Positions 1-64,000 of a DNA stretch of 64,000 nt are shown here, one piece after another; the first letter of the stretch is position 1, and the number at the start of each line of letters is the position of its first letter. The stretch covers positions 3,777 through 67,776 of IMG/VR virus record IMGVR_UViG_3300005675_000082; one strand, 5' to 3'. A program made the translations under genes and the position numbers. The stretch comes from a virus (taxonomy: Duplodnaviria; Caudoviricetes). The notes beneath the pieces were generated by a model. It was not told where the DNA came from. It saw nothing but the letters and a program-made list of their open reading frames with translations, and searched no databases.

Positions 1-526
1 AGCGTTGAAGTTGGGTGTTGAGACCGTTGTAGGTTAGCCTGCTACAAATTCCCTGACGACGGAGATGCCTGATGGAGTGGAGGCGATCAGTAGCTACATT
101 TTGGAGACTGGTGTAAAGGGCACAGCGCGGGTTGATCGCCGCGCAGGTGAGAGTGCAAGCCTCTCCCCATCCACTACCTTTTATCGCAAGTAGGGTACTG
201 AATCAATCACGAACGACTGTCGCCCGACGGGGAATTATGATGTAAAGGGCAGCGGGGCGGGTTGAGGGTCGAAAGCGACGATTGACCGCGATCGGGCTTT
301 CCGTAGGGTGCGGCTCGCTGCTACGGTGGACAACATAACCGTTATGGCGTCATGGGGTGGCGCGGGGAGGGGTCTCCCTGTCTGGTCAGAACAGACTAGC
401 GGTTCATTGACTGAGGTTGCGGCGGCCCTCTCCGGCGCTGTACTCGGCAGGTGAAACCAGAGGGGTGACACCGCTGAGCGCCGGGAAAACCGAACAACAA
501 ACGCCTTTCGGGGCGTTTTTTGTTTT
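1..526 (+). ncRNA. 3' part of a large structured ncRNA, GOLLD-like (5' end outside the window)
   Basis: No credible ORF. Dense short hairpins (GCGCGG/CCGCGC 125-144, GAGAG-TGCAAGC-CTCTC 149-165, CCGTAG/CTACGG 301-326, CCCTCT/AGAGGG 426-465). Ends GGGGTGACA...CCGGGAAAACCG, which resembles the GOLLD 3' end as I recall it, followed by a terminator. Confidence 0.5.
499..526 (+). terminator. Intrinsic terminator closing the ncRNA
   Basis: AACGCC-TTTCGG-GGCGTT hairpin followed by a T-tract. Confidence 0.85.
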
Positions 527-543
527 CACCTACAGGCGAAAAC
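522..543. promoter_or_regulatory. 22-bp palindrome copy 1 (putative parS-like site or operator)
   Basis: GTTTTCACCTACAGGCGAAAAC. Confidence 0.7.
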
Positions 544-557
544 TCGCTGGCGAAACA

Positions 558-586
558 TTGAGACAATAGAATAAATGTGCTATAGT
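558..586 (+). promoter_or_regulatory. sigma70-type promoter with a LexA-like box in the spacer
   Basis: TTGAGA-N17-TATAGT; AGAATAAATGTGCT at 568-581. Confidence 0.7.
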
Positions 587-622
587 TAATCTACGCTTGA
601 TATACAATTAAGGGTTAACTCA

Positions 623-1225
623 ATGGCAACATTCACCAAGAACTTTTATGGGTCAACGGGGCCAGCGTGGACAAGCATCGGCAGTAACACGATGGTCTTC
701 TGTTCCTCCCTCACCGATCTGGCGACCAACATCACGGTGGCATCATATCAGGACGGGACGCACATCGGTAACGGCGACCCAGGCACAGACCAGTGCGGCG
801 CGAACCACGCCAACAACGTCAAGTACCTGACTTCCTCCACCATGAGCGTCAACGGCGGCGGGTCGGAAAACATCAACGACACCAATCTGGTCGCCAACGA
901 ATGCACGCTGCGTTACGACTTCGCCGATGCCGCCAGCGTCGCCATCACCAGCGCCCGTTTTTACTGCTTTAATGCCTCCGTCACGACCACACGCGCCAGC
1001 GGCTTGGATGTGCAGGCGTTTGAGCGCGGTGTGTCGGCAACGGCATGGACGCAGATCAACAACGACTCCGGGGCAACCGGAGGCGACAACAGCGGGCAGC
1101 GGCTGGATTTGGGGAATAAAAGCGCCGCCACTTCCCATAACTGGTATCTGGCGATTAGCGCTAGTCCCGAAAGCGTGGGCGCAAAAAGCGCATTCGACTT
1201 CGGGATAGCTCTTATATACAGCTAA
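623..1225 (+). CDS. Putative virion structural protein (accessory fibre/spike module)
   Basis: 200 aa, Ser/Thr/Gly/Asn-rich beta-type composition; RBS present; first gene after the promoter. Confidence 0.55.
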   Translation: MATFTKNFYGSTGPAWTSIGSNTMVFCSSLTDLATNITVASYQDGTHIGNGDPGTDQCGANHANNVKYLTSSTMSVNGGGSENINDTNLVANECTLRYDFADAASVAITSARFYCFNASVTTTRASGLDVQAFERGVSATAWTQINNDSGATGGDNSGQRLDLGNKSAATSHNWYLAISASPESVGAKSAFDFGIALIYS

Positions 1226-1233
1226 GGACACCC

Positions 1234-1671
1234 ATGTTTAACGCACTGATCCAACACGGGGCAGTCCAGCAGCATGAGGGCTGGATCGCGCTACTCAACA
1301 CAGGCGAACTGGTGTTTGAAAACGCGGCGTACACGGGCATGGCGGGCGAACTGACGAGCTGGCAGATGCTGCTGACACGCTGTCGGGCCGACAACGTGCG
1401 TATCGTCGGGCTGGCGCTGCGGCGCGCGGGGGCGTGGGTGATCGCGATGGACAATGCCGACAGCTATTTTCAGGCGCGTATGGCGACCAGCGTATTGAAC
1501 CAAACGCGTGAAGAACACTTTCAGGGCATCGGCACGGTGCTGGAAGCGCAGGGGCTTATCCAGATTACCTGGGTGAGTCAGTTTGGCGTGGTGTATCACG
1601 ATATGCAGCCCTTAAGCGCGCAGTGGGTACACACCAGCCAGCGCCAGCTAAACGATTTGTATACACCGTAG
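1234..1671 (+). CDS. Hypothetical phage protein
   Basis: 145-aa ORF, collinear in the operon, RBS AAGGA. Confidence 0.65.
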   Translation: MFNALIQHGAVQQHEGWIALLNTGELVFENAAYTGMAGELTSWQMLLTRCRADNVRIVGLALRRAGAWVIAMDNADSYFQARMATSVLNQTREEHFQGIGTVLEAQGLIQITWVSQFGVVYHDMQPLSAQWVHTSQRQLNDLYTP

Positions 1672-1678
1672 GGGGAAT

Positions 1679-2170
1679 ATGCCTACCGCATGGTATTTGT
1701 GTCCCTACAGCGCACGCAACTGGCGGCGCGTCAACGATGCGCGTTACTGCGCCATGCTGGACTTCGATGACCTGATTACGGCAGATGGCGGCGCATGGGC
1801 TGAAACGGAAGTGTTGGGCAATCATGCCATTGTCAAGGTGCGCGCGTCGGCAAATACGCTGACCACCATTAACGCGGCGGCAGGGTTTACCCGTCTGCCC
1901 AAGGATCGGTTAGACGCCCCGCTGAGCGACCTGACGACCCAACAAAAGACCGCCATTCGCAACAAGGTGCTGAGTCTGGGTTATACCAGCAAGGAAATCA
2001 CCAATCGTTTTGGCAGTGACCTGGGGGCGTACACCTTGCGCGACGTGCTGCGTTTTGTAGCGACCCGCCGACTGGAAGCGCGTTATGACGATGTATTGCA
2101 GCAGGTCGTGTTAGACGGGGCAGTAGTTACCCCGCGTTCCATTGAAAGCGTAGACGAAAGGGTATTGTAA
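1679..2170 (+). CDS. Hypothetical phage protein
   Basis: 163-aa ORF with RBS GGGGGA; stop overlaps a following ATG (TAATG). Confidence 0.7.
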   Translation: MPTAWYLCPYSARNWRRVNDARYCAMLDFDDLITADGGAWAETEVLGNHAIVKVRASANTLTTINAAAGFTRLPKDRLDAPLSDLTTQQKTAIRNKVLSLGYTSKEITNRFGSDLGAYTLRDVLRFVATRRLEARYDDVLQQVVLDGAVVTPRSIESVDERVL

Positions 2171-2188
2171 TGGCAGATAACGTGGCAA

Positions 2189-2980
2189 TTAGCTTTTTAG
2201 CCGTTCAATCTCCTGCTCTAATTCATGGATACGGGTTAAGGCAAGTTGCCATTCGTGATAATAAGTGCCATAGCCAGATGTTTCACCAGGTTGATTTTTG
2301 CCGCGAATATAAAGACGGAGGTTGGTAGGGTCGTTGTTAGTCTTGATACCATCCATATGATCGACAAGTTCATTAGATTGTAAAGGACGCTGCAATTGCC
2401 TAGCCATAACAAGACGATGTTCGAGAAGATAAGTCCGTTTGTCTTTCATAGCTTCATAAAGCCAAAGGTCTTCTTGCGCAATCGCGGCGCGACCAAGTCG
2501 GATATATCCTTTGACGGGTTCAATTTTTTTACCTTGGCCGAGATTAACCCAATCATGCTTCTTTTCAAATCCAGAGCACGGAATACATCTCCCGGTGAAT
2601 TTACCTTGTCGTATTTTTGCGGCGATAGGTCCCGGAGATTTCAAACGCTTTTGCCCACAATCGGGGCACGTAATGCGGACGTGAGTCAACCGCTGCCCTT
2701 TAACCAAAACAATCTCTGTGTCATCCCAATCAACTTGTGGATGGGCTGGTCTTTCGAGTCGATCAACCCTCACTTTATTCAGCAGCCTATCCTTGTAGCA
2801 ATATCCCGTATATGTTCCCTTGCGGATACGATAAGCAACTTGCCCCGCGTCATCGAATTGTTTTTTGTGGCAGTAAGGGCATGTGGTTTGTACCAGCAAT
2901 CGTCCATTTTCAGCGCGATAAACTGTATTCCAATCAACAGCAGGATGCGGCAAGCGTTCAAATTTTTGCTTCATTACCAT
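2189..2980 (-). CDS. HNH homing endonuclease (free-standing, antisense insertion)
   Basis: EHRLVM...VDHMDGIKTNNDPTNL HNH motif; CPYC/CPDC zinc ribbons; RBS AAGGAGG; own extended -10 TGCTATAAT; more AT-rich than its flanks. Confidence 0.85.
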   Translation of the reverse strand: MVMKQKFERLPHPAVDWNTVYRAENGRLLVQTTCPYCHKKQFDDAGQVAYRIRKGTYTGYCYKDRLLNKVRVDRLERPAHPQVDWDDTEIVLVKGQRLTHVRITCPDCGQKRLKSPGPIAAKIRQGKFTGRCIPCSGFEKKHDWVNLGQGKKIEPVKGYIRLGRAAIAQEDLWLYEAMKDKRTYLLEHRLVMARQLQRPLQSNELVDHMDGIKTNNDPTNLRLYIRGKNQPGETSGYGTYYHEWQLALTRIHELEQEIERLKS

Positions 2981-3026
2981 GTTGATCCTCCTTGTAAAAT
3001 TATAGCATTCAATGGCGGAGAATGTA

Positions 3027-3830
3027 ATGGCTGATAATCTAGGATACACAGCGGGCGCTGGTTCAACAGTAGCCACAGATGATGTAGCGGGCGTGCATTA
3101 CCAGCGGGTAAAACTGGTCAACGGCACGCTGGATGCAACGGACGCGATCCCCGGTGATGCCACCAACGGGCTTGACGTGGATGTGACGCGCGTGATCCCC
3201 GGCACCGGAACCACCAACTTAGGCAAGGCGGAAGATGATGCCCATACATCAGGGGACGTGGGCGTACTCGCGCTGGCGGTGCGACGTGACAGCGCGGCAG
3301 TAGGCACAGGGACAGATGGCGACATATCCACCCTGAACGTGGATGCGCAGGGGCGGCAGTGGGTGCGTCCCGCGCCTGTGCAGGTGCGCATCAGCGTGAC
3401 CCCTACGATCAGCACGACCGCCTATACTTCTGGCGATGTCGTGGGCGGGTTGCAGACCATCTCTAACGCGGCGCGCATCAGCGGGGGGAGTGGAATAATC
3501 CAGTCGATTATTGTCGTAGACAAAACACAAGCGCAGCGCGCGGCGATGGACATTCTCTTTTTTGACCGTTCCGTCACGGTTGCGGCAGATAACGCGGCAG
3601 TTGCCACCAGCGATGGCGACATGGCAAACATTCTTGGCGTTGTCTCTATCGGTCCGTACAACACCGCATGGCCGGGCACGCCTCTCAACAGCGTTTCAAC
3701 ACTGCTCAACGTCGGATTGCCGTTTGTGCTGAACGGGACAGATTTGTATGCGGTGGCAGTGGTACGCGGCACGCCGACCTATACCAGCACGTCAGACCTG
3801 ATTTTCATCTACACGATTTTGCAGGATTAA
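3027..3830 (+). CDS. Putative virion structural protein
   Basis: MADNLGYTAGAGSTVATDD N-terminus of a type seen in phage accessory virion proteins; RBS GGAG. Confidence 0.65.
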   Translation: MADNLGYTAGAGSTVATDDVAGVHYQRVKLVNGTLDATDAIPGDATNGLDVDVTRVIPGTGTTNLGKAEDDAHTSGDVGVLALAVRRDSAAVGTGTDGDISTLNVDAQGRQWVRPAPVQVRISVTPTISTTAYTSGDVVGGLQTISNAARISGGSGIIQSIIVVDKTQAQRAAMDILFFDRSVTVAADNAAVATSDGDMANILGVVSIGPYNTAWPGTPLNSVSTLLNVGLPFVLNGTDLYAVAVVRGTPTYTSTSDLIFIYTILQD

Positions 3831-3850
3831 AAAATAGAAAGGATTTCGCC

Positions 3851-4138
3851 ATGCCCGCGCCAGAACACATTCTTGTGTACCGCATTCAACAGGGCACGTT
3901 TCGCAGCGATGCCCCCGGCAGTCTGGTGATGGATCTGGGAATACAGGCCGGATACCTGAACGACAGCAATGAGTTTATCAAGCTGTCTATCCTGAAACAC
4001 ACCATGTCACCGCAGGGCGTAGGCGATCTGTTTACCGCCAACCCCAATAACGCCGTAACCCGCATCGAAGATTTAACCACTGCGCTGGGCACGTACCTGC
4101 TGACGAACGCCATTATTGACGGGGCGCTGGTCAGCTAA
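3851..4138 (+). CDS. Hypothetical phage protein
   Basis: 95 aa from the ATG after RBS AAAGGA; coupled to the next gene. Confidence 0.6.
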   Translation: MPAPEHILVYRIQQGTFRSDAPGSLVMDLGIQAGYLNDSNEFIKLSILKHTMSPQGVGDLFTANPNNAVTRIEDLTTALGTYLLTNAIIDGALVS

Positions 4139-4866
4139 TGAGCGTTGGATACGCTATTCATACCCACGTCGGCGCGGGGACGCTGCAAGCCTCCACGGGT
4201 GCGTCCACCGTTGCCGTTAGCCCCAACGCCTCGACGCGTCCACTGGATCTGGTGGTGGTGGTCTGTTACACCGCAGCAGATGCCACGCTGGTCAATGACG
4301 CCGGGGATGGCTGGGTTATCCTTGATTCAGGGTATGACAGCGTCAACACCTACGGCATTTTTATCGCGGCGTGTATCGCGTCTCGCAACGGCGCATCAGG
4401 GTATGCAGGGTTAACCCTGCCTTCCAGCGCCGCCTATACCGCGCAGTGTTCCACGTTTCGTATCCTGCAACCGTTTAAGTTTGATCTTGCTGTCCGCGCA
4501 CGCAGTACAGGCTGGTTTAACGCCACCGCATCCTCCACGACCAGCAGCGCCCCCGCTATTCTGCAACCCTACGGGCAAGTGCTCGACATTCTGGGACGCG
4601 GGTACAACAACGGCGGCACGACCACGACCAGCGGCAACGTCACCAGCTTTACAGAACGTTTTGACACAGGGCAGGTCAGCCCCGCGCATGGCGTGGTGCT
4701 GAATGATCGTACTGCGCTGGTACTCGGCACGCAGCAGAATGCGCTGGTGTCCGGCACGCTGGCAGTGGCCAAAACCAACCGCGCGGGGGTACGCGCCATG
4801 ATCGGGATCGTCGGCAATACGACCAATCGCGGGCGTTATATGTCCAATCGCCGCGCAGGGGGATAA
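4138..4866 (+). CDS. Putative virion structural protein
   Basis: 242 aa, Thr/Ala/Gly/Ser-rich, translationally coupled. Confidence 0.6.
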   Translation: MSVGYAIHTHVGAGTLQASTGASTVAVSPNASTRPLDLVVVVCYTAADATLVNDAGDGWVILDSGYDSVNTYGIFIAACIASRNGASGYAGLTLPSSAAYTAQCSTFRILQPFKFDLAVRARSTGWFNATASSTTSSAPAILQPYGQVLDILGRGYNNGGTTTTSGNVTSFTERFDTGQVSPAHGVVLNDRTALVLGTQQNALVSGTLAVAKTNRAGVRAMIGIVGNTTNRGRYMSNRRAGG

Positions 4867-6939
4867 ATGTCACTGCTGCTGCTGTTTAATGCGCCGCCCT
4901 CGGGGGGAACCTATTCCTTCCCTTCGACGGGCATACTGGATGATTTTAACCGCGCCAACGGCGGGGTCGGTTCCAACTGGACAACCGACCCTTATGGCTT
5001 TGGCAGCGGCGGATTGCAGATTTCCAGTAATCAGGCCAGCAGCAGCGCGGGATTTGCCGAAAGTTACTGGAACGTCTCGACGTTTGGCGCAGACAGCGAA
5101 GTTTATGTAGACATCCCCACGGTGGGATCGTCCGGTCACGAAGTCTCGCTCGGCATTCGGCTACAGCAGGTCGGCGCGGCAACTGTCGATGGCTATTACA
5201 TCCAGATGCTGAAGGCGGCGGGCACAGACACCGTCATCGTGTACCGCGTCGATAACCAGACGCCGACGCAGCTGGGGTCAACGATTAACCAGGAGTTTAG
5301 TTCCGGGGACGCGCTGGGCGTCAGTATCATTGGCTCGACCCTCGAAGTGTGGCGTAAACCCTCCGGCGGGTCGTGGACGAGCCTGGGCACGTTCAGCGAC
5401 AGCACGTACAGCAGTGCCGGATACATTGCGCTCACGATTGAAAACACCACAGCACGCGTGGACAATTTCGGCGGTGGCAAGGTCGGTTATGCTATCAGCG
5501 ATAGTTTCAGCGCGTACCTGAAGGGGCAGGCCAGCGCCAGTGATACACTCGCGGCGTACCTCAAGGGACAATCATCTGCCAGTGACAGTGTAGCCGCCTT
5601 CCTCAAGGGGCAGGCGCTTGGCACAGACGCCGTACCTGCGTATCTGCGTGGGCAGGCGTCATCCAGCGACAGTGTGAGCGCGTACCTCACAGGACAGGCA
5701 TCGCTGGCTGATGTGTTGAGTGCGTATCTGCGCGGACAATCTTCCGCCAGTGACGTGTTAAGCGCCTACCTCAAAGGGCAGAATAGCGCACAGGACAGCC
5801 TGAGTGCGTTTTTGCGGGCGCAGTTGAGTGCCAGCGATAGTTTCCCCGCCTTCCTCAAGGGTCAGCAGTCCACGCAGGACTCGTTTGCAGCATTCTTGCA
5901 GGCGCAGGCGGCAGGGCAGGACAGTTTCAGCGCGTATCTGCGGGCACAGGCCAGCGCCAGCGATGTGCTGAACGCCTACCTGATGGGCGTGCTGTCAGCC
6001 AGTGATACGCTGTCGGCCTTCCTGAAAGCAGAAGCGGCCAGCAGCGACAGTTTCAGCGCTTTCCTTCAGGCACAGGCGGCAGCCAGCGACAGCCTGAATG
6101 CGTTTTTGCGGGCAGAGGCCGCAGCCAGCGACAGTTTCAGTGCCTATCTAAAGGGACAAGCCAATAGCAGTGATACGCTGTCGGCCTTTCTGCGGGCGCA
6201 GGAAACCGCAGCAGATACGTTTGCCGCGTATCTACGGGCAGAGGCCGCAGCCAGCGACAGCTTCAGCGCCTTTACGCATGGGCAAGCGCTGGCGACAGAC
6301 AGCTTCAGCGCCTATCTGGAAGGCGTGGGATCAGGGGCGGCAGCCAGCGACACGTTTTCCGCTTATCTGCATGGGCAGGCCGCCAGCAGCGACAGTTTTT
6401 CAGCCTATCTGCGTGGGCAGGCCGCCAGCAGTGATACGTTCAGCGCCTATCTGCGCGGGCAAGCCACAAGCAGCGATGCCGTGCCTGCCTTTTTGCGTGG
6501 GCAAAATAGCGCACAGGACAGCCTCAGTGCTTTCCTTCAGGCACAGGCCAGCGCCGCCGACAGCGTACAGGCGTACCTGCGCGGGCAGCTCAGCGCCAGC
6601 GACACCTTCAGCGCGTTTCTAGCGGCACAGGGGCAGGGGACGGATACCCTCGCGGCGTACCTGCGCGGGCAGGATAGCGCGCTGGATTCTGTTGCAGCGT
6701 ACTTACACGGGCAGGGAAGCGCCAGCGACAGTTTCAGCGCCTACCTGGTCGGCGGGTTCCTGATCCGCGCGCAAGTGGAAAACACCTTTGTGGCGCATCA
6801 TCGGGAGCGAGGATACACAGCGGCAGACCGGGGGCGCGACTATACCGCCCAGGGACGTGACAGAGACTACACGGCACAGGACAGGGACCGGGACTTTACA
6901 GCAGCAGGGCGTTATCGGCGCTATCGGGTAAAAAGGTAA
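4867..6939 (+). CDS. Fibre-like protein: lectin-like head, 30 x 14-aa repeats, RDYTA repeats
   Basis: 690 aa; N-terminal DDFNRANG...beta-sandwich-like region; long tandem repeat; Arg-rich C-terminus. Confidence 0.7.
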   Translation: MSLLLLFNAPPSGGTYSFPSTGILDDFNRANGGVGSNWTTDPYGFGSGGLQISSNQASSSAGFAESYWNVSTFGADSEVYVDIPTVGSSGHEVSLGIRLQQVGAATVDGYYIQMLKAAGTDTVIVYRVDNQTPTQLGSTINQEFSSGDALGVSIIGSTLEVWRKPSGGSWTSLGTFSDSTYSSAGYIALTIENTTARVDNFGGGKVGYAISDSFSAYLKGQASASDTLAAYLKGQSSASDSVAAFLKGQALGTDAVPAYLRGQASSSDSVSAYLTGQASLADVLSAYLRGQSSASDVLSAYLKGQNSAQDSLSAFLRAQLSASDSFPAFLKGQQSTQDSFAAFLQAQAAGQDSFSAYLRAQASASDVLNAYLMGVLSASDTLSAFLKAEAASSDSFSAFLQAQAAASDSLNAFLRAEAAASDSFSAYLKGQANSSDTLSAFLRAQETAADTFAAYLRAEAAASDSFSAFTHGQALATDSFSAYLEGVGSGAAASDTFSAYLHGQAASSDSFSAYLRGQAASSDTFSAYLRGQATSSDAVPAFLRGQNSAQDSLSAFLQAQASAADSVQAYLRGQLSASDTFSAFLAAQGQGTDTLAAYLRGQDSALDSVAAYLHGQGSASDSFSAYLVGGFLIRAQVENTFVAHHRERGYTAADRGRDYTAQGRDRDYTAQDRDRDFTAAGRYRRYRVKR
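5494..6762 (+). repeat. 30 tandem ~42-bp coding repeats (consensus ASDSFSAYLRGQAS)
   Basis: Counted in the translation; one unit is 17 aa. Confidence 0.9.
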
Positions 6940-6945
6940 ACACAC

Positions 6946-7260
6946 ATGGCAAATGAATTCGACAATCAAAAAACGAAAAAAGCGGCGGAGTCGGTGGTCT
7001 ACGAAATCGACTGGCGCGGCGCGGGCAATCGCAAGGCATTACGTGACAGCGATACCATTGCGACCAGCGCATGGGCATTTGTGTCCACAGGGCACGGCAT
7101 GACCCTGGATAATGATGGGGTGGTGGGTACAAACACGGTGGCACAGGTGCGCCTTGTCGGTGGAACTGTCGGCGGGCCGTACCAACTGCGTAACACGATC
7201 ACCACCAGCGCCAGCCCTGTGGAAACGCTGGTCGAAGATTTGTTCATTACGGTGGAATAG
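6946..7260 (+). CDS. Small fibre/tail adaptor-like protein
   Basis: KKAAESVVYEIDW...VRLVGGTVGGPYQLRNTITT resembles the small adaptor family (K-D-P...Y-x-I-D-W) that follows fibre genes. Confidence 0.6.
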   Translation: MANEFDNQKTKKAAESVVYEIDWRGAGNRKALRDSDTIATSAWAFVSTGHGMTLDNDGVVGTNTVAQVRLVGGTVGGPYQLRNTITTSASPVETLVEDLFITVE

Positions 7261-7282
7261 GTTTTCGCCTATAGGTGAAAAC
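7261..7282. promoter_or_regulatory. 22-bp palindrome copy 2
   Basis: GTTTTCGCCTATAGGTGAAAAC immediately after the operon stop. Confidence 0.75.
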
Positions 7283-7318
7283 TACCCCTTATCATGAAGC
7301 GGGTAGGGAGTGTTCATT

Positions 7319-7738
7319 TCACCTTCCATCATACAAAAACAGAGCGATAACGATCAGCACACGGCGGTTGCTGCCCCCGCGTAAGTAGGGGGTATTGGGG
7401 AACCGCGCCACAAAATAAGCCCCCAGCGCGTCCAGTGCCGCAACTGTCGTTTCCTTCAGGTGAATGTGATACACCTGCCGATTATGCGCCGTGATGTCGG
7501 CATAGGCTTCGGCAGCGCGCAGATAGTCCTGTTCTGTAAGGGGGTCGCCGCGTTCAATCAGGCGGCCATACAGCGCTTTCACCGCTACTTCCACCCCCCA
7601 CGAACGCCCCGTCACAACAGGCAGTCCCAACGCCTGAAGTCGCGCCGCTGCCGCCTGCTCCACCCGCGTAAGCTGCTGCTCCATACGCGAGTGCAGCGGG
7701 ATTTGTTGTTTTAACCAGTGTGCCATTGTTGTGACCAT
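7319..7738 (-). CDS. Hypothetical protein
   Basis: 139-aa ORF with RBS AAAGGA. Confidence 0.6.
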   Translation of the reverse strand: MVTTMAHWLKQQIPLHSRMEQQLTRVEQAAAARLQALGLPVVTGRSWGVEVAVKALYGRLIERGDPLTEQDYLRAAEAYADITAHNRQVYHIHLKETTVAALDALGAYFVARFPNTPYLRGGSNRRVLIVIALFLYDGR

Positions 7739-7826
7739 CGTCTATCCTTTAACACACACTATACGTTACACAGTGCGGAAACACAAGAGTGCGCTTAACT
7801 CCGTCTTCCGCTGTCCGTTTGTGCTG

Positions 7827-8150
7827 TTAAACGCCTTTATGGAATGCCTTCCGCGTCGTGTTATGCAGTGTCCCATTTACGTGCGCTCGTTTTTTGCGTG
7901 AAATTCTGTTCCCGCGATGAGCGCGCGGCACACGATATTCAATCGACCCGTCGGGCAGCAGACGCGCCAGCGAATCGGGATGATCCAGCAGCGGCGTGAT
8001 GGTGCAGCCCCAGATCGGGTATCCGCGTTCGTGCTGGCTGATGATCTCCCAGTCGATGCGCGTGACGCACCAATCCGCATAGGGATGATTGCAGCGCGAA
8101 CGTGTCGCGTCCAGGATGGCGGGCGGTTCGTAAAAGGTAATGGGCATCAT
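7827..8150 (-). CDS. Hypothetical protein
   Basis: 107-aa ORF in the leftward block. Confidence 0.5.
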   Translation of the reverse strand: MMPITFYEPPAILDATRSRCNHPYADWCVTRIDWEIISQHERGYPIWGCTITPLLDHPDSLARLLPDGSIEYRVPRAHRGNRISRKKRAHVNGTLHNTTRKAFHKGV

Positions 8151-8185
8151 TCGTCACCTTTCAGCGCAGCCTCAGCGCGTGCGCC

Positions 8186-8416
8186 TTAATCGTCCATTAC
8201 GTCACTGGTGAAATCATTTAAATCAGGGTCAAAGCGTTGGCGGTAATGAGGTTGTGCTGCGTACCATTCCAGCGCCGCGCGAAGCCGCGCGGCTTCGCGC
8301 ATGGTGTCGAGTAGTTGGCTTGCGAGTGTTAGCGCTAAATGCGTAATTCCATCGCTACGCAGTTGCAGCGTGCCATCGTTTATAAAGGCCTCAAGTTCCT
8401 CAATCGTGTAGGTCAT
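8186..8416 (-). CDS. Hypothetical protein
   Basis: 76-aa ORF with RBS. Confidence 0.5.
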   Translation of the reverse strand: MTYTIEELEAFINDGTLQLRSDGITHLALTLASQLLDTMREAARLRAALEWYAAQPHYRQRFDPDLNDFTSDVMDD

Positions 8417-8452
8417 ATTCTCTCAACTCCTACAAATACCCATTTACAACAC

Positions 8453-8908
8453 TTATTCTTCTTCTCTGTCCGGCGCTTGAAACACAATATGATACCGATT
8501 GCGTAGCGGTGGCGTGCGCTCAATCGCAAGGCTAACAGTCCCCGCCAACAGAATTTCATCACGCGATAGCAAGCGCGAAAATGTCACATAGTAAGTGTGC
8601 TTTGATGAAACGTAGACATCCTCGACAATTGGAAACCGCAGCGTTTTAAGGCGTTGACGTAACCATGCCTCTTGTTTAATTTCCTCTTGTTCTTGGTTCA
8701 AAAAGTCGGCACGCATGTTGTCTCGACTTTTAGCGCTCGCTTCCATCAACTTGTCCTGATACTGCGCTACCAAGCCTTCAATCAGGTCATGTGTCTGCGT
8801 GCCAAATGTGACGTGCAAGCCGCTGCCGGACATCAGGATTTCAAGCTGGCGCAGCACGTCATTGGCGATCAGGTGCGATGGTTTGTCCAGGTCAAATTGG
8901 TGTGTCAT
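8453..8908 (-). CDS. Hypothetical protein
   Basis: ORF in the leftward block; start moved to MTHQF. Confidence 0.55.
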   Translation of the reverse strand: MTHQFDLDKPSHLIANDVLRQLEILMSGSGLHVTFGTQTHDLIEGLVAQYQDKLMEASAKSRDNMRADFLNQEQEEIKQEAWLRQRLKTLRFPIVEDVYVSSKHTYYVTFSRLLSRDEILLAGTVSLAIERTPPLRNRYHIVFQAPDREEE

Positions 8909-8909
8909 C

Positions 8910-9266
8910 TCATCTACGCCCCTCACGCCGATTTATACGCCGTGCGATGCGTGAGTAGCAAGTTCCACATACGAAGAGACCGTCTATAGTCACTGGTGAT
9001 ATGTTTTTGCGCGCGCAGCGTTGGCACACGATTGGGAATATCTCTCGAATGTTCGTGATTGTTTTTTGCATTGCATTCGCGCGCTGGTAGTCTTGAATCT
9101 GCGCTGCGTTATCTGCCTCACGATATAAGAAGTGTACAGCCTCAATTGGTTGTTTTTCTTCAGCATGTCCCCACAGTATCGCTATGAGTTTCTCGCCATC
9201 TGCATAATAGGCTGTGGCGGTTTCATCGCTCGATAGTCCATCATATCCTAGTAGTTTCATTTTCAT
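8910..9266 (-). CDS. Hypothetical protein with C-terminal CxxC...CxxC zinc finger
   Basis: CQRC...CGTC. Confidence 0.55.
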   Translation of the reverse strand: MKMKLLGYDGLSSDETATAYYADGEKLIAILWGHAEEKQPIEAVHFLYREADNAAQIQDYQRANAMQKTITNIREIFPIVCQRCARKNISPVTIDGLFVCGTCYSRIARRINRREGRR

Positions 9267-9472
9267 TTCACCTCATGATGTGGTTTGATATTCGCGCCAT
9301 ATGGCGCTTTAAACACTGATGGCTGGTTCATCAGGATAATGCGCTCAGGCTTTGCCAACAGCCATGCCGGAACGCCCGATTCAATCGCCAGTTCGTAGGC
9401 TCTCAGCGCACGCACATACGACTGGTCGAGTTCGGTCTGGATACGTCCAGCTTTCAGGAGCCTTCTCAGCAC
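9263..9472 (-). CDS. Hypothetical protein
   Basis: 69 aa, overlaps the next gene (ATGA). Confidence 0.45.
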   Translation of the reverse strand: MLRRLLKAGRIQTELDQSYVRALRAYELAIESGVPAWLLAKPERIILMNQPSVFKAPYGANIKPHHEVK

Positions 9473-9689
9473 TCATATAATTTCTGTCCCGCCGCGCGTG
9501 CCAGTTCGGGAGATATCTCCACTCGTTCGGGTGATTGCGCACGAATGGAACCTCTACATAGTGCAGCGTCATGTGCTGTAGCCAGCGCTTCTGGTCGTCT
9601 ATATATTCGCTGAAGTCTAACGTAATGTGAATCTTGTACATTTTCATCCTCACTTTGTACTCACTACTCGCGTAGCATTTAGGACGCAT
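9381..9689 (-). CDS. Hypothetical protein
   Basis: ORF filling the gap in the leftward block. Confidence 0.4.
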   Translation of the reverse strand: MRPKCYASSEYKVRMKMYKIHITLDFSEYIDDQKRWLQHMTLHYVEVPFVRNHPNEWRYLPNWHARRDRNYMSAEKAPESWTYPDRTRPVVCACAESLRTGD

Positions 9690-9707
9690 GATAAGCGCGG
9701 TTATCGG

Positions 9708-10277
9708 CTAGTAGTCATCGCCGTTCCAATTACCCTCTACAGCTTCTGAGGATATGCCACAGTTATAGCAATCAAACCACCAACCACGTACTTCTGCGCC
9801 GTTGGGTAGTTCGTCTATTTGACCTTCGCGGAAAGTACACGGATCACCGCACTTTGGACAAATGTAACCGTCTGTGGCAGTGAGGCGTGTGGCAAACTTG
9901 CCAATGCTTTCGCCAGTGTCAAAGCTTGACCATTCAACTGATATAGTGGACTTCATAAATGTTGGAGTGACAGAATCTTGAGCTTTTGTGAGTTCAAGAC
10001 ACCTATCTAAGCGCAGTGAATAATGCGGGTTCTTAAACGTTACCCACACTTGCAGAAATGCGTCAGATTTTATGCTGCCTACAGTGTTAAATTGCTCTTG
10101 CCGATCAGTGCGCTGGCGCTGTTGCCCAACTAAAACCCCAGCCTCTTTAGCTACTGCCTCAGCATAATCCGCAACCGCACTCTGAATATCACATCCAAGT
10201 TTGTTGTATTCGGTAAGCGCGGCCTTGCGTTGTTTATCTAATGCTTCTATATGCTGCTTCAATTCATCGACTGTCAT
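9708..10277 (-). CDS. Hypothetical protein with C-terminal zinc ribbon
   Basis: N-terminal coiled coil; CPKC...CYNC. Confidence 0.6.
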   Translation of the reverse strand: MTVDELKQHIEALDKQRKAALTEYNKLGCDIQSAVADYAEAVAKEAGVLVGQQRQRTDRQEQFNTVGSIKSDAFLQVWVTFKNPHYSLRLDRCLELTKAQDSVTPTFMKSTISVEWSSFDTGESIGKFATRLTATDGYICPKCGDPCTFREGQIDELPNGAEVRGWWFDCYNCGISSEAVEGNWNGDDY

Positions 10278-10324
10278 TTTATGCTCCTTGTTGTTTACCC
10301 TTGATAACGGCATTTATCTAAAAG

Positions 10325-10780
10325 CTATTTGCTTGCCCAATTCTTGCCTTTTAGAATGCGGTAAATAGTCGTTTCGTGAACACCATATTCACGCGACAAA
10401 GCTACTTGCAAGCCCCACTTACGCGGCGCATCTGCAAACCGTTTACGGATGGTATGCACTTGCTCAATGGTTAGCTTATGCGTGCCATAATGCCGCCCTT
10501 TGGCGACCATGTCTTGCATATTGTCTTTGGCAGTGCCTAAAAACAGATGCCTAGGATTGACGCATGATGGATTGTCGCAGCGATGGCAAACGTCTAAAGC
10601 TGCATCAAACTGCCCATATGCGAGGATGTAAGAGACACGATGCGCCCGCATAACACGCCCGCCAATTGCTATCGTGCCATAGCCGCAATTCAGTGCGCCT
10701 TGCCAGTGCCAGCATTCATCAACACCAGCTTTCGCAACCTTTGACCAAAAGCGCTGTATATCCTTATCGGTGTACATCAT
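10325..10780 (-). CDS. HNH endonuclease (HNH_3 type) with C-terminal HTH
   Basis: AHRVSY...VCHRCDNPSCVNPRHLFLGTAKDNMQDM. Confidence 0.9.
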   Translation of the reverse strand: MMYTDKDIQRFWSKVAKAGVDECWHWQGALNCGYGTIAIGGRVMRAHRVSYILAYGQFDAALDVCHRCDNPSCVNPRHLFLGTAKDNMQDMVAKGRHYGTHKLTIEQVHTIRKRFADAPRKWGLQVALSREYGVHETTIYRILKGKNWASK

Positions 10781-10801
10781 GCCCTCTCGCCTCAAGACTC
10801 G

Positions 10802-13168
10802 CTAGAGTAATACCATCTGCACAGGCACGCGCTCTGGTGCCTGCGGCATCGGTTGATCGTACACCAGCCCCGTTTCAAAACTGGCCTGCTGCGTCCCATT
10901 ACGGCGGCTGAAACACGGCCCGCACAGTGTCACGTCGCCGTTGTGGACACGCACGATAACCTCATTGTCGTTGCGCGTCGCGCGTTCCTCCGGCGTCCCC
11001 ATATCCTTGCCGCAGTCGTCACAGCGGATAGGCGTTCGCGCTGCCGTTTTCACCTTGCCCAGATGCGCCAGCACGACCGTCACGGCACGTTCTCCGGCGC
11101 TGCTCAACTGCCGCTGCCACGCATCGTTACTAGGCGACCAGTGGAAACCGTGCCGCTTTAACAGGGTGATGGACTCGGCGTCGGGTTTGCCGGGGAACTG
11201 CAACCGGATGCGGTTGTCGGTTGTGTCGCGGATCAGCGTTACATCACCGTAGGTCTCCTGCTCCGGCTGAGAGGCCGCGCGCTGCACCTGCGCCTGCAAT
11301 TCGCTCAGGCGTTGTTTCATGCGGCGAATGTTGGCGTTGTTGTTGGTGAGTTGGTAATCGGGATACCCGACACGCCCCCTGTAATCGCCTTGCAGCAGTT
11401 TGTCAGCGGTCTGCTGGCTGATGTGCAGGTGCTCAATCAGCGCAGGGGCACGCTGTTCCGCTGGCAGGCGCATCACCTTACGCAGCGCGGCATTGGTCTG
11501 TTTCATGTGCGCCTGTTCGGCTTCTGCCGCCGTGATTTTGGCTTGCAGCTTCAGTATCGCCTGCGGGTCGTCTGACGAGATAACATCGTGGTTTTCAGCG
11601 CTTGCCGCCTTTTGTTCAAGGTCTTTGGCGCGCTGTAGTTTCTCAAAGCCGCGTCGCCACGTCCGGTCAATGCGGTTGCGATAGCTGGTGTCCCACTTCT
11701 CGCTGTGGTGTCCCTTCAGGATCGGCTGGCCGAAAGGGATGATGGACGCCATCTGTTCGGCGCGGCGTAGGTCGCGTGTGGCATCGGTACGCGCGGCGTC
11801 GGCTGCTGCGTGCATCCGTTCAAGCCGTGACTGCACCCGCGTCTGGTACGCTTCGATGCGTTCAGCGCAGGACGCGCACAGGGGCTTATCGTCGCTGGTG
11901 GACGTTGTATTGCTGGCGCAGATCACACAGCGCTGCGGGGCAGGCTGCGGCTGGTCGTAGAGCGTGCCCGTGTCGAAAGCCAATGTCAACGACGATACTG
12001 GCACGAGACGATTCTTGCCGTCGCCGCCATGAACAAAAGCCTTTACCCCATAGCCACCTGTGAGCGTTCCCGCCGAATGTTCAGTGCCGACGATAGAGCC
12101 AATTTTTAACCCCGCGAACTCGGTGAGAACAACATCGGCAGCAGCCGTGATAAGCGTCAGTGTGTTTTCGGGGAGATGACCGAATGTTCCGTCCTCAAAG
12201 AGAAGGGATGCGTTGGCGTGTTCATGGCTAGGGTATGTCTTTTCGGAACGGAGAACCATTGCAGGTTTGCCGTAGCTGGTTTCAATGATGTCGCCACGTT
12301 TGAGTTTGCCGAGCATGGGGGAAGGCGTTTCGGCTTCAAAGAGAGCCGGTTGGTCATACATCATGCCCGTGTCGAAGGTCGGCTCAACCGTCAAAGATCC
12401 CTTGACAGTTGGAAAATCTTCTCGCCAGTGTTCCAGTGTCATGGGCAGGCTTTTCATGTTGCCCTTGAAGAAGATGCGAATGCCGTGTTTATCAGCCACA
12501 TCCAGTAAGGCGCGGACATCACTCTCACGCGGCGGGAAATACTTCGGTCCCGATGAAGCCGCCCCGATGACAACCCAACTGATGACGCCGTGATACTTCT
12601 CAAATAGGTCTGAGAAGTCGAATGCCAGCGGTTCGGCACTAATCCAGCGCACCTTTGCCTTCACCTTCGACAGAGACTCAAAGGTACGTTCCAGCATCCG
12701 GCGCTGCTGTTCGATGCTCAACCGCTTGCCCCACATGAACGTGGGCGGGGTCGATGCGCCGATCCATACGTTATCGGGAATGTCGAAGTGTTGAACACGG
12801 ACAGGGTTTTTGGTCAACATCTGGAAGGTGTGCCAGTGAGCGCGGCGGCACATATCCAGCACCGCTTCTATTTCCTCATTGGGAACCCAATGCCCGAATA
12901 CATCTGCCATGCTGCCGACAAAAATTCTGGCAGGGGTCTTGAGTTTCAGCGGCTCATCCAGAATAGCGGGGTTCCAGTAGTGATGTTCAAACCCATGCGG
13001 ATAGGCTTTCTGGGCGACGTTGGTTGCCACATCTTCGGCGTAGCAGTTGGCAATAGTGCCATCTGGCATCTCCCATGCACAGCCGTGTTTACATCCTGAA
13101 ATTGGATTGTGGGTGTATTGAGTCCATTCTATCCCACGCCCACCATTCGTTTTTTGTTGTCTGTTCAT
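10802..13168 (-). CDS. Polyvalent protein: DUF5131 (Gp37/Gp68-like) + SH3/KOW-like + Zn finger + DUF3560-like + Zn finger
   Basis: IEWTQYTHNPISGCKHGC...CYAE, FVGSMADVF, LTKNP, WIGAS, SAEPL, WVVIG (DUF5131); IPFGQPILKGHHSE...ISSDDP (DUF3560-like). Confidence 0.75.
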   Translation of the reverse strand: MNRQQKTNGGRGIEWTQYTHNPISGCKHGCAWEMPDGTIANCYAEDVATNVAQKAYPHGFEHHYWNPAILDEPLKLKTPARIFVGSMADVFGHWVPNEEIEAVLDMCRRAHWHTFQMLTKNPVRVQHFDIPDNVWIGASTPPTFMWGKRLSIEQQRRMLERTFESLSKVKAKVRWISAEPLAFDFSDLFEKYHGVISWVVIGAASSGPKYFPPRESDVRALLDVADKHGIRIFFKGNMKSLPMTLEHWREDFPTVKGSLTVEPTFDTGMMYDQPALFEAETPSPMLGKLKRGDIIETSYGKPAMVLRSEKTYPSHEHANASLLFEDGTFGHLPENTLTLITAAADVVLTEFAGLKIGSIVGTEHSAGTLTGGYGVKAFVHGGDGKNRLVPVSSLTLAFDTGTLYDQPQPAPQRCVICASNTTSTSDDKPLCASCAERIEAYQTRVQSRLERMHAAADAARTDATRDLRRAEQMASIIPFGQPILKGHHSEKWDTSYRNRIDRTWRRGFEKLQRAKDLEQKAASAENHDVISSDDPQAILKLQAKITAAEAEQAHMKQTNAALRKVMRLPAEQRAPALIEHLHISQQTADKLLQGDYRGRVGYPDYQLTNNNANIRRMKQRLSELQAQVQRAASQPEQETYGDVTLIRDTTDNRIRLQFPGKPDAESITLLKRHGFHWSPSNDAWQRQLSSAGERAVTVVLAHLGKVKTAARTPIRCDDCGKDMGTPEERATRNDNEVIVRVHNGDVTLCGPCFSRRNGTQQASFETGLVYDQPMPQAPERVPVQMVLL

Positions 13169-13196
13169 CAGCTTGCTCCTGTGGTCTGGCCGGGGT

Positions 13197-13901
13197 TTAC
13201 TTGTTCAACGCATCTACGTAGTAATTCGACTGAATGAGCGCATCACCAGCGATTGAGGCGGGCGTTCTGTCGCCAACGTAGTTACTCGCAATCGCCTCTA
13301 GCGCCTTCTGCGTAATCGCGAGGTTCGCCCGTGCCGCCGCCAACTGTGCGCGTAACGTCTCGTTCTCGGTACGCAGCGCGTCGAGTTCGGTAGGTTCCGG
13401 TTCCGTGTGAATACCCGTTCCGTAGCATTCAGGGCACGGCACGATATACAAACCGCTGCTAGTTACTGTGCCGCTACCATCGCAACGCTCACAAGGACGC
13501 TCAAAACCGTCTTCCGGCGTCGGTTCGCTTGTCGCGTCCTGTGGTTCAACGACGGCGGCGGGCGCTGCAATCGCACGCACATCCGACACCTTAACGCTGT
13601 ATTCCTCATCACCTGTCGCCTTGTGGGCAAGGATATAACGCCCGCGATAGTAGCGAATAATGGTGTATCCATCTTCGCCAGCGTCTAACCGTTCAACCGT
13701 TGCGCCGATGGGCAGGTCAAATGTGTTGGGGCTGAAGCGCGCTAGTTCGTAACGGTAGATTTCCTCATCCGTTAGACGGTGGTCATAGTCGATTGTGCCG
13801 TAGGCAAACTCTTTGTTATCCTGTGCGTTGGTGAAACCTGCCGGAACTGCGCCGTACATGGCGGGGCGATTGAATAAGCCGTAAGTGAATGTTTCTGCCA
13901 T
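13197..13901 (-). CDS. DarA-related domain protein with DnaJ-type zinc finger
   Basis: YGLFNRP..YGAVP..G...YGTIDYDHRLTDEEIYRYEL; CERCDGSG...CPECYGTG. Confidence 0.55.
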   Translation of the reverse strand: MAETFTYGLFNRPAMYGAVPAGFTNAQDNKEFAYGTIDYDHRLTDEEIYRYELARFSPNTFDLPIGATVERLDAGEDGYTIIRYYRGRYILAHKATGDEEYSVKVSDVRAIAAPAAVVEPQDATSEPTPEDGFERPCERCDGSGTVTSSGLYIVPCPECYGTGIHTEPEPTELDALRTENETLRAQLAAARANLAITQKALEAIASNYVGDRTPASIAGDALIQSNYYVDALNK

Positions 13902-13939
13902 TGTCGTTACTCCTGCTGCCTCTGTTCAATTGGTCATAC

Positions 13940-13975
13940 TACTATACATTGTATAGTATTTTACCTAAAAGTCAA
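13940..13975 (-). promoter_or_regulatory. Leftward promoter with palindromic operator
   Basis: Minus strand TTGACT-N16-TACAAT; palindrome TACTATACATTGTATAGTA at 13940-13958. Confidence 0.7.
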
Positions 13976-14040
13976 CCTTAAGATTTTCTTGTGATTTGGC
14001 TGCTTTATACAGCCTACTTTTGTTTGTCTTAATTCTAGTG

Positions 14041-14073
14041 TATAATCCGAGAAACAATCAGCACAAATGTTCG
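14041..14073 (+). promoter_or_regulatory. terS promoter -10 with LexA-like box
   Basis: TATAAT at 14041; AGCACAAATGTTCG at 14060-14073. Confidence 0.65.
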
Positions 14074-14082
14074 TGAGATGCT

Positions 14083-14673
14083 ATGAGCGAAGAACCTAAA
14101 GGACGCAGACCACGCCAGCGGCGCACACCCAAACGCCGTGTGCGGGACAGACTGCGTATCTCTCAGATGTACGTCTACGATGGCAAGACGCAGGGCGAAA
14201 TTGCCAAAGCACTCGGCCTGTCGGCGGCTACCGTCAACCGCGCTTTGCAGGAACTGGAAACAGGCTGGAAGGCGGAAGCGGCGCAGCATTACCGCGTGTG
14301 GAAACAAACGCTGGTGGATGAGGCGCTGTATCAACTCGAAGAATGGTACGCCGCGTGGCAAAAGAGCAAGCTGCCGCGTGAGGTGGACAGCACCAAACAG
14401 AGCGCCGGGGCCGATGGCAAAAAGGTGGAAGTCAGCAAACGCACCGAGGGACGCGCGGGGAACCCCTCGTTTCTCAATGGTGCGGGGCAGACGCTGGATC
14501 GCCTGATGAAACTGACGGGGCTGGATGTGCAGAAGATCGCGCCCACCAATCCCGATGGCACGCAGGAATACAAACCCTTCAGCCTTGAGGATTTCGGGGC
14601 CATTATCGCCAAAGCGCGCGAGTATGAGGAAACAATAAAGGATGGTCGCAGCGGCACAGACAACGGAGCGTGA
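14083..14673 (+). CDS. terS: Terminase small subunit
   Basis: N-terminal HTH (TQGEIAKALGLSAATVNRAL), AGNPSFL motif, directly upstream of terL. Confidence 0.8.
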   Translation: MSEEPKGRRPRQRRTPKRRVRDRLRISQMYVYDGKTQGEIAKALGLSAATVNRALQELETGWKAEAAQHYRVWKQTLVDEALYQLEEWYAAWQKSKLPREVDSTKQSAGADGKKVEVSKRTEGRAGNPSFLNGAGQTLDRLMKLTGLDVQKIAPTNPDGTQEYKPFSLEDFGAIIAKAREYEETIKDGRSGTDNGA

Positions 14674-16072
14674 ATGGATCGTCGCTGAAATTGGCAAGTG
14701 TGCGACCTCTCCTATCTACTTCGTGAATGAATACGTACAAATCTTTGACCCACAGGTCGGAAGCTGGTTTGCCTTTAAACTGTGGAAGGCGCAGGTAGAA
14801 GTGCTGCACCTGATGCACACGCGGCGCTACATTGTCGGGTTAAAGGCGCGTCAGATCGGCATGACGACGCTGGCCCTCGCCTATGCGCTGTGGGAAATTC
14901 TGTTTCGCCCGATTGCCTCCGTCATGATGTTTTCGCGGCGCGATGAAGAAGCCAAGGACATGCTGCTCAGGCTAAAGGATATGTACCTGAAACTTCCGAC
15001 GTGGTTACAGGCGCGGTATATCGACACGGACAATGCCCACCTGTTAAAACTTTCCAACGGCTCAATGGTGCGTGCGTTTCCCACAACAGGCGGCGACGCC
15101 TACACTGCCACGACGGTGGTTTGTGACGAATCGGATTTAATTTCCGATTTTGGGGCGCTGATGCGTTCGGCAAAACCAACAGTCGATAATGGCGGTAAAT
15201 TGTTTTTGCTGGGGCGGCCCAACAAGGATAAACCCAACAGCATTTTTAAGGCGATTTATCGTGCCGCCAAGCAGGGGTTAAATGAATATACACCTGTGTT
15301 TTTATCGTGGACAGCAAGGCCCGACAGAGACGCGGTATGGTATGAAAAACAGAAGGCCGACTCTCTGGCGCTGGATGGCACGCTGGATTCCTTGCATGAG
15401 CAATATCCGGCGAACGATGCCGAAGCATTGGCATCCAAGACGTTGAATAAACGTTTTCCGCCCGCCATGCTGCTTAGTTGTTATGAGGAAGTTGCTCCCA
15501 TCCCTCTGGAGCGCCTGCCCGAAAAATCACCTGTGATCCCCGGTTTAACCGTGTACAAGCTGCCGGAACAGGACGCCCGTTACTGTTTAGGCGCTGATCC
15601 AGCAGAAGGCAATCCCACGTCAGACGACAGCGCGGCGGTGGTTTTAAATGCCAAAACAGGGGAGCAGGTTGCGGAGCTATCGGGCAAGTTCCAACCGGAT
15701 ACGTTTGCGGCACACATCGCTGCCCTTTCGCAGTGGTATAACAATGCCCGCGCGATGGTGGAGCGTAACAATCATGGTCATGCGGTGCTGTTATGGCTGC
15801 GTTCGTTTCGCCCAGGGGTGCAGCGCGCATGGGGGGCGGACAAAAAAGAGGGCTGGCTCAGTAATGGGCCGGGGAAAACAATGCTGTATGACAAGGGCGT
15901 AGAAGCGGTGAAAGACCGGTGGACCATCATCCACAGCTTTAAAGCCTACACGCAGATGAGCAGTATCGAAGGCTCGACGCTGCGCGCGCCGGATGGCGAT
16001 ATGGACGATGTATCAGACGCCTACATGCTGGCGTTACAACTGGTGGGCAAATTAGGGGTTTTTGCGGGATAG
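14642..16072 (+). CDS. terL: Terminase large subunit
   Basis: LKARQIGMTT Walker A variant, VVCDE Walker B, GADPAEG and DDVSDA nuclease motifs. Confidence 0.92.
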   Translation: MVAAAQTTEREWIVAEIGKCATSPIYFVNEYVQIFDPQVGSWFAFKLWKAQVEVLHLMHTRRYIVGLKARQIGMTTLALAYALWEILFRPIASVMMFSRRDEEAKDMLLRLKDMYLKLPTWLQARYIDTDNAHLLKLSNGSMVRAFPTTGGDAYTATTVVCDESDLISDFGALMRSAKPTVDNGGKLFLLGRPNKDKPNSIFKAIYRAAKQGLNEYTPVFLSWTARPDRDAVWYEKQKADSLALDGTLDSLHEQYPANDAEALASKTLNKRFPPAMLLSCYEEVAPIPLERLPEKSPVIPGLTVYKLPEQDARYCLGADPAEGNPTSDDSAAVVLNAKTGEQVAELSGKFQPDTFAAHIAALSQWYNNARAMVERNNHGHAVLLWLRSFRPGVQRAWGADKKEGWLSNGPGKTMLYDKGVEAVKDRWTIIHSFKAYTQMSSIEGSTLRAPDGDMDDVSDAYMLALQLVGKLGVFAG

Positions 16073-16080
16073 GGGCATAC

Positions 16081-18909
16081 ATGGGCATTTTAAACCAGAT
16101 CGGGCAGTTTGTAGGGCAGGTGTTTAACAGAACTGCCGCCGCGCAGTATATGGTGGGGGCGGATGGCAGTATTGTCCCCCTGTCTCCCAGCGCGGGGGAA
16201 AAAGCCGCGTCCCGTCCAGCCTCCTCCTCCATGATGTTATTCCCGTCATGGCGCGATGGACAGCCGCAGTGGAACCTGCTGAATTTAGACGCCTACATCG
16301 AAGAAGGTTACAACCTCAATACACTCATCCACAGCGCGATTGCCTACAAGGGACGGGCATACATGTCGGCCCCACAGCGCGCGTTTGGTGAGTCGATGGA
16401 AAATCCTGTGCGGATGCTGCCCAATCACCCCCTGAGTAAACTGCTGGCGCGGCCTAACCCGTACCAGTCCACAGCGGAATACCAGCAGTTACGCATGACG
16501 TACCTGAATCTGGCGGGCAACGCCTATACCTTTTTGCAGCGCGATCGCACTGGGGCCTTTCCCAAAGCGCTGTGGCTGCTGCGTCCCGATTGGGTCTACA
16601 TCATCCCTGACGACGGGCACGGCATCAAGGGCTACCTGTACCGTCCCGACGGCTACACGACACAGGACGGGCTGCCCATCCTGCCAGAGGACATGATTCA
16701 CATCAAATTCCCCAACCCCGGCGACCCGCTAGGGGGCCTGGGCTACGGCCTGTCGCCGATGACACCGCTGGCACAGTCGGGCGATGTGGATAACGATGTC
16801 ACCCACTTTTTAAAGAAGTTTTTTGAAAACAAGGCGATGGTGGGCGGCGTGATTAAATACAACATGCCCATCGACGAGGCCACCGTTGGCCTCATCCGCA
16901 ACCGTTACAAGGAAGTCTACGGGGGCAGTGAAAACTGGGGCGACGTGCTGATTCTGGATCAGTCCGCTGAATACCAGCGTATCGCCATGAACTTTGAGGA
17001 AATGAAGTTTGATGCGCTGGACAAACGTAACGAGAGCCGCATCCTCATGCCCTTCGGTGTCCCCGGCATCCTCATTGAAACGCTCAGCGGCTTGGAAAAG
17101 AGTTCTTACGCCAACAAACGCGAGGCGCGGATCATGTTCTGGGAAGACACCATGCGTAGTGAAATGCGTCTGATGGAATCGGATGACCAGTATTACCTGA
17201 CGTACCCCGATGATGGCGCGTTCCCCATGCACGACCTGAGCGAAGTCCCCGCGCTGCAAAAGAACATTCCTGAACTGGTGAATGCGGCGCATAAGATGTG
17301 GAGCATGGGCACGCCGCGCGATGACGCGTACCGCACGGTGGGGTTAAACGTCCCGTCCACCGCAGATGGCGGCGTGGGGTATGTGCCGGGCAGTATGCTG
17401 CCGGTGGGCACGCCGCGCGCAGGGGTACAAACGCCAGACACAGCAGCGCAGGATGCACAGGATACGCTGGACGCACAGGCAGAACAGACCGCGATGGAAG
17501 ATGCGGCAACGGTGGACAATGAGGGGGCAAAAGCACGGCCCGATTCTGTTCGCAGCGTGAAAGCGGCGGAACAGGCGGGATACGTTTACCTCTCGCTGGC
17601 ACATGAGCCGCAGTTACTTGCCCTTCAGCAGTTGGCGAAAGCGGCTAATCCCGCGCTGGAACTCACACCGCCCCAACAGCTTCATATCACACTGGCGTAT
17701 GCGCCGGATGTGGATGAAACAAGCTTCGACACGGTTTTCCGCGCCTGTACGCCGGAAGATTTAAACCTTGTCGTCACGGGAACATCCTTTTCCACCTTTG
17801 AACCGGAACAGGGACAGCCGACGCCGTTGGTTCTGAATATCCAGTACGACGACACGCTGGCACAGTTCCAGCGCCGTGTCTGTGAGGCGTTACAGACGGC
17901 GGGCATTGCGGTGAGCGAATACACGTTAAAGTGGGTTCCCCACATCACACTGGGATACTATGCGGAAAAGGTGGCGCTGCCTGCCACCTCGGACACTGTA
18001 ACCCTGCGTCCATCTGCGGTCTGCTGGGCGCGTGAGGATTACAGGGTTGTCCATGAAACAGTGCTGCCCAACAACAAATCTGGTTATACCCATGAAGAAA
18101 AAACGCTCATCTGGAAGGCGCAGGATAACATCGCTCAATCTCACGAATCAGCATTCGCCAGCGAAGCGCGCAAACAGTTTGAAGCGGACAAACGCGCGAT
18201 ACTGGCGCTGGTGACGGATGCCAAAACCAAAGCGCTGGAACGTAAGGCCAGCATCGACTGGAAAGACCTCATTCCGCTGGTGGGTGCGTATCTGGCGACG
18301 GAAAGCATTCCGGCATGGCAGGATGGGTTTACGCCGCTGGTGGGTGCGGTGGCGCTGGATGTGGGCAATTACTGGGCGGGTCGTTTGGGGCGTGAGCTGG
18401 TGGTGGATACCGTGTTTCCGTCTGAGTGGTTAAGAACATACACGCTGGTGTTTGCAGACCCGATTTCACGCACGACAGGCGACGCGATACGCGCCATTCT
18501 GGAACAGGCGGCAGATGAAGGGTGGAGCATCCCGCAAATGCAAACGCGTATGGGGCTGGTGTTTGAGCAGTGGATGGCGGGAGGGGTATCCGCAGAAGAT
18601 TTTGACTTCCTGAGCCAGCGGATGCCGCCGTATCGGACTGAAAACATCGCACGCACAGAAACGACGAGGGCGGCATCTGCCAGCGCAGACAGAACCTACC
18701 GTCAGTGGGGGGTGGCAAGACGCGAATGGATTCCCACGAACGACGACCGCACGCGCGACAGCCACGCCGCCGCCGATGGGCAAATCAAACCTATGGACGA
18801 GCCTTTTATCATCGGCGGCTATCAAATGAACTACCCAGGCGACATGAGTTTAGGAGCGCCATTAAGTGAAGTCGCGGAATGCAGATGCACCATCGCGGCT
18901 ATCGCCTGA
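16081..18909 (+). CDS. Portal protein fused to a 2H phosphoesterase and a MuF (head morphogenesis) domain
   Basis: HK97-type portal (LLARPNPY, GNAY, GYGLSP); two HxT motifs (LHITL aa535, PHITL aa621); MuF C-terminus (IARTET, W...DDRTRDSH, PGD...CRC). Confidence 0.88.
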   Translation: MGILNQIGQFVGQVFNRTAAAQYMVGADGSIVPLSPSAGEKAASRPASSSMMLFPSWRDGQPQWNLLNLDAYIEEGYNLNTLIHSAIAYKGRAYMSAPQRAFGESMENPVRMLPNHPLSKLLARPNPYQSTAEYQQLRMTYLNLAGNAYTFLQRDRTGAFPKALWLLRPDWVYIIPDDGHGIKGYLYRPDGYTTQDGLPILPEDMIHIKFPNPGDPLGGLGYGLSPMTPLAQSGDVDNDVTHFLKKFFENKAMVGGVIKYNMPIDEATVGLIRNRYKEVYGGSENWGDVLILDQSAEYQRIAMNFEEMKFDALDKRNESRILMPFGVPGILIETLSGLEKSSYANKREARIMFWEDTMRSEMRLMESDDQYYLTYPDDGAFPMHDLSEVPALQKNIPELVNAAHKMWSMGTPRDDAYRTVGLNVPSTADGGVGYVPGSMLPVGTPRAGVQTPDTAAQDAQDTLDAQAEQTAMEDAATVDNEGAKARPDSVRSVKAAEQAGYVYLSLAHEPQLLALQQLAKAANPALELTPPQQLHITLAYAPDVDETSFDTVFRACTPEDLNLVVTGTSFSTFEPEQGQPTPLVLNIQYDDTLAQFQRRVCEALQTAGIAVSEYTLKWVPHITLGYYAEKVALPATSDTVTLRPSAVCWAREDYRVVHETVLPNNKSGYTHEEKTLIWKAQDNIAQSHESAFASEARKQFEADKRAILALVTDAKTKALERKASIDWKDLIPLVGAYLATESIPAWQDGFTPLVGAVALDVGNYWAGRLGRELVVDTVFPSEWLRTYTLVFADPISRTTGDAIRAILEQAADEGWSIPQMQTRMGLVFEQWMAGGVSAEDFDFLSQRMPPYRTENIARTETTRAASASADRTYRQWGVARREWIPTNDDRTRDSHAAADGQIKPMDEPFIIGGYQMNYPGDMSLGAPLSEVAECRCTIAAIA

Positions 18910-18914
18910 TGTGA

Positions 18915-18934
18915 TATAATGGCACACATGTTCT
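18915..18934 (+). promoter_or_regulatory. Promoter -10 with LexA-like box
   Basis: TATAAT at 18915; GGCACACATGTTCT at 18921-18934. Confidence 0.7.
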
Positions 18935-18935
18935 A

Positions 18936-18957
18936 GTTTTCACCTATAGGAGAAAAC
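18936..18957. promoter_or_regulatory. 22-bp palindrome copy 3
   Basis: GTTTTCACCTATAGGAGAAAAC overlapping the RBS of the gene at 18961. Confidence 0.75.
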
Positions 18958-18960
18958 CTC

Positions 18961-19365
18961 ATGGCTAAACGTAAACTGACTGAAGAACTGGCAGGCACAG
19001 CGCCCGAAACGCCCGTTGAACCGTCCTATACGGCGCTTTTTGCCAGCGGTGACAGCGTGGAAGCATACGTCGAAGACCTGTGCACCCCTTTGTATCTTGC
19101 CCCCTTCTATGAGGCTAGAATCGCCATTGCCTACGAGGGCAAGCGCCTGACCAGCATGGCGCGCGATCATGGTATCTTCCGTCTGGTGCTGGAAGATGAG
19201 ACGCGCGTGTCCGTCGTCAGTCGCCAACTGCTGACGGTGACCCACACGCCGCTTGTGGAAGATGCGGCAGTGGAAGTGGTTGTCCCATTGAACGCAGTGG
19301 ATGCTGATGGGGATGTGCTCAAGGCTAACGCCATTGAGTCTCAAGACGGGGACGCAGTAGGATAG
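18961..19365 (+). CDS. Hypothetical protein
   Basis: 134 aa after the promoter, RBS AGGAG. Confidence 0.65.
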   Translation: MAKRKLTEELAGTAPETPVEPSYTALFASGDSVEAYVEDLCTPLYLAPFYEARIAIAYEGKRLTSMARDHGIFRLVLEDETRVSVVSRQLLTVTHTPLVEDAAVEVVVPLNAVDADGDVLKANAIESQDGDAVG

Positions 19366-19368
19366 CCG

Positions 19369-19698
19369 ATGGCTGACATTCCGGTGATACGCGGCAGATT
19401 GCCCTACGAACAGGAGCGTGGCATCACGGGCATGGTGACGGTCTCCGAAACCTACGATGATGCGGGAGATGTAATAGACGCTACGGCGATATGGCAGGGC
19501 GGGGACAAGATACAGATTTACGCCCCGATGCTGGATGACCTGAACGCGCGTTATGCAGCAGTGAACGGGGACATCCTCACCGTCTGCCAGTACACGCTGA
19601 AACTTTTGGCCTATTATCCCGATGAACACCTGTACATCGCGCAGCGTATCGCGCCGCCGCTGGACGCCCCGACCACGATTGATGAGATTGAATTTTAG
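19369..19698 (+). CDS. Hypothetical protein (YYPDE paralog A)
   Basis: MADIPVIRG...LLAYYPDE. Confidence 0.6.
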   Translation: MADIPVIRGRLPYEQERGITGMVTVSETYDDAGDVIDATAIWQGGDKIQIYAPMLDDLNARYAAVNGDILTVCQYTLKLLAYYPDEHLYIAQRIAPPLDAPTTIDEIEF

Positions 19699-19709
19699 GG
19701 GGGGGATTA

Positions 19710-20108
19710 ATGAGTGACATACCCATTCTTAAAGGCAATATCCCTAGCAGTATCGCGGGTGGGCGCATGGTCATCCATGACAATGTATTCCGTTCCCCGA
19801 AAAGCAAAAGGAGAGTAGCTTTTCATTGGTTAGGTGGGGAAATCTCGGCACTTCCAAAATGGGAGATTGAAGGAAGCCGATTTGCAGCACTAGAGGCTAA
19901 CAGATTGACTTATTTTGAATTTACCTTTGAAGTGGTTGGATACTATCCCGATGAAGAATGTTATGCCGTGCGCCTGTTAACGGCTCCGCATGTTGTGAGG
20001 GTGACTTATAACGATGATACGGTATACGTTCAACGACGGGGGACTTACCGCCGTGAGGTGATCGCCAATAATCGACAGAGAGAACGCGATGGACGCGCTC
20101 ACCCTTAA
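19710..20108 (+). CDS. Hypothetical protein (YYPDE paralog B)
   Basis: MSDIPILKG...VVGYYPDE; more AT-rich. Confidence 0.6.
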   Translation: MSDIPILKGNIPSSIAGGRMVIHDNVFRSPKSKRRVAFHWLGGEISALPKWEIEGSRFAALEANRLTYFEFTFEVVGYYPDEECYAVRLLTAPHVVRVTYNDDTVYVQRRGTYRREVIANNRQRERDGRAHP

Positions 20109-20442
20109 CCGCGCCATTGGGGAACTATTTGGTTACCGTGTGGCACAGCGCCAGTATCTTGGACGCAGCGCCTACATCATTGAACGCAACGGACACAAGG
20201 AACCCTTTTCCGACTGCTGGCTGATTGAAGAACCATTGGCATGGGCAGAGTATTCCCCCAACTGGGCATTTGACGAACACGGCGCGGTGCAGCTTATTGC
20301 GGGAAACCCGCGCTTTGGCATTCAGGTGGTGGCAGGAGGCTTTCGGGTCACGGTGGCTGATACCGCTATTGTGGTCGAGCAGGTAGCGTTTGCCCATGCG
20401 GTGAGCGAGGCGTGGTACATGTTTGTGAAGAGTGAGGTGTGA
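20089..20442 (+). CDS. Phage ABA-sandwich-like domain protein
   Basis: LNRAIGELFG...YSPNW...A..HAVSEAW pattern; similar to 59906-60379. Confidence 0.45.
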   Translation: MDALTLNRAIGELFGYRVAQRQYLGRSAYIIERNGHKEPFSDCWLIEEPLAWAEYSPNWAFDEHGAVQLIAGNPRFGIQVVAGGFRVTVADTAIVVEQVAFAHAVSEAWYMFVKSEV

Positions 20443-20913
20443 GTGACAAGCCAATACCTGACCAACAAAACAGACCTCGCTATTGACGGGCAGTTTGTGT
20501 ATCCCGCTGGCACGCTGCTGCGGGTGACGGGGCATGATGGCGACAGCGTGCGCGTTTCCGGGCATGTCTCAGGCGAACGGCGTAAACGCTGGCTGCACAA
20601 GTCGTTGGTGTGCGAACTGCCCACCGCGCCGGACGGGGAATTCTGGCGTGTGATATTCCCGCACGCTCCCGCAGATCGGGCGCAGTTATATCGCCCTGAT
20701 GGCAAAACCGGACTGTTTATGATCTACAGCGAGGATGCTAAACGGCTGGTTGAATGGGTGCGGACACATCCCACACACGCCGACTCTGCGACTGGAATGC
20801 GCATTAGCGAACAGGGGTACGTGCTCACACTGCGCTATCTGAAGAATGAATTTAAGGGCGGGGGCTGGTTGTATTTTTTCGATTTTAACCTTAAGGCAAC
20901 AGCGCATGAATAA
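20443..20913 (+). CDS. Hypothetical protein
   Basis: 156-aa collinear ORF. Confidence 0.55.
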   Translation: MTSQYLTNKTDLAIDGQFVYPAGTLLRVTGHDGDSVRVSGHVSGERRKRWLHKSLVCELPTAPDGEFWRVIFPHAPADRAQLYRPDGKTGLFMIYSEDAKRLVEWVRTHPTHADSATGMRISEQGYVLTLRYLKNEFKGGGWLYFFDFNLKATAHE

Positions 20914-21250
20914 CAAACGCCCCAAAAAGACCAGTGCGCCCCCAACGGTGATTACGGTTGCGGAATTTGTGCGGGATGGCTGGCAGGCCAATATCGACAA
21001 TGGCATCTGTGATGTGTATCGCCACCACCTGCTGAGCGGTATCTGGCGCTTGCCAACGGATCTTGTGCTGGCGGTTATTCCTATCGACCCGCCCGATCCT
21101 CCCTGTTATCTGCTGTCGAACGAGTGGGGGCAACATGCCGTACAGGCCGCCACGAAACTGGATGTGGTCTTTCGCCAGCCCAACAGCAAACCCGACACCC
21201 TGCCCGAAACACTCCCGCCGCTTTTCGAAACACAGTCAACGAAACGGTAA
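20846..21250 (+). CDS. Hypothetical protein (probable start 20906)
   Basis: Collinear ORF coupled to the upstream gene. Confidence 0.5.
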   Translation: MNLRAGAGCIFSILTLRQQRMNNKRPKKTSAPPTVITVAEFVRDGWQANIDNGICDVYRHHLLSGIWRLPTDLVLAVIPIDPPDPPCYLLSNEWGQHAVQAATKLDVVFRQPNSKPDTLPETLPPLFETQSTKR

Positions 21251-21266
21251 GATTGCATAATGCACT

Positions 21267-21295
21267 TGCACATTTGTTCTGTTATATGCTACAAT
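21267..21295 (+). promoter_or_regulatory. Head-operon promoter with LexA-like box
   Basis: TGCACATTTGTTCT at 21267-21280; extended -10 TGCTACAAT. Confidence 0.7.
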
Positions 21296-21342
21296 TCCAA
21301 GAATTAACGAAACGTTGATTATTAAGATGCGAGGCTTAACAC

Positions 21343-21753
21343 ATGGCTCCAGTAGCACTCGGCACATCCATCACCCCCGGCGCGAACGCTGTTTTTGACA
21401 GCGGGCATATCGCAGGGGAAGCGCTGACCAACGGCAATCTGGTCTACCGTGACCCTGCCGACAGCAACAAACTCAAGAAGGCAGACCAGACATCGGCCAC
21501 CAAGGCGCAGGTGTTTGGCGTCGTTATCGGCACGGTGGCCAGCGGGTCGCAGGTGCTGGTACAGACGAAGGGCACGGTGACAGGCACGGCAACGCTGGTT
21601 CAGGGCGAGCACTACGGCATCTCTGGCACAGCGGGCAGCATTGAGCCTGCGGCAGATGAAGGCGCGGGTGACTTCTGGACGTATGTGGGATACGCGCCCA
21701 CCACCACGTCGCTGGAACTGGCGATCCACCACGCAGCGGTGGCGCGTGCCTGA
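21343..21753 (+). CDS. Capsid cement/decoration-like protein
   Basis: AGEALTNGNLVY...KAD...VFGV...V.T.G.V pattern; position in the head module. Confidence 0.6.
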   Translation: MAPVALGTSITPGANAVFDSGHIAGEALTNGNLVYRDPADSNKLKKADQTSATKAQVFGVVIGTVASGSQVLVQTKGTVTGTATLVQGEHYGISGTAGSIEPAADEGAGDFWTYVGYAPTTTSLELAIHHAAVARA

Positions 21754-21944
21754 TGATGGACGTGCGCTGTCCGAAGTGTAACAAAAAGCTCGGTGAGAGC
21801 GATGGGCGCGGCACAGTGGAAATCCTGTGTCCCAACTGCAAACATATCGTGCGCAGTTATCCATCGGTCGCCACTGAGATTGTTACGAGCGATGAACGGC
21901 TGAACACGCGGCGCTTCGAGCCACAGGAAATCAAACGCCGCTAA
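21753..21944 (+). CDS. com: Mu Com-like zinc-finger RNA-binding regulator
   Basis: DVRCPKCNKKL...VEILCPNCK; followed by Com-type target hairpins. Confidence 0.8.
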   Translation: MMDVRCPKCNKKLGESDGRGTVEILCPNCKHIVRSYPSVATEIVTSDERLNTRRFEPQEIKRR

Positions 21945-21952
21945 CCGCAGTT

Positions 21953-22024
21953 GAAGCGCCCTGAGCGCAACTTGCAGAACACACCGAATGCCCTGAGCAT
22001 CCTTTGCTCCGGGTGTTTTTGTTT
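21953..22024 (+). promoter_or_regulatory. Two Com-type RNA hairpins overlapping a terminator-like hairpin
   Basis: GAAGCGCCCTGAGCGC (21953) and GAATGCCCTGAGCATCC (21986); alternative GAGCA-TCCTT-TGCTC stem followed by TGTTTTTGTTT. Confidence 0.7.
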
Positions 22025-22033
22025 GGAGAGGGT

Positions 22034-23173
22034 ATGAAAAAACAATTCGAGCGTTTAGATAAAGCCTTTCACGCCCACATCACAAAAGCCGATGCCGGGG
22101 TTGTGGAAGCCATTGTGAACGTCTTTGGCATTCTGGACTATGGCAACGACATCGTTCAGAAGGGCGCGTTTGCCAAGACCATCTCCGAACGCTGGTCAAA
22201 AATCCTTGTGCTTGACCAGCACAACACCGACAGCACGTTAAACGCCATCGCCAAGGTGCTGGCCATTCGCGAAATGGAAGCCACTGAACTGCCGATGGAA
22301 ATCACCGCTGAGTACCCCGAAGCCACTGGCGGGTTGTGGGTGCGGATGCAGTTTATGGTGGACGATGAAAAAAGCAACGCCATCTTTAACCGCATCAAGG
22401 CGGGTGTCATCGGTGAATACTCCATCGGCTTTGACATCATTCGTCAGCACTACGAAAAGATTGAATGGCGCGGGCAGAAGGTGAATGCCCGTTTTATTGA
22501 CGAAATTCGCCTTTTTGAGTGCTCACCAGTCCTGTGGGGAATGAATCAGGCAACGGCCACTGTCAGCGCCAAAGAGTACATGCCGGATGGCAGCGCAACG
22601 CAGCGGCTTGGGGATTATCTGGCGGCGTGCCTGTTTAAAGCGGGCAACTACACCAATGATGATTTCCTTGCGGTGGGACTTACCAACAACGATGAACACG
22701 CGGCGCTGTTGAGCCTGCTTAAAGTCAGCATCGGCGCATTTCTGGACGCCATTCCAGAAGACCTTGCCCTGCGTCCAATGGACATGGGCTTTGGGATGCT
22801 GTGGTGGGCGGCGGCGCTGACGGAAGAAAGTAAGGCGCTGGTCAAAGAGGGGCGCGTGATCAGCGCGTCCAACGCCGAACGCTTACGGGTGGCCTACGAA
22901 GCGCTGACCGATGTGCTGATGGCCGCCGGACTCATCGAACATCCCGACGATGAAGATACAGAAGACTACGCAGGCGAAGGCGCGGATAACGCCAAAGCCA
23001 GCGACGAACCAAGTGAACAATCAGGGCGTGACGATGCCCTGTTGGACAATCCAGCACAACCCCCCGCGTTGGTCGAGCCGCAGGCGAAACAAGTTTCGCA
23101 AGCACTCACCGCAAACGAGCGGCAGCGGTTACTGGCGCAAATCAATCTTGAACTTGAAACCTTAGGAGGATAG
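22034..23173 (+). CDS. HK97-family prohead maturation protease with C-terminal extension
   Basis: DYGNDIVQKGAF, LDQH, YSIGF, LFECSPVLWGMN; KEGRVISASN motif. Confidence 0.9.
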   Translation: MKKQFERLDKAFHAHITKADAGVVEAIVNVFGILDYGNDIVQKGAFAKTISERWSKILVLDQHNTDSTLNAIAKVLAIREMEATELPMEITAEYPEATGGLWVRMQFMVDDEKSNAIFNRIKAGVIGEYSIGFDIIRQHYEKIEWRGQKVNARFIDEIRLFECSPVLWGMNQATATVSAKEYMPDGSATQRLGDYLAACLFKAGNYTNDDFLAVGLTNNDEHAALLSLLKVSIGAFLDAIPEDLALRPMDMGFGMLWWAAALTEESKALVKEGRVISASNAERLRVAYEALTDVLMAAGLIEHPDDEDTEDYAGEGADNAKASDEPSEQSGRDDALLDNPAQPPALVEPQAKQVSQALTANERQRLLAQINLELETLGG

Positions 23174-23175
23174 GC

Positions 23176-24453
23176 ATGGTTGCCTTACGTAATGATGTAG
23201 ACCTCCTGACAGGGCGTGCGGTGCAGCTCTACAAGGACGCGGGCGAGATCATCCGTAATCTGGATGCGTCAGCGGACGACGTGGAAAAAGCCAACCGTAT
23301 GATGGAAGAAGCCAAGGGCCTGAAGGATCGGGCCGCGAAGCTTGCTGAAATCAATGCGGCGGGCGGTGAACTGCAAAACGACACGCACCTGCGGGGAGAA
23401 CAGCAGAAGGAAGAAGGCTTTAAGTCGTGGGGTGAATTCACCTCCGCTCTGGCTCAGGAAGTACTGAGCAAGGGCAAGGTGCGCGACCCGCGTCTGAAGG
23501 TCTTCGAAGACCGCGATTTCTCAAATCGCAAGGACATGACCGGTGCGACAGGCGGCGCGGGTGGGTACATCATCCAGACCGAACATCTGGCGCAGCTCAT
23601 GGCCGTAGCCGCCCCGATGTCCGCCATTCGCGAGGGCGCAACAATTGTGAACATGGGTTCGCGTCAGGTCGATATGCCTGTCGTGGATCAGGCGACGGTT
23701 CCCGCCAGCGGCGTCCCCACCTTCTTCGGTGGTGTGCGCGTCTACTGGCAGCAGGAAGCCAGCGCCATTACAACCAGCGATGCAGGCTTTAAGCAGGCGG
23801 CGCTGGTGGCCAGCGAACTGGTCGGCTTGACCTACGTCGGCAATTCGCTGCTTCAGGATGCGTCGGTGTCACTGGCGTCATTCCTGGGCGGGCGTATGGG
23901 TTTCCCCGGCGCGATTGCGTGGGCGGAAGACTACGCCTTCATCATGGGCGATGGTGCAGGCAAACCGCTGGGGATCGTGAACGCCCCTTGCACCAAGACC
24001 GTCACCCGTACCACCACTGTCACCGTCAAGTACGATGACCTGGTGGGCATGGAAACGGCCTTCTGGGGCAACGATGGCGTGTGGGTCATCAACAACTCGC
24101 TCAAGAGCGTGCTGATGCTGATGAACGGCCCATCGGGGAACGCAAGTTACCTGTGGGGCAACACCGCGCAGGGCGTGCCCAACACGCTGCTGGGGCGTCC
24201 CGTCATCTGGACGGACAAACAGCCTGCGGTGGGCACCAAGGGCGATATCCTGCTGGTGGATCGCAGCATGTACGTCATCGGCGACCGTCAGGCCACTTCC
24301 GTCGAGAGCGACCCCTCGGTGGGTTTTGGCTCGAACAAGACGGCATTCCGTGTCATTCACCGCGTAGACGGGCAGCCGTGGCTTTCTGGCGTCATCACGC
24401 TGGCAGGCGACAGCAGCACCGTGTCGCCGTTCGTCGCGCTATCGACGCTCTAA
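23176..24453 (+). CDS. Major capsid protein (HK97 fold) with N-terminal scaffold domain
   Basis: Coiled-coil N-terminus, K|DMTGATGGAGGY, FIMGDGAGKPLGI, LLGRPV, F...TAFRVIHRVDG. Confidence 0.92.
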   Translation: MVALRNDVDLLTGRAVQLYKDAGEIIRNLDASADDVEKANRMMEEAKGLKDRAAKLAEINAAGGELQNDTHLRGEQQKEEGFKSWGEFTSALAQEVLSKGKVRDPRLKVFEDRDFSNRKDMTGATGGAGGYIIQTEHLAQLMAVAAPMSAIREGATIVNMGSRQVDMPVVDQATVPASGVPTFFGGVRVYWQQEASAITTSDAGFKQAALVASELVGLTYVGNSLLQDASVSLASFLGGRMGFPGAIAWAEDYAFIMGDGAGKPLGIVNAPCTKTVTRTTTVTVKYDDLVGMETAFWGNDGVWVINNSLKSVLMLMNGPSGNASYLWGNTAQGVPNTLLGRPVIWTDKQPAVGTKGDILLVDRSMYVIGDRQATSVESDPSVGFGSNKTAFRVIHRVDGQPWLSGVITLAGDSSTVSPFVALSTL

Positions 24454-24465
24454 GGATGGTGTGAA

Positions 24466-24918
24466 ATGGCAGTGAAGACTCAGGCACTAACGGAACAGAT
24501 TGCACTGGTCGGGCGCGTCTCGCCACAGCTCATCGACAACAACACGGGCGATACCGCATGGGTGGACATCAGCAAGTTCCGCCGTGTGGCGTTCCTGCTG
24601 CTGTTGGGCGCAACCGATATCACGGTGGACTTTAAGCTGCGTTCGGCAACGGACAGCAGCGGCACCAGCGCAGCCGACATCAGCGGTTACGCGATTACAC
24701 AATTCTCCGCAACCGACGACAACAAGGAAGCGTGGATTGAAATCGACGAAAACAAGATGGCGGCCCTGGGGCGTCGGTACGTCTCGGCGCGCGTGACGGT
24801 GGGCGATGGCACGCTGGGCGGCAACGTCGCAGTGGCAGCGCTGGCTGGCGTGGCGCGTTACGAACCCGCTTCGGACAATGATCTGGCGACAGTCGCTCAG
24901 ATCATCCGCAACGTCTGA
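24466..24918 (+). CDS. Putative capsid decoration/head protein
   Basis: Directly after the MCP; beta-rich WVDISKF...RYV..R pattern. Confidence 0.55.
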   Translation: MAVKTQALTEQIALVGRVSPQLIDNNTGDTAWVDISKFRRVAFLLLLGATDITVDFKLRSATDSSGTSAADISGYAITQFSATDDNKEAWIEIDENKMAALGRRYVSARVTVGDGTLGGNVAVAALAGVARYEPASDNDLATVAQIIRNV

Positions 24919-24960
24919 CGGGCATTGTTAGGCATGGGAGGGGTGTCCTCTCTGGGACAC

Positions 24961-24982
24961 CCTTTCACCCAGAGGCGAAACC
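24961..24982. promoter_or_regulatory. 22-bp palindrome copy 4 (degenerate)
   Basis: CCTTTCACCCAGAGGCGAAACC before the ATG at 24983, after the hairpin GGGTGTCC-TCTCTG-GGACACCC. Confidence 0.5.
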
Positions 24983-25654
24983 ATGAGCGATACGACCTAC
25001 GCCACCATCGAAGAACTGCGTTCGCAGTTTGGCAGTCTCAGCAGCGATAAGGATGATTTTATCCAGCGCTGTTTGAATGCCGCTGCGGAAGCGCTGGATA
25101 TGATGTGCAACTGGAACGTACCGCTGGAAGCCGCCGCCACCGCCAGCGCGCGCATGTACGCAGGCACAGGGCTAGCGTATGTCATGACTGACCCGTTTGT
25201 GTCGCTCTCGACGGTGGAAATTAAAGAAAGTCCCACCGATGCGGCGTGGACAACCGTGACAGCAGGCACGTATCTGCCCTTTCGCGGTGACCCGCGTTTC
25301 CCCGACTTTAACAAAACGCCATACAACGGCGTGGCGCTGCTGGGCAGCGGACGCACCTCCTTCCCCAGCGGCAAACTGGAATCGGACAGCGGGACGGGAT
25401 TGGCACAGGCGGTATTGGGTTATGGTCTGCCTACGGTGCGCATTACGGCGCGTTTTGGCTATGCCGCAAGCCTGCCGCCAAACGCCAAACAGGCGGTGCT
25501 GACACAGGCGACACGCTGGGTGAAACGCGGCGAAGCAGCCTGGGCGGACACCATCTCCAAGGGCGACATGGGGCAGTTACAGTTCCGCAAGGCACTCGAC
25601 CCGGATGTGGCGGCGATGATCGTACAGGCGCGGCTGGTGAAACCAACGATTTAG
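24983..25654 (+). CDS. Head-tail adaptor/connector
   Basis: YATIEEL...AA...D..C...VRITARFGY...P...KQA pattern; position. Confidence 0.75.
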   Translation: MSDTTYATIEELRSQFGSLSSDKDDFIQRCLNAAAEALDMMCNWNVPLEAAATASARMYAGTGLAYVMTDPFVSLSTVEIKESPTDAAWTTVTAGTYLPFRGDPRFPDFNKTPYNGVALLGSGRTSFPSGKLESDSGTGLAQAVLGYGLPTVRITARFGYAASLPPNAKQAVLTQATRWVKRGEAAWADTISKGDMGQLQFRKALDPDVAAMIVQARLVKPTI

Positions 25655-25663
25655 GAGCGATGG

Positions 25664-25987
25664 ATGTTTATTCAACTTACCAACACACACGGCGAAGACA
25701 TTCTGGTCAACTCGGATCATATCCTTTGGGTTGAACCGATAGGCGGCGACCGCCCTTACCGCAAACTGCATCTGAGCAGTGGCGAACTGGCGGTGCGTCA
25801 AACGGCTGAAGAAATTGTCGCGCTGTGTCAGGTGGCGGCCATCAGTATTGAACCCGCTGAAATCGTCATCGGGCCGAGTGAAATCAAGGCTGATGTGTCG
25901 TTTGTGCAGGATGCGGCAGACAGCCCGGCGCAGACGGTAGCCGATGCTTTGCAGGCCGAACGGCGCGGGGGACGGGTGCGTAAATAA
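25664..25987 (+). CDS. FlbD-like small protein
   Basis: MFIQLT...ILVNSDHI..VE...L.VRQT.EEI. Confidence 0.55.
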   Translation: MFIQLTNTHGEDILVNSDHILWVEPIGGDRPYRKLHLSSGELAVRQTAEEIVALCQVAAISIEPAEIVIGPSEIKADVSFVQDAADSPAQTVADALQAERRGGRVRK

Positions 25988-26448
25988 TGGTCGCCAGCGT
26001 CAGGGAGATACGGGGCTTACGCGAGACTCAGCGCAAACTGGAACAGACCATTGCCGATTTGGAGGGCGATGCGTTTCTGGAAGGCTTGCGCAGCGCGACG
26101 CTGCTGGTACAGCGGGACGCTAAACGCCTTGCGCCTGTGGACACCGGACGCTATCGCGCCTCTATTACGCCCGAAATTCGCCAGCGCGGAACCACCATTC
26201 AGGGGATTGTGGGCACGAACGTGATTTACGCCCCGCCCATTGAAACGGGCAGTCGCCCACACCGTCCGCCTTTAAGCGCTTTACAAGTATGGGCACGGCG
26301 GCATGGCATGAACGCCTTTGTGCTTCAGCGTGCGATTGGCAGACGCGGCACGCGGGCGCATCGTGTGTTTGCGCGGGCGCTGGAACAGAACCGTGATCGG
26401 ATTGTCGCGCTGGTCGGGGATAACGTGGCAAGGATTGTCAACCAATGA
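25987..26448 (+). CDS. HK97 gp10-like neck protein
   Basis: APVDTGRYRASI...VGTNVIYAP.IETG. Confidence 0.85.
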   Translation: MVASVREIRGLRETQRKLEQTIADLEGDAFLEGLRSATLLVQRDAKRLAPVDTGRYRASITPEIRQRGTTIQGIVGTNVIYAPPIETGSRPHRPPLSALQVWARRHGMNAFVLQRAIGRRGTRAHRVFARALEQNRDRIVALVGDNVARIVNQ

Positions 26449-26891
26449 CGATGACCATCACGCAGCTTACCACCGCAGTACGCGATACGTTAGGCGCAGC
26501 AGCGTCCATCGTGCAGGCACAGGCCGGACGCGAAATCAGCGAGTCCGTTCCCGATACGCCCATGATGCAGGTGTATCTGCAAAAGTATCAGGGCAGCACC
26601 AATAGCAACACAGACCGCACGACCTTTCGCGGCGGCAAACGGCACAAGCTGTACGCGGTGAATGTGGATGTGTATGTCCACACCCGAAGCACGCTGGGCG
26701 ACGAAATGGCGCTGCTCGAAACGGTGCTGGATGAACTGATTGACATTCTGGAAGCGCAGGATACACAGCCCTATTTCGGGCTGGCAGTGATCAGCGCGTT
26801 TAAGGTCAATGACATTGAGCGCGCCATCATTGAAAACGCAAATCAGGAGTTTGCGGGATACCGCATTCCTATCGACTTTCATGTGATTTAG
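26445..26891 (+). CDS. Tail terminator/completion protein
   Basis: Position and size before the tail tube gene. Confidence 0.6.
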   Translation: MTMTITQLTTAVRDTLGAAASIVQAQAGREISESVPDTPMMQVYLQKYQGSTNSNTDRTTFRGGKRHKLYAVNVDVYVHTRSTLGDEMALLETVLDELIDILEAQDTQPYFGLAVISAFKVNDIERAIIENANQEFAGYRIPIDFHVI

Positions 26892-26903
26892 TGAGGTGTA
26901 GAC

Positions 26904-27347
26904 ATGGCAGATACAACTACCGCTTTTACCGCCTGTGATGTCGTTGTCGAACTGGATGACGCGGGCGGTACACTGCGCGATATTTCGGGCAGTTCCAGCA
27001 AGGTCGAAGCCAACTTCGACAACAACATTGGCGAATTCCGCACGCTGGGCGGGTCGCAGTGGAAAAACCGCCTTCAGTGCGGTAAGGATGCTTCGTTTAA
27101 GGTGACGGGGATCGCCTCCACAGGCACCAACGAAATCCGCGACATCATCCTGGCATGGTTCTTTTCCGGTTCGGGACTGCGCACGTTCCGCTTTTCTGAA
27201 CCCGCTGGCACGGCAGGCTCCAAACGGTTTGCCGCCGAATGCGTGCTGAAGAGTTTTAAATTCTCAGATGACGCGTCAGATTCGAACCCCGTGGCCTATG
27301 AAATTGAGTTGCAGCCGTCAGGCGCTGTCACTATGACCGGTCTCTAG
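26904..27347 (+). CDS. Major tail tube protein
   Basis: 147 aa with tail-tube-like pattern, followed by chaperone and tape measure genes. Confidence 0.8.
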   Translation: MADTTTAFTACDVVVELDDAGGTLRDISGSSSKVEANFDNNIGEFRTLGGSQWKNRLQCGKDASFKVTGIASTGTNEIRDIILAWFFSGSGLRTFRFSEPAGTAGSKRFAAECVLKSFKFSDDASDSNPVAYEIELQPSGAVTMTGL

Positions 27348-27351
27348 TAAA

Positions 27352-27368
27352 AGGGGCAAATTGCCCCT
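27352..27368. terminator. Hairpin between the convergent tail tube and nuclease genes
   Basis: AGGGGCAA-A-TTGCCCCT. Confidence 0.55.
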
Positions 27369-27376
27369 CTTATTTA

Positions 27377-28699
27377 CTACGCTTTCCAGTCGTCTAAAAT
27401 CACTTCAACATAAACCTCCCCGCCAATGATACGCGCGATTGCAGCTTCCAATTGTTCAGCGGTTGGGGTCATGGCGTCTGATTTCACATGCACAATTCGC
27501 CACCCATCATCCATAATGGATTGAATGCGTTCTCTGTCTGTATCAAGTTGATCCTTGTGCCAATACCACCCATCATATTCAATGCCTATGGCAATATCAT
27601 TTCGGGAAATAGCAATATCCAGTGAATACTTCCCAACGGGAATATTTAATGCTCCCCCAAGCATTTCACTAATTGCGCGCTGAGGTTTTGAAACCTTTAC
27701 CCCATTCACCATATCAAAACAATAAGGACACCCTACACCAACTCGCATCTGTACGTAAGTTGCTTCCCAAAGATGCCCCTTTGGACATTCAAATGTGGTC
27801 TTTGTTTTTACGCCGCGAACCTCCGGCCCTAACCATTTAAACCCACGACTTTCAGCGATCCACTGAAAGTCAGCGGGGGTGCGCATCACTGGTTCTGAAT
27901 ATTTGCCAGTTTTCCGAATTTCAGCACTACACACTGGACAATTTTGGCCCCGATAGACATTGCTATAGGTTGCGTAAAAACGATGCCCTTCTGAACATTC
28001 CCACCATGTTTTTTCTGAGGTTCGGGCTAACGTTTCTCCCATCCATCGAAACCCCCGACGCAGCGCAACAGCATGATAATGAGCCTCCGTTAACGCCTTC
28101 CCCGCGATTGTTCGTTTTCGCCCGCAAGCTGGACATCCTGACCCCATTTTTACACTTGTATATTGAGCTTCCCACTGGTGTCCACAGGTATTGCATTGCC
28201 ATTTTGTGTGCTCGTGTGCGCTAATCGCTTTTCCCCCAAGCCATGTGTACCCGCGAGACTCCGCTAAAGCAATATACTCTTCAGCTTTAATACGATGAAA
28301 TTCGGCAACTCTTTTTTGGGCACATTGATGGCAACCTGCTCCATTGAGAACAGTGTTGTATGCTGTCTCCCATTCGTACCCGCAGGCCTTACAGCGCCAA
28401 AGCGTTTTTATCTTTGTGTTACCAGAGTATTCTCCTATCCACTCCATGTTGCGTTCTTTGGCGAGCTTCTCATAAGCCTCCGGTTGAACACGGCGCGGTT
28501 GGGGAATGTTCTGTCGGTAACAAACAGGACAGCCCGTTCCTCTTGAGACGTTATTGTAGGTTGCTTGCCAAACATGATTCAGTGGACATTCCCAACTTGT
28601 AGGGTCTTGAGAGTGCAGTGGGAGTTTATCCCCACGCCATAAAAACCCCCGACTCAAGGCTAATGTTTTATAATCCTCTGCTGATTTGCGACGCGGCAT
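27377..28699 (-). CDS. Multi-zinc-ribbon endonuclease with C-terminal Vsr/PD-(D/E)xK-like domain (putative homing endonuclease)
   Basis: Five W/F-x-C-x2/3-[GN]H/Y-x-W-x-A-x-Y...G-x-x-C-P-x-C repeats; YSLDIA...IGIEYDGWYWH; antisense and AT-richer than its flanks. Confidence 0.8.
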   Translation of the reverse strand: MPRRKSAEDYKTLALSRGFLWRGDKLPLHSQDPTSWECPLNHVWQATYNNVSRGTGCPVCYRQNIPQPRRVQPEAYEKLAKERNMEWIGEYSGNTKIKTLWRCKACGYEWETAYNTVLNGAGCHQCAQKRVAEFHRIKAEEYIALAESRGYTWLGGKAISAHEHTKWQCNTCGHQWEAQYTSVKMGSGCPACGRKRTIAGKALTEAHYHAVALRRGFRWMGETLARTSEKTWWECSEGHRFYATYSNVYRGQNCPVCSAEIRKTGKYSEPVMRTPADFQWIAESRGFKWLGPEVRGVKTKTTFECPKGHLWEATYVQMRVGVGCPYCFDMVNGVKVSKPQRAISEMLGGALNIPVGKYSLDIAISRNDIAIGIEYDGWYWHKDQLDTDRERIQSIMDDGWRIVHVKSDAMTPTAEQLEAAIARIIGGEVYVEVILDDWKA

Positions 28700-28815
28700 G
28701 ATATAATCCTTTTCGACTGTCTGAGCAAGATTGTCGCCACGCCTATGGTGTCTGTCGCACTATAGGCGTTCCTTTTAGACCCCCCTATTGTACCTCATTT
28801 AGCCTCAAATCTCAA
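28700..28815 (-). promoter_or_regulatory. Promoter and two-hairpin structured leader of the nuclease gene
   Basis: TTGAGA-N17-TACAAT; CGCCTATAGTG/CACCATAGGCG stem; AAGGATTATATC-ATG. Confidence 0.65.
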
Positions 28816-28822
28816 CTTAGAT

Positions 28823-28852
28823 TTGCCATTCTGCGAACACTTGTGCTACAAT
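28823..28852 (+). promoter_or_regulatory. Tail-chaperone promoter with LexA-like box
   Basis: TTGCCA-N18-TACAAT; CGAACACTTGTGCT at 28834-28847. Confidence 0.7.
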
Positions 28853-28885
28853 ACTTAAGACTTCGTAAAGAACGATAAGGATTAA

Positions 28886-29224
28886 ATGCACATGCCTCAA
28901 CGCAATCGTGAAAAGACGGTGAAATTTCCACTTCAGGGCGACGATGCCTTCATTAAGGTGCGGATGCCGACGCTGAAGGAAATGCAGTTCCTGCAAACAC
29001 TGCAAACCGACTACGAAGAGACAGCGGATCAGGAACAGGCCGCGCGTAAGTTTCTGGCAGAATTTTTGCTGGAATGGAATCTGGTGGACGATTACGGCGT
29101 GGAACTGGCACAGCCGCACAGCAATCCCAACATCTTTGAACAACTGACGAACGAGGAAGTGAAGTTCATCTACAAGGCGCTGGCTGGACAGGATGAGCCG
29201 ACCAAGGCCGCGAAAAAAAAATAG
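28886..29224 (+). CDS. Tail assembly chaperone (G)
   Basis: Between tail tube and TMP; WNLVDD..G motif; ends in an A9 run. Confidence 0.8.
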   Translation: MHMPQRNREKTVKFPLQGDDAFIKVRMPTLKEMQFLQTLQTDYEETADQEQAARKFLAEFLLEWNLVDDYGVELAQPHSNPNIFEQLTNEEVKFIYKALAGQDEPTKAAKKK

Positions 29225-29466
29225 CGGATGATTATTTTGCAGCGCTGCTCATTGGCAAAACGTTTGAGGATACACCGTGGCAACTGACAGAGCTTTTCCT
29301 CTGCGAACGTTTCCACAAACTGCCCAGCGAATTGCAGAATGAGGACAGCGAAACGATCCAGTTTATGCTGGAACTGATGAACGTGCGCGCAAAGGTTGAG
29401 AACTTTAAGGCCAAACCCGCCACAAAAGCAGCGGGCGGCAAGGGGACAACGCTGGGGAGCAAGTAA
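29221..29466 (+). CDS. Tail chaperone -1 frameshift extension (GT-like)
   Basis: Open -1 frame from ATA at 29221 (IADDYF...LCERFHKLPSEL...) with no start of its own; slippery GCG AAA AAA AAA TAG. Confidence 0.75.
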   Translation: MADDYFAALLIGKTFEDTPWQLTELFLCERFHKLPSELQNEDSETIQFMLELMNVRAKVENFKAKPATKAAGGKGTTLGSK

Positions 29467-29492
29467 CGCTCCCTTTTTTGTTTTTGTGACCT

Positions 29493-29511
29493 AGAACATT
29501 TGTGTTATAAT
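29493..29511 (+). promoter_or_regulatory. TMP promoter with LexA-like box
   Basis: AGAACATTTGTGTT at 29493-29506 overlapping TATAAT at 29506. Confidence 0.6.
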
Positions 29512-29525
29512 TGTTTTCAGCGTAT

Positions 29526-29600
29526 GAACGCCTAGAGCGTCAACGGTTTATTAATGCAATCATGAGCGCCGCGAGTGCCTTTACTCGCGGCGTTTTTGTT
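29526..29600 (+). promoter_or_regulatory. Com-type hairpin and terminator-like hairpin in the TMP leader
   Basis: GAACGCCTAGAGCGTC; CGCCGCGAGT-GCCTTT-ACTCGCGGCG-TTTTTGTTT. Confidence 0.7.
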
Positions 29601-29613
29601 TGGGGCAGGTGCC

Positions 29614-32115
29614 ATGGCCAACGTGCTGGAAATCATCATCCAAGCGGACAATCAGGCGTCAGGCGTCCTCAGCACGGTGCTGGGGAACGTCGAAAGTCTG
29701 GGCGGTAGCGTCGCCCGGACTGGCATACAGATGGGCCTTGTTGCCGCGCCGTTTGTGACAGCACTGACCACTGCTACCTACGCTGCGGTTGACTTCGACA
29801 AAACCATGACGAACACCGCGGCGGTGTTGGGACAAACGCGCGAAGAAACAGCAGCACTTTCACAAGAAATCCTAGACATGGGGGCAACCTCCATTGTTGG
29901 GCCGCAAGCCCTGAATGAAGCCTTTTACGATGTGGTTGGCGGGGTAACGGATGCTGCCTCTCGTATGGACATCCTCGAAACATCCATGCACGTCGCCCAG
30001 GCGGGAGCTGCCGATATGGGCGCAACTACATCCGCAATGATTTCGGTGATGAATAGCTATAGCTTCAGTGCGGAACAAGCGGCATTTGCCGGGGATGTGA
30101 TGACGCGCGCTGTCGGGATGGGCGTCGGTTCAATGGAAGAACTGGCAGGCGTGATGCCGATGGTCGCAGGCACAATGAATGCGATGGGCATTGGTTTCGA
30201 TGAAGGCGCAGCACAACTGTCGTACATCACAACCAAAGGCTATAGCTGGAGTCAAGCCGGGACGATGATGAACGCCATGATGGGCGCGCTGATGAGTCCT
30301 ACCGCTGACCTTGCCGATTTAATCCATTCACTTGGCTACGAAAGTGGTCAGGCGATGGTCGATCAATATGGATTAGCAGGCGCATATCAAGTCCTCGCTG
30401 AAGCAAACGGCGGCAGCGTAGCAGGGATTATTCAGAATCAGGAGGCTTTGCGTGGTGCTCTCGCCCTCACGGCAGATGGTTTTACCGAATACGCTGACAC
30501 CTTCATTGGGGGCATTGAAGGCGCAACAGCGGCGGCAGAGGAAATTCAACTTTCATCTCCAGCAGCACAAATAGCACAGCTTCAAAACGCTATGGGGGCG
30601 CTGTCCATTGAAGTCGGCACGGCGCTGCTGCCCGCGATTAACGACATTGTGCAGGGCGTGCGTCCCCTCATCATTGGCTTTACGCAGTGGTTACGCGCCA
30701 ACCCGCAGGTCGTGTCTACGGTGATTGCGGTTGTGGGCGCGGTGGCAGGCTTGGGCACGGCGCTGGTGGGCATTGGCGGCGTGATTAGCGGCGTGGCGGG
30801 GGTGTTTGGCGCGCTGCTCAATCCTGTGACGTGGATTATTGGCGCGATTGGGCTGCTCGGCACGGCGTTTGCGACCAACTTCATGGGCATTCGCGATGCG
30901 GTGGAACCTGTGATTACGGGGATCACCACAGCGGTTCAAAACTTTTTCAATTTTCTCAGCGGGGGCAGTGAACCGCTTTCCGCTTTAAGCGCGGCTATTG
31001 GGTTAGCCTTCGGCCCGGAAGTGGGCAGCGGGGTTGCCAACTTTGTTCAAGGCATTGTGACGGGTATTGGCGGGGTCGTTTCGTTCATCACAGGAACGGT
31101 GCTCCCCGCTTTAAGCCAACTCGTCTCATGGTTCATCACCGATGGCCTGCCTCTCGCTGTGAACTTCGTGACGGGCGTCGTTGTGCCTGCCGTGCAGGGG
31201 TTCATCACCACGCTCGGCAACATCTGGGCAGTCGTCGGCCCCGTGCTGTTTTCGCTCATCGACTGGTTCATCACCACAGGACTGCCAGCGGCGGTGAACT
31301 TCGTGCAGACGGTAGTCGTGCCTGCCGTCGAAGGGTTCATCGCCACGCTCGTTCGCGTGTGGAACGATGTTTCGCCCTTCCTTGTGAGTTTGTTCGACTG
31401 GTTTATCAATACCGGACTACCCGCGATTTCGAGTTTCATCACAGACACGGTTGTCCCTATCGTGCAGGACTTTATCAGCTTCCTGAGTGACCTCTGGTTA
31501 GCGGTACAACCGCACTTGGAAGAACTCTACAACTGGTTCGTAGTCGATGCGCTTCCGGCCATTCAGGAATTTATCGAAGGGCCAGTCACCACCGCCATTG
31601 AGGGGATTACAACGTTAATCTCCGGCATATGGGACGCTGTGCGCCCCGCGCTGGAAGGGTTTTACAACTTCTTTATCGACAACATCGGCACGATTGTGGA
31701 TGTTGTCATTACGCCGCTCAAAAACGCATTCGATGAGGTGCTAAACATCGGCGGCGATGTACTGGAATTTATCGGTGATGCCGCTTCCCAATTTGGTGAT
31801 TTTGTGTCCGGCGTGTTCGGCGGCGGGTCGAATGTAACAGCACAAGGATTGCCATCGCGCGACTCTGGTGGCATGGGCGTAGCAGGACAAGCCTACTACA
31901 TCGGCACAGGCGCACAGCCGGAATTGTTTGTGCCGCAGACCGATGGCACGTTCCTCACCCCCGCACAGTACGGAGCAGGGGCAGGCGGCGGGGGCGGCAT
32001 GACGATTAACGGGCTGACGATTAACGCCAACAGTTACGCCGAAGGGCAGGCGGCAGCAGACGGGTTCCAGACCCGCATGAGCCAGCTTGAAGAAGAACGA
32101 CGCAGGAGAGGATAA
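29614..32115 (+). CDS. Tape measure protein (TP901-like core)
   Basis: DFDKTM.N..AVLG; amphipathic W/F repeats with ~44-aa period; GELFVP-like C-terminus. Confidence 0.92.
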   Translation: MANVLEIIIQADNQASGVLSTVLGNVESLGGSVARTGIQMGLVAAPFVTALTTATYAAVDFDKTMTNTAAVLGQTREETAALSQEILDMGATSIVGPQALNEAFYDVVGGVTDAASRMDILETSMHVAQAGAADMGATTSAMISVMNSYSFSAEQAAFAGDVMTRAVGMGVGSMEELAGVMPMVAGTMNAMGIGFDEGAAQLSYITTKGYSWSQAGTMMNAMMGALMSPTADLADLIHSLGYESGQAMVDQYGLAGAYQVLAEANGGSVAGIIQNQEALRGALALTADGFTEYADTFIGGIEGATAAAEEIQLSSPAAQIAQLQNAMGALSIEVGTALLPAINDIVQGVRPLIIGFTQWLRANPQVVSTVIAVVGAVAGLGTALVGIGGVISGVAGVFGALLNPVTWIIGAIGLLGTAFATNFMGIRDAVEPVITGITTAVQNFFNFLSGGSEPLSALSAAIGLAFGPEVGSGVANFVQGIVTGIGGVVSFITGTVLPALSQLVSWFITDGLPLAVNFVTGVVVPAVQGFITTLGNIWAVVGPVLFSLIDWFITTGLPAAVNFVQTVVVPAVEGFIATLVRVWNDVSPFLVSLFDWFINTGLPAISSFITDTVVPIVQDFISFLSDLWLAVQPHLEELYNWFVVDALPAIQEFIEGPVTTAIEGITTLISGIWDAVRPALEGFYNFFIDNIGTIVDVVITPLKNAFDEVLNIGGDVLEFIGDAASQFGDFVSGVFGGGSNVTAQGLPSRDSGGMGVAGQAYYIGTGAQPELFVPQTDGTFLTPAQYGAGAGGGGGMTINGLTINANSYAEGQAAADGFQTRMSQLEEERRRRG

Positions 32116-32118
32116 CCC

Positions 32119-33000
32119 GTGACGATTGCGCGTTTTGGCACAGGCACCAATACCTATACCTTTTACAACATCACCGCATGGAGCGATAACTTTGGCGCGT
32201 ATGTGCCCAGCGTATCGCGCCTGATGGGTGTCTCCGGCGGGGTGTCGCAGTACGGCAGACGCCCTGCCCCGCGTGAAGTGGGCAACGTCAGCGTGACGAC
32301 CATGCTCACCGCCACCAGTCCGCGCGATATGCAGACGCAGTTGGATAACATCCGTAAGATGGGATCGTGGGGTGTGCTGGATTTGTGGTTATACCCCGAC
32401 GACCCGACACTGCCGCCGCGTTTCTGTTTTGCCACCACCAACGGCATCCCCGTGATTCACAACGCGGATCAGTTCAGCGAAACGCTGCTGTCGGTGACGC
32501 TGGCCTTTCAGGTGGCAGACCCGCGCTGGCTGTCGTGGCCGGGCACGCCCTGGTATTGGGACGATGGCACACTGTGGGGCGCGAAAAGCTGGGTGTCTCC
32601 GCGTTATTCGTCCACAAGCGTCAACGCCTCGACAACGATCTCACTGACCAACAACGGCAACACGCCGACGCCGCTGGTGATGCGTATCGCGGCCACCGCC
32701 GATGTCACCAACTTCGAACTGGGGCTGCTCAGTGCGACGGGGGCGGTGCTGAACGGCTTCCGTTATGAGACGACACTCGCCAGCGCCACCAGTGATTTGC
32801 TGACGGTGGATGGCGAAACGCTTTCGGTGTTACACGACCAGCGCACCGGGGCAGGCATCGCCAGCGGTTACAACTACTTTAAACGGTTGGGCGGCAACGG
32901 CTTTATCGCCCTGCCCCCCGGCACATGGTCACTGGATGTGAACGGGACATTCACCAGCAACGTCACCGTTGAAATTGACTATTACGATGCATGGAGTTAA
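32119..33000 (+). CDS. Distal tail (Dit)-like protein
   Basis: After the TMP; F...DPRW, N.GNTPTP, F..L.PG...L.V pattern. Confidence 0.75.
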   Translation: MTIARFGTGTNTYTFYNITAWSDNFGAYVPSVSRLMGVSGGVSQYGRRPAPREVGNVSVTTMLTATSPRDMQTQLDNIRKMGSWGVLDLWLYPDDPTLPPRFCFATTNGIPVIHNADQFSETLLSVTLAFQVADPRWLSWPGTPWYWDDGTLWGAKSWVSPRYSSTSVNASTTISLTNNGNTPTPLVMRIAATADVTNFELGLLSATGAVLNGFRYETTLASATSDLLTVDGETLSVLHDQRTGAGIASGYNYFKRLGGNGFIALPPGTWSLDVNGTFTSNVTVEIDYYDAWS

Positions 33001-33003
33001 CTG

Positions 33004-33909
33004 ATGACGACCAATTTTCATACCGACCTCAGCGCCGGAACCGCCACCACTGCCAGCGTCAACACCGCCGACGGGCAGCTTGATGACGCCATTACCAAGT
33101 TTCGTGATGGGGTCAACAGTTTTGTGCAGGTGAACGTCGGCACTGATACCACGCTGACCATTAGCGCAGGCGCGATTACGATCACCCGTTCACGCCACAT
33201 CGTCGATACTGAGGCGGCGGTAGCAACTGACGACCTGACGGACATCAACGGCGGCGCGGAAGGTGATCTGCTGCTGCTGAGCATTGTCAACGCCGCGCGG
33301 CAGGTGGTGGTGAAACACAACACCGCCAAAATTTATCTGGCCTCGCAGACCGATTTCACCTTCACGGCGGTACAGGAACAACTGCTGCTGGTGCATGATG
33401 GTACGCGCTGGTGTGAAGTGCAGACACGCACGGTCATCGTCACCACGCCCTACTTCCGCGTCGAGGATGTCAAAGCCAAAAACACGCCGGGCGGAACCTC
33501 GGTCGTTGGCTGGCAGACGCGCACCTTAAACACGGAGACGCAGGACACGGCCAATGTCTGCAGCCTGGCCTCCAACCAGATCACGCTCATCCCCGGCACC
33601 TACGACATTCGCGCCAGCGCGCCGGTCTATCAGTCGCACCAGCATCACATCGTCCTCTGGAACGACACCGACAACACGCTGGCGCTCAACGGCACCAGCG
33701 AAATCGCCGCCACCTCCGACTCGTCTCAGACCCGCTCCTGGATTCAGGGACGCATCACCCTCGCCAGCGCCAAAGCCTTTTCCATACGCCATTACTGCAT
33801 GGCGGCGCTGGTCACTTACGGCCTGGGCATCGCCAGCAACGCCAATGACCCTTCCGGCGCGGCCATGAGCGAGGTTTACACCATCGTCGAAGGCTGGAAG
33901 GTCGGCTGA
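33004..33909 (+). CDS. Tail fibre/receptor-binding-like protein
   Basis: LTISAGAIT...DTE...TDDL N-terminal module; C-terminal beta domain (RTLNT...QITL.PGTY.I.A). Confidence 0.6.
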   Translation: MTTNFHTDLSAGTATTASVNTADGQLDDAITKFRDGVNSFVQVNVGTDTTLTISAGAITITRSRHIVDTEAAVATDDLTDINGGAEGDLLLLSIVNAARQVVVKHNTAKIYLASQTDFTFTAVQEQLLLVHDGTRWCEVQTRTVIVTTPYFRVEDVKAKNTPGGTSVVGWQTRTLNTETQDTANVCSLASNQITLIPGTYDIRASAPVYQSHQHHIVLWNDTDNTLALNGTSEIAATSDSSQTRSWIQGRITLASAKAFSIRHYCMAALVTYGLGIASNANDPSGAAMSEVYTIVEGWKVG

Positions 33910-35711
33910 TGCTGTCTGAAACCCGCCTCTGGGCTGATGTCTACGACGCTCTCTGGAACCGCTTAGGCGACGGCCCTGTGCCGCTCACCAGCGCGTCCAT
34001 TACGCGCGCCTTCGACGGGGCAGGTTCCATTTCCTTTGAAGCGCCTGCCAGCGATGAACGCGTGATCGCGCTTTTGAAAAACGAACGGCGCGTCAAACTC
34101 CTGTACCACGACCCGCACACGGACGTGGTGCGCACGATTGGCAGCGGCATCATCCGCAAGCGCGGGCGTAAATACAGCGCCAGCGGCTTCCAGAAGACCT
34201 TTTCCGGCCCCGATGTGCTGGACGAACTCAAACGCTGGAACACGCTGCTGGGGCGTATTTTCACCAACACAGCGGTTTCGGATGTGGCTTCTCAACTGGC
34301 GGTCTTAGCGGGCTGGCAGGCGGAAACCGAAAGCCTGCTGGATGGAAACTTAATCACCGCGCGTTTCGATGGAGCCAGCATCCTGAAAGCGCTGCAAACC
34401 ATGACGGAGCAGATCGGCGCGCATATCCGTGAAAAGGTGGACGTGCCCAGTGACCGTGACCATGTGATTGAAGTCGGGCGCTTTGGCACCGACAGCGGTT
34501 TGTGGATTATGAACCCGGAGCAGGTCACGCCGCGTGCCTACACGAACACCGACATCGCCTTCATTGACTCGCTCACCATCATCCATGAGAGTGAAGCGAT
34601 GTTCAATTGGATCATCCCGATTGGCAGTGGCGAAGGCGAAAGCGCGCTGACGCTGGAACAGGCCACACGCCTGACGGGTTATGACCGCCTGACGACGACT
34701 GTTGGCACAAAAACGCTGTACTACAAAAAGAATGACGCTTCCATTGCGGAATACGGCATCATCCAGAAAGTGGTCACGTTTAAAAATATCGCCCCCGTCG
34801 GCAACAGCGATACCAACATTGAATACGCGGCTAACGCGCTGGACGAGGCAGCAGACGCGGCGCTGGACAGGAATGGCACGCCGCAGACGGTCTACAAGCT
34901 GTCGATCCAAAAAGGGTCGCGCCTGATCCGCTGTGGCGACGTGGTACATCTGCGCTTTCGCGGGGCGGTGCGGGGACTGGATGGGCTGGAACTGGACGAT
35001 GAGACGGTGGAAGGTGATTTCTACGTGTTGAAGGTCACCGAAAATGTGAGCGCCAGCGGCGTGTCGCTGACACTGGAAATCAGCGATGTGGACAAACTGC
35101 CCGACAGCGAGGCCGCGTATGTCCTGAGCGCGATTGAGGATATTCAGCTTGCCAACACCAAACCTGCGCTGATCAATTTCCGCCAGTCCTTCACCGACGA
35201 AAAACCGGTGCAGCAGTGGAACGGCCAGCCCACCTACATCCGTTATGCCGACTTCCCCATCAAACTCGACAACACCGTGACGGATGTGTCACTGGTGCGG
35301 GTGCGGTTTGTCTCCAAGCCCTTGTATTCCTATACCATCGGCCAGTACAGCGCGACCGGGCCATCGGTGCTGAACCAGTTTAACGTCGCCATCGGCGCGA
35401 ATTACCCGCAGGACATCAGCCTCTACATTGACAACGTGGATCGCAGCGCTGAGTTTGGCGGCCCCTGGAACGCGGCCCCTGCCAATGCCGCCGTAGACCA
35501 GACGATTGACATCACCGATTACATCCGTGATGCGGCGGGCGGGCTGCGACAAAATCACACCCTTGAGTTTCGGGTCAGCGAACAGACGCGGGATGTGCGC
35601 GTTCCCGGATACGGCGGCGCGTCTGCGATTAACGCCATCTACGGTAATCAGGGCATCATCCGCTGCGAAATCATCGTCCAGGGCACATCGCAGTCGATTG
35701 CGGTGACATAG
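33909..35711 (+). CDS. Tail hub/Tal-like baseplate protein
   Basis: 600 aa after Dit; G.GEG, CGD.V.L hub-like motifs. Confidence 0.7.
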   Translation: MLSETRLWADVYDALWNRLGDGPVPLTSASITRAFDGAGSISFEAPASDERVIALLKNERRVKLLYHDPHTDVVRTIGSGIIRKRGRKYSASGFQKTFSGPDVLDELKRWNTLLGRIFTNTAVSDVASQLAVLAGWQAETESLLDGNLITARFDGASILKALQTMTEQIGAHIREKVDVPSDRDHVIEVGRFGTDSGLWIMNPEQVTPRAYTNTDIAFIDSLTIIHESEAMFNWIIPIGSGEGESALTLEQATRLTGYDRLTTTVGTKTLYYKKNDASIAEYGIIQKVVTFKNIAPVGNSDTNIEYAANALDEAADAALDRNGTPQTVYKLSIQKGSRLIRCGDVVHLRFRGAVRGLDGLELDDETVEGDFYVLKVTENVSASGVSLTLEISDVDKLPDSEAAYVLSAIEDIQLANTKPALINFRQSFTDEKPVQQWNGQPTYIRYADFPIKLDNTVTDVSLVRVRFVSKPLYSYTIGQYSATGPSVLNQFNVAIGANYPQDISLYIDNVDRSAEFGGPWNAAPANAAVDQTIDITDYIRDAAGGLRQNHTLEFRVSEQTRDVRVPGYGGASAINAIYGNQGIIRCEIIVQGTSQSIAVT

Positions 35712-35719
35712 GAGCGCGT

Positions 35720-36061
35720 GTGAAAAATTTACCTCAGGATACAACCGAAGCGCTGTTCTGGGAGATGTGCGCCTTTATCACCTCTCAGGTGGATGATGCG
35801 CGCCTGATTCTGTGGACACAGGACGGGTTTTGTCAGTTTTTAAAGACCTACCCTGATGGGACACAGACCATCATTGAATGGCAGTTTGATAAGGCTGATT
35901 TTAAGGCGTATACCGAACGCTCTAACGAAACACAGCGGGCGGCGTATGTGACGCAGATCGGGGCGCTGCTTCAGGGCGCGACCGACACCCACGAAAAACT
36001 GGATGCTCTGCCTTTAGCCGTGCGCAGGGTGGGGTATCTACCCAAAAAGGAACTGTCATGA
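35720..36061 (+). CDS. Hypothetical protein
   Basis: 113 aa, RBS AGGAG. Confidence 0.55.
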   Translation: MKNLPQDTTEALFWEMCAFITSQVDDARLILWTQDGFCQFLKTYPDGTQTIIEWQFDKADFKAYTERSNETQRAAYVTQIGALLQGATDTHEKLDALPLAVRRVGYLPKKELS

Positions 36062-36468
36062 GACTACTACCTGTCGCGGTGCTGATCGTTACCATATCCC
36101 TGTTTGGGGTGCTGCTGTTTTCATTTGCGCAGTCACAGCCCGATTGTTACAGCATATCACTCGGTTTCACCGTCACTGACGCGGCACAAAACATCATCGA
36201 CGCGCAGGGGCTGTCGCTGGTTGAAATGCAGGTGGATGTGACCAACAGCCTGAACCGCTATCAGCAGATGACGGGGCGTTGTTTTACGGGCGAATTGGGG
36301 CTGATTTACGGCACACTGTCAGCGCGTGTCTTTGTCGTGTTTGCGTCCTCTAATCCCGACTACGGGTTAACCCGCGTGCTGACGGAAACGGAATACTACC
36401 CTGAGCCGTTTGGGGTCAACACCGTTGGCTGGCAGCACAGCACAGACTTAGAGTTGTCAGCACCTTAA
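36058..36468 (+). CDS. Exported or membrane hypothetical protein
   Basis: Hydrophobic N-terminal signal/TM segment. Confidence 0.55.
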   Translation: MRLLPVAVLIVTISLFGVLLFSFAQSQPDCYSISLGFTVTDAAQNIIDAQGLSLVEMQVDVTNSLNRYQQMTGRCFTGELGLIYGTLSARVFVVFASSNPDYGLTRVLTETEYYPEPFGVNTVGWQHSTDLELSAP

Positions 36469-36484
36469 AAAAGGTGTAAGATTT

Positions 36485-36503
36485 TGTACATCTGTTCTAT
36501 AAC
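36485..36503 (+). promoter_or_regulatory. Lysis-cassette promoter with LexA-like box
   Basis: TGTACATCTGTTCT at 36485-36498 abutting TATAAC. Confidence 0.65.
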
Positions 36504-36601
36504 ACTTAACGAACCCTCCCGCATGGCGCGAACCACCGGGAGGCGGCAAACCGCGTTGGAGGCGGCTTACATGGACAAGTATAACAGAATGTGTAACCGA
36601 G

Positions 36602-37504
36602 ATGGAAACTGAAACCCTGAATGCCGTGCTGGGCATTATAGGGACATTCGCTACAGGGATTGTCACTTATCTCGGCATCAGCATTAAAATGCGGCGTGAA
36701 AAAACACGCGATGAAGCCAGACAGAAAGCGCGGGAACAGGAATTGATTGCGACCACGCAGCAGGCGGCGCAATCGCTGATTAATGACGCCTTCGATGAAC
36801 TCAATAAGGAACGCGAGTTTAACAAACAACAGTTTTTACTGGCACAGAAAGACCGCGATGAGCAGCGTGAGAAAAACGAACTGGCGAACGCGCGAATCAG
36901 TGAATTGATCGTGAGCAAGGGCGACATGAAGGATACGCTGGATAAAACCACAACGGAACTTCAGCAGACCCGCACCGACCTCGCCGAAGCCAAAGAGGAA
37001 ATCACGCGCCTGATTAAACGCCTTGAAAAGTACGTCGAACACGGTTCGCGGCGGGACACTGAACTGGAAAAACTACAGGCCGAAGTGCTGAAGCTGCGCC
37101 CGCTGCGTGAGGAAGTGGCGGATCTGCGTGCCCAATTGAAGTCGATGAATGACCAATTAAAAATGGCAAATGCCGAACAGCACAGCCTGGTATCGCTGCG
37201 GGAACGTGACCAGCAGGAATTTGAACGTCAGCGCGACGAATGGCGCGCACGCATCTCAGAACTGGCGGAACGCGTGCGCCTGCTGGAAAGTGAAAACAAG
37301 ACGCTGAAGGCGGAAAACTCGCAACTGAAAGAGGAAGTGGAGATGTTAAAAGCGGCCAAGGACAAAAGTGCGCTGCCCGCCGGAACGCTGATGTTTGAAG
37401 ATGTGAAAAACGCCAGCGGGGAGACGGTGATTAAAGCCGAAATCATCCCCGCCAGTGGTGAACATGAAACCGATAGTTTAGCCGATAAGGAGAAACCGAA
37501 ATGA
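36602..37504 (+). CDS. Membrane-anchored long coiled-coil protein (lysis cassette)
   Basis: One N-terminal TM segment followed by ~230 aa of heptads. Confidence 0.65.
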   Translation: METETLNAVLGIIGTFATGIVTYLGISIKMRREKTRDEARQKAREQELIATTQQAAQSLINDAFDELNKEREFNKQQFLLAQKDRDEQREKNELANARISELIVSKGDMKDTLDKTTTELQQTRTDLAEAKEEITRLIKRLEKYVEHGSRRDTELEKLQAEVLKLRPLREEVADLRAQLKSMNDQLKMANAEQHSLVSLRERDQQEFERQRDEWRARISELAERVRLLESENKTLKAENSQLKEEVEMLKAAKDKSALPAGTLMFEDVKNASGETVIKAEIIPASGEHETDSLADKEKPK

Positions 37505-38040
37505 GACTTGTACGCCTGTTGATTGCCCTACTGTTGTTTGTGGCGCTGGTGAGTTTTGCCCGCGCTGAAGATGCCGCGCCGGACGCCACGCCCGAAGGGG
37601 CGCAGGACGCTGCGCCCCTGGTCGATGAAGGAACGGAATCGGTGATGATCATCGATACCACCGCAGCCCCTGCCGAAGTGACGGAAACTGCGCCAATTGT
37701 TGATGAACAGCCCGTGACCGTGGTCAATAATGGCTTTTCGTTCGAGCAGGTTTTGATTACCCTGCTGGCGTTCATTCTGACGATTTTCGCGGGTATTCGC
37801 ATGTTTGTTGTGCCTGTGTTGAAGGCCAACGTTGAACTGGCAAAAGCGGCGGGTGACCTCGTCCCACAGCAGTCCTTTGATAAGCTTGTCGGCATTACGG
37901 AAAGTCTGCAACGACTGGCTGAAGCTCTCACCCCTAATTTTAAAGGCGATGATGAAGCCTTTAAGCGTATCCGTCAGGAAGTCGTGGATTTAGGCGAAGT
38001 GCTGCATCCTAAACCGGACAGCGGCGAAGCAGTAGGCTAA
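37501..38040 (+). CDS. Membrane protein, holin candidate
   Basis: Signal peptide, acidic linker, second TM segment; directly before the lysin. Confidence 0.5.
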   Translation: MRLVRLLIALLLFVALVSFARAEDAAPDATPEGAQDAAPLVDEGTESVMIIDTTAAPAEVTETAPIVDEQPVTVVNNGFSFEQVLITLLAFILTIFAGIRMFVVPVLKANVELAKAAGDLVPQQSFDKLVGITESLQRLAEALTPNFKGDDEAFKRIRQEVVDLGEVLHPKPDSGEAVG

Positions 38041-38042
38041 CG

Positions 38043-39572
38043 ATGCCAAGTCTGCTGACCGCATGGGTAGAACCAGCGCACATCAATAACAAACAGTGGG
38101 TGCTGGACTGGTTCACCCGCCTCAACCCCACCACCGCTAAAGTCTGCGGTTCGATTGACCCCGTAACAGGGGCTTTTCGTTTGGAATTCCCTGACCAGCT
38201 TCAGGCACGTCTGCCCAATGCGGACATCATCTACCGTCCCTACGCCGAAAACGAAAACAGCCAGTGGAAACTGATGCCCGCTAAGGTGTGGGTAACCAAT
38301 GCCAGAGCGCGGCTTGAGGGGCGTCCCTACCGTGTCACGTTCTGCTGCGAACCAGCCCCGTCTCCTGCCGAATTTGGCGATTTTATGCGCTACAGCGTGC
38401 AGGTCATGGAAGAAGCGGACAGGCAGGGCTTAAAGGTGGATATGTGGGGGTTTCCCGCGCAATTCCTGACGATGTTCACCGATGACCCGCGCGACATCCG
38501 TAAGGGCGGCTGGGCCGATGCGCTGAAGGTCGCCGGAGCGCTGCGCGGGACGGTGCAAATTGACATCCACGATTACACCGGACTGGTCGCGCCTGCGGGC
38601 ACGTATGACGATGCCTACATGCGTTCCATCATGACCGATCCTGATCTGCTGCGTTACGAACAGGACTGGCCGACCTTTGAGGACATTGAATCGCGCCCCT
38701 ACCAGACGCGTCATCTGTTCCGCGATATGTGGCTCAACCGCTACGCGCTGGAACTCGGGATCCCCGAACATGACATGTTCATTGGCGAATGTATCTACGA
38801 TTATTTTGGCGATGAATGGGATTTACGCGACACCTGGGCGCGTGCCAATGCCATTGCCGGGGATGATCTGAATGTCTGCGTCGGGGAACGCAAGGTCGGC
38901 GGCATTCGCACCCTGCCCAACGTCACGCGCTGGAAGTTCCCACACCTGACGTTTAAAGACGCGATTGTGGCCCAACTGCGCTGGCATGGGCAAATCCGCG
39001 CCAGAAACCCGCGTATCAAGGGCTACGCGCTGTACATGCTGTCCGATAAAGATGGCGACCAGCGGCCCCATAACTGGCTGGCGCACACGGATATTTTGGA
39101 CGCGTGTATCGGGCTGAACCCTGTCGTGGTAACGCCAGCACCAGCACCGAAGCCCACACCTGTTCCCGTGCCAACACCCGCGCCAACACCCGCGCCGCTG
39201 TACCTGCGTGCCGACAGGGATTATGTGAACCTGCGTCCACAGCCGACGCTGAACAACACGCCGATCACCACTGTCACCCCCGCACAGCGTCTGAAGGTCG
39301 TGGGGCCGGAAAATGCGGAAGCAATGGTCGGGCATATCGACATGTGGATACAGGTGCAGACGCCGGAAGGGATTACAGGCTGGATCGCGGCATGGCTGCT
39401 GCGTCTGGAAACGACACCGCCTACGCCCCCACCTGCCCCAACGCCGTTACCACCACCGCCTAAACCGTCATGGCGTGGCGCGTTTGATGCCAGCGAATTA
39501 GCATGGATTGACCGCGAAGCAGCACGCGACACAGGCGGGGTGATTGCCAAACTGGTGACCCTGCTGCAATAG
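38043..39572 (+). CDS. Putative endolysin: glycoside-hydrolase-like domain + Pro/Thr linker + SH3b
   Basis: IDIHDY and FIGE motifs; VNLRPQP...W.QVQT.EG.TGWIAAWLL SH3b. Confidence 0.65.
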   Translation: MPSLLTAWVEPAHINNKQWVLDWFTRLNPTTAKVCGSIDPVTGAFRLEFPDQLQARLPNADIIYRPYAENENSQWKLMPAKVWVTNARARLEGRPYRVTFCCEPAPSPAEFGDFMRYSVQVMEEADRQGLKVDMWGFPAQFLTMFTDDPRDIRKGGWADALKVAGALRGTVQIDIHDYTGLVAPAGTYDDAYMRSIMTDPDLLRYEQDWPTFEDIESRPYQTRHLFRDMWLNRYALELGIPEHDMFIGECIYDYFGDEWDLRDTWARANAIAGDDLNVCVGERKVGGIRTLPNVTRWKFPHLTFKDAIVAQLRWHGQIRARNPRIKGYALYMLSDKDGDQRPHNWLAHTDILDACIGLNPVVVTPAPAPKPTPVPVPTPAPTPAPLYLRADRDYVNLRPQPTLNNTPITTVTPAQRLKVVGPENAEAMVGHIDMWIQVQTPEGITGWIAAWLLRLETTPPTPPPAPTPLPPPPKPSWRGAFDASELAWIDREAARDTGGVIAKLVTLLQ

Positions 39573-39578
39573 CTGAGA

Positions 39579-39604
39579 ATGCCCCAAAACGGGGCATTTT
39601 TATT
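39579..39604 (+). terminator. Terminator of the late operon
   Basis: ATGCCCC-AAAAC-GGGGCAT-TTTTATT. Confidence 0.8.
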
Positions 39605-40112
39605 ACGGCGTGAGCAGCACGTTAAATTCATAACCGTAGACTCTGGTGGGCGGAATGGCGTCGTAAATCGTGACGCGCACCTTGCCCTCAGCGTCCGGCC
39701 CGACGTTTACTTGCAATTCCCCTGTCGTCAGTTGATACACGTTCACCTCACCCCAATAGGTTGTTTCTGTGCCTGTAGCGATGAGCGTATTTTCTTCAGG
39801 CGTTTCAGGCAGCGCGGCCAGTTCTTCTGCGGGCAGGGTCACGACTGCAAATCCGGTTGCGCCATCCAGCCCGACACCAAAGAGCGTAAAGGCGTCCCCC
39901 TCCGGGGCGATGCTGATCTGGATGCCGCTGCTGCTGTAGGTGAGGAACGTCGCAAGCTGTGCCACCAGCACATCGCGGGCATCGTCCACTTCAAACGGTG
40001 TGGGGTATGCCTTCGTTTCAGCGCTGGCAAGGCGAAAGGCGTGCGCCTCGATGGTCTGGTCTAATTCGGACAGCAGCAGGTACATGGCGGCGCGTTGTTT
40101 GGGGGTGAGCAT
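39603..40112 (-). CDS. Hypothetical protein
   Basis: Start MLTPKQ after RBS AAGGAG. Confidence 0.6.
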   Translation of the reverse strand: MLTPKQRAAMYLLLSELDQTIEAHAFRLASAETKAYPTPFEVDDARDVLVAQLATFLTYSSSGIQISIAPEGDAFTLFGVGLDGATGFAVVTLPAEELAALPETPEENTLIATGTETTYWGEVNVYQLTTGELQVNVGPDAEGKVRVTIYDAIPPTRVYGYEFNVLLTP

Positions 40113-40113
40113 G

Positions 40114-40932
40114 TCAGTCTCCTTTAGGCAGCAGGGGTTTACCCGTAGCAAGGTCGATTCCGAGTGTGGATTGCATTTGCTGTACCGTTGCGCCAACACT
40201 TCCGGCACACTGGCGCATAGCGGCGTAGAGTTCATCGCGCGTGAGTTTGCTCCCGCGCTGTTTCAGCAGTTCTTCAAAAGCGGCTTCCGTCCATTCGATA
40301 GCGATCAGGGCAAGGCGGGTCATGGAGTCGCGCGGGTTACGTCCGCCAAGCTGCGATTTCAGTTCAGCAGCCTTGCGTCTGAACAGTTGCACGTATTCAA
40401 TGTTGGTCAGTTCGCCATAAGAAAATTGTTCAGCGGCATGGAGCGCGGCGGCGTCCATTGCGGTCTTACGTTTCAGAATGCCACGCTGGCGACTTTCAAT
40501 CCACGCATCATCCTTCCCTTGCTTGCGATAAACTGTAGATGCGAAATCTACAGATCGTTGCACGCCTAATTCGGGGTCTGCCTGTTGTTCGAGGCGCTCA
40601 ACGGCTAATGTCGCAAGCCACTGGCGAATAGGTTCCGCTTTCGGGGAGGGGATGGATTGAATGATGCGCAAGCAGGTATGTGCGTCTGCGAAATCAAAGT
40701 AGCGCAGTTTGCCATCTTTGGCGGGAGCTTTCAAACTCAAGATTTTTTCTTGACTTTCAAACCCCTCTTTTTGAAGACGTTTTTTGGTGTCGCGCCAGTA
40801 TTGTGCAGCATCTTTACTGCCTGTGATTTGCGCAATAATGTCAACGATAGAATAGACAGTCTTATCACGCTGTTTGATGCTGCGGATACTCTCATCAAAA
40901 TTGGGGTCTAGGGGGAACATCTCAAGAGTCAT
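40114..40932 (-). CDS. Bro-N domain antirepressor-like protein
   Basis: YSIVDII...YWRDTKKRL...LRIIQSIPSPKAEPIRQWLA...ERL...DPEL. Confidence 0.85.
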   Translation of the reverse strand: MTLEMFPLDPNFDESIRSIKQRDKTVYSIVDIIAQITGSKDAAQYWRDTKKRLQKEGFESQEKILSLKAPAKDGKLRYFDFADAHTCLRIIQSIPSPKAEPIRQWLATLAVERLEQQADPELGVQRSVDFASTVYRKQGKDDAWIESRQRGILKRKTAMDAAALHAAEQFSYGELTNIEYVQLFRRKAAELKSQLGGRNPRDSMTRLALIAIEWTEAAFEELLKQRGSKLTRDELYAAMRQCAGSVGATVQQMQSTLGIDLATGKPLLPKGD

Positions 40933-41019
40933 GATACAATCCTTGTGTCTAACCTTACGGGGCTAGGCTGAGCCTGATTGCTTTTGCCGCCAAGCTGTTG
41001 GCAATCAGGCTCGAACCCT

Positions 41020-41307
41020 TTAATAAACCTTTGCAATGTCCTCAAGCGCATACCAGCGGGCAGTCCAGCGCCCTTCGATCTGGTACGCCACGCGGTATGA
41101 CAGTTCGTGTTCGTAGTCCACATCAATGACTTCACCGCAGATGTCCCCATACGCGGGGTGTGTCGTCAGCACCAGCACCACATCCCCTTGCAGGATAATG
41201 TCGTCGTCAATGTCGCCATCGCTGTAATCGGCAATGTCTTCAGAAGGGGCAATAAACCACTGCGTAATTGTTGAAACAAGGGGGAAGGTTGAAAGATTGA
41301 TAGCCAT
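41020..41307 (-). CDS. Hypothetical acidic protein
   Basis: 95 aa, RBS AGGAG. Confidence 0.55.
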   Translation of the reverse strand: MAINLSTFPLVSTITQWFIAPSEDIADYSDGDIDDDIILQGDVVLVLTTHPAYGDICGEVIDVDYEHELSYRVAYQIEGRWTARWYALEDIAKVY

Positions 41308-41338
41308 TTTCGGTTACTCCTGATGCCTCTAAGGTGGG

Positions 41339-41641
41339 CTAGTCTGCCCACCAGCTAACGGTCTGTTCCTGATCGGGGTCGCATTCCGGCTCAACCGTGA
41401 AAATCACGGTGTTGTATGCCGACTTGCTAATCTTGTGACGCAGCGTATAGGCAAACCCGCCAACATGGGCGCTGTAAGCGGACTGTGTACCGCAGTCGCG
41501 ATACTGCCCATTAGCGGCAAACCACTTGCGCACATCGGCTGCCATCTTCGCAGGAAGTGTGCCGTTGAAAACGCGAAGTCCTGTTTCGCTGTATTCGGCG
41601 GCTACTGTCTTGCTGGTCAACCAATTAATTGCTGCGTTCAT
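41339..41641 (-). CDS. Hypothetical protein
   Basis: First gene after the promoter at ~41680-41707. Confidence 0.55.
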   Translation of the reverse strand: MNAAINWLTSKTVAAEYSETGLRVFNGTLPAKMAADVRKWFAANGQYRDCGTQSAYSAHVGGFAYTLRHKISKSAYNTVIFTVEPECDPDQEQTVSWWAD

Positions 41642-41677
41642 GTTCGTGTCTCCGTGTGCGTCATTTGACTATGTATC

Positions 41678-41708
41678 TAATATATCACTCATGCGTGATA
41701 TTGTCAAT
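41678..41708 (-). promoter_or_regulatory. Leftward promoter with palindrome in the spacer
   Basis: Minus strand TTGACA-ATATCACGCATGAGTGATA-TATTAG; ATATCAC-N6-GTGATAT. Confidence 0.6.
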
Positions 41709-41739
41709 AAATAAAAACCCCCAACAACAGGGGGTTCGT

Positions 41740-41940
41740 TTAGCGGTTGCGTTTGGTGTACGGTTTGCGCGGTTTAGGCTGGTGGGTTTCTGCCCATCGC
41801 ATCAGTTCAGACTCCTCGATGAACAAATCTCGTCCGCGCTTGTTCGCTACCAGTTCGCCGCGTCGTATAGCATGACGAATGGTAGACGCGCTTTTCAGGT
41901 TCAACTTTGCGGCGGCTTCATCTGTCGTGTATTCAGGCAT
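41740..41940 (-). CDS. Excisionase/MerR-like HTH DNA-binding protein
   Basis: YTTDEAAAKL...STIRHAIRRGEL.A.KRGR..FI.ESEL. Confidence 0.8.
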   Translation of the reverse strand: MPEYTTDEAAAKLNLKSASTIRHAIRRGELVANKRGRDLFIEESELMRWAETHQPKPRKPYTKRNR

Positions 41941-41966
41941 AATCAACTCCATGCCCCGATTGTACA

Positions 41967-42503
41967 TCATTTTAGTTCCTTCCTTACACGGCGATACACC
42001 AGCGGCACGCCCATAGTTCGTTGTTCGTCGCATCGCCTGTACGCGGCAATCGTGCGCGACTTCCACTTTGCAGGTAAGTGCCAGTTGTAAATACCAGACC
42101 ATTGGCAGTCATTAGACCGGACGCGTACAGCGCTCTCAAAATAGTTTCCAATGAGGTAACGTACTGGTGGGTCGTCCAGATAACGAACATCAATGATTTC
42201 CCCGTCACCCATCAGCCAGAAATGAGTGTGAACCGTAAACCCGCGTTCAAACTGCACCGCGCCGCGCATCATTTTCAAATGGGGATAGGTGGCTTTAATG
42301 GTTTCTGCCATGTACAGACAGTCCCCTTTGCCGATCAGGTTTAGCTGTTTGCCGATCTCTCTCGACTTTTCCACATTGAGCCACAGCGCTGCACTTAACG
42401 CGGCGGCAAGAGGAACATCCGGCGAATAGGTAGACTGTCCCTTCAGGTAAGACGGCATTCCAGAAAAGCCTAACGAGATAGACCCCTGTATCAGTCGCGC
42501 CAT
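41967..42503 (-). CDS. Hypothetical protein
   Basis: ORF with HFW motif; RBS GGAGGGG. Confidence 0.55.
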   Translation of the reverse strand: MARLIQGSISLGFSGMPSYLKGQSTYSPDVPLAAALSAALWLNVEKSREIGKQLNLIGKGDCLYMAETIKATYPHLKMMRGAVQFERGFTVHTHFWLMGDGEIIDVRYLDDPPVRYLIGNYFESAVRVRSNDCQWSGIYNWHLPAKWKSRTIAAYRRCDEQRTMGVPLVYRRVRKELK

Positions 42504-42507
42504 ATTG

Positions 42508-43062
42508 TCACCCCTCCTGCACACTCAGCACATCGGCGCAGTAACACAGCGCCACCAGCGCCGTCGCTTTGAAGTTCGGCACGACCTCCCCCACCTTGCC
42601 GCGCACGCTGTCCTTTTTGTTGACGCTCGACAGCTTGAACCCCGCATCTTCCAGCGCGCGGGCAATCGTTTCCACAGCCGCCACGCTGTCCTCGTTGCGC
42701 AGTTCGACGTAACGCTCCCCGGCGTGTGAGGCTTCAGGATCAGGGGCCAGCGCGGCATTGGCTTCCAGACTGCGATTGTCCAGGTAAAACTGTACATAGC
42801 GCTTCAGGGTGTCGTGGTCGATGCGTTGAATGTCCCATGCGGTTTTTATGAGCGCGCCTTCCAGCAGCAGCGAGACGTTGTATTCCCCTGTCCCTTGCCA
42901 TGACAGTTTCAGGTTCGGCATCAGGGCAGGCAGCGGAATAGGCAGCGGCAGCGGCGTGCGGATCATATGCGCCGCCAGCGCATCCCCGATAACCCGTACC
43001 AGCGCTTCGATGCGTGGGTTGTAGGGAATCATTTTGTGGTACAGATGGCTTCGTTTTGCCAT
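42508..43062 (-). CDS. Hypothetical protein
   Basis: 184 aa with RBS. Confidence 0.6.
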   Translation of the reverse strand: MAKRSHLYHKMIPYNPRIEALVRVIGDALAAHMIRTPLPLPIPLPALMPNLKLSWQGTGEYNVSLLLEGALIKTAWDIQRIDHDTLKRYVQFYLDNRSLEANAALAPDPEASHAGERYVELRNEDSVAAVETIARALEDAGFKLSSVNKKDSVRGKVGEVVPNFKATALVALCYCADVLSVQEG

Positions 43063-43859
43063 GTTGGCTCCTTCTCTTTTTCATTGTAGCGCGCGTGATT
43101 ATCGACTGCCACCTGTGCATTAATTGCCCGTTCCAGCGCATTCACGCGCCGTTCCAGTTTGGCGATGTGCGCCTTATCGCTGCCCTTACGCGCGGTGTCT
43201 AACATCTGCTGCTGGAAGCGCAAAGACTCCTGCCAGTGTTCCGGCTGCGGTGGGGTCAGATGAAACACAAAGTCAAGGTCGTGCCGCGCCCGTTCCAGTT
43301 GGCGTAAGGCCAGGCGGAAGCGAATTTCCCCCTCTGGCAGTTTCTTTTCACGCAGCACGTAGTCCAGCAGTTCATCCGAGGAGCGCCAGACATGCCAGCC
43401 ATCCAGCGGCTTGGGGTACAGCACGCCATCCACCACCACCTCAAACAATTTGTAGCGGTCTGCCATCTCAAAGGCGCGTGCCTGTCGTTCGGGCAGCGAA
43501 AGCGTATCCACGTCCATGTAGACCGGGGCCAGCGCTTTGGCGTTTTTGCCCGTCCCCAACCAGCGCTTGCGCAGCATCGTGCCTTCGTACACATCGCCCC
43601 AGCGCGCCGACAGGCTTTTTATTTGCGCTGTGGATTTGCGCATCCATTCGCTGTCGTTAAAGGCTGACGCCCCTTTTTTGGCGTTTTGAGACGCCTCAGG
43701 GGACTTTACAGGCGTAGTCTGCCGAACCACGTCTAACGCCTGTTTTGCGCCTTTTGCGCCGCGCTGCACACGGCGACGGTACGCCGTGATTTTGTGTCCA
43801 TTTTTGCAGTATTTACGACTGGCGGCAATAGGTGTGCCGCAGACAGTACAGGTATTCAC
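43029..43859 (-). CDS. Hypothetical protein with N-terminal zinc finger
   Basis: CTVCG...YCKNGHK..AYRRR. Confidence 0.6.
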   Translation of the reverse strand: MNTCTVCGTPIAASRKYCKNGHKITAYRRRVQRGAKGAKQALDVVRQTTPVKSPEASQNAKKGASAFNDSEWMRKSTAQIKSLSARWGDVYEGTMLRKRWLGTGKNAKALAPVYMDVDTLSLPERQARAFEMADRYKLFEVVVDGVLYPKPLDGWHVWRSSDELLDYVLREKKLPEGEIRFRLALRQLERARHDLDFVFHLTPPQPEHWQESLRFQQQMLDTARKGSDKAHIAKLERRVNALERAINAQVAVDNHARYNEKEKEPTWQNEAICTTK

Positions 43860-44107
43860 GCCACCACCTCCCAGCGCGCGGGCTTCCAGCCGCTTTGCAG
43901 CAGGCGCTTATGCATCAAACACTGCGAGTCGTAGTCCACTGGCATCCACCACGAACGTTTGTGTTTGCGGTAGGTAGCCTCGCGGCGGGTCACGGCGGGC
44001 GCTACAGGGACGATAGCGCTTGGCGGCGGGGTGTAGAGGATAATCACCGCTGCACCTCCTGACACCTGGCGCGTATTTTTAACAGCGTTTCGATGGGCGT
44101 AAGCCAC
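43856..44107 (-). CDS. Hypothetical protein (probable start downstream of 44107)
   Basis: Small collinear ORF. Confidence 0.35.
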   Translation of the reverse strand: MAYAHRNAVKNTRQVSGGAAVIILYTPPPSAIVPVAPAVTRREATYRKHKRSWWMPVDYDSQCLMHKRLLQSGWKPARWEVVA

Positions 44108-44253
44108 TGGTCGCGTGTCAGCGTGCAGATGTCGGCCAGCACAGACTCAAGGCGGGTTACTTCGCGTTCCAGTTCCACGACGCGCGCATGATCGGCCATC
44201 TGCTGTGGGCGTTCGATGGGTGTGAAGCCTTCGCTGCGGTAGTTGTGGGTCAT
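44044..44253 (-). CDS. Hypothetical protein
   Basis: 69 aa, coupled to the MTase gene. Confidence 0.5.
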   Translation of the reverse strand: MTHNYRSEGFTPIERPQQMADHARVVELEREVTRLESVLADICTLTRDQWLTPIETLLKIRARCQEVQR

Positions 44254-45383
44254 AACCCCTCCGCTGTTTCAATCTGCGCGGCTTGGTGCTGTTCTAACAG
44301 GTCGAATAATGTTGGTTGAGCGACCTCAATTTCTGCCTGTGAGCAATATTTAATTGCCCCTTTCCAGTAGGACTCCTTAAGTTCAATGCCAACGGCGCGA
44401 CGCCCCAAACGCACCGCTTCATAAGCGGTTGAGCCAATTCCGGCAAAGGGGTCAAATACCACGTCCCCTTTATTGCTCCACAGGTCAATGCAGCGGCGAA
44501 TGACATCCAGTTGAAGCGGGCAGATGTGTTTTTCGTCTTTGGCGTCTTTAACCTGCTCATAATTCAGGACATTTGTCTGTTGCACGTCCATCCAGACGGG
44601 TGAGGCGTAACGCTGCCACACGGCAATGCTGTAGTTATTCTCGCGTGTCCGTTTGTTGGGGCGAATTTCCCATTCTTCGGGCGCTTTCCCTCCGATGTAA
44701 TCCCCCATAACACGGCGCTGTTGGACCGGAACTTCAAATGTTTCATCTCCACCCCATTTGCGGAATACAATGAGATAATCTGCCATCCCCTGCCGACAAA
44801 CTTCTGTATTGGAGACAAAATTCCGATGTAGAAGCCCGTTGTTCTTCGTGCGCTCCATTTCAATCACAGGGTCTTTCCAGATCGTCACGCGACTATGGAA
44901 TTGCCAATTGGGGGACTTCTTCCACTTAGCAACGGCCTCTTGATGGGCTTCGAGTAGAGCGCGCACGGCTTCGATGCTGGGCGCGGATTTAAGAGCTTCG
45001 GCGTCTAATTTAGGTTCAGGATTCACTGCGTTTTCAAAGGCGCGAATGATCTTGCCGGGGAAATCAATTAACCCCATCGCGCCATCGCGATTACGGAACG
45101 CTGGGAGGTCTTTGCAGTGAACCACATTCAATCGCCCCGGACGAGTGGCGCGATACATTTCCTTGATGAGGAATTCATAATGCGTGAAAAACTCATCGTC
45201 ATTGGCGCTGTTGCCCATGTCAGCTTCAGAATCGCTATAGATATAAAGCTGTCCAAACGGGGGACTGGATACTGTCAGGTCAAGCGAATTGTCTGGAATT
45301 CCTTTGATAACCTGCACACAATCGCCCTGATACAGCACCCAGTTATTTCCCTGAGCCTGATTAATGACCTTCACATCGTTCAT
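44250..45383 (-). CDS. DNA methyltransferase (N4C/N6A, beta class)
   Basis: YQGDC, SSPPF (motif IV) before DPFAGIGST (motif I). Confidence 0.9.
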   Translation of the reverse strand: MNDVKVINQAQGNNWVLYQGDCVQVIKGIPDNSLDLTVSSPPFGQLYIYSDSEADMGNSANDDEFFTHYEFLIKEMYRATRPGRLNVVHCKDLPAFRNRDGAMGLIDFPGKIIRAFENAVNPEPKLDAEALKSAPSIEAVRALLEAHQEAVAKWKKSPNWQFHSRVTIWKDPVIEMERTKNNGLLHRNFVSNTEVCRQGMADYLIVFRKWGGDETFEVPVQQRRVMGDYIGGKAPEEWEIRPNKRTRENNYSIAVWQRYASPVWMDVQQTNVLNYEQVKDAKDEKHICPLQLDVIRRCIDLWSNKGDVVFDPFAGIGSTAYEAVRLGRRAVGIELKESYWKGAIKYCSQAEIEVAQPTLFDLLEQHQAAQIETAEGL

Positions 45384-46828
45384 GCCGATAACCCTTCTTC
45401 CAATTCCGAGTAACTCTTAAGCCACGCGGGTAAAATGATTGATTTTGCGCCCTGTGCCGATGCCAACACGGGCTTTTTACTGCTGCGAAACAGCCCATGT
45501 TCGAGCATCGCGGCGTTCATCTTTTGCTGCTGTTCAGCAAATGCACGTTGTTTCGCTTTTAAAATCGCCAGCACGCTCCCCTCTGTTTCGGCGTAGATCA
45601 GGTGTGCATTCACAGGTTTAGTCTGCCCAAAGCGATAGGAGCGGCGCAGCGCCTGATAGGTTTTCTCAAAAGAGAAGGACACACCGACAAACACCATGTC
45701 AGCGCAATGCTGCCAATTCAGGCCGAAGCCTGCGATCTCTGGCTTGGTGATAAGAAGGCGTTCCTTGCCCATTGTGAAGGCGTTTAGACGGTCTTCCTTC
45801 TGTTCAAGGGTGTGAGAGCCGCGCACCTCAATAGATTGTGGCAGGGCCTTCATCAGCGCATCCGCTTCGTAGTTGGTGTCACACCACACGATACACGGCG
45901 CATCAGTGGGCAGCGCTTCAACCAGCTCAAGAGCTTTGTGAACGCGATCCTTGAGGCTTTCACGCTTGACCTTATGTAGAGTCGTCGAGTTGGGATTGGT
46001 GTCAGGCAGCAGCATCCCTTCCCGATGAGCGCGGTCAATCGTATCCTGACTGGCAGATAACCGGTGCTCTAGTAAATGCAATGGCGGGAGATCATATCCG
46101 TGCATCGCATATTCAGGCCCCAGGTCGGCGGGAGTAGACAAACATACAGCCCAACTGGTTAACCAGCGCCAGAAATCAGCTTCAGCATGTTTTTTCAGGA
46201 TAGCGCTGCGGGCAAGTTTGCTATCTCCCATGAACCAGCGCGCAAGCACTTCTTTAAAGTGCATGATGCCCAAAAAGGTTGACTGATTGCTGAACTCAAC
46301 AAAGTCGTTCGGTGCAGGGGTTGCTGTTGCGACCAGCTTAAATCGGGTATCAGCAAACGCGCGCACGAGTCTCCAGAAGGTCTTGCCCCCTAGATTTTTC
46401 AGGATTGAGGCTTCATCCAGCACAACACCTGAAAACCGCGCGGGGTCAAAGAGGTGCAGGCGTTCATAGTTGGTGACAACAATCTGCGCGCTGCCAACTT
46501 CATCCTGCGATCTGGCATATTGAACATCTGCCTGAATATCGAACTTCCCCGCTTCGCTCACAGTTTGTTGTGCAACGGCCAGCGGTTCAAGGATAATCAC
46601 AGGGCGCTTTGTGTGCTGTGTTACATGCCGCGCCCATTCAAGTTCCTGCAGACTCTTGCCCATGCCGCACTCCTGAAAATAGGCGGCGCGGGCAAGGTAC
46701 AAACCCCATCGGATCGTGGCGTTTTGAAACTTAAACGCCTTTGGGTTGATGTCACTTTCTGAAACCTCAAAGCCGATTGGTTTAGCGGTCTGGAATTTGT
46801 TGATTAAAAATTGTTGATAATCGCTCAC
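45380..46828 (-). CDS. SNF2/DEAD-like helicase
   Basis: ECGMGKS, VVLDEAS, ATATP, GFGLNWQ, QALRRSYRFGQ. Confidence 0.88.
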   Translation of the reverse strand: MSDYQQFLINKFQTAKPIGFEVSESDINPKAFKFQNATIRWGLYLARAAYFQECGMGKSLQELEWARHVTQHTKRPVIILEPLAVAQQTVSEAGKFDIQADVQYARSQDEVGSAQIVVTNYERLHLFDPARFSGVVLDEASILKNLGGKTFWRLVRAFADTRFKLVATATPAPNDFVEFSNQSTFLGIMHFKEVLARWFMGDSKLARSAILKKHAEADFWRWLTSWAVCLSTPADLGPEYAMHGYDLPPLHLLEHRLSASQDTIDRAHREGMLLPDTNPNSTTLHKVKRESLKDRVHKALELVEALPTDAPCIVWCDTNYEADALMKALPQSIEVRGSHTLEQKEDRLNAFTMGKERLLITKPEIAGFGLNWQHCADMVFVGVSFSFEKTYQALRRSYRFGQTKPVNAHLIYAETEGSVLAILKAKQRAFAEQQQKMNAAMLEHGLFRSSKKPVLASAQGAKSIILPAWLKSYSELEEGLSA

Positions 46829-47052
46829 GGTACTCTCCTCATTTCCAAACGCACGTAATACTGCGACCACGCTTCCAGATCGCACCCGCGCCGCGTCACC
46901 CTGTACTGATGCTGGCGGGCAAGCGTTTCCAGCGGGTCAAACACGGCGATGGGCGCATGGTGGCGAATGCTGACGACCTCCCCATCTGCGCTGATTTCCA
47001 TGCCCTGAAGCGGCTTGAGGCGTTTCAGGGCGGCGGCGCATTCGTCGCTCAT
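46825..47052 (-). CDS. Hypothetical protein
   Basis: Small coupled ORF. Confidence 0.45.
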   Translation of the reverse strand: MSDECAAALKRLKPLQGMEISADGEVVSIRHHAPIAVFDPLETLARQHQYRVTRRGCDLEAWSQYYVRLEMRRVP

Positions 47053-47267
47053 TAGTCCATCCTCACAGCGACAATTGCCAGTGCTTTGCCGTGATAGTGT
47101 CCACCACCAACACATTCAAACGTTGAGCCTCTCAGGGCAAAGGCCACGGCCTTACGGCTGAACTTACCCTTCAGCCACACCTGATACCAGTGCGTGTTGG
47201 TGACCTGTTCCACTGCTGTCACGCTGATGTGATTGGTTTCTAAGAGCGCCCTGATCTGCTCACTCAT
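47052..47267 (-). CDS. Hypothetical protein
   Basis: 71 aa, coupled. Confidence 0.5.
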   Translation of the reverse strand: MSEQIRALLETNHISVTAVEQVTNTHWYQVWLKGKFSRKAVAFALRGSTFECVGGGHYHGKALAIVAVRMD

Positions 47268-48319
47268 ACGTTTGCCAGTTTCTTATTCCAGCCCTGTCCA
47301 GCCCACGCATTAAACAGCGTGTTCAGCGTGTCGAGTTTGCGCGGTCTGACTTCATAGGCCAGCGGCCCATCCAGCAGCAGCAGCGTGCCATCCCACAGCA
47401 GCACCAGCGCCAAACGCGACGACCAGCGCCCCACCGTCCAGTAGCGACCATGTCGGCGGTTGTGGACACGGACTGCTGTCGTCACCAGCCCGCGATGCGC
47501 CTGTTTGAACATGGCGGGGGTTACGTCCACCGCTGGCAGCAGCACCGCACGCCGTTCCCGCAGCGGCGTCACCGAGGGCAGCAGCGTGAATTCGGCCAGC
47601 CCGTCGAAGATGTCTTCCTGCGGTTCGGGTTGTGCTTCAGCCTGCGGTTCCGTCAGCATCGCGTGAATGCGCTCGGTGACACGGTGCGCCAGTTCCGCGT
47701 TCACCATACGCTCCCAATTGGCGACATCAATCACCAGCGGGAACATGTAAGGCACGACTTCAGTAAACGCGGCATCCTCGATGCCGTTGTGCGGGATGGT
47801 CTGCGGCTGGTCTTCGATGCCGAAGACTTTCTTCAGCGCCAGTTTCGCCAGCGCGTCCATCGACGTTTCAGGTTTGGGCATGACGATCTGCCCTTGCACT
47901 GCGGCAGGTTTGGCGACCTGCCCATCCAGTGAACGCACAGCCCACGCGGGTTCGGAGATGCCACCGAAGCGGATCATGTGCAGCTTCGGATTGCCTGCGT
48001 ATACGCCCCAATACACACCCTCATACCACGTCGTGTCCTTCGCAGCAAACGCCTTCTGGAACGCGACTAACATCCCCTTACGCGGGACAAATTCGGTTTC
48101 AGGCTCGACGGGCACAACGGCAGTTGCCTCCTGTGTTTCGGTTTCCTGCGGCATGGCGAACCATTCAAAATCATCTTCGCCCGCGCGAAAATCGACCAGG
48201 CTCAGACTGCGCAGGTGGTGGAGCGTGTTACGCTGCGGCGGGTTGGTCTTACTGTGCGGCAGGATACCCGACTGCACGCGGGACAAAATGGATTGCTGGA
48301 ATGCTGTTAATGTGGTCAT
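47264..48319 (-). CDS. Hypothetical multidomain protein
   Basis: 351-aa ORF with RBS. Confidence 0.6.
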   Translation of the reverse strand: MTTLTAFQQSILSRVQSGILPHSKTNPPQRNTLHHLRSLSLVDFRAGEDDFEWFAMPQETETQEATAVVPVEPETEFVPRKGMLVAFQKAFAAKDTTWYEGVYWGVYAGNPKLHMIRFGGISEPAWAVRSLDGQVAKPAAVQGQIVMPKPETSMDALAKLALKKVFGIEDQPQTIPHNGIEDAAFTEVVPYMFPLVIDVANWERMVNAELAHRVTERIHAMLTEPQAEAQPEPQEDIFDGLAEFTLLPSVTPLRERRAVLLPAVDVTPAMFKQAHRGLVTTAVRVHNRRHGRYWTVGRWSSRLALVLLWDGTLLLLDGPLAYEVRPRKLDTLNTLFNAWAGQGWNKKLANV

Positions 48320-48327
48320 GGTTCCCC

Positions 48328-48825
48328 CTATGCCAGCACTAAAGAACGTACATCGAGCAGATCAAGTTCAGTGACATGACTGGTGATCGTCAGCGGGCGC
48401 AGGCGTAAAAAGCCCTGCGTCTGCAAACGGCTGTACCAACTGGTATTGCAGTACACCACTGCCTCACGTAACTGGCGTTCGCTGGTGAATGCGGTGATGT
48501 GGCAGAAGTCGTGCGACAGTCGCGCAAACGGGCGGTAATAATCGCTGTACAGGCGGCGTATCCCGATGGGCACCCAGCCGCCGATGTTGGCGGTGTAAAA
48601 GACCGCTTCGACAACAGGCGTATCCCGCTCGACCTGTGCCACGCGCACCAGATTCGGCGCGGGGACTTCCACCACCAGCGCGGGGGCGTAGTCATGATCG
48701 CGATGCGGCGCAATCGTCAGACGGTAGCCGGGGACAAAAAAGTCAAAATAACTCTCCGCGTGTCCGGCATTGTGTGCCTGCACGATCATGTCCAAACGTG
48801 CTGTGAAGTAGTTGGCGGTAATCAT
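48328..48825 (-). CDS. Hypothetical protein
   Basis: 165-aa collinear ORF. Confidence 0.55.
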   Translation of the reverse strand: MITANYFTARLDMIVQAHNAGHAESYFDFFVPGYRLTIAPHRDHDYAPALVVEVPAPNLVRVAQVERDTPVVEAVFYTANIGGWVPIGIRRLYSDYYRPFARLSHDFCHITAFTSERQLREAVVYCNTSWYSRLQTQGFLRLRPLTITSHVTELDLLDVRSLVLA

Positions 48826-48826
48826 G

Positions 48827-49372
48827 TTAGACCCCCATCACGCGGTAGGCCCCGATGCGGGCAGGATGCAAACGGCGGGTGTAGGAGCGCGTGAAAGTGG
48901 GAGTGTCCTCATACACTTCCTGATCGTCGGTTTCATCCACACGCGAACCGGGGATGATAAAGCGGGAGCTACGGCCCTGTCGCCAGTTGCGCAGTCCCTT
49001 GAACACCGCCGCGTCCCGTTCGTAACCCCAGCCAGCAGCGCGGCGCATCTCGCCGTAGGGCGCTGACCAGTACCAGAGTTCACACCACCACAGGCCGCGT
49101 GTCCAGCGCGGCGCATCCACGCGGATCAGCGCGCCATGCAGCAAACGGTATCCGTCGCGGTGCAGTTCGCCAATCGTGCGCAGCGCCTGCCAGAACGCCA
49201 GCATCCCATCGGGGTTCGCTTCCAGTTCGGCAGTGTCTGTGCCTTCCGGCGTCACGGTCTGCTGCGAGTCTTCCGGCAAAGGCTGCTCGACGCTGGTTTC
49301 ACCTGTAGGTGAAAACTCCGGTTCAACGCGGCGGCGGTCTGTGCCTTCCTTGTGTGTCGTGCGTGTTGTCAT
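48827..49372 (-). CDS. Hypothetical protein (contains palindrome copy 5)
   Basis: First gene of the leftward operon, RBS AAGGA. Confidence 0.6.
   Translation of the reverse strand: MTTRTTHKEGTDRRRVEPEFSPTGETSVEQPLPEDSQQTVTPEGTDTAELEANPDGMLAFWQALRTIGELHRDGYRLLHGALIRVDAPRWTRGLWWCELWYWSAPYGEMRRAAGWGYERDAAVFKGLRNWRQGRSSRFIIPGSRVDETDDQEVYEDTPTFTRSYTRRLHPARIGAYRVMGV
49295..49316. promoter_or_regulatory. 22-bp palindrome copy 5 (intragenic)
   Basis: GGTTTCACCTGTAGGTGAAAAC. Confidence 0.7.
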
Positions 49373-49434
49373 AGATTTAATCCTTACGCTGATGTTTAAA
49401 CGGTGGTCATCGTTATGGTGTTACCTTCATTTAC

Positions 49435-49464
49435 AATAGTACTATACAATGTATAGTATTGTCA
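49435..49464 (-). promoter_or_regulatory. Leftward promoter with palindromic operator
   Basis: Minus strand TTGACA-N18-TACTAT; TACTATACAATGTATAGTA at 49440-49458. Confidence 0.7.
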
Positions 49465-49505
49465 ACAAGCAAAATTGACACCCCGCGCCAATTGTGGATA
49501 ATAAA

Positions 49506-49585
49506 AGATGCATGGGTGTAACCATGCATCTGATGTTTGATTGGTCATCGAACAGCCAACAGCGCTCCGAAAGGGGCGTTTTTGG
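49506..49585 (+). ncRNA. Candidate small RNA (three hairpins)
   Basis: TTGACA-N16-GATAAT at 49475-49502; perfect 10-bp stem, 8-bp stem, GAAA-loop terminator with T-tract on the + strand. Confidence 0.55.
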
Positions 49586-49942
49586 TTACAGCAGCGGCAT
49601 CTGCTCCGGCACATCCTCAGCGACAATAATCATGGCGTGCGTCTCAAATTCAAAGTCGGCTTTGGCCTGTTTCCATGACTTCGTGCGCAGGCGTCCGGTG
49701 AAGCGCTGCCACGCCCGTAAATAGGCGGTTCTGCTGGTGACGGTAATGGTTTTTTCTGCCAGTCTGATGTCCTCATGCGCCAGTATCTGCCAGACGTGAA
49801 AGCCGATACTGTCCGCCGGAATGAACACGGCATACGGTTCCTGTTTAACCGCCAGCGGGTAGCCGTAATCGTGCAGCCGCAGCGCATCGTCCCCTGTCAC
49901 CACATGATACTGAGTATCAAAACGATAGAGCGTGATGGTCAT
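49586..49942 (-). CDS. Hypothetical protein
   Basis: 118 aa, coupled to DnaB. Confidence 0.6.
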   Translation of the reverse strand: MTITLYRFDTQYHVVTGDDALRLHDYGYPLAVKQEPYAVFIPADSIGFHVWQILAHEDIRLAEKTITVTSRTAYLRAWQRFTGRLRTKSWKQAKADFEFETHAMIIVAEDVPEQMPLL

Positions 49943-51306
49943 AACAGCGCCAGGTCAATATCACGGACAGCGGCATTGGCAAAACGGGTGAGCGTCTTCT
50001 CGAAATACAGTGTTACCGTCCCCTCGCCACCGTCGCGCTGCTTGGCGACGATCAGTTCAGCAGTATTCGGAAACTCCGATGCGGGGTTATAGACCACATC
50101 ACGATACAGAAACATCACCACATCGGCCTCAGCTTCCAGATCACCCGACTCTTTTAAGTCGCTCAACACAGGGCGTTTATCCTTGCGGTCATCGACGCCG
50201 CGCGATAACTGATGCGTCGCCAGTATCGGCACGTTCAATTCACGTTTGCCCGTCATGTCTTTCAGTTTGGAAGCGATGTGTGAGACCTCAAGGCGGCGCT
50301 CCCCGATGCGTTTGCCCGGTGACATCTTATAAATGCCATCGACGATCAGCAGGTCTAAATCGCCATGTTTACGGGCAATGCGGTTGGCTTTCACTTCCAC
50401 CTGACGCGGGGACAGCGCTTTGGAGTCGTCGATAAAAAGTGGTAGCTTGCCACCTTCGCCAATGGACTCAACAAACCGTTCCCACAACGTTGTATCCAGA
50501 TCGCCGTGCGTAATGGTGCGGGACGGGATGCCGGAAATCATCGAATAGAGGCGGCTCATGATTTCCTCGACTTCCATCTCCATCGACAGAAATAGCACTC
50601 TTTTACCCATGCGTGCGACATGCAGCGCAATCGCCAGAAACAGCGCGGTTTTACCCATGCGCGGGCGTCCACCGAGGATATAAAACTTACGCTGAAGCCC
50701 GTCCAGCAGCGTATCCACTTCGGTAAAGCCTGTCGGGATGCCCTTCAGCCCGTGAATGGGATTGTTCACCTGCTGTTCTATCTGGTTGTAAAAGGCGATA
50801 GAGGCTTCACGCATGGTGACGGTATCGTTGGGCAGCGCGTGTTCGGTAACGGTGAATAAACGTTCCTCAGCCTTGCTCACGATCTGCTCTACGGGCATGG
50901 TTTCGTTGAGCGCCAGCCCGCGTATTTCATCCGACGCGCTCAGCAGCTTACGGCGAATGGACGCGCGTTCCACCAGGCGGGCATAGGTTTCGGCGTATAC
51001 TGAACTCGGTGTATTGCGAAACAGGCTGATGAGATAGGTATCGCCACCGATAGCCTCAAGCTGTTTAAAGGCTTTCAGTTCTTCGACCACTGTCAGGTAA
51101 TCAATCGCTTTTTTCTGTTCCAGCAGTCGCAGCATAGCCTGCCAGATGTAGCGGTGACGGATCAGGAAAAAATCCTCCGGCTTGAGGATCGCGGCGATAT
51201 CGGGCATCACAACAGGATTGACCAGCACCGCGCCAATTACGGCTTCCTCGGCTTCCTGGCTGAACGGCACATTTAATGCCGGGGCGGGAGTAGGTTGTTG
51301 AGTCAT
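49939..51306 (-). CDS. dnaB: Replicative DNA helicase DnaB
   Basis: PFSQEAEEAVIG, GGRPRMGKT, LSMEM, QLSRGVDDRKDKRPVLSDLKESG, IVAKQRDG. Confidence 0.95.
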   Translation of the reverse strand: MTQQPTPAPALNVPFSQEAEEAVIGAVLVNPVVMPDIAAILKPEDFFLIRHRYIWQAMLRLLEQKKAIDYLTVVEELKAFKQLEAIGGDTYLISLFRNTPSSVYAETYARLVERASIRRKLLSASDEIRGLALNETMPVEQIVSKAEERLFTVTEHALPNDTVTMREASIAFYNQIEQQVNNPIHGLKGIPTGFTEVDTLLDGLQRKFYILGGRPRMGKTALFLAIALHVARMGKRVLFLSMEMEVEEIMSRLYSMISGIPSRTITHGDLDTTLWERFVESIGEGGKLPLFIDDSKALSPRQVEVKANRIARKHGDLDLLIVDGIYKMSPGKRIGERRLEVSHIASKLKDMTGKRELNVPILATHQLSRGVDDRKDKRPVLSDLKESGDLEAEADVVMFLYRDVVYNPASEFPNTAELIVAKQRDGGEGTVTLYFEKTLTRFANAAVRDIDLALL

Positions 51307-52502
51307 GAGAATAAGGTCGCTTTCTTTTCGGCCATCTTACGGGCAAGTTCGGCGCGTTCATCGGCGCTGATTTCACGAGTTGCAGGCGCGGGCTGCTGGG
51401 ACGGGCGTGCTGGCGCTGGCGCTGTAAATTCTTCCCATGCGGAAATAAAGGCTGCGGGATCTTTGGGCGGGTCGGCGTTGGGTTTATTCACCTTCCACTG
51501 CGCATATACAGCCCGTACCCGCTGGGCAATCATGGCGTCTTCGTTCACTTCGTTGTAGGTCTTGCCCAGATGTTCGGCAAGGCAGGTAATCACCTTACCC
51601 ACACGTCCCGCGTTACCGTTTAAGACTTCAGGACTGAAGCCGGGGCGCATGTGCCAGCCGCACTCGGCAATCGCGTCAAAGGTCGGGCTGCGTTTCGCGG
51701 GCGGTTTGGTCAGCTTGTAGGTCGCATACTTCGCATCAGCATTGAGTACACTGCCCTTCACAGGAACGATGCCATGTTTCGCCCATGCTTCCAGCAGTGG
51801 GGCGTAGTCCTTTGGCGTGTAGGTCTTGGCGTACACCTCCTGTTTTGCTTCATTCACCGGATAATACTTGCTGGCGGTGAACCGTCCCTTGGCCGCTGGG
51901 ACTGCGGTTGTATTCTTTTCGTTTGCAGCGCTGGGATCTGTCCCTGTTTCTCCTGAAGGCGAAACGGTTTCGATTTGACGAAAGTCATCCTGTGAGATTG
52001 CCGCAGGCAAAGAATCTCTATTCTTTGTAGTTATCTCTGTAGTACTCTCTGTTATGGATTTGACGATTTTCGTTAAGTCCATTTGACGATTTTCGTCAAA
52101 TCCAATTTGCGGATTCTGTAAAATCGACTGCACACGATTTTTAAATTCTGGCCAGTTAATGCGCAGGTGAGTCGTCGGGACATCATTAAATTTCCATGTC
52201 CTGACAATGATTAACCCACGCTTGGCAAGGCGTTTAATACAATCGCGGGAATAGCGCTCAGTAATGCGGCATTCATCCCACCAGTCCTTTGCACGTTTCG
52301 CCAGCCATAATTCCCCATCGCGCTGGATCGTCATGCGCGGTTTACCCGTTTCGAGATTAAACCCATGCCAGAACATAATCTGACTGAACATAATGCCATC
52401 AATCAAATCACCATCGTTAATGTCTACATAGATGCGCTTCACGGCGATAACATCCCGCTGCGCATTTTCGCTGGCTAACCAGCCTTTGACCCACTCATCC
52501 AT
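51303..52502 (-). CDS. Phage replication initiator (O/DnaD-like)
   Basis: N-terminal wHTH-like region (DGIMFSQIMFW...W..E), ITESTTEIT linker, internal iterons, coupled to dnaB. Confidence 0.75.
   Translation of the reverse strand: MDEWVKGWLASENAQRDVIAVKRIYVDINDGDLIDGIMFSQIMFWHGFNLETGKPRMTIQRDGELWLAKRAKDWWDECRITERYSRDCIKRLAKRGLIIVRTWKFNDVPTTHLRINWPEFKNRVQSILQNPQIGFDENRQMDLTKIVKSITESTTEITTKNRDSLPAAISQDDFRQIETVSPSGETGTDPSAANEKNTTAVPAAKGRFTASKYYPVNEAKQEVYAKTYTPKDYAPLLEAWAKHGIVPVKGSVLNADAKYATYKLTKPPAKRSPTFDAIAECGWHMRPGFSPEVLNGNAGRVGKVITCLAEHLGKTYNEVNEDAMIAQRVRAVYAQWKVNKPNADPPKDPAAFISAWEEFTAPAPARPSQQPAPATREISADERAELARKMAEKKATLFS
51946..51965. promoter_or_regulatory. Palindrome copy 6 (intragenic, 20 bp)
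   Basis: GTTTCTCCTGAAGGCGAAAC. Confidence 0.5.
52058..52101. repeat. Iteron-like repeats, putative replication origin
   Basis: ATTTGACGATTTTCGT at 52058 and 52081; ATTTGACGA-TTT-TCGTCAAAT palindrome; partial copy near 51973. Confidence 0.6.
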
Positions 52503-52568
52503 AGCTCATCTGTTCTTTGGTTATAACGAATGTTTGACAAACCCACACGCCTCCGCTAGACTAAAGGC

Positions 52569-52662
52569 GTGTGGTGAGACTGTGACGCTGCGCGTTCGCA
52601 CCGCTGAGCGTCCCGATGTTATAGCTACCTACCAGATGCCCCGGAAACGGGGCGTTTTTATT
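52569..52662 (+). ncRNA. Candidate antisense (counter-transcribed) RNA in the rep leader
   Basis: TTGACA-N17-TAGACT at 52534-52562; terminator TGCCCCG-GAAA-CGGGGCG-TTTTT on the + strand. Confidence 0.6.
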
Positions 52663-52747
52663 TCCACCCCACTCAATTGAGCTGCGTTATTTTTAACGCA
52701 TCTCCGACAAAATTACAACCGTCATCTGGCAGGTAGGATGTTAAAGA

Positions 52748-54211
52748 TCAAAACGGAATCTGATCGTCCGGTATCTCCACAGTCCCCGCCGCAACGGGCG
52801 CAGCTTCGGCGGGCGTCTGCTGCCCCTTGTCGCTGATGTAATACGACTTGTCGCCTTCACCCTTCACTGCCCACTTCAGACGCACAGGGGCCACCGCCTT
52901 CGGCTTGTTATCCGTGACCCAGGACTCGATGTGGTTGGCGCTGTAGTAGGCTTCCCCCACCGACTTTTTAAACTCAGTCGAGCGCCCATAGACGCGGATC
53001 ATGCCGACAGCAGTTTTGAAGTCGATGTACTGCCCGTTGTAGAAGGCAACCGTTGAACACACGTCCCACTGCTCCTGTGTCGCGCGCTGGACGATGGCGT
53101 GTGTAGCGTCTATCGGGGACTTGTACGCGCTGTAGAATGTGACTTCCATCTCGCGCTCGACCTGCTCCACCGACTTGCCGAAGTTGTCCATGATCCAGTT
53201 GGCGAAGATCGCCTTTTCGTCTTCGGTCCAGCCCTTCGCTGGCGGCTGCGCATCCACTTCCCACGATTTCAGGATGTGCGCTACAGCTTCTTTCCCGCTG
53301 TTAAACTTGGCGTTCCATGCCTTTTCGTTGTTCCACTTATCGACCGACGCATAACGCAGGATTTCGCTGTGGCTAATCCCCTCAATGCGCTTGGCTACCG
53401 CTTCATAGAGCTGATCCAGCGTCGTGGGGTTTGCCCACTGCGTCGAGCCGTTCATATTGCTGGCGTCAGTCACAATGCGGCGGTTCGTGCCGTTGCCCAG
53501 CGTTTCCTTCGCTTCCTGCGTCGTGATGACGGGATGCGGCGGTTCTTCCGGCGGTGTAGGCAGCGTGACAACCTTCTCAGGTGTAGGCTGCTGCTTCATG
53601 ACCTGGATTTCACCTTCGATGATCTCCCCAACAGGCGCACCGTTTTCGTCCAGTTCGGTGTTGGGGGCCAGTTCTTCAACCGTGTACAACCCGCCGATGA
53701 TGTCACTGCACAGAGCTTTGGCGGCAATACTGACCGCGCGCCATGTCCACATCTGCGCCGGATATTTGTCACGGTTGCTGTTCAGTTTGGCGCGGGCGTC
53801 ATCGTCCCGGCCCCAGATCGCCGTGTATTCATCGCCGCTGTCAAGGCGTTTCATGCTGACCACTGCCTTGCCATTTTTCAGCGTTTCAGCGTTGTCACTA
53901 ATCGATACCCGCACCTTACCAGAGCGGCGAATGAGCGCCAGCATCGCCTCACCGGAGCAGGTCGGCACGCCACCGGAAACGCTGTAAATCGTGCGCAGGG
54001 ATGTCATGGGGGGAATGCCAAGCTCAAGCCCGTACATCGCGATAAAGAAGGCATCCTGTGCCGTTTTCGCCTTGCTCATGCCGGACTTTGACGCCAGTTC
54101 TGCCAGCTTCCAAACCGCCTGAATGGTGTCGAGGTTGGGAACGTTCGCGGATAGATTGCTGGATTGCGCGGGGATAATTGCACTTGTGACCATAGAATTT
54201 ACTACCTTCAC
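52748..54211 (-). CDS. RecT-like single-strand annealing protein with acidic SSB-like tail
   Basis: YGLELGIPPMTSL..I...G.P...GEAMLALI; Y...M..WRA.S..AK..C.D.IGG.Y..EEL; ends DDQIPF. Confidence 0.7.
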   Translation of the reverse strand: MKVVNSMVTSAIIPAQSSNLSANVPNLDTIQAVWKLAELASKSGMSKAKTAQDAFFIAMYGLELGIPPMTSLRTIYSVSGGVPTCSGEAMLALIRRSGKVRVSISDNAETLKNGKAVVSMKRLDSGDEYTAIWGRDDDARAKLNSNRDKYPAQMWTWRAVSIAAKALCSDIIGGLYTVEELAPNTELDENGAPVGEIIEGEIQVMKQQPTPEKVVTLPTPPEEPPHPVITTQEAKETLGNGTNRRIVTDASNMNGSTQWANPTTLDQLYEAVAKRIEGISHSEILRYASVDKWNNEKAWNAKFNSGKEAVAHILKSWEVDAQPPAKGWTEDEKAIFANWIMDNFGKSVEQVEREMEVTFYSAYKSPIDATHAIVQRATQEQWDVCSTVAFYNGQYIDFKTAVGMIRVYGRSTEFKKSVGEAYYSANHIESWVTDNKPKAVAPVRLKWAVKGEGDKSYYISDKGQQTPAEAAPVAAGTVEIPDDQIPF

Positions 54212-54249
54212 ATTTCCGTAATTCGGGATGGGCGATTTCGTGTTAAAAT

Positions 54250-54549
54250 TCAGGCAGGCACGAAACAGGTTAGTTTTGTGTCTGCTGCAAGGAAAAGTTC
54301 CGAGCGCTGGCAGGCGCCTTCAACACTCACCAGCGCTCGGAATGAACCATCGTCCAGACGCGTAAGCGCCCGGACTCGTTTGTCGCCTGCAAAGGTCGGG
54401 CTGTGGAAACTGGCATACGCCCGACTGTCGCAGACCTCGGCGATGTCTCTGACGACTTCACGCATATCAGCGACTACTAAAAACCACTGCCAGCCTAACA
54501 TCGCCAGTCGCTTCACAATATCCTCAGGTGGTGCTGCATACGTGGACAT
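54250..54549 (-). CDS. Hypothetical protein
   Basis: First gene of the leftward early operon, RBS AAGGAG. Confidence 0.55.
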   Translation of the reverse strand: MSTYAAPPEDIVKRLAMLGWQWFLVVADMREVVRDIAEVCDSRAYASFHSPTFAGDKRVRALTRLDDGSFRALVSVEGACQRSELFLAADTKLTCFVPA

Positions 54550-54579
54550 TTTTTACTCCTTAAGTGTATCATAATCTTC

Positions 54580-54593
54580 AGAACACATGTGTT
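54580..54593. promoter_or_regulatory. LexA-like box upstream of the leftward early operon
   Basis: AGAACACATGTGTT, flanked by TTAAGTGTATC direct repeats (54560, 54601). Confidence 0.55.
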
Positions 54594-54732
54594 ACGTGGG
54601 TTAAGTGTATCTCAATTTTTGTCGTTGGGGTGTATCCTTTCGCTCGGATATTTTCATCGCAGTGCGTTTACTGGTATCCTCTATTTGTAAATAAATCATA
54701 TTATGGAATTGCGGAATTGTCAATCAAACAAT

Positions 54733-54761
54733 TTGACAACAATTCAGAACACATGTACAAT
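54733..54761 (+). promoter_or_regulatory. Consensus promoter with LexA-like box
   Basis: TTGACA-N17-TACAAT; AGAACACATGTACA at 54746-54759. Confidence 0.8.
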
Positions 54762-54773
54762 ATAGGGGAAAAT

Positions 54774-54995
54774 ATGTCTAGGAAAACAACGGAGGGGTAT
54801 GTGAACGTTCAGGTGAAACGCGAGGTTCACGCGATGCTCGAATTGCTCAAAGAACGAATGAACGCCAATAGCTTTTCCGAAACGCTGGAGGAATATATTC
54901 GTGCGCACAACCCTGAAATTCCAGAAGCCGTGAATGCCATTGAAGAAGCAAAGCGACGGGCACTGGGACACGGGAGACGATCCGAATCGCAGTAA
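54774..54995 (+). CDS. Small RHH/CopG-like regulator
   Basis: 73 aa; YVNVQVKREVHAMLELLK...SFSETLEEYI strand-helix-helix pattern. Confidence 0.6.
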   Translation: MSRKTTEGYVNVQVKREVHAMLELLKERMNANSFSETLEEYIRAHNPEIPEAVNAIEEAKRRALGHGRRSESQ

Positions 54996-55056
54996 GTTGG
55001 CGTGCTGAGTAGACAGCGGTATAGTGTTCTCACCGTTATCAGAAAGGTGGAGAACA

Positions 55057-55254
55057 ATGGGAAGCTCAAAAGACATCAAGCGCCAGCAAAAGAAAACACA
55101 GAAGACGATGAAAGCGCTAACGAAGATGATTCCGCGCGTAAAGGTTCGGCGCGTAAAACGTACTGGCAAAAGCGGCGCGGGCTGCCCCTGCTCGGTTTTA
55201 ATGCTGGCGGGGATAGTCGGAACCCTTGTGCTATTGGCGATCTGGTTTACCTGA
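55057..55254 (+). CDS. Small basic membrane protein
   Basis: Lys/Arg-rich N-terminus, C-terminal TM segment; RBS GGTGGAG. Confidence 0.55.
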   Translation: MGSSKDIKRQQKKTQKTMKALTKMIPRVKVRRVKRTGKSGAGCPCSVLMLAGIVGTLVLLAIWFT

Positions 55255-55274
55255 ATCGCAGAGGAGTGATTTGA

Positions 55275-55703
55275 ATGATCTATTTTCTTCAGCGTGCCGA
55301 TGGCGCGATTAAGATTGGGTTGACAACCAATAAGCGTACTCTTGACTCGCGCATAATAGTGCTTGATAAACAATTTGATGGGATAAGACTTTTTGGTGTT
55401 ATCCCCGGTTTTATTAAGCATGAAAGAGAACTTCACGAGAAATTTTCCAATTATCGAATAAGGATGGAACCAAAGAGGATTGGGTATACCGAATGGTTTT
55501 TTCCGTATGATGAATTGACTTGTTATATCCAGAGGTTTGCAACATCTAATATCATGTTGTGTGTGAGGTTTCAGTTGCAGCGCAAAAAAAGCGACAATCT
55601 CCTTGAGGAATGGCAAGACTATGTAAAATCTTGCACTCAATTTTTTAACGCACGAACCAATTTGGGTCGATGGAGCTGTGGGTTTTCTACATTTCCACAT
55701 TAG
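55275..55703 (+). CDS. T5orf172/GIY-YIG-like nuclease domain protein
   Basis: MIYF...IKIG.T...R...E..LH..F...R...EWF. Confidence 0.75.
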   Translation: MIYFLQRADGAIKIGLTTNKRTLDSRIIVLDKQFDGIRLFGVIPGFIKHERELHEKFSNYRIRMEPKRIGYTEWFFPYDELTCYIQRFATSNIMLCVRFQLQRKKSDNLLEEWQDYVKSCTQFFNARTNLGRWSCGFSTFPH

Positions 55704-55885
55704 AGCATTGTCGCGATCGGCAAAATATGTCCAATGCATACGAATTCTTTTGCGTTTTAGCGATGCGCAGGGGTCGATGGTAGGAGGCGTGAAAAAACAG
55801 GCTTTAAATGTCATAACGGCAGCGCTCGATGTAACAATAAACAAACGTTCTAATCAGTGTAACACGAGTCCCAACGGGATAAAGA

Positions 55886-55911
55886 TATAATCTGGTTAGA
55901 ACTTCTGTTCC
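55886..55911 (+). promoter_or_regulatory. Promoter -10 with perfect LexA-like box
   Basis: TATAAT at 55886; AGAACTTCTGTTCC at 55898-55911. Confidence 0.7.
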
Positions 55912-56077
55912 ACTACGATTAAGTATAGGGTTGTGACGTATCGTTATATTACGGGATATTTAAGCGTGTGTACACTGGAATACCGTGAATGTTTGGTTAT
56001 AAGTCAGTTGTTCAGTAAGTGTTAAGTGAAGGCGTTGACAGTCTGTAACAGCGGATAGACAGGAGGTTGTAAGTGAG

Positions 56078-57028
56078 ATGAGCGACAGCATCGTCCTGAT
56101 CCCCATGAGCGCAGAGGAAGCGCGTACCTGCGTGACGGACATCCGTGAGCATATGCGCGTGTCAGATGAACAGCATCAACTGGCGCGCAAAAAAGCACAT
56201 GACCTGTGGCAGCGCGAAGGCTGGAAAGCGCTGGGGTACAGCAGTTTCCTCAAATGCGCACAGGCTGAGTTTGGTAAGTCGTTCCAGCATGTGTACAGAC
56301 TCAAGGATGCGGTGGAAGTCGAACAGCAGTTGACTTCGTTTTCACCTCTAGGTGAAAAGTTTGCCCTGCCTGAAACACACGCCCGCAAGCTGAAGTCACT
56401 GCCCACAGCGGAAAGCCGCTACGACGCGCTGAAAGTTGCCGAGCAGATGGCGTCCAGCGAGGGCAGCGATGTGGTGGCACAGCGGCACATTGAGGCGGCG
56501 GTAAACGTGACCGCGAAGAAGCTGCGGGTGTTTGCCAGCCGTTACGCCCCACTGTCGCAGATGGTGACAACAGGGGCGCTCAGCGTCGAAGATGCCGAGG
56601 ATATTGCGGTACGCATTGACAGACTGAAACCGCAGGCGAAAGGTTTTGTGTTGCAGCATCTGGTACGTGCTGGCGGAATGCGCGGGGATGTGCTGAGTTT
56701 CATCGGGGAGCAGTATCAGCGTGGAGATGACCCAATTGCGGCGCTGATACTACAGACGGTGAACGCCACTGGCTGCCTGGATGGGACGCTTTTAAAGAAT
56801 GCCAACATGGATAATACCAAACGCGCATTGTATGAGGCGCGACTGGAAGTGGAGAGCGAGCAGGCGCAGCACGAAGAAGATTACGGCCCCGTCAACCTGA
56901 CGCTGTGGGAGCGTGACGTGGAACGTTCAGCGGCGGCGCTGGTGACGATCATTGATAAAGCGTGGGCACAGCTATTGTGGTATCGGCTGGGTGAAGCGCT
57001 GGGAGTCGGGACAGATGGCGCGCGGTGA
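56078..57028 (+). CDS. Phage DNA-binding protein (WKALGY.SF...HTH-like), contains palindrome copy 7
   Basis: W..LGY.SF...F..S..HVYRL..A..V and PE.HAR.L motifs. Confidence 0.6.
   Translation: MSDSIVLIPMSAEEARTCVTDIREHMRVSDEQHQLARKKAHDLWQREGWKALGYSSFLKCAQAEFGKSFQHVYRLKDAVEVEQQLTSFSPLGEKFALPETHARKLKSLPTAESRYDALKVAEQMASSEGSDVVAQRHIEAAVNVTAKKLRVFASRYAPLSQMVTTGALSVEDAEDIAVRIDRLKPQAKGFVLQHLVRAGGMRGDVLSFIGEQYQRGDDPIAALILQTVNATGCLDGTLLKNANMDNTKRALYEARLEVESEQAQHEEDYGPVNLTLWERDVERSAAALVTIIDKAWAQLLWYRLGEALGVGTDGAR
56338..56359. promoter_or_regulatory. 22-bp palindrome copy 7 (intragenic)
   Basis: GTTTTCACCTCTAGGTGAAAAG. Confidence 0.7.
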
Positions 57029-57218
57029 CATCACCACTACCATTCGCTGCGATGTCTGCGGACATCAGTGGTTTGGCTGCACCGACAGGCGCGTGAACAT
57101 TCGCGCGGCACGCCAGCATGTGCAGCGAGCCAACGGATTCAAACGCCTGCGCCTGGCGGGCAAAATGGCAGATGTATGTTCGATGTGTCAGGAGAAGATG
57201 GCACGCTTAACGGTATAA
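57015..57218 (+). CDS. Small zinc-finger protein
   Basis: CDVC...CSMC. Confidence 0.5.
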   Translation: MARGDITTTIRCDVCGHQWFGCTDRRVNIRAARQHVQRANGFKRLRLAGKMADVCSMCQEKMARLTV

Positions 57219-57241
57219 ACTGAGATGACCAACAACAGAGG

Positions 57242-58030
57242 ATGCAAACCATGAAAGTGATTACACTGGCCAATGAAAAAGGCGGCGTCGGCAAGACCAC
57301 GCTGGCCATTCACATCGCGGCAGGCTTAGCCATTCGCGGTGCAAAGGTTCTTTTAATCGACGCCGATGGACAGGGGCACGCGACATTCGGGATGGGGCTG
57401 AACAAAGCGCCCGGTTTCTATGACATGGTCGTGCGCGGCGCGGCATGGGCAGACATTATTCGCCCGCTGGCCCCTGAGAGTTACGAACCGCCCACAGAAG
57501 CCTCTAAGGGGTTTCTGGCGGTGCTGCCGGGGAACAGTGAAACCATGCTCATTGGGCAGAAGGTAGAAAATTCACTGACGATCAACGCCCGTCTGGAAGA
57601 ACTGGCGGGACTGTTTGATGTCGTGCTGTTTGACACTTCACCCACGCCGAGTCTGCTGCATGGCATTATCTACATGGCGACAGACGGCATCATCTACCCC
57701 ACCGAATGCGAAACCTACAGCCTGCAAGCGCTGACCGCGACGTATAACAACCTGAATGTGTTTAGTCGCCAGCGCCAGAAGCTGACAGGCGTCGGGGTTG
57801 ATACGCTGGGTATTGTGCCGATGATGCACAAAAACACGATTGAACACAACGAAAACCTTGCCGATCTACGTACCAATTTCGGCGACATGGTGACCGCGCC
57901 TATTCCCAACCGTGTGACGTGGGTCGAAGCATCGAACCGCCGCACGCCCGTCTTCCGCTACGCGCCACGTTCGGCTGCGGCGCGTGAGGCATGGGCGCTG
58001 GTCAACGGGGTGCTGGCGTATGTCGGATAA
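57242..58030 (+). CDS. parA: ParA/Soj family Walker ATPase
   Basis: [38 protein letters not shown]...EA...TPVF.YAP.S. Confidence 0.95.
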
Positions 58031-58790
58031 GCGCAGCGGACGCACTTCAGCCATTACAGGCGTTGGCGACGAAACCGCCAGCGCATTAAGTCCTGAGCAG
58101 CTCGCGCTGATGGGCTACCAAATTCCGACGACGCGGCATATGGTGGCGGAAACGACATTACCCGATGGCGCGATTGTGCCGCAGGGCGATGGATCGTGGC
58201 TATTGTCTGGCTTCAGACTCACAACCACAGGGGTTGATATTCCGGCAGATACTACCGAAGCACAGTGGACTGCATTAGGCGTGATGATCTGCAAACTCGG
58301 TGCGTCGGTCCAATGGCTCATCGGGGACTGGCTGGCATTCGGGGATCGGCGCTGGGGCAAGACGTATGAGCAGGTTGCAGAACTGACGGGATATGAGGTG
58401 CAATCGCTGCGGGATATGGTCTATGTTGCCAGCAAAGTATCGGTGCGCACCGATAAACTCAGTTTTGCGCATCATAAGGTGGTCGCAGGATTAGCGCCTG
58501 AAGATCAACAGGCATGGCTGGAATGGGCAATCGAAAACGGCGCGTCGTCAAAGATGCTGCTTGCTGCAATCAGAGAATGGCGTAGGCCGACTCCCCTATC
58601 AAGCGGTGCCGATGGGTCGCAGGTGCAAAAAGTGTTGATTTCACGCGAAAAACCGCGCGAATTTCGCCAATTCCTGAAACTGGCCTCCAAAGCAGGGCAG
58701 GGGGATGTTAAAGCGAAACAGCGCGCGCTGGGGCAGATTGTCCAGTATCGGCAGTGGTTGGATGAGATGGAACAGTGGTTGAAGGGGTAG
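58020..58790 (+). CDS. LmbU-like HTH protein, putative ParA partner (no ParB CTPase box seen)
   Basis: [11 protein letters not shown]...TG..QSLR..YVA...LSFAHH..VA.L...Q..WL..A; basic N-terminus (KRSGR); overlaps the parA stop. Confidence 0.7.
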
Positions 58791-58793
58791 AAG

Positions 58794-59063
58794 ATGGCAA
58801 TACGAAACATGACGCAACCCAAACTGTACGCAACCATTGTGCTGCCCAACGAACAGACCATTGAGGTTCCGGTATCGGTGACGCTGGAAACACCGAACGC
58901 TGTCACCCTTGAGCCGGGGCGTATCGCAATCAGCATCGACGTCAAACTGCTGACTGTTCGCGATGATACCGGACGCGTGTACACCGTCATGGTAGATGAC
59001 GCGCCGCTGGTATTTGTCGCCCGTAGTAATGCCGTGACGCAGATTATGGCGAGGGTTGAATGA
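58794..59063 (+). CDS. Hypothetical protein
   Basis: 89-aa collinear ORF. Confidence 0.5.
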   Translation: MAIRNMTQPKLYATIVLPNEQTIEVPVSVTLETPNAVTLEPGRIAISIDVKLLTVRDDTGRVYTVMVDDAPLVFVARSNAVTQIMARVE

Positions 59064-59353
59064 GCGACGGCATTGACCTGACTCCTATCGTCAAAGGGCA
59101 TTTTGTCTCCGGTGATGGCATCTTGATCGACATTGGTGAAACGATTATCAAGCTGTATCGCAAGCGCGGCGCGGCGGAGATGGAACTTGTGGCAACGGTA
59201 ACACGTCCACAGAAGTCCAGCGTTAGACTAGACGGGTTTGGGCGTGCTGCGTTGGACGATTTCAGCGATTGGCCTACCCAATGGGCAGAGGACGCGGATT
59301 TGTTTACTGGCGAGTTCGAGATACAAGTATATCCAAAGGGCGGTGACGAATGA
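59060..59353 (+). CDS. Hypothetical protein
   Basis: 97 aa; ends EIQVYPK. Confidence 0.55.
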   Translation: MSDGIDLTPIVKGHFVSGDGILIDIGETIIKLYRKRGAAEMELVATVTRPQKSSVRLDGFGRAALDDFSDWPTQWAEDADLFTGEFEIQVYPKGGDE

Positions 59354-59688
59354 TACCCACAGCGATTATCCACGAATTAAACTGCCGTGCCGCGATTCGA
59401 GCCTCGCAGTTTGGGCAGGCCACCTATCAGGCATACATTCCGCGCCAATGGTGGACAGAAGACATGCTATTGAGATATGAAGCTGAAGCCGTTGCCATTA
59501 CAATGTTTGTCGAAGAACCTGACTTTACACGCGATGGCGGCAGTGTCACACTTGATGAATTGACAATCAGGCTGCCGTTAATGCATCCCTCGTTGGACAA
59601 CTTTGGAGACGTGCCAAATCCCGCTGTTGAGAGATGGTTAGGGGCTGATATAGAGATACAAGTATATCCAAAGGCTAGTGCCGAATGA
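59350..59688 (+). CDS. Hypothetical protein
   Basis: 112 aa; ends EIQVYPK. Confidence 0.55.
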   Translation: MIPTAIIHELNCRAAIRASQFGQATYQAYIPRQWWTEDMLLRYEAEAVAITMFVEEPDFTRDGGSVTLDELTIRLPLMHPSLDNFGDVPNPAVERWLGADIEIQVYPKASAE

Positions 59689-59909
59689 CACCACAACGAC
59701 CCCCACAACCCTATTTACGCGGCTTTACGATGTTTGACGTGGTGCGCACGATGGACGGGCGCGAAGGTGTGATTCTCGACCTGTTTACCCGTCAGGAGGC
59801 GACGGTGGGCTTCTGGAACGAACCACTGCGCGCGGGGCTGGAAACCGCCAGCGCCACAAAGGAACACCACCCGTTAGACGATCTGACGTTTGTGAGGACG
59901 CTGGAATGA
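59685..59909 (+). CDS. Small SH3/KOW-like protein
   Basis: FDVVRTMDGREGVI..L....A.V. Confidence 0.45.
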   Translation: MTPQRPPQPYLRGFTMFDVVRTMDGREGVILDLFTRQEATVGFWNEPLRAGLETASATKEHHPLDDLTFVRTLE

Positions 59910-60379
59910 CTGACTACAGCACATGGCCTGATGCGCGCATCAATTACCACATCGCTTGCATGACGGGGTGTAAACTAGAGGTGACCCCTGAATACGGCTC
60001 CTTGCCCTGGCTGCGACTGGTGGATAAAAACGACAGTCACATCAAGGACACCGATGTGACATGGGGCAGCATGGAAACACGCCGCCAGTTCTGGTCGTGG
60101 GGCTTGTGGGCGAATGATGCAAACATGGCGCTGAAGCTGCTGACCGACATCACAGTTATTGAGTGTCACCCCACCACTAAACCCCCTTTAACATGGTACA
60201 TGCAATTTGTTTACTATCCGGCGCGCGAGGTGGTCGGGTTTGAAACGCATGTGTTTGCCAAGTCGTTTCCCCGCGCGCTTTGCGAATGCTGGCTCATGTG
60301 GCAGGACGCCCTTAATCCACTTCGACAATCCGCAGATCAGCCGTTGCCACGCACGCCACGACGCCACAGGGCGGGTTAG
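59906..60379 (+). CDS. Phage ABA-sandwich-like domain protein
   Basis: INYHIA...W..DAN.A..L...PRALCECWL. Confidence 0.5.
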   Translation: MTDYSTWPDARINYHIACMTGCKLEVTPEYGSLPWLRLVDKNDSHIKDTDVTWGSMETRRQFWSWGLWANDANMALKLLTDITVIECHPTTKPPLTWYMQFVYYPAREVVGFETHVFAKSFPRALCECWLMWQDALNPLRQSADQPLPRTPRRHRAG

Positions 60380-60593
60380 CCACCATCATACGCTGTGCAT
60401 ACCACAGCGCATAGATTTTCGCCTCATGCTCCGGCTTGGAATAGCAGATGATAATTTGTAATGCTGGATATTTGTCGTTGAAAAGTTCGATACGAGAAAA
60501 AGGTCCATCAGATTCAATGGTGGGGGCGAGGTAGGGATAACCATGTTCTCTCAGTTTGGAATACACAGTTTTAGCGATTTGTTTTGTGTCCAC
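60312..60593 (-). CDS. Hypothetical protein
   Basis: 93 aa with its own RBS region. Confidence 0.45.
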   Translation of the reverse strand: MDTKQIAKTVYSKLREHGYPYLAPTIESDGPFSRIELFNDKYPALQIIICYSKPEHEAKIYALWYAQRMMVANPPCGVVACVATADLRIVEVD

Positions 60594-60657
60594 TTATGGT
60601 TATCCAGTAGTTAAAATGAGATATGTATAATGTAACATAGTTCAAGATACAAAATCA

Positions 60658-60782
60658 AGAATATTTGTTCTACGAACGAAAATGAGATATAATTGGGGGA
60701 TTAAAAGGGATACCCAAGATGCTTGACCATCTTGGGTATTGATCGACTTACTTGAGGGCAAGTCAGAAGGATTATACCACTT
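60658..60782 (+). promoter_or_regulatory. LexA-like box, promoter and two-hairpin leader of the GIY-YIG gene
   Basis: AGAATATTTGTTCT overlapping -35; TATAAT at 60688; perfect 12-bp stem 60710-60739; AAGGATTATACC before the ATG. Confidence 0.7.
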
Positions 60783-61640
60783 ATGTCTCCTAAACACCCA
60801 TTGTCTACTGCTGGGATATACATCATTACTTGTACTGTGAACGGCAAAATCTATATTGGAAGTAGCGTCAACATAAAACGGCGTTGGTCACAGCATGTCA
60901 GTGATTTAAAGACAAGGACGCACGACAATTGTTATCTACAAAATGCATGGAATCGACATGGCGAAAAAGCTTTTAAGATAGATGCTCTTGAGCTATGCGA
61001 TAAAAGCATATTAGTAGAACGTGAGCAATTTTATCTTGATACCATGAAACCGTTTAAAAGCCGGGGGTTTAATATCGCAATTACCGCACAAAAATCTCAA
61101 TTGGGAAGACCTGTGACGCCTGAGCATCGTGCAAAAATAAGTGCGGCACGAAAAGGGCACTCAGTATCAGAAGAAACACGTGCAAAACTTAGCAAAGCAC
61201 AAAAAGGGGTTGCTCGGCATTCCGAAGAAACAAAGCAAAAAATAGGGGCAGCAAGCCGAGGGCGAAAAAAGTCTCCAGAGACAGTAGAGAAAATGCGCAT
61301 AGCACAAAGGAACAGATCCCCAGAGAGAAATCTCAAAATATCTATGGCCCTTAAAGGGAAAATGCACCTCCCTAAAGCTTTAGAAGAAATGAATAAAGCC
61401 CGCAAGGGGGTGCCTTTACCCCTTGCGCAAAGAGCAAAAATTAAAGCGTCCTGGAAGCCGGTGGGGTACGCGATTCCTAAAAAGTGGATTGTAACATCGC
61501 CAGATGGGATACGCATTGAAATAGTCAATCTTGCTAAATTTTGCCGTGAACATGGGTTAGATAGCGCTACAATGAATGTGGTAGCGCGGGGGAAAATGAA
61601 ATCACACAAAGGATGGAAATGTGAGCGTTTAGATGAATAA
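60783..61640 (+). CDS. GIY-YIG homing endonuclease with NUMOD3 repeats
   Basis: GIYIIT...KIYIGSS...RW..H; repeated S.ET+.K.S.A.+G. Confidence 0.92.
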   Translation: MSPKHPLSTAGIYIITCTVNGKIYIGSSVNIKRRWSQHVSDLKTRTHDNCYLQNAWNRHGEKAFKIDALELCDKSILVEREQFYLDTMKPFKSRGFNIAITAQKSQLGRPVTPEHRAKISAARKGHSVSEETRAKLSKAQKGVARHSEETKQKIGAASRGRKKSPETVEKMRIAQRNRSPERNLKISMALKGKMHLPKALEEMNKARKGVPLPLAQRAKIKASWKPVGYAIPKKWIVTSPDGIRIEIVNLAKFCREHGLDSATMNVVARGKMKSHKGWKCERLDE

Positions 61641-61656
61641 AGCTGTACTGCAATAA

Positions 61657-61683
61657 AAAGACGCGCTATCACAACGCGTCTTT
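61657..61683. terminator. Bidirectional terminator between convergent blocks
   Basis: AAAGACGCG-N9-CGCGTCTTT. Confidence 0.7.
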
Positions 61684-61710
61684 GGCTTTTTCTGCGGCGG
61701 AAGTGGGGAG

Positions 61711-62040
61711 CTAAGCTATCGTCCCATCTTCGCCGCTTTCCAGAAAATGATTGAGGTAAGCGCTGTTGCCCTGATACTCATCTTCTGGCGGTTCCTGCCC
61801 TGCGGGAACGTCGATAAAGCCACCTTCCCAATACACGCGGGATGGGTCGAAGTCCTCTATTTTGTAGATACGATTTGTAAGCGTGTGGTCGAAGACCGCC
61901 AGCAAAACATCTCCAACAACATCGCTCCAAAAGATGCGCTTAATCTCATATACGCGACCATCTGAGCAGATGCGCCGGAACCCGACATGCAACCCATGTT
62001 GCGCGGCGGTAGCAATGGCTTGTTCGTTATTCATGTTCAT
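61711..62040 (-). CDS. Hypothetical protein
   Basis: 109 aa. Confidence 0.55.
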   Translation of the reverse strand: MNMNNEQAIATAAQHGLHVGFRRICSDGRVYEIKRIFWSDVVGDVLLAVFDHTLTNRIYKIEDFDPSRVYWEGGFIDVPAGQEPPEDEYQGNSAYLNHFLESGEDGTIA

Positions 62041-62378
62041 TTCTGCCCTTTGAAACTACCTTTAAGCTGCTCCCACTTATCCAGTTCCGTCTGCAACGTG
62101 GCTTTCACGCCTGCAACCGTAGTTGCACGATCTGGCATCATTTGTCCAGGATGAACACACAGATCTGCGATTCGGTCTATGCCGTACTGGGTGCAGACAC
62201 GTTCCATCATGGACTGGTTATTACGCAGCAGCCAGAGAAATAGCTGATGAAAGTTGTATCCATCAAGGCTCAGGATGCGCAGGATTTCAAGCTGTGATAT
62301 CAGGCTGTTGGTGCCGATAATCCCTTTGATCATCGTGTCGTTAGCCGCTTCGAGGATGCGGCGCTGTTCGTCATTCAT
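62037..62378 (-). CDS. Hypothetical protein
   Basis: Start MNDEQ, coupled. Confidence 0.5.
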   Translation of the reverse strand: MNDEQRRILEAANDTMIKGIIGTNSLISQLEILRILSLDGYNFHQLFLWLLRNNQSMMERVCTQYGIDRIADLCVHPGQMMPDRATTVAGVKATLQTELDKWEQLKGSFKGQK

Positions 62379-62709
62379 GGCTGATAATCTCCCCATCATC
62401 TCCAAGCTCCCACACTTCGGGCGCGGCGGCCACATCCTCGACCCATGCGCTGCGGTCAATCGGTGTGTTAGACAACTGGCGCATCGCCTCCTGAGCCTGC
62501 GCCATGTTGATGAACGCACGATTAGCTGCCTGTGTCATCATCATGTTTGCGTCATGCAGTTCACGAAGGCGTTTATCGACAAGGTTGCTCTTCATACTCA
62601 AATCGTCTTTGAGTGTCGATTTAAGAACAGCCAATGTCCGTGTTTGCCACCAGATCATGCAACCGAGAGTAATGATAATGATTAGAAGCAAGGCTTGTAT
62701 CACGCCCAT
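62371..62709 (-). CDS. Membrane-anchored coiled-coil protein
   Basis: N-terminal TM segment. Confidence 0.5.
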   Translation of the reverse strand: MGVIQALLLIIIITLGCMIWWQTRTLAVLKSTLKDDLSMKSNLVDKRLRELHDANMMMTQAANRAFINMAQAQEAMRQLSNTPIDRSAWVEDVAAAPEVWELGDDGEIISHE

Positions 62710-63101
62710 TCCCCCTTCAACACACCAGTTCCCTCGCACACTGGGCACGGCTCGAAATAGCCCTGCTCATTCAGTATAAAGCCTTCTTCATGGCAGTGGC
62801 TACAATTCCATGCGCCTTCCTCACGAAAGCGTGGTTTGCCGTTTTCGTCCTTCGGCAGACGGGCCAGCGTTTCGAGGATGGTCTTTTGACGGTCTGCTGT
62901 GGTCATGAAAGGATAGACCACGAACGTCCAGCCCTTGTCGTTGACTTCCGTCAGCAGTGCAGCGTCCCGGATCGCGCCTGAGAGGTTGCCATACACGCGA
63001 CCAGGCGCTACACGCGCACGCCTGCACCACGCGCCTGCGTAGCCCTTGCCACCGAGATAGTAGCCGCGCTGCTGGATGATGTACTTGGTTTTCGTTACCA
63101 T
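62700..63101 (-). CDS. Hypothetical protein with DnaJ-type zinc finger
   Basis: CSHC...CPVCEGTG. Confidence 0.55.
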   Translation of the reverse strand: MVTKTKYIIQQRGYYLGGKGYAGAWCRRARVAPGRVYGNLSGAIRDAALLTEVNDKGWTFVVYPFMTTADRQKTILETLARLPKDENGKPRFREEGAWNCSHCHEEGFILNEQGYFEPCPVCEGTGVLKGEWA

Positions 63102-63123
63102 GTTATCGCTCCTGATGAAATGG

Positions 63124-63357
63124 TCACAGTTCAAGTTTCAACTGACGTTCTTCGTGTGGGCAATCTTCAAACAGCGATGCAATACCACCGCTGGCGTCGA
63201 AGGCTTCACAGGTCATGCGCTCGACAATTAGACCATCGCAAATCATCTCGTACACCCGTTTAGCGGTTGATTTACTGCGATGGTCAAGACTCACAGCGCG
63301 GACGCATCCGCAGTCCTTGCGCCCGATGTAAACATGCGTGGGTTTCTGGTCGGTCAC
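63124..63357 (-). CDS. Hypothetical protein
   Basis: 77 aa; ends QLKLEL. Confidence 0.55.
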   Translation of the reverse strand: MTDQKPTHVYIGRKDCGCVRAVSLDHRSKSTAKRVYEMICDGLIVERMTCEAFDASGGIASLFEDCPHEERQLKLEL

Positions 63358-63686
63358 GGCTTTTGCTCCATCAGGTCTATCACGGGTTGAAGCGCTGCCT
63401 GCATCCGTTCCTGCACCTGCGGCGTTAAAAATGGCATCATCGACTGGATTGCGTCCAGCAGCGCATTGTTGATGGTCACGGCGCGGGACTCAATCTCTTG
63501 CAAGCGTCGCACCTCAGCCAGCAGCGCGCGAATATCTGTCAACGACTTACCTAGTACCACGTCGCTGTCTGTTGATTGCACAGGAATGCACATGCGCCAT
63601 TCATGTTGACGCTGGCACAGGGCGTACAGTTCATTCTCTGAGGCAGCGGCACGTTGTTCAATAGCTTGTAGTTCCTGTTCGTTCAC
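63354..63686 (-). CDS. Hypothetical protein (Ead-like)
   Basis: EL.AIEQRA...DI.ALLAEVRRL. Confidence 0.55.
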   Translation of the reverse strand: MNEQELQAIEQRAAASENELYALCQRQHEWRMCIPVQSTDSDVVLGKSLTDIRALLAEVRRLQEIESRAVTINNALLDAIQSMMPFLTPQVQERMQAALQPVIDLMEQKP

Positions 63687-63949
63687 AATTCCTCCTCAGC
63701 GCCACCGAGCGCTATTAGAATAATCTGCTGTGCCATCTGGATTGAACCTTTTAGCGAAATGTCCAATTCAAAGAGTTCATATAACGTCGGGTTTGAAGGG
63801 GCTGTTCGCGACATTGCATCTTCCAGCAGTTTATCGACACGTTCCAGCGCCGCGCGGTAGCTGTCAGGCAGATGCAGCGCACGCTTGGCGTTCGCCAGAT
63901 CAAGGCGGCAGGCGTTCAGCGTGCCTTCCAGCCACAGTTCGTAGCTCAC
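63683..63949 (-). CDS. Hypothetical protein
   Basis: 88 aa, coupled. Confidence 0.5.
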   Translation of the reverse strand: MSYELWLEGTLNACRLDLANAKRALHLPDSYRAALERVDKLLEDAMSRTAPSNPTLYELFELDISLKGSIQMAQQIILIALGGAEEEL

Positions 63950-64000
63950 AGGCGAATAATGCCGCGCACGCTGCTCGGCGCAGTACGCGGCGTAGTCGGC

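Follow-up and report, generated by a model that had tools for sequence, protein, structure and literature searches.

A Com-family gene and paired Com-type RNA hairpins at terminators before the head and tape-measure genes of a tailed phage: a putative antitermination switch

Introduction

The window analysed here, a stretch of 64,000 nucleotides from an uncultured tailed virus (IMG/VR record IMGVR_UViG_3300005675_000082), carries a gene for a small Com-type zinc-ribbon protein upstream of its prohead protease and capsid genes, with Com-type RNA hairpins both there and in the leader of the tape-measure gene. What would such a protein do in front of core virion genes, when the only activity shown for the Com family is translational activation (PMC6483171)? 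An earlier sequence-only reading held that one Com-type protein acts through matching operators in the head and tape-measure leaders, next to terminator-like hairpins, and this core idea is supported by the protein family, the site motif and conservation in a relative (G001). We propose that Com binds RNA to prevent termination in two late transcription units, a reading that we consider probable with real room for doubt, and that stands without support from experiments or transcript data.

Results

The com gene and its product

Over residues 1-33, the product of com (P0001) is 47% identical to Mu Com (BLASTP, E 3e-9), and its cysteines 6, 9, 26 and 29, spaced as CxxC-16-CxxC, are in register with those of the Mu protein. 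It also matches PHROG 6417 'translational regulator' (5e-7) and PHROG 13819 'gpCom' (2e-6); the gene had been described earlier as a Com-type zinc finger, and the identity, the four shared cysteines and the gpCom match bear this out. PF10122 (Zn_ribbon_Com) is absent from the best 25 of the 50 Pfam families matching P0001 (E up to 10), which puts any score of P0001 itself far below the gathering threshold of that family, but two orthologues exceed its 22.9-bit cut-off: P0003 (68% identical, 23.4 bits) and P0004 (73%, 27.8 bits). No CAT or PRD domain match was returned by the Pfam profile search. Judged from its sequence P0001 is a member of the Com family; zinc-dependent RNA binding is inferred, in the absence of binding data.

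The gene that precedes and overlaps com, orf136, found no match in a Pfam search and only a weak one to PHROG 4368. Its orthologue lies immediately 5' of com in G001, where a similar ...ATATGCTAAACT element is found upstream of the orthologous gene, comparable to the promoter predicted at 21267-21295 in the window (Table 1).

Table 1. Features of the com unit and of the head and tape-measure leaders (window coordinates)
Feature	Position	Strand	Description
Predicted sigma-70-type promoter, orf136-com unit	21267-21295	+	TGCACA-17-TACAAT with upstream TG (consensus scan; prediction only)
orf136	21343-21753	+	stop codon overlaps com start (TGATG)
com	21753-21944	+	63-aa Com-family C4 zinc-ribbon protein P0001 (from translation)
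S1, free-standing Com-type hairpin	21953-21968	+	GAAGCGC-CCUGA-GCGC, -6.0 kcal/mol
S2, Com-type hairpin	21986-22002	+	GAAUGC-CCUGA-GCAUCC, -2.1 kcal/mol alone
Head-leader intrinsic terminator	21986-22026	+	-17.5 kcal/mol, U-tract TTTTTGTTTGG
Prohead protease/scaffold gene	22034-23173	+	Pfam Peptidase_S78 7.9e-14; first gene after head switch
Major capsid protein gene	23176-24453	+	Pfam Phage_capsid 1.3e-43
Terminator closing tail-chaperone G/GT unit	29454-29474	+	equivalent hairpin at same place in G001
Predicted promoter, tape-measure unit	29484-29511	+	TTGTGA-16-TATAAT with TG, within conserved block GAACATTTGTGTTATAAT
S3, free-standing Com-type hairpin	29526-29541	+	GAACGC-CUAGA-GCGUC, -4.3 kcal/mol
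S4, Com-type hairpin	29564-29579	+	GAGCGC-CGCGA-GUGCC, -3.6 kcal/mol
Tape-measure-leader intrinsic terminator	29564-29603	+	14 bp, -24 kcal/mol, U-tract TTTTTGTTTGG
Tape-measure protein gene	29614-32115	+	Pfam PhageMin_Tail 8.5e-19; first gene after second switch

Two leaders with a common plan

Mu Com recognises 5'-CC(N)2-3GAG-3' within a hairpin loop whose closing pair is C-G, and prefers the hairpin over a duplex (PMC6483171); all four window sites, S1 to S4, fit this published motif. S1 and S2 start 9 and 42 nt past the com stop codon. Both arms of S2 are identical to those of the Mu mom operator, its loop being shorter by one base, and S4 is an exact match to the bipartite SELEX consensus of Mu Com, GAGNNCC(N)2-3GAGNNCC. 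The sequence-only reading had placed com, S1, S2 and S3 where they are indeed found, and had given the Mu site correctly, whose native 19-mer is GAAUGCCUGCGAGCAUCCC (PMC6483171) and is present in the Mu genome (L282:1375-1393). It had missed S4, the sigma-70 promoter just 5' of S3, and the conservation in relatives.

Each leader contains a free-standing Com hairpin and then, 31-38 nt on, a second Com hairpin whose formation excludes a strong terminator. In the head leader RNAfold pairs 21986-21999 with 22005-22018, so that S2 lies within the 5' arm of the terminator except for its last three bases (22000-22002), which fall in the terminator loop; S2 and the terminator share 21986-21999 and are mutually exclusive, as had been claimed. 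The tape-measure leader does contain S3, as the same reading had it, but the site that competes with the terminator there is S4, which lies in the terminator 5' arm save for its last base. Both terminator hairpins are G+C-rich, with loops UCCUU (head) and CCUU (tape measure), and both continue into an identical U-tract, a Shine-Dalgarno sequence and an ATG, at 22034 and 29614 respectively, which confirms the second hairpin, common tract and start codon noted previously in both leaders. Only one terminator follows each pair of sites, itself containing a Com site. The competing Com hairpins are weaker than the terminators by 13-20 kcal/mol (-2.1/-3.6 vs -17.5/-24). The head-leader terminator has an internal mismatch.

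Both terminators end just 5' of the ribosome site, and in the head leader the distance from the U-tract to the Shine-Dalgarno sequence GGAGAGGG is too short for a promoter. Because there is no promoter room between terminator and gene, the protease, capsid and tape-measure genes would be transcribed only through terminator read-through. The tail-chaperone G/GT unit is without the switch. The tape-measure unit has a predicted promoter of its own, at whose position G001 carries GAACATTCGTGCTATAAT, and the tape-measure terminator follows within about 80 nt of this promoter; since the transcript is predicted to start near 29518-29519, S3 is inferred to lie at about +8. In five of five leaders (window, G001, G002) the Shine-Dalgarno sequence and ATG are unpaired, 6-12 nt past the second hairpin, and the leaders showed no conserved base pairing with the ribosome site.

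Conservation and covariation

G001 keeps both leaders, with the promoter, S3, S4 and terminator included, and G002 keeps the head leader; the spacers diverge among these relatives, and the sites and terminator pairing are kept. Counterparts of S1 stand amid diverged flanks as GAGCGC-CAUGA-GCGC in G002 and GAAGCGC-CCUUGA-GCGC in G001. The head-terminator stems are perfect in both (13 bp in G002, 12 bp in G001), and the folded 48-nt segments reach -23.7 and -19.3 kcal/mol, respectively. The S3 homologue in G001 is GAAUGC-CCUGA-GCAUC, with one stem pair exchanged (U-A to C-G). A search for the bipartite consensus in G001, which covered about 23 kb of its 38-kb contig (L278 and L137), found a sole match, GAGCGCC-GUU-GAGUGCC, at the place homologous to S4, and the tape-measure terminator of this genome keeps the S4 arm and has its 3' arm altered to match.

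Fourteen hairpins were compared, drawn from the window, G001, G002, Mu and Mu-type loci. The GA flank, the closing C-G pair and the loop C...GA do not vary among them, G-C or G-U stands at the second pair, and the covarying positions are pair 3 (U-A, C-G, G-C or U-G) and pair 4 (A-U or G-C). Covariation among com-carrying phages had been suggested as a check, and compensatory stem changes are what we see across this set, although they rest on few independent events because only two close relatives have usable DNA.

The hairpin GAAUGC-CCUGA-GCAUC, identical to that of S2, also occurs at classical Mu-type com loci, 25 nt 5' of the start codon of a C5-methylase gene and without a U-tract terminator; loci of the L046 type add an upstream hairpin, GAAGGC-CCCGA-GCCUCC. 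Downstream of more distant Com-like genes (L154, L138, L143/L144, L140-146) a CC(N)2-3GAG motif likewise overlaps or abuts a terminator, and the two precede scaffold, capsid or terminase genes. At the Com-like loci L150, L153 and L157 there are hairpins that enclose the Shine-Dalgarno sequence. Terminators with the arm GAATGCCCTGAG are found in unrelated bacteria that have no com, so this arm alone is not diagnostic.

Chance expectation

The outcome of chance tests varied with how tightly the hairpin was defined. Under a loose definition, Com-like hairpins are not enriched (17 in the window vs 11.9 +/- 3.7 expected), and GCCYWGAGC alone is not significant either (4 vs 2.3). The string GAANGCCNNGAGCNTC matches S2 and S3 only (2 in the window vs 0.36 expected). 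At two places in the window the 5' arm of a U-tract terminator is made by a Com hairpin, an arrangement that did not arise once in 300 dinucleotide shuffles, and the bipartite consensus has a single match in the 64 kb, S4 inside the tape-measure terminator, against 0.16 expected. GAG/CTC is depleted across the whole window, which makes the shuffle expectations conservative.

Discussion

Comparison with known systems

The Mu Com/mom system and the window have in common a protein of 62-63 aa with the zinc ribbon C6/C9/C26/C29 and a variable tail, a gene immediately 5' of its RNA target, a second, competing hairpin directly after the Com hairpin, and a short target hairpin in which CC(N)2-3GAG spans a loop with a C-G closing pair, in S2 with the very arms of the Mu operator. 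The competing hairpin of Mu takes in the GUG start codon of mom, which makes the control translational, whereas in the window it is a U-tract intrinsic terminator that leaves the ribosome site free. The Mu target is a DNA-modification gene and those of the window are core virion genes; unlike Mu, moreover, the window has a second pair of operators in trans behind its own promoter, and its sites stand in tandem pairs. Elsewhere com accompanies a methyltransferase in FluMu (HI1522.1/hin1523; PMC3299994), and com-like genes occur upstream of Pseudomonas llpA bacteriocins (PMC6240691). As in these, one or two Com hairpins come after the Com-family gene in the com-C5 methylase loci L046, L057 and L059; all of these systems differ from the window in that a single accessory gene is controlled directly downstream, from sites in or at the end of com, without a U-tract terminator and without a second leader elsewhere in the genome.

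In the BglG/SacY/LicT systems with their RAT sequences, as also with HutP and ANTAR proteins, the protein stabilises a weak hairpin that overlaps the 5' arm of a stronger, intrinsic terminator in a promoter-proximal leader; these proteins sense sugars or amino acids and have CAT-PRD, HutP or ANTAR folds. This is the mechanism that we propose for the window, which would work like that family without P0001 being a member of it: the fold is an unrelated one, a C4 zinc ribbon, and the signal would be Com's own accumulation. The leaders meet the RAT-type criterion, that a putative protein-binding hairpin (S2, S4) share bases with an intrinsic terminator's 5' arm, and fail the Mu-type one, since the adjacent stems hold neither start codon nor Shine-Dalgarno sequence in any of the five. 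With lambda N at nut boxB and HIV Tat at TAR, a small protein on a promoter-proximal hairpin modifies the polymerase and acts processively; the lambda N/nut type works at a distance on several terminators, with boxA and Nus factors. The window shares with both a small phage or viral protein, an RNA hairpin and, in our proposal, transcription past downstream stops; unlike with lambda N and Tat, no polymerase contact would be needed, because the terminator contains the proposed binding site.

A model of antitermination by Com

What is observed is that P0001 belongs to the Com family, that the sites match the Com motif, that hairpin and terminator exclude each other and that relatives conserve the arrangement; on this we build the following model. 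Transcripts from the promoter near 21267 would encode orf136 and Com and would by default stop at the head-leader terminator, while those from the 29484 promoter would halt about 80 nt on, at the terminator of the tape-measure leader; termination at either hairpin is inferred. In the nascent leader RNA S1 or S3 would fold first, followed by the weak S2 or S4, which shares bases with the terminator 5' arm. Once accumulated, Com would bind these small hairpins and hold them in place, its binding to the S1-S4 RNAs again being an inference, and the terminator helix would be blocked until polymerase has cleared the U-tract. The inferred result is read-through, which would reach the protease, capsid, connector and major-tail genes beyond the head leader and which Com would bring about in trans for the tape-measure and distal-tail genes; its timing is likewise inferred. 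Given the greater stability of the terminators, Com would need to be a co-transcriptional kinetic trap, an action not shown for the Com family. In favour of the model we also count the classical com loci, at which the S2 hairpin serves a methylase gene without any U-tract terminator, and the motif-terminator pairs that recur after more distant Com-like genes.

The sequence-only reading had left the choice between an antiterminator and a translation switch. Antitermination is favoured and the translation switch disfavoured, because the competing hairpins are intrinsic terminators, their U-tracts being conserved, and cover neither the Shine-Dalgarno sequence nor the start codon. Its label 'post-transcriptional' is wrong for such a mechanism, which would act during transcription, and its suggestion that the system synchronises head and tail assembly remains an inference.

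Alternative explanations

In Mu-like translational activation, Com would remodel the leader so that ribosomes gain access to their site before the protease and tape-measure genes, the U-tract hairpins being translation-inhibition structures. It would invoke the sole activity shown for the family (PMC6483171). The leaders also share with Mu a second hairpin placed directly after the Com hairpin, which would fit this reading, as would the Shine-Dalgarno-containing hairpins at L150, L153 and L157. We think it unlikely all the same: in all five leaders a conserved U-tract closes the second hairpin, with Shine-Dalgarno and ATG unpaired, no conserved ribosome-site pairing was found, and a 14-bp terminator no more than about 80 nt after a promoter is what one typically sees in transcription attenuators. 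Processive antitermination of the lambda N/nut or Tat/TAR kind, with Com riding on RNA polymerase from S1 or S3 and making it resistant to the next terminator, and the resemblance of S2 and S4 secondary, seems to us improbable. It could explain a free-standing site 5' of the terminator in each leader and the position of S3 at about +8, comparable to boxB and TAR near the transcript start, and HIV TAR does carry CC(N)2-3GAG, a likeness to the Com site that has been pointed out (PMC6483171). Yet S4 is the exact bipartite match, kept in G001 while the terminator 3' arm changes, S2 has both Mu operator arms, competition between structures accounts for S2 and S4 without polymerase contact, and no polymerase-binding surface of Com is known.

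Were the terminators constitutive and partly leaky, setting transcript ratios or insulating operons, with the Com sites there for autoregulation, mRNA 3'-end stabilising or titration of Com by short leader RNAs, the major capsid gene would lie behind a strong constitutive stop, and it would go unexplained that in two genomes the terminator arm of each leader contains the Com motif. The mismatched head terminator of the window may indeed leak, and termination of the 29484 transcript would leave a short RNA, about 80 nt long, with two Com sites; against this, the stems directly 5' of the capsid modules in the relatives are perfect (13 and 12 bp), and we hold the explanation to be hardly likely. 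That ordinary terminators and short hairpins merely look like Com sites by chance is scarcely credible with four sites in two leaders, a com gene adjoining, an arrangement found in 0/300 shuffles, a single match to the bipartite consensus, and sites kept in G001 and G002 with compensatory changes, even though loosely defined Com-like hairpins are common (17 vs 12 expected) and GAATGCCCTGAG-arm terminators exist in bacterial genomes without com.

Implications

Our literature search found no paper describing Com-dependent antitermination of this class. On this reading, Com probably activates the capsid and tape-measure genes of this phage by blocking termination.

Genomic setting and family placement of the Com-like protein

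The window takes up positions 3777-67776 of a 67.8-kb source record with a completeness rating of 98% in IMG/VR, and the region around the com-like gene is a late cluster of siphovirus type (see the table of features). Close relatives among named phages were not found: searches of the phage GenBank collection with the DNA of 21300-24500 and, by tblastn, with the Com-like protein gave no match, and the capsid protein there reaches 38% identity at most. A single 942-aa ORF (plus strand) at the portal position joins three domains: portal (PF04860), 2H phosphoesterase (LigT/Acb1 type) and Mu F-like. The 440-aa homing-endonuclease-like gene lies antisense between the major tail and chaperone genes, and its product has DUF4379 treble-clef zinc-finger repeats, a CapR domain, a weak REase_MTES_1575 match and PHROG 559/681 HNH endonuclease matches; the close-relative contig G001 has only ~150 nt at this position. 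The chaperone gene ends (29210-29224) just past a run of nine A with the -1 frame open to 29466 (29200-29466), the usual G/GT programmed frameshift.

The 63-aa Com-like protein (P0001) has the cysteine arrangement CxxC-16-CxxC. PF10122, the Pfam Com family, is not among the best 25 of the 50 Pfam families that match it at E up to 10. Its PHROG matches are 6417 'translational regulator' (5e-7) and 13819 'gpCom' (2e-6), and its alignment with Mu Com (sequence from the Mu genome record) shows 47% identity over residues 1-33 (E 3e-9) with 4/4 cysteines in register. It has only three close homologues, P0002 (98% identity), P0003 (68%) and P0004 (73%), of which the last two pass the PF10122 gathering score. 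Because of the PHROG and Mu Com matches and the scores of these homologues, we place P0001, from its sequence, as a putative divergent member of the Com family. A PDB sequence search found no solved Com-like chain.

Features of the late cluster, its leaders and comparable loci (window coordinates unless a locus is named)
Feature	Position	Remark
Portal-2H phosphoesterase-MuF fusion	16081-18909	plus strand
orf136 (preceded by small unknown ORFs)	21343-21753	
com-like ORF	21753-21944	
S1, head leader	21953-21968	
S2, head leader	21986-22002	
Prohead protease/scaffold	22034-23173	
Major capsid protein	23176-24453	
Major tail protein (preceded by connector genes)	26904-27347	
Homing-endonuclease-like gene	27377-28699	minus strand
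Tail chaperones G/GT	28886-29224	-1 frameshift extension to 29466
Predicted tape-measure promoter	29484-29511	TTGTGA-16-TATAAT with TG
S3, tape-measure leader	29526-29541	
S4, tape-measure leader	29564-29579	
Tape-measure gene	29614-32115	
com-C5 methylase loci	L046 5838-6877	also L057, L059, L072, L074, L093, L123; L079, L118
Distant Com-terminator elements	L154 9283-9340; L138 10286-10345; L144 1580-1650; L140 10112-10185	

Com-type hairpins in the head and tape-measure leaders

SELEX, EMSA and SHAPE have defined the Com recognition site as 5'-CC(N)2-3GAG-3' in a hairpin loop with a C-G closing pair, the hairpin being favoured over duplex, with a bipartite consensus NGAGNNCC(N)2-3GAGNNCCNN and a native Mu operator GAAUGCCUGCGAGCAUCCC (PMC6483171). 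We located this operator in the Mu genome, directly followed by the stem that holds the mom GUG start codon. A sequence-only reading had proposed Com-type hairpins ahead of both the head and tape-measure genes of the present phage, and all of the site sequences it quoted were found where it had placed them. S2 (GAAUGC-CCUGA-GCAUCC) carries both arms of the Mu operator with a loop shorter by one base, and the loop motif also fits S1 and S3. To these we add a fourth site, S4 (GAGCGCC-GC-GAGUGCC), which is the only match to the full bipartite consensus in 64 kb on both strands, where 0.16 are expected per shuffled window. No Rfam family matches either leader.

We considered depletion of CCNNGAG (56 vs 104 expected) as avoidance of Com sites and rejected it, since it is mostly explained by a general depletion of GAG/CTC. 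These trinucleotides are strongly depleted across the whole window (1072 vs ~1590 expected from dinucleotide shuffles, z about -17), as are CCNNGGG and GAGC; restriction avoidance and codon usage are possible causes.

The two leaders follow a common plan, in which a free-standing Com hairpin (S1, -6.0 kcal/mol; S3, -4.3 kcal/mol) is followed 31-38 nt on by a weak Com hairpin (S2, -2.1 kcal/mol; S4, -3.6 kcal/mol), a strong hairpin, TTTTTGTTTGG, a Shine-Dalgarno sequence and the ATG. Nearly all bases of S2 and S4 also belong to the 5' arm of this strong hairpin (-17.5 kcal/mol in the head leader, -24 kcal/mol in the tape-measure leader). Within the window there are two cases of a Com hairpin that doubles as the 5' arm of a U-tract terminator, against none in 300 dinucleotide shuffles; looser definitions of the Com hairpin gave no enrichment over shuffles of the window, and the significance therefore rests on the combination of hairpin and terminator rather than on the short motif. 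There is no promoter space between either leader terminator and its gene, so that the protease, capsid and tape-measure genes can be transcribed only by read-through. The predicted tape-measure promoter is immediately 3' of the chaperone-unit terminator, and would put S3 at about +8 of the transcript. Neither a Com site nor a leader terminator is present in the other late leaders (terS, ~14060; lysis, ~36485; chaperone, 28852-28886).

The chaperone and tape-measure promoters have in common a block, GAACAYYTGTGYTAYAMT (28835-28852; 29494-29511), which is kept in G001 (locus L137, 15816-15835 and about 16455-16475). It looks like an operator (LexA-box-like GAAC-N4-GT) over an extended -10 element, and if so the chaperone and tape-measure units may be under repressor control too.

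Conservation among close relatives

The clade is rare, consisting otherwise of G001, G002 and a 2.3-kb contig carrying P0002, and the comparative sample is small: only G002 (4.45 kb) and G001 (38 kb) have usable DNA. Both keep the order of com, S1, S2 with its terminator, and protease gene; the head-leader terminator stems are perfect (13 bp in G002, 12 bp in G001) and the leader spacers have diverged. The whole tape-measure leader is kept in G001, from the chaperone terminator through the promoter block (GAACATTCGTGCTATAAT in G001, GAACATTTGTGTTATAAT in the window), S3, an AT-rich spacer and the S4-containing terminator to the U-tract and ATG. Between G001 and the window S3 shows a compensatory change from U-A to C-G, and S4 keeps its GCGC/GUGC stem, with a loop change (5 to 6 nt, window vs G001) and a terminator 3' arm altered to match. 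Fourteen Com hairpins were compared, drawn from the window, G001, G002, Mu and Mu-type loci. All of them share the 5' GA, the C-G pair that closes the loop and C...GA within it; at the second pair either G-C or G-U occurs, and the sequence of stem pairs 3 and 4 changes without loss of pairing.

Further searches did not enlarge the clade. The protease query had no match among viral contigs, where the capsid alignment recovered G001 only; the Com alignment had no match in genome contigs and, in metagenome contigs, recovered nothing closer than remote Firmicutes-type zinc ribbons, which lack the motif. Fifteen genome-contig matches to GAATGCCCTGAG...CTCAGGGCAT were rejected as relatives, being ordinary terminators without com. 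Downstream of Firmicutes-type Com-like zinc-ribbon genes (L134, 1500-1760; L136, 330-470) is a long leader, conserved and highly structured, with the pattern GTCGTACCG.GCAA.GGGTC.ATGGC...GCCAT...CACCAAATGGCCGGACACTTTGAAT and a terminator at its end.

A proposed antitermination mechanism

The best-supported reading is that Com acts as a co-transcriptional antiterminator of the head and tape-measure leaders, with every step from binding onward inferred. Com would capture the small hairpin as it emerges, and with the hairpin so held the terminator would lack its 5' arm for as long as the polymerase takes to clear the U-tract. The first transcripts to accumulate would be short ones of orf136-com; Com would then act in cis to open the capsid unit, and in trans to open the tape-measure unit. 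Since com shares a transcription unit with the first terminator and precedes it, the proposed circuit would be self-reinforcing. The antitermination logic is that of BglG/SacY/LicT with RAT, but the Com protein is unrelated to these, and the likeness is a functional analogy rather than family membership.

The sequence-only reading had left the choice between an antiterminator and a translation switch undecided. Computational evidence supports the former, and the open ribosome sites of these leaders speak against Mu-like translational activation by Com. Other explanations to be weighed are processive antitermination of the N/nut type, acting from the free-standing hairpins S1 or S3, and constitutive attenuators, with Com in another role.

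Com-like loci in other viruses

Com-like genes ahead of other cargo genes are already known, their role being described as unexplored (PMC6240691; PMC3299994). Pattern scans of viral contigs with the S2 core and with S4 gave, among the matches listed, mostly chance occurrences; those listed for the S2 core include classical Mu-type com-methylase loci. In L046-type loci a PF10122 Com gene (1.5e-18) overlaps a C5 cytosine methylase gene, and of two tandem Com hairpins the second (GAAUGC-CCUGA-GCAUC) is identical to S2 of the window and lies 25 nt 5' of the methylase ATG; these loci lack a U-tract terminator. On unrelated viral contigs (L154, L138, L143/L144, L140-146), distant Com-like genes are followed by CC(N)2-3GAG overlapping or abutting an intrinsic terminator, and 3' of these elements are scaffold, capsid/major head or terminase genes; coupling to a terminator is therefore not confined to this phage. 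At three further Com-like loci (L150, L153, L157) the Shine-Dalgarno sequence is inside hairpins. Generality across Com loci was tested in part only, and within that comparison no clade other than that of G001, G002 and the window showed cis and trans leaders as a pair.

Implications

For ~35 years Com has been investigated as an activator specialised for the translation of a single DNA-modification gene. We found no paper that links Com to termination or antitermination; the Com-RNA pair is already known, and its coupling to terminators is supported computationally. Evenly poised, in our judgment, is the broader proposition that Com zinc ribbons serve widely among phages as a class of late-gene antiterminators, sharing one operator (GA-NNGC-C(N)2-3GA-GYNN) with two couplings, and that here a single Com acts in cis on the capsid unit and in trans on the tape-measure unit, gating both as a self-reinforcing late switch. 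If true, the couplings would be to a translation-inhibition stem in Mu and the methylase cassettes versus an intrinsic terminator in this phage and several unrelated lineages, in parallel to riboswitches, whose expression platforms are likewise translational or transcriptional.

What distinguishes the present instance is an operator whose stem arms equal those of the biochemically characterised Mu site, so that the hypothesis is directly testable; reagents and assays already available for Mu Com (EMSA, SHAPE, SELEX variants) may carry over, if Mu Com or P0001 binds these sites. With a 63-aa protein and ~40 nt of RNA the module is compact and, if it works as proposed, could serve as a protein-controlled terminator switch in engineered circuits. 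For the phages themselves, if the reading is right, the Com-RNA pair would double as a transcription antiterminator of core virion genes; a new protein family would join the antiterminators, and tailed phages would have a new means of timing their late expression.
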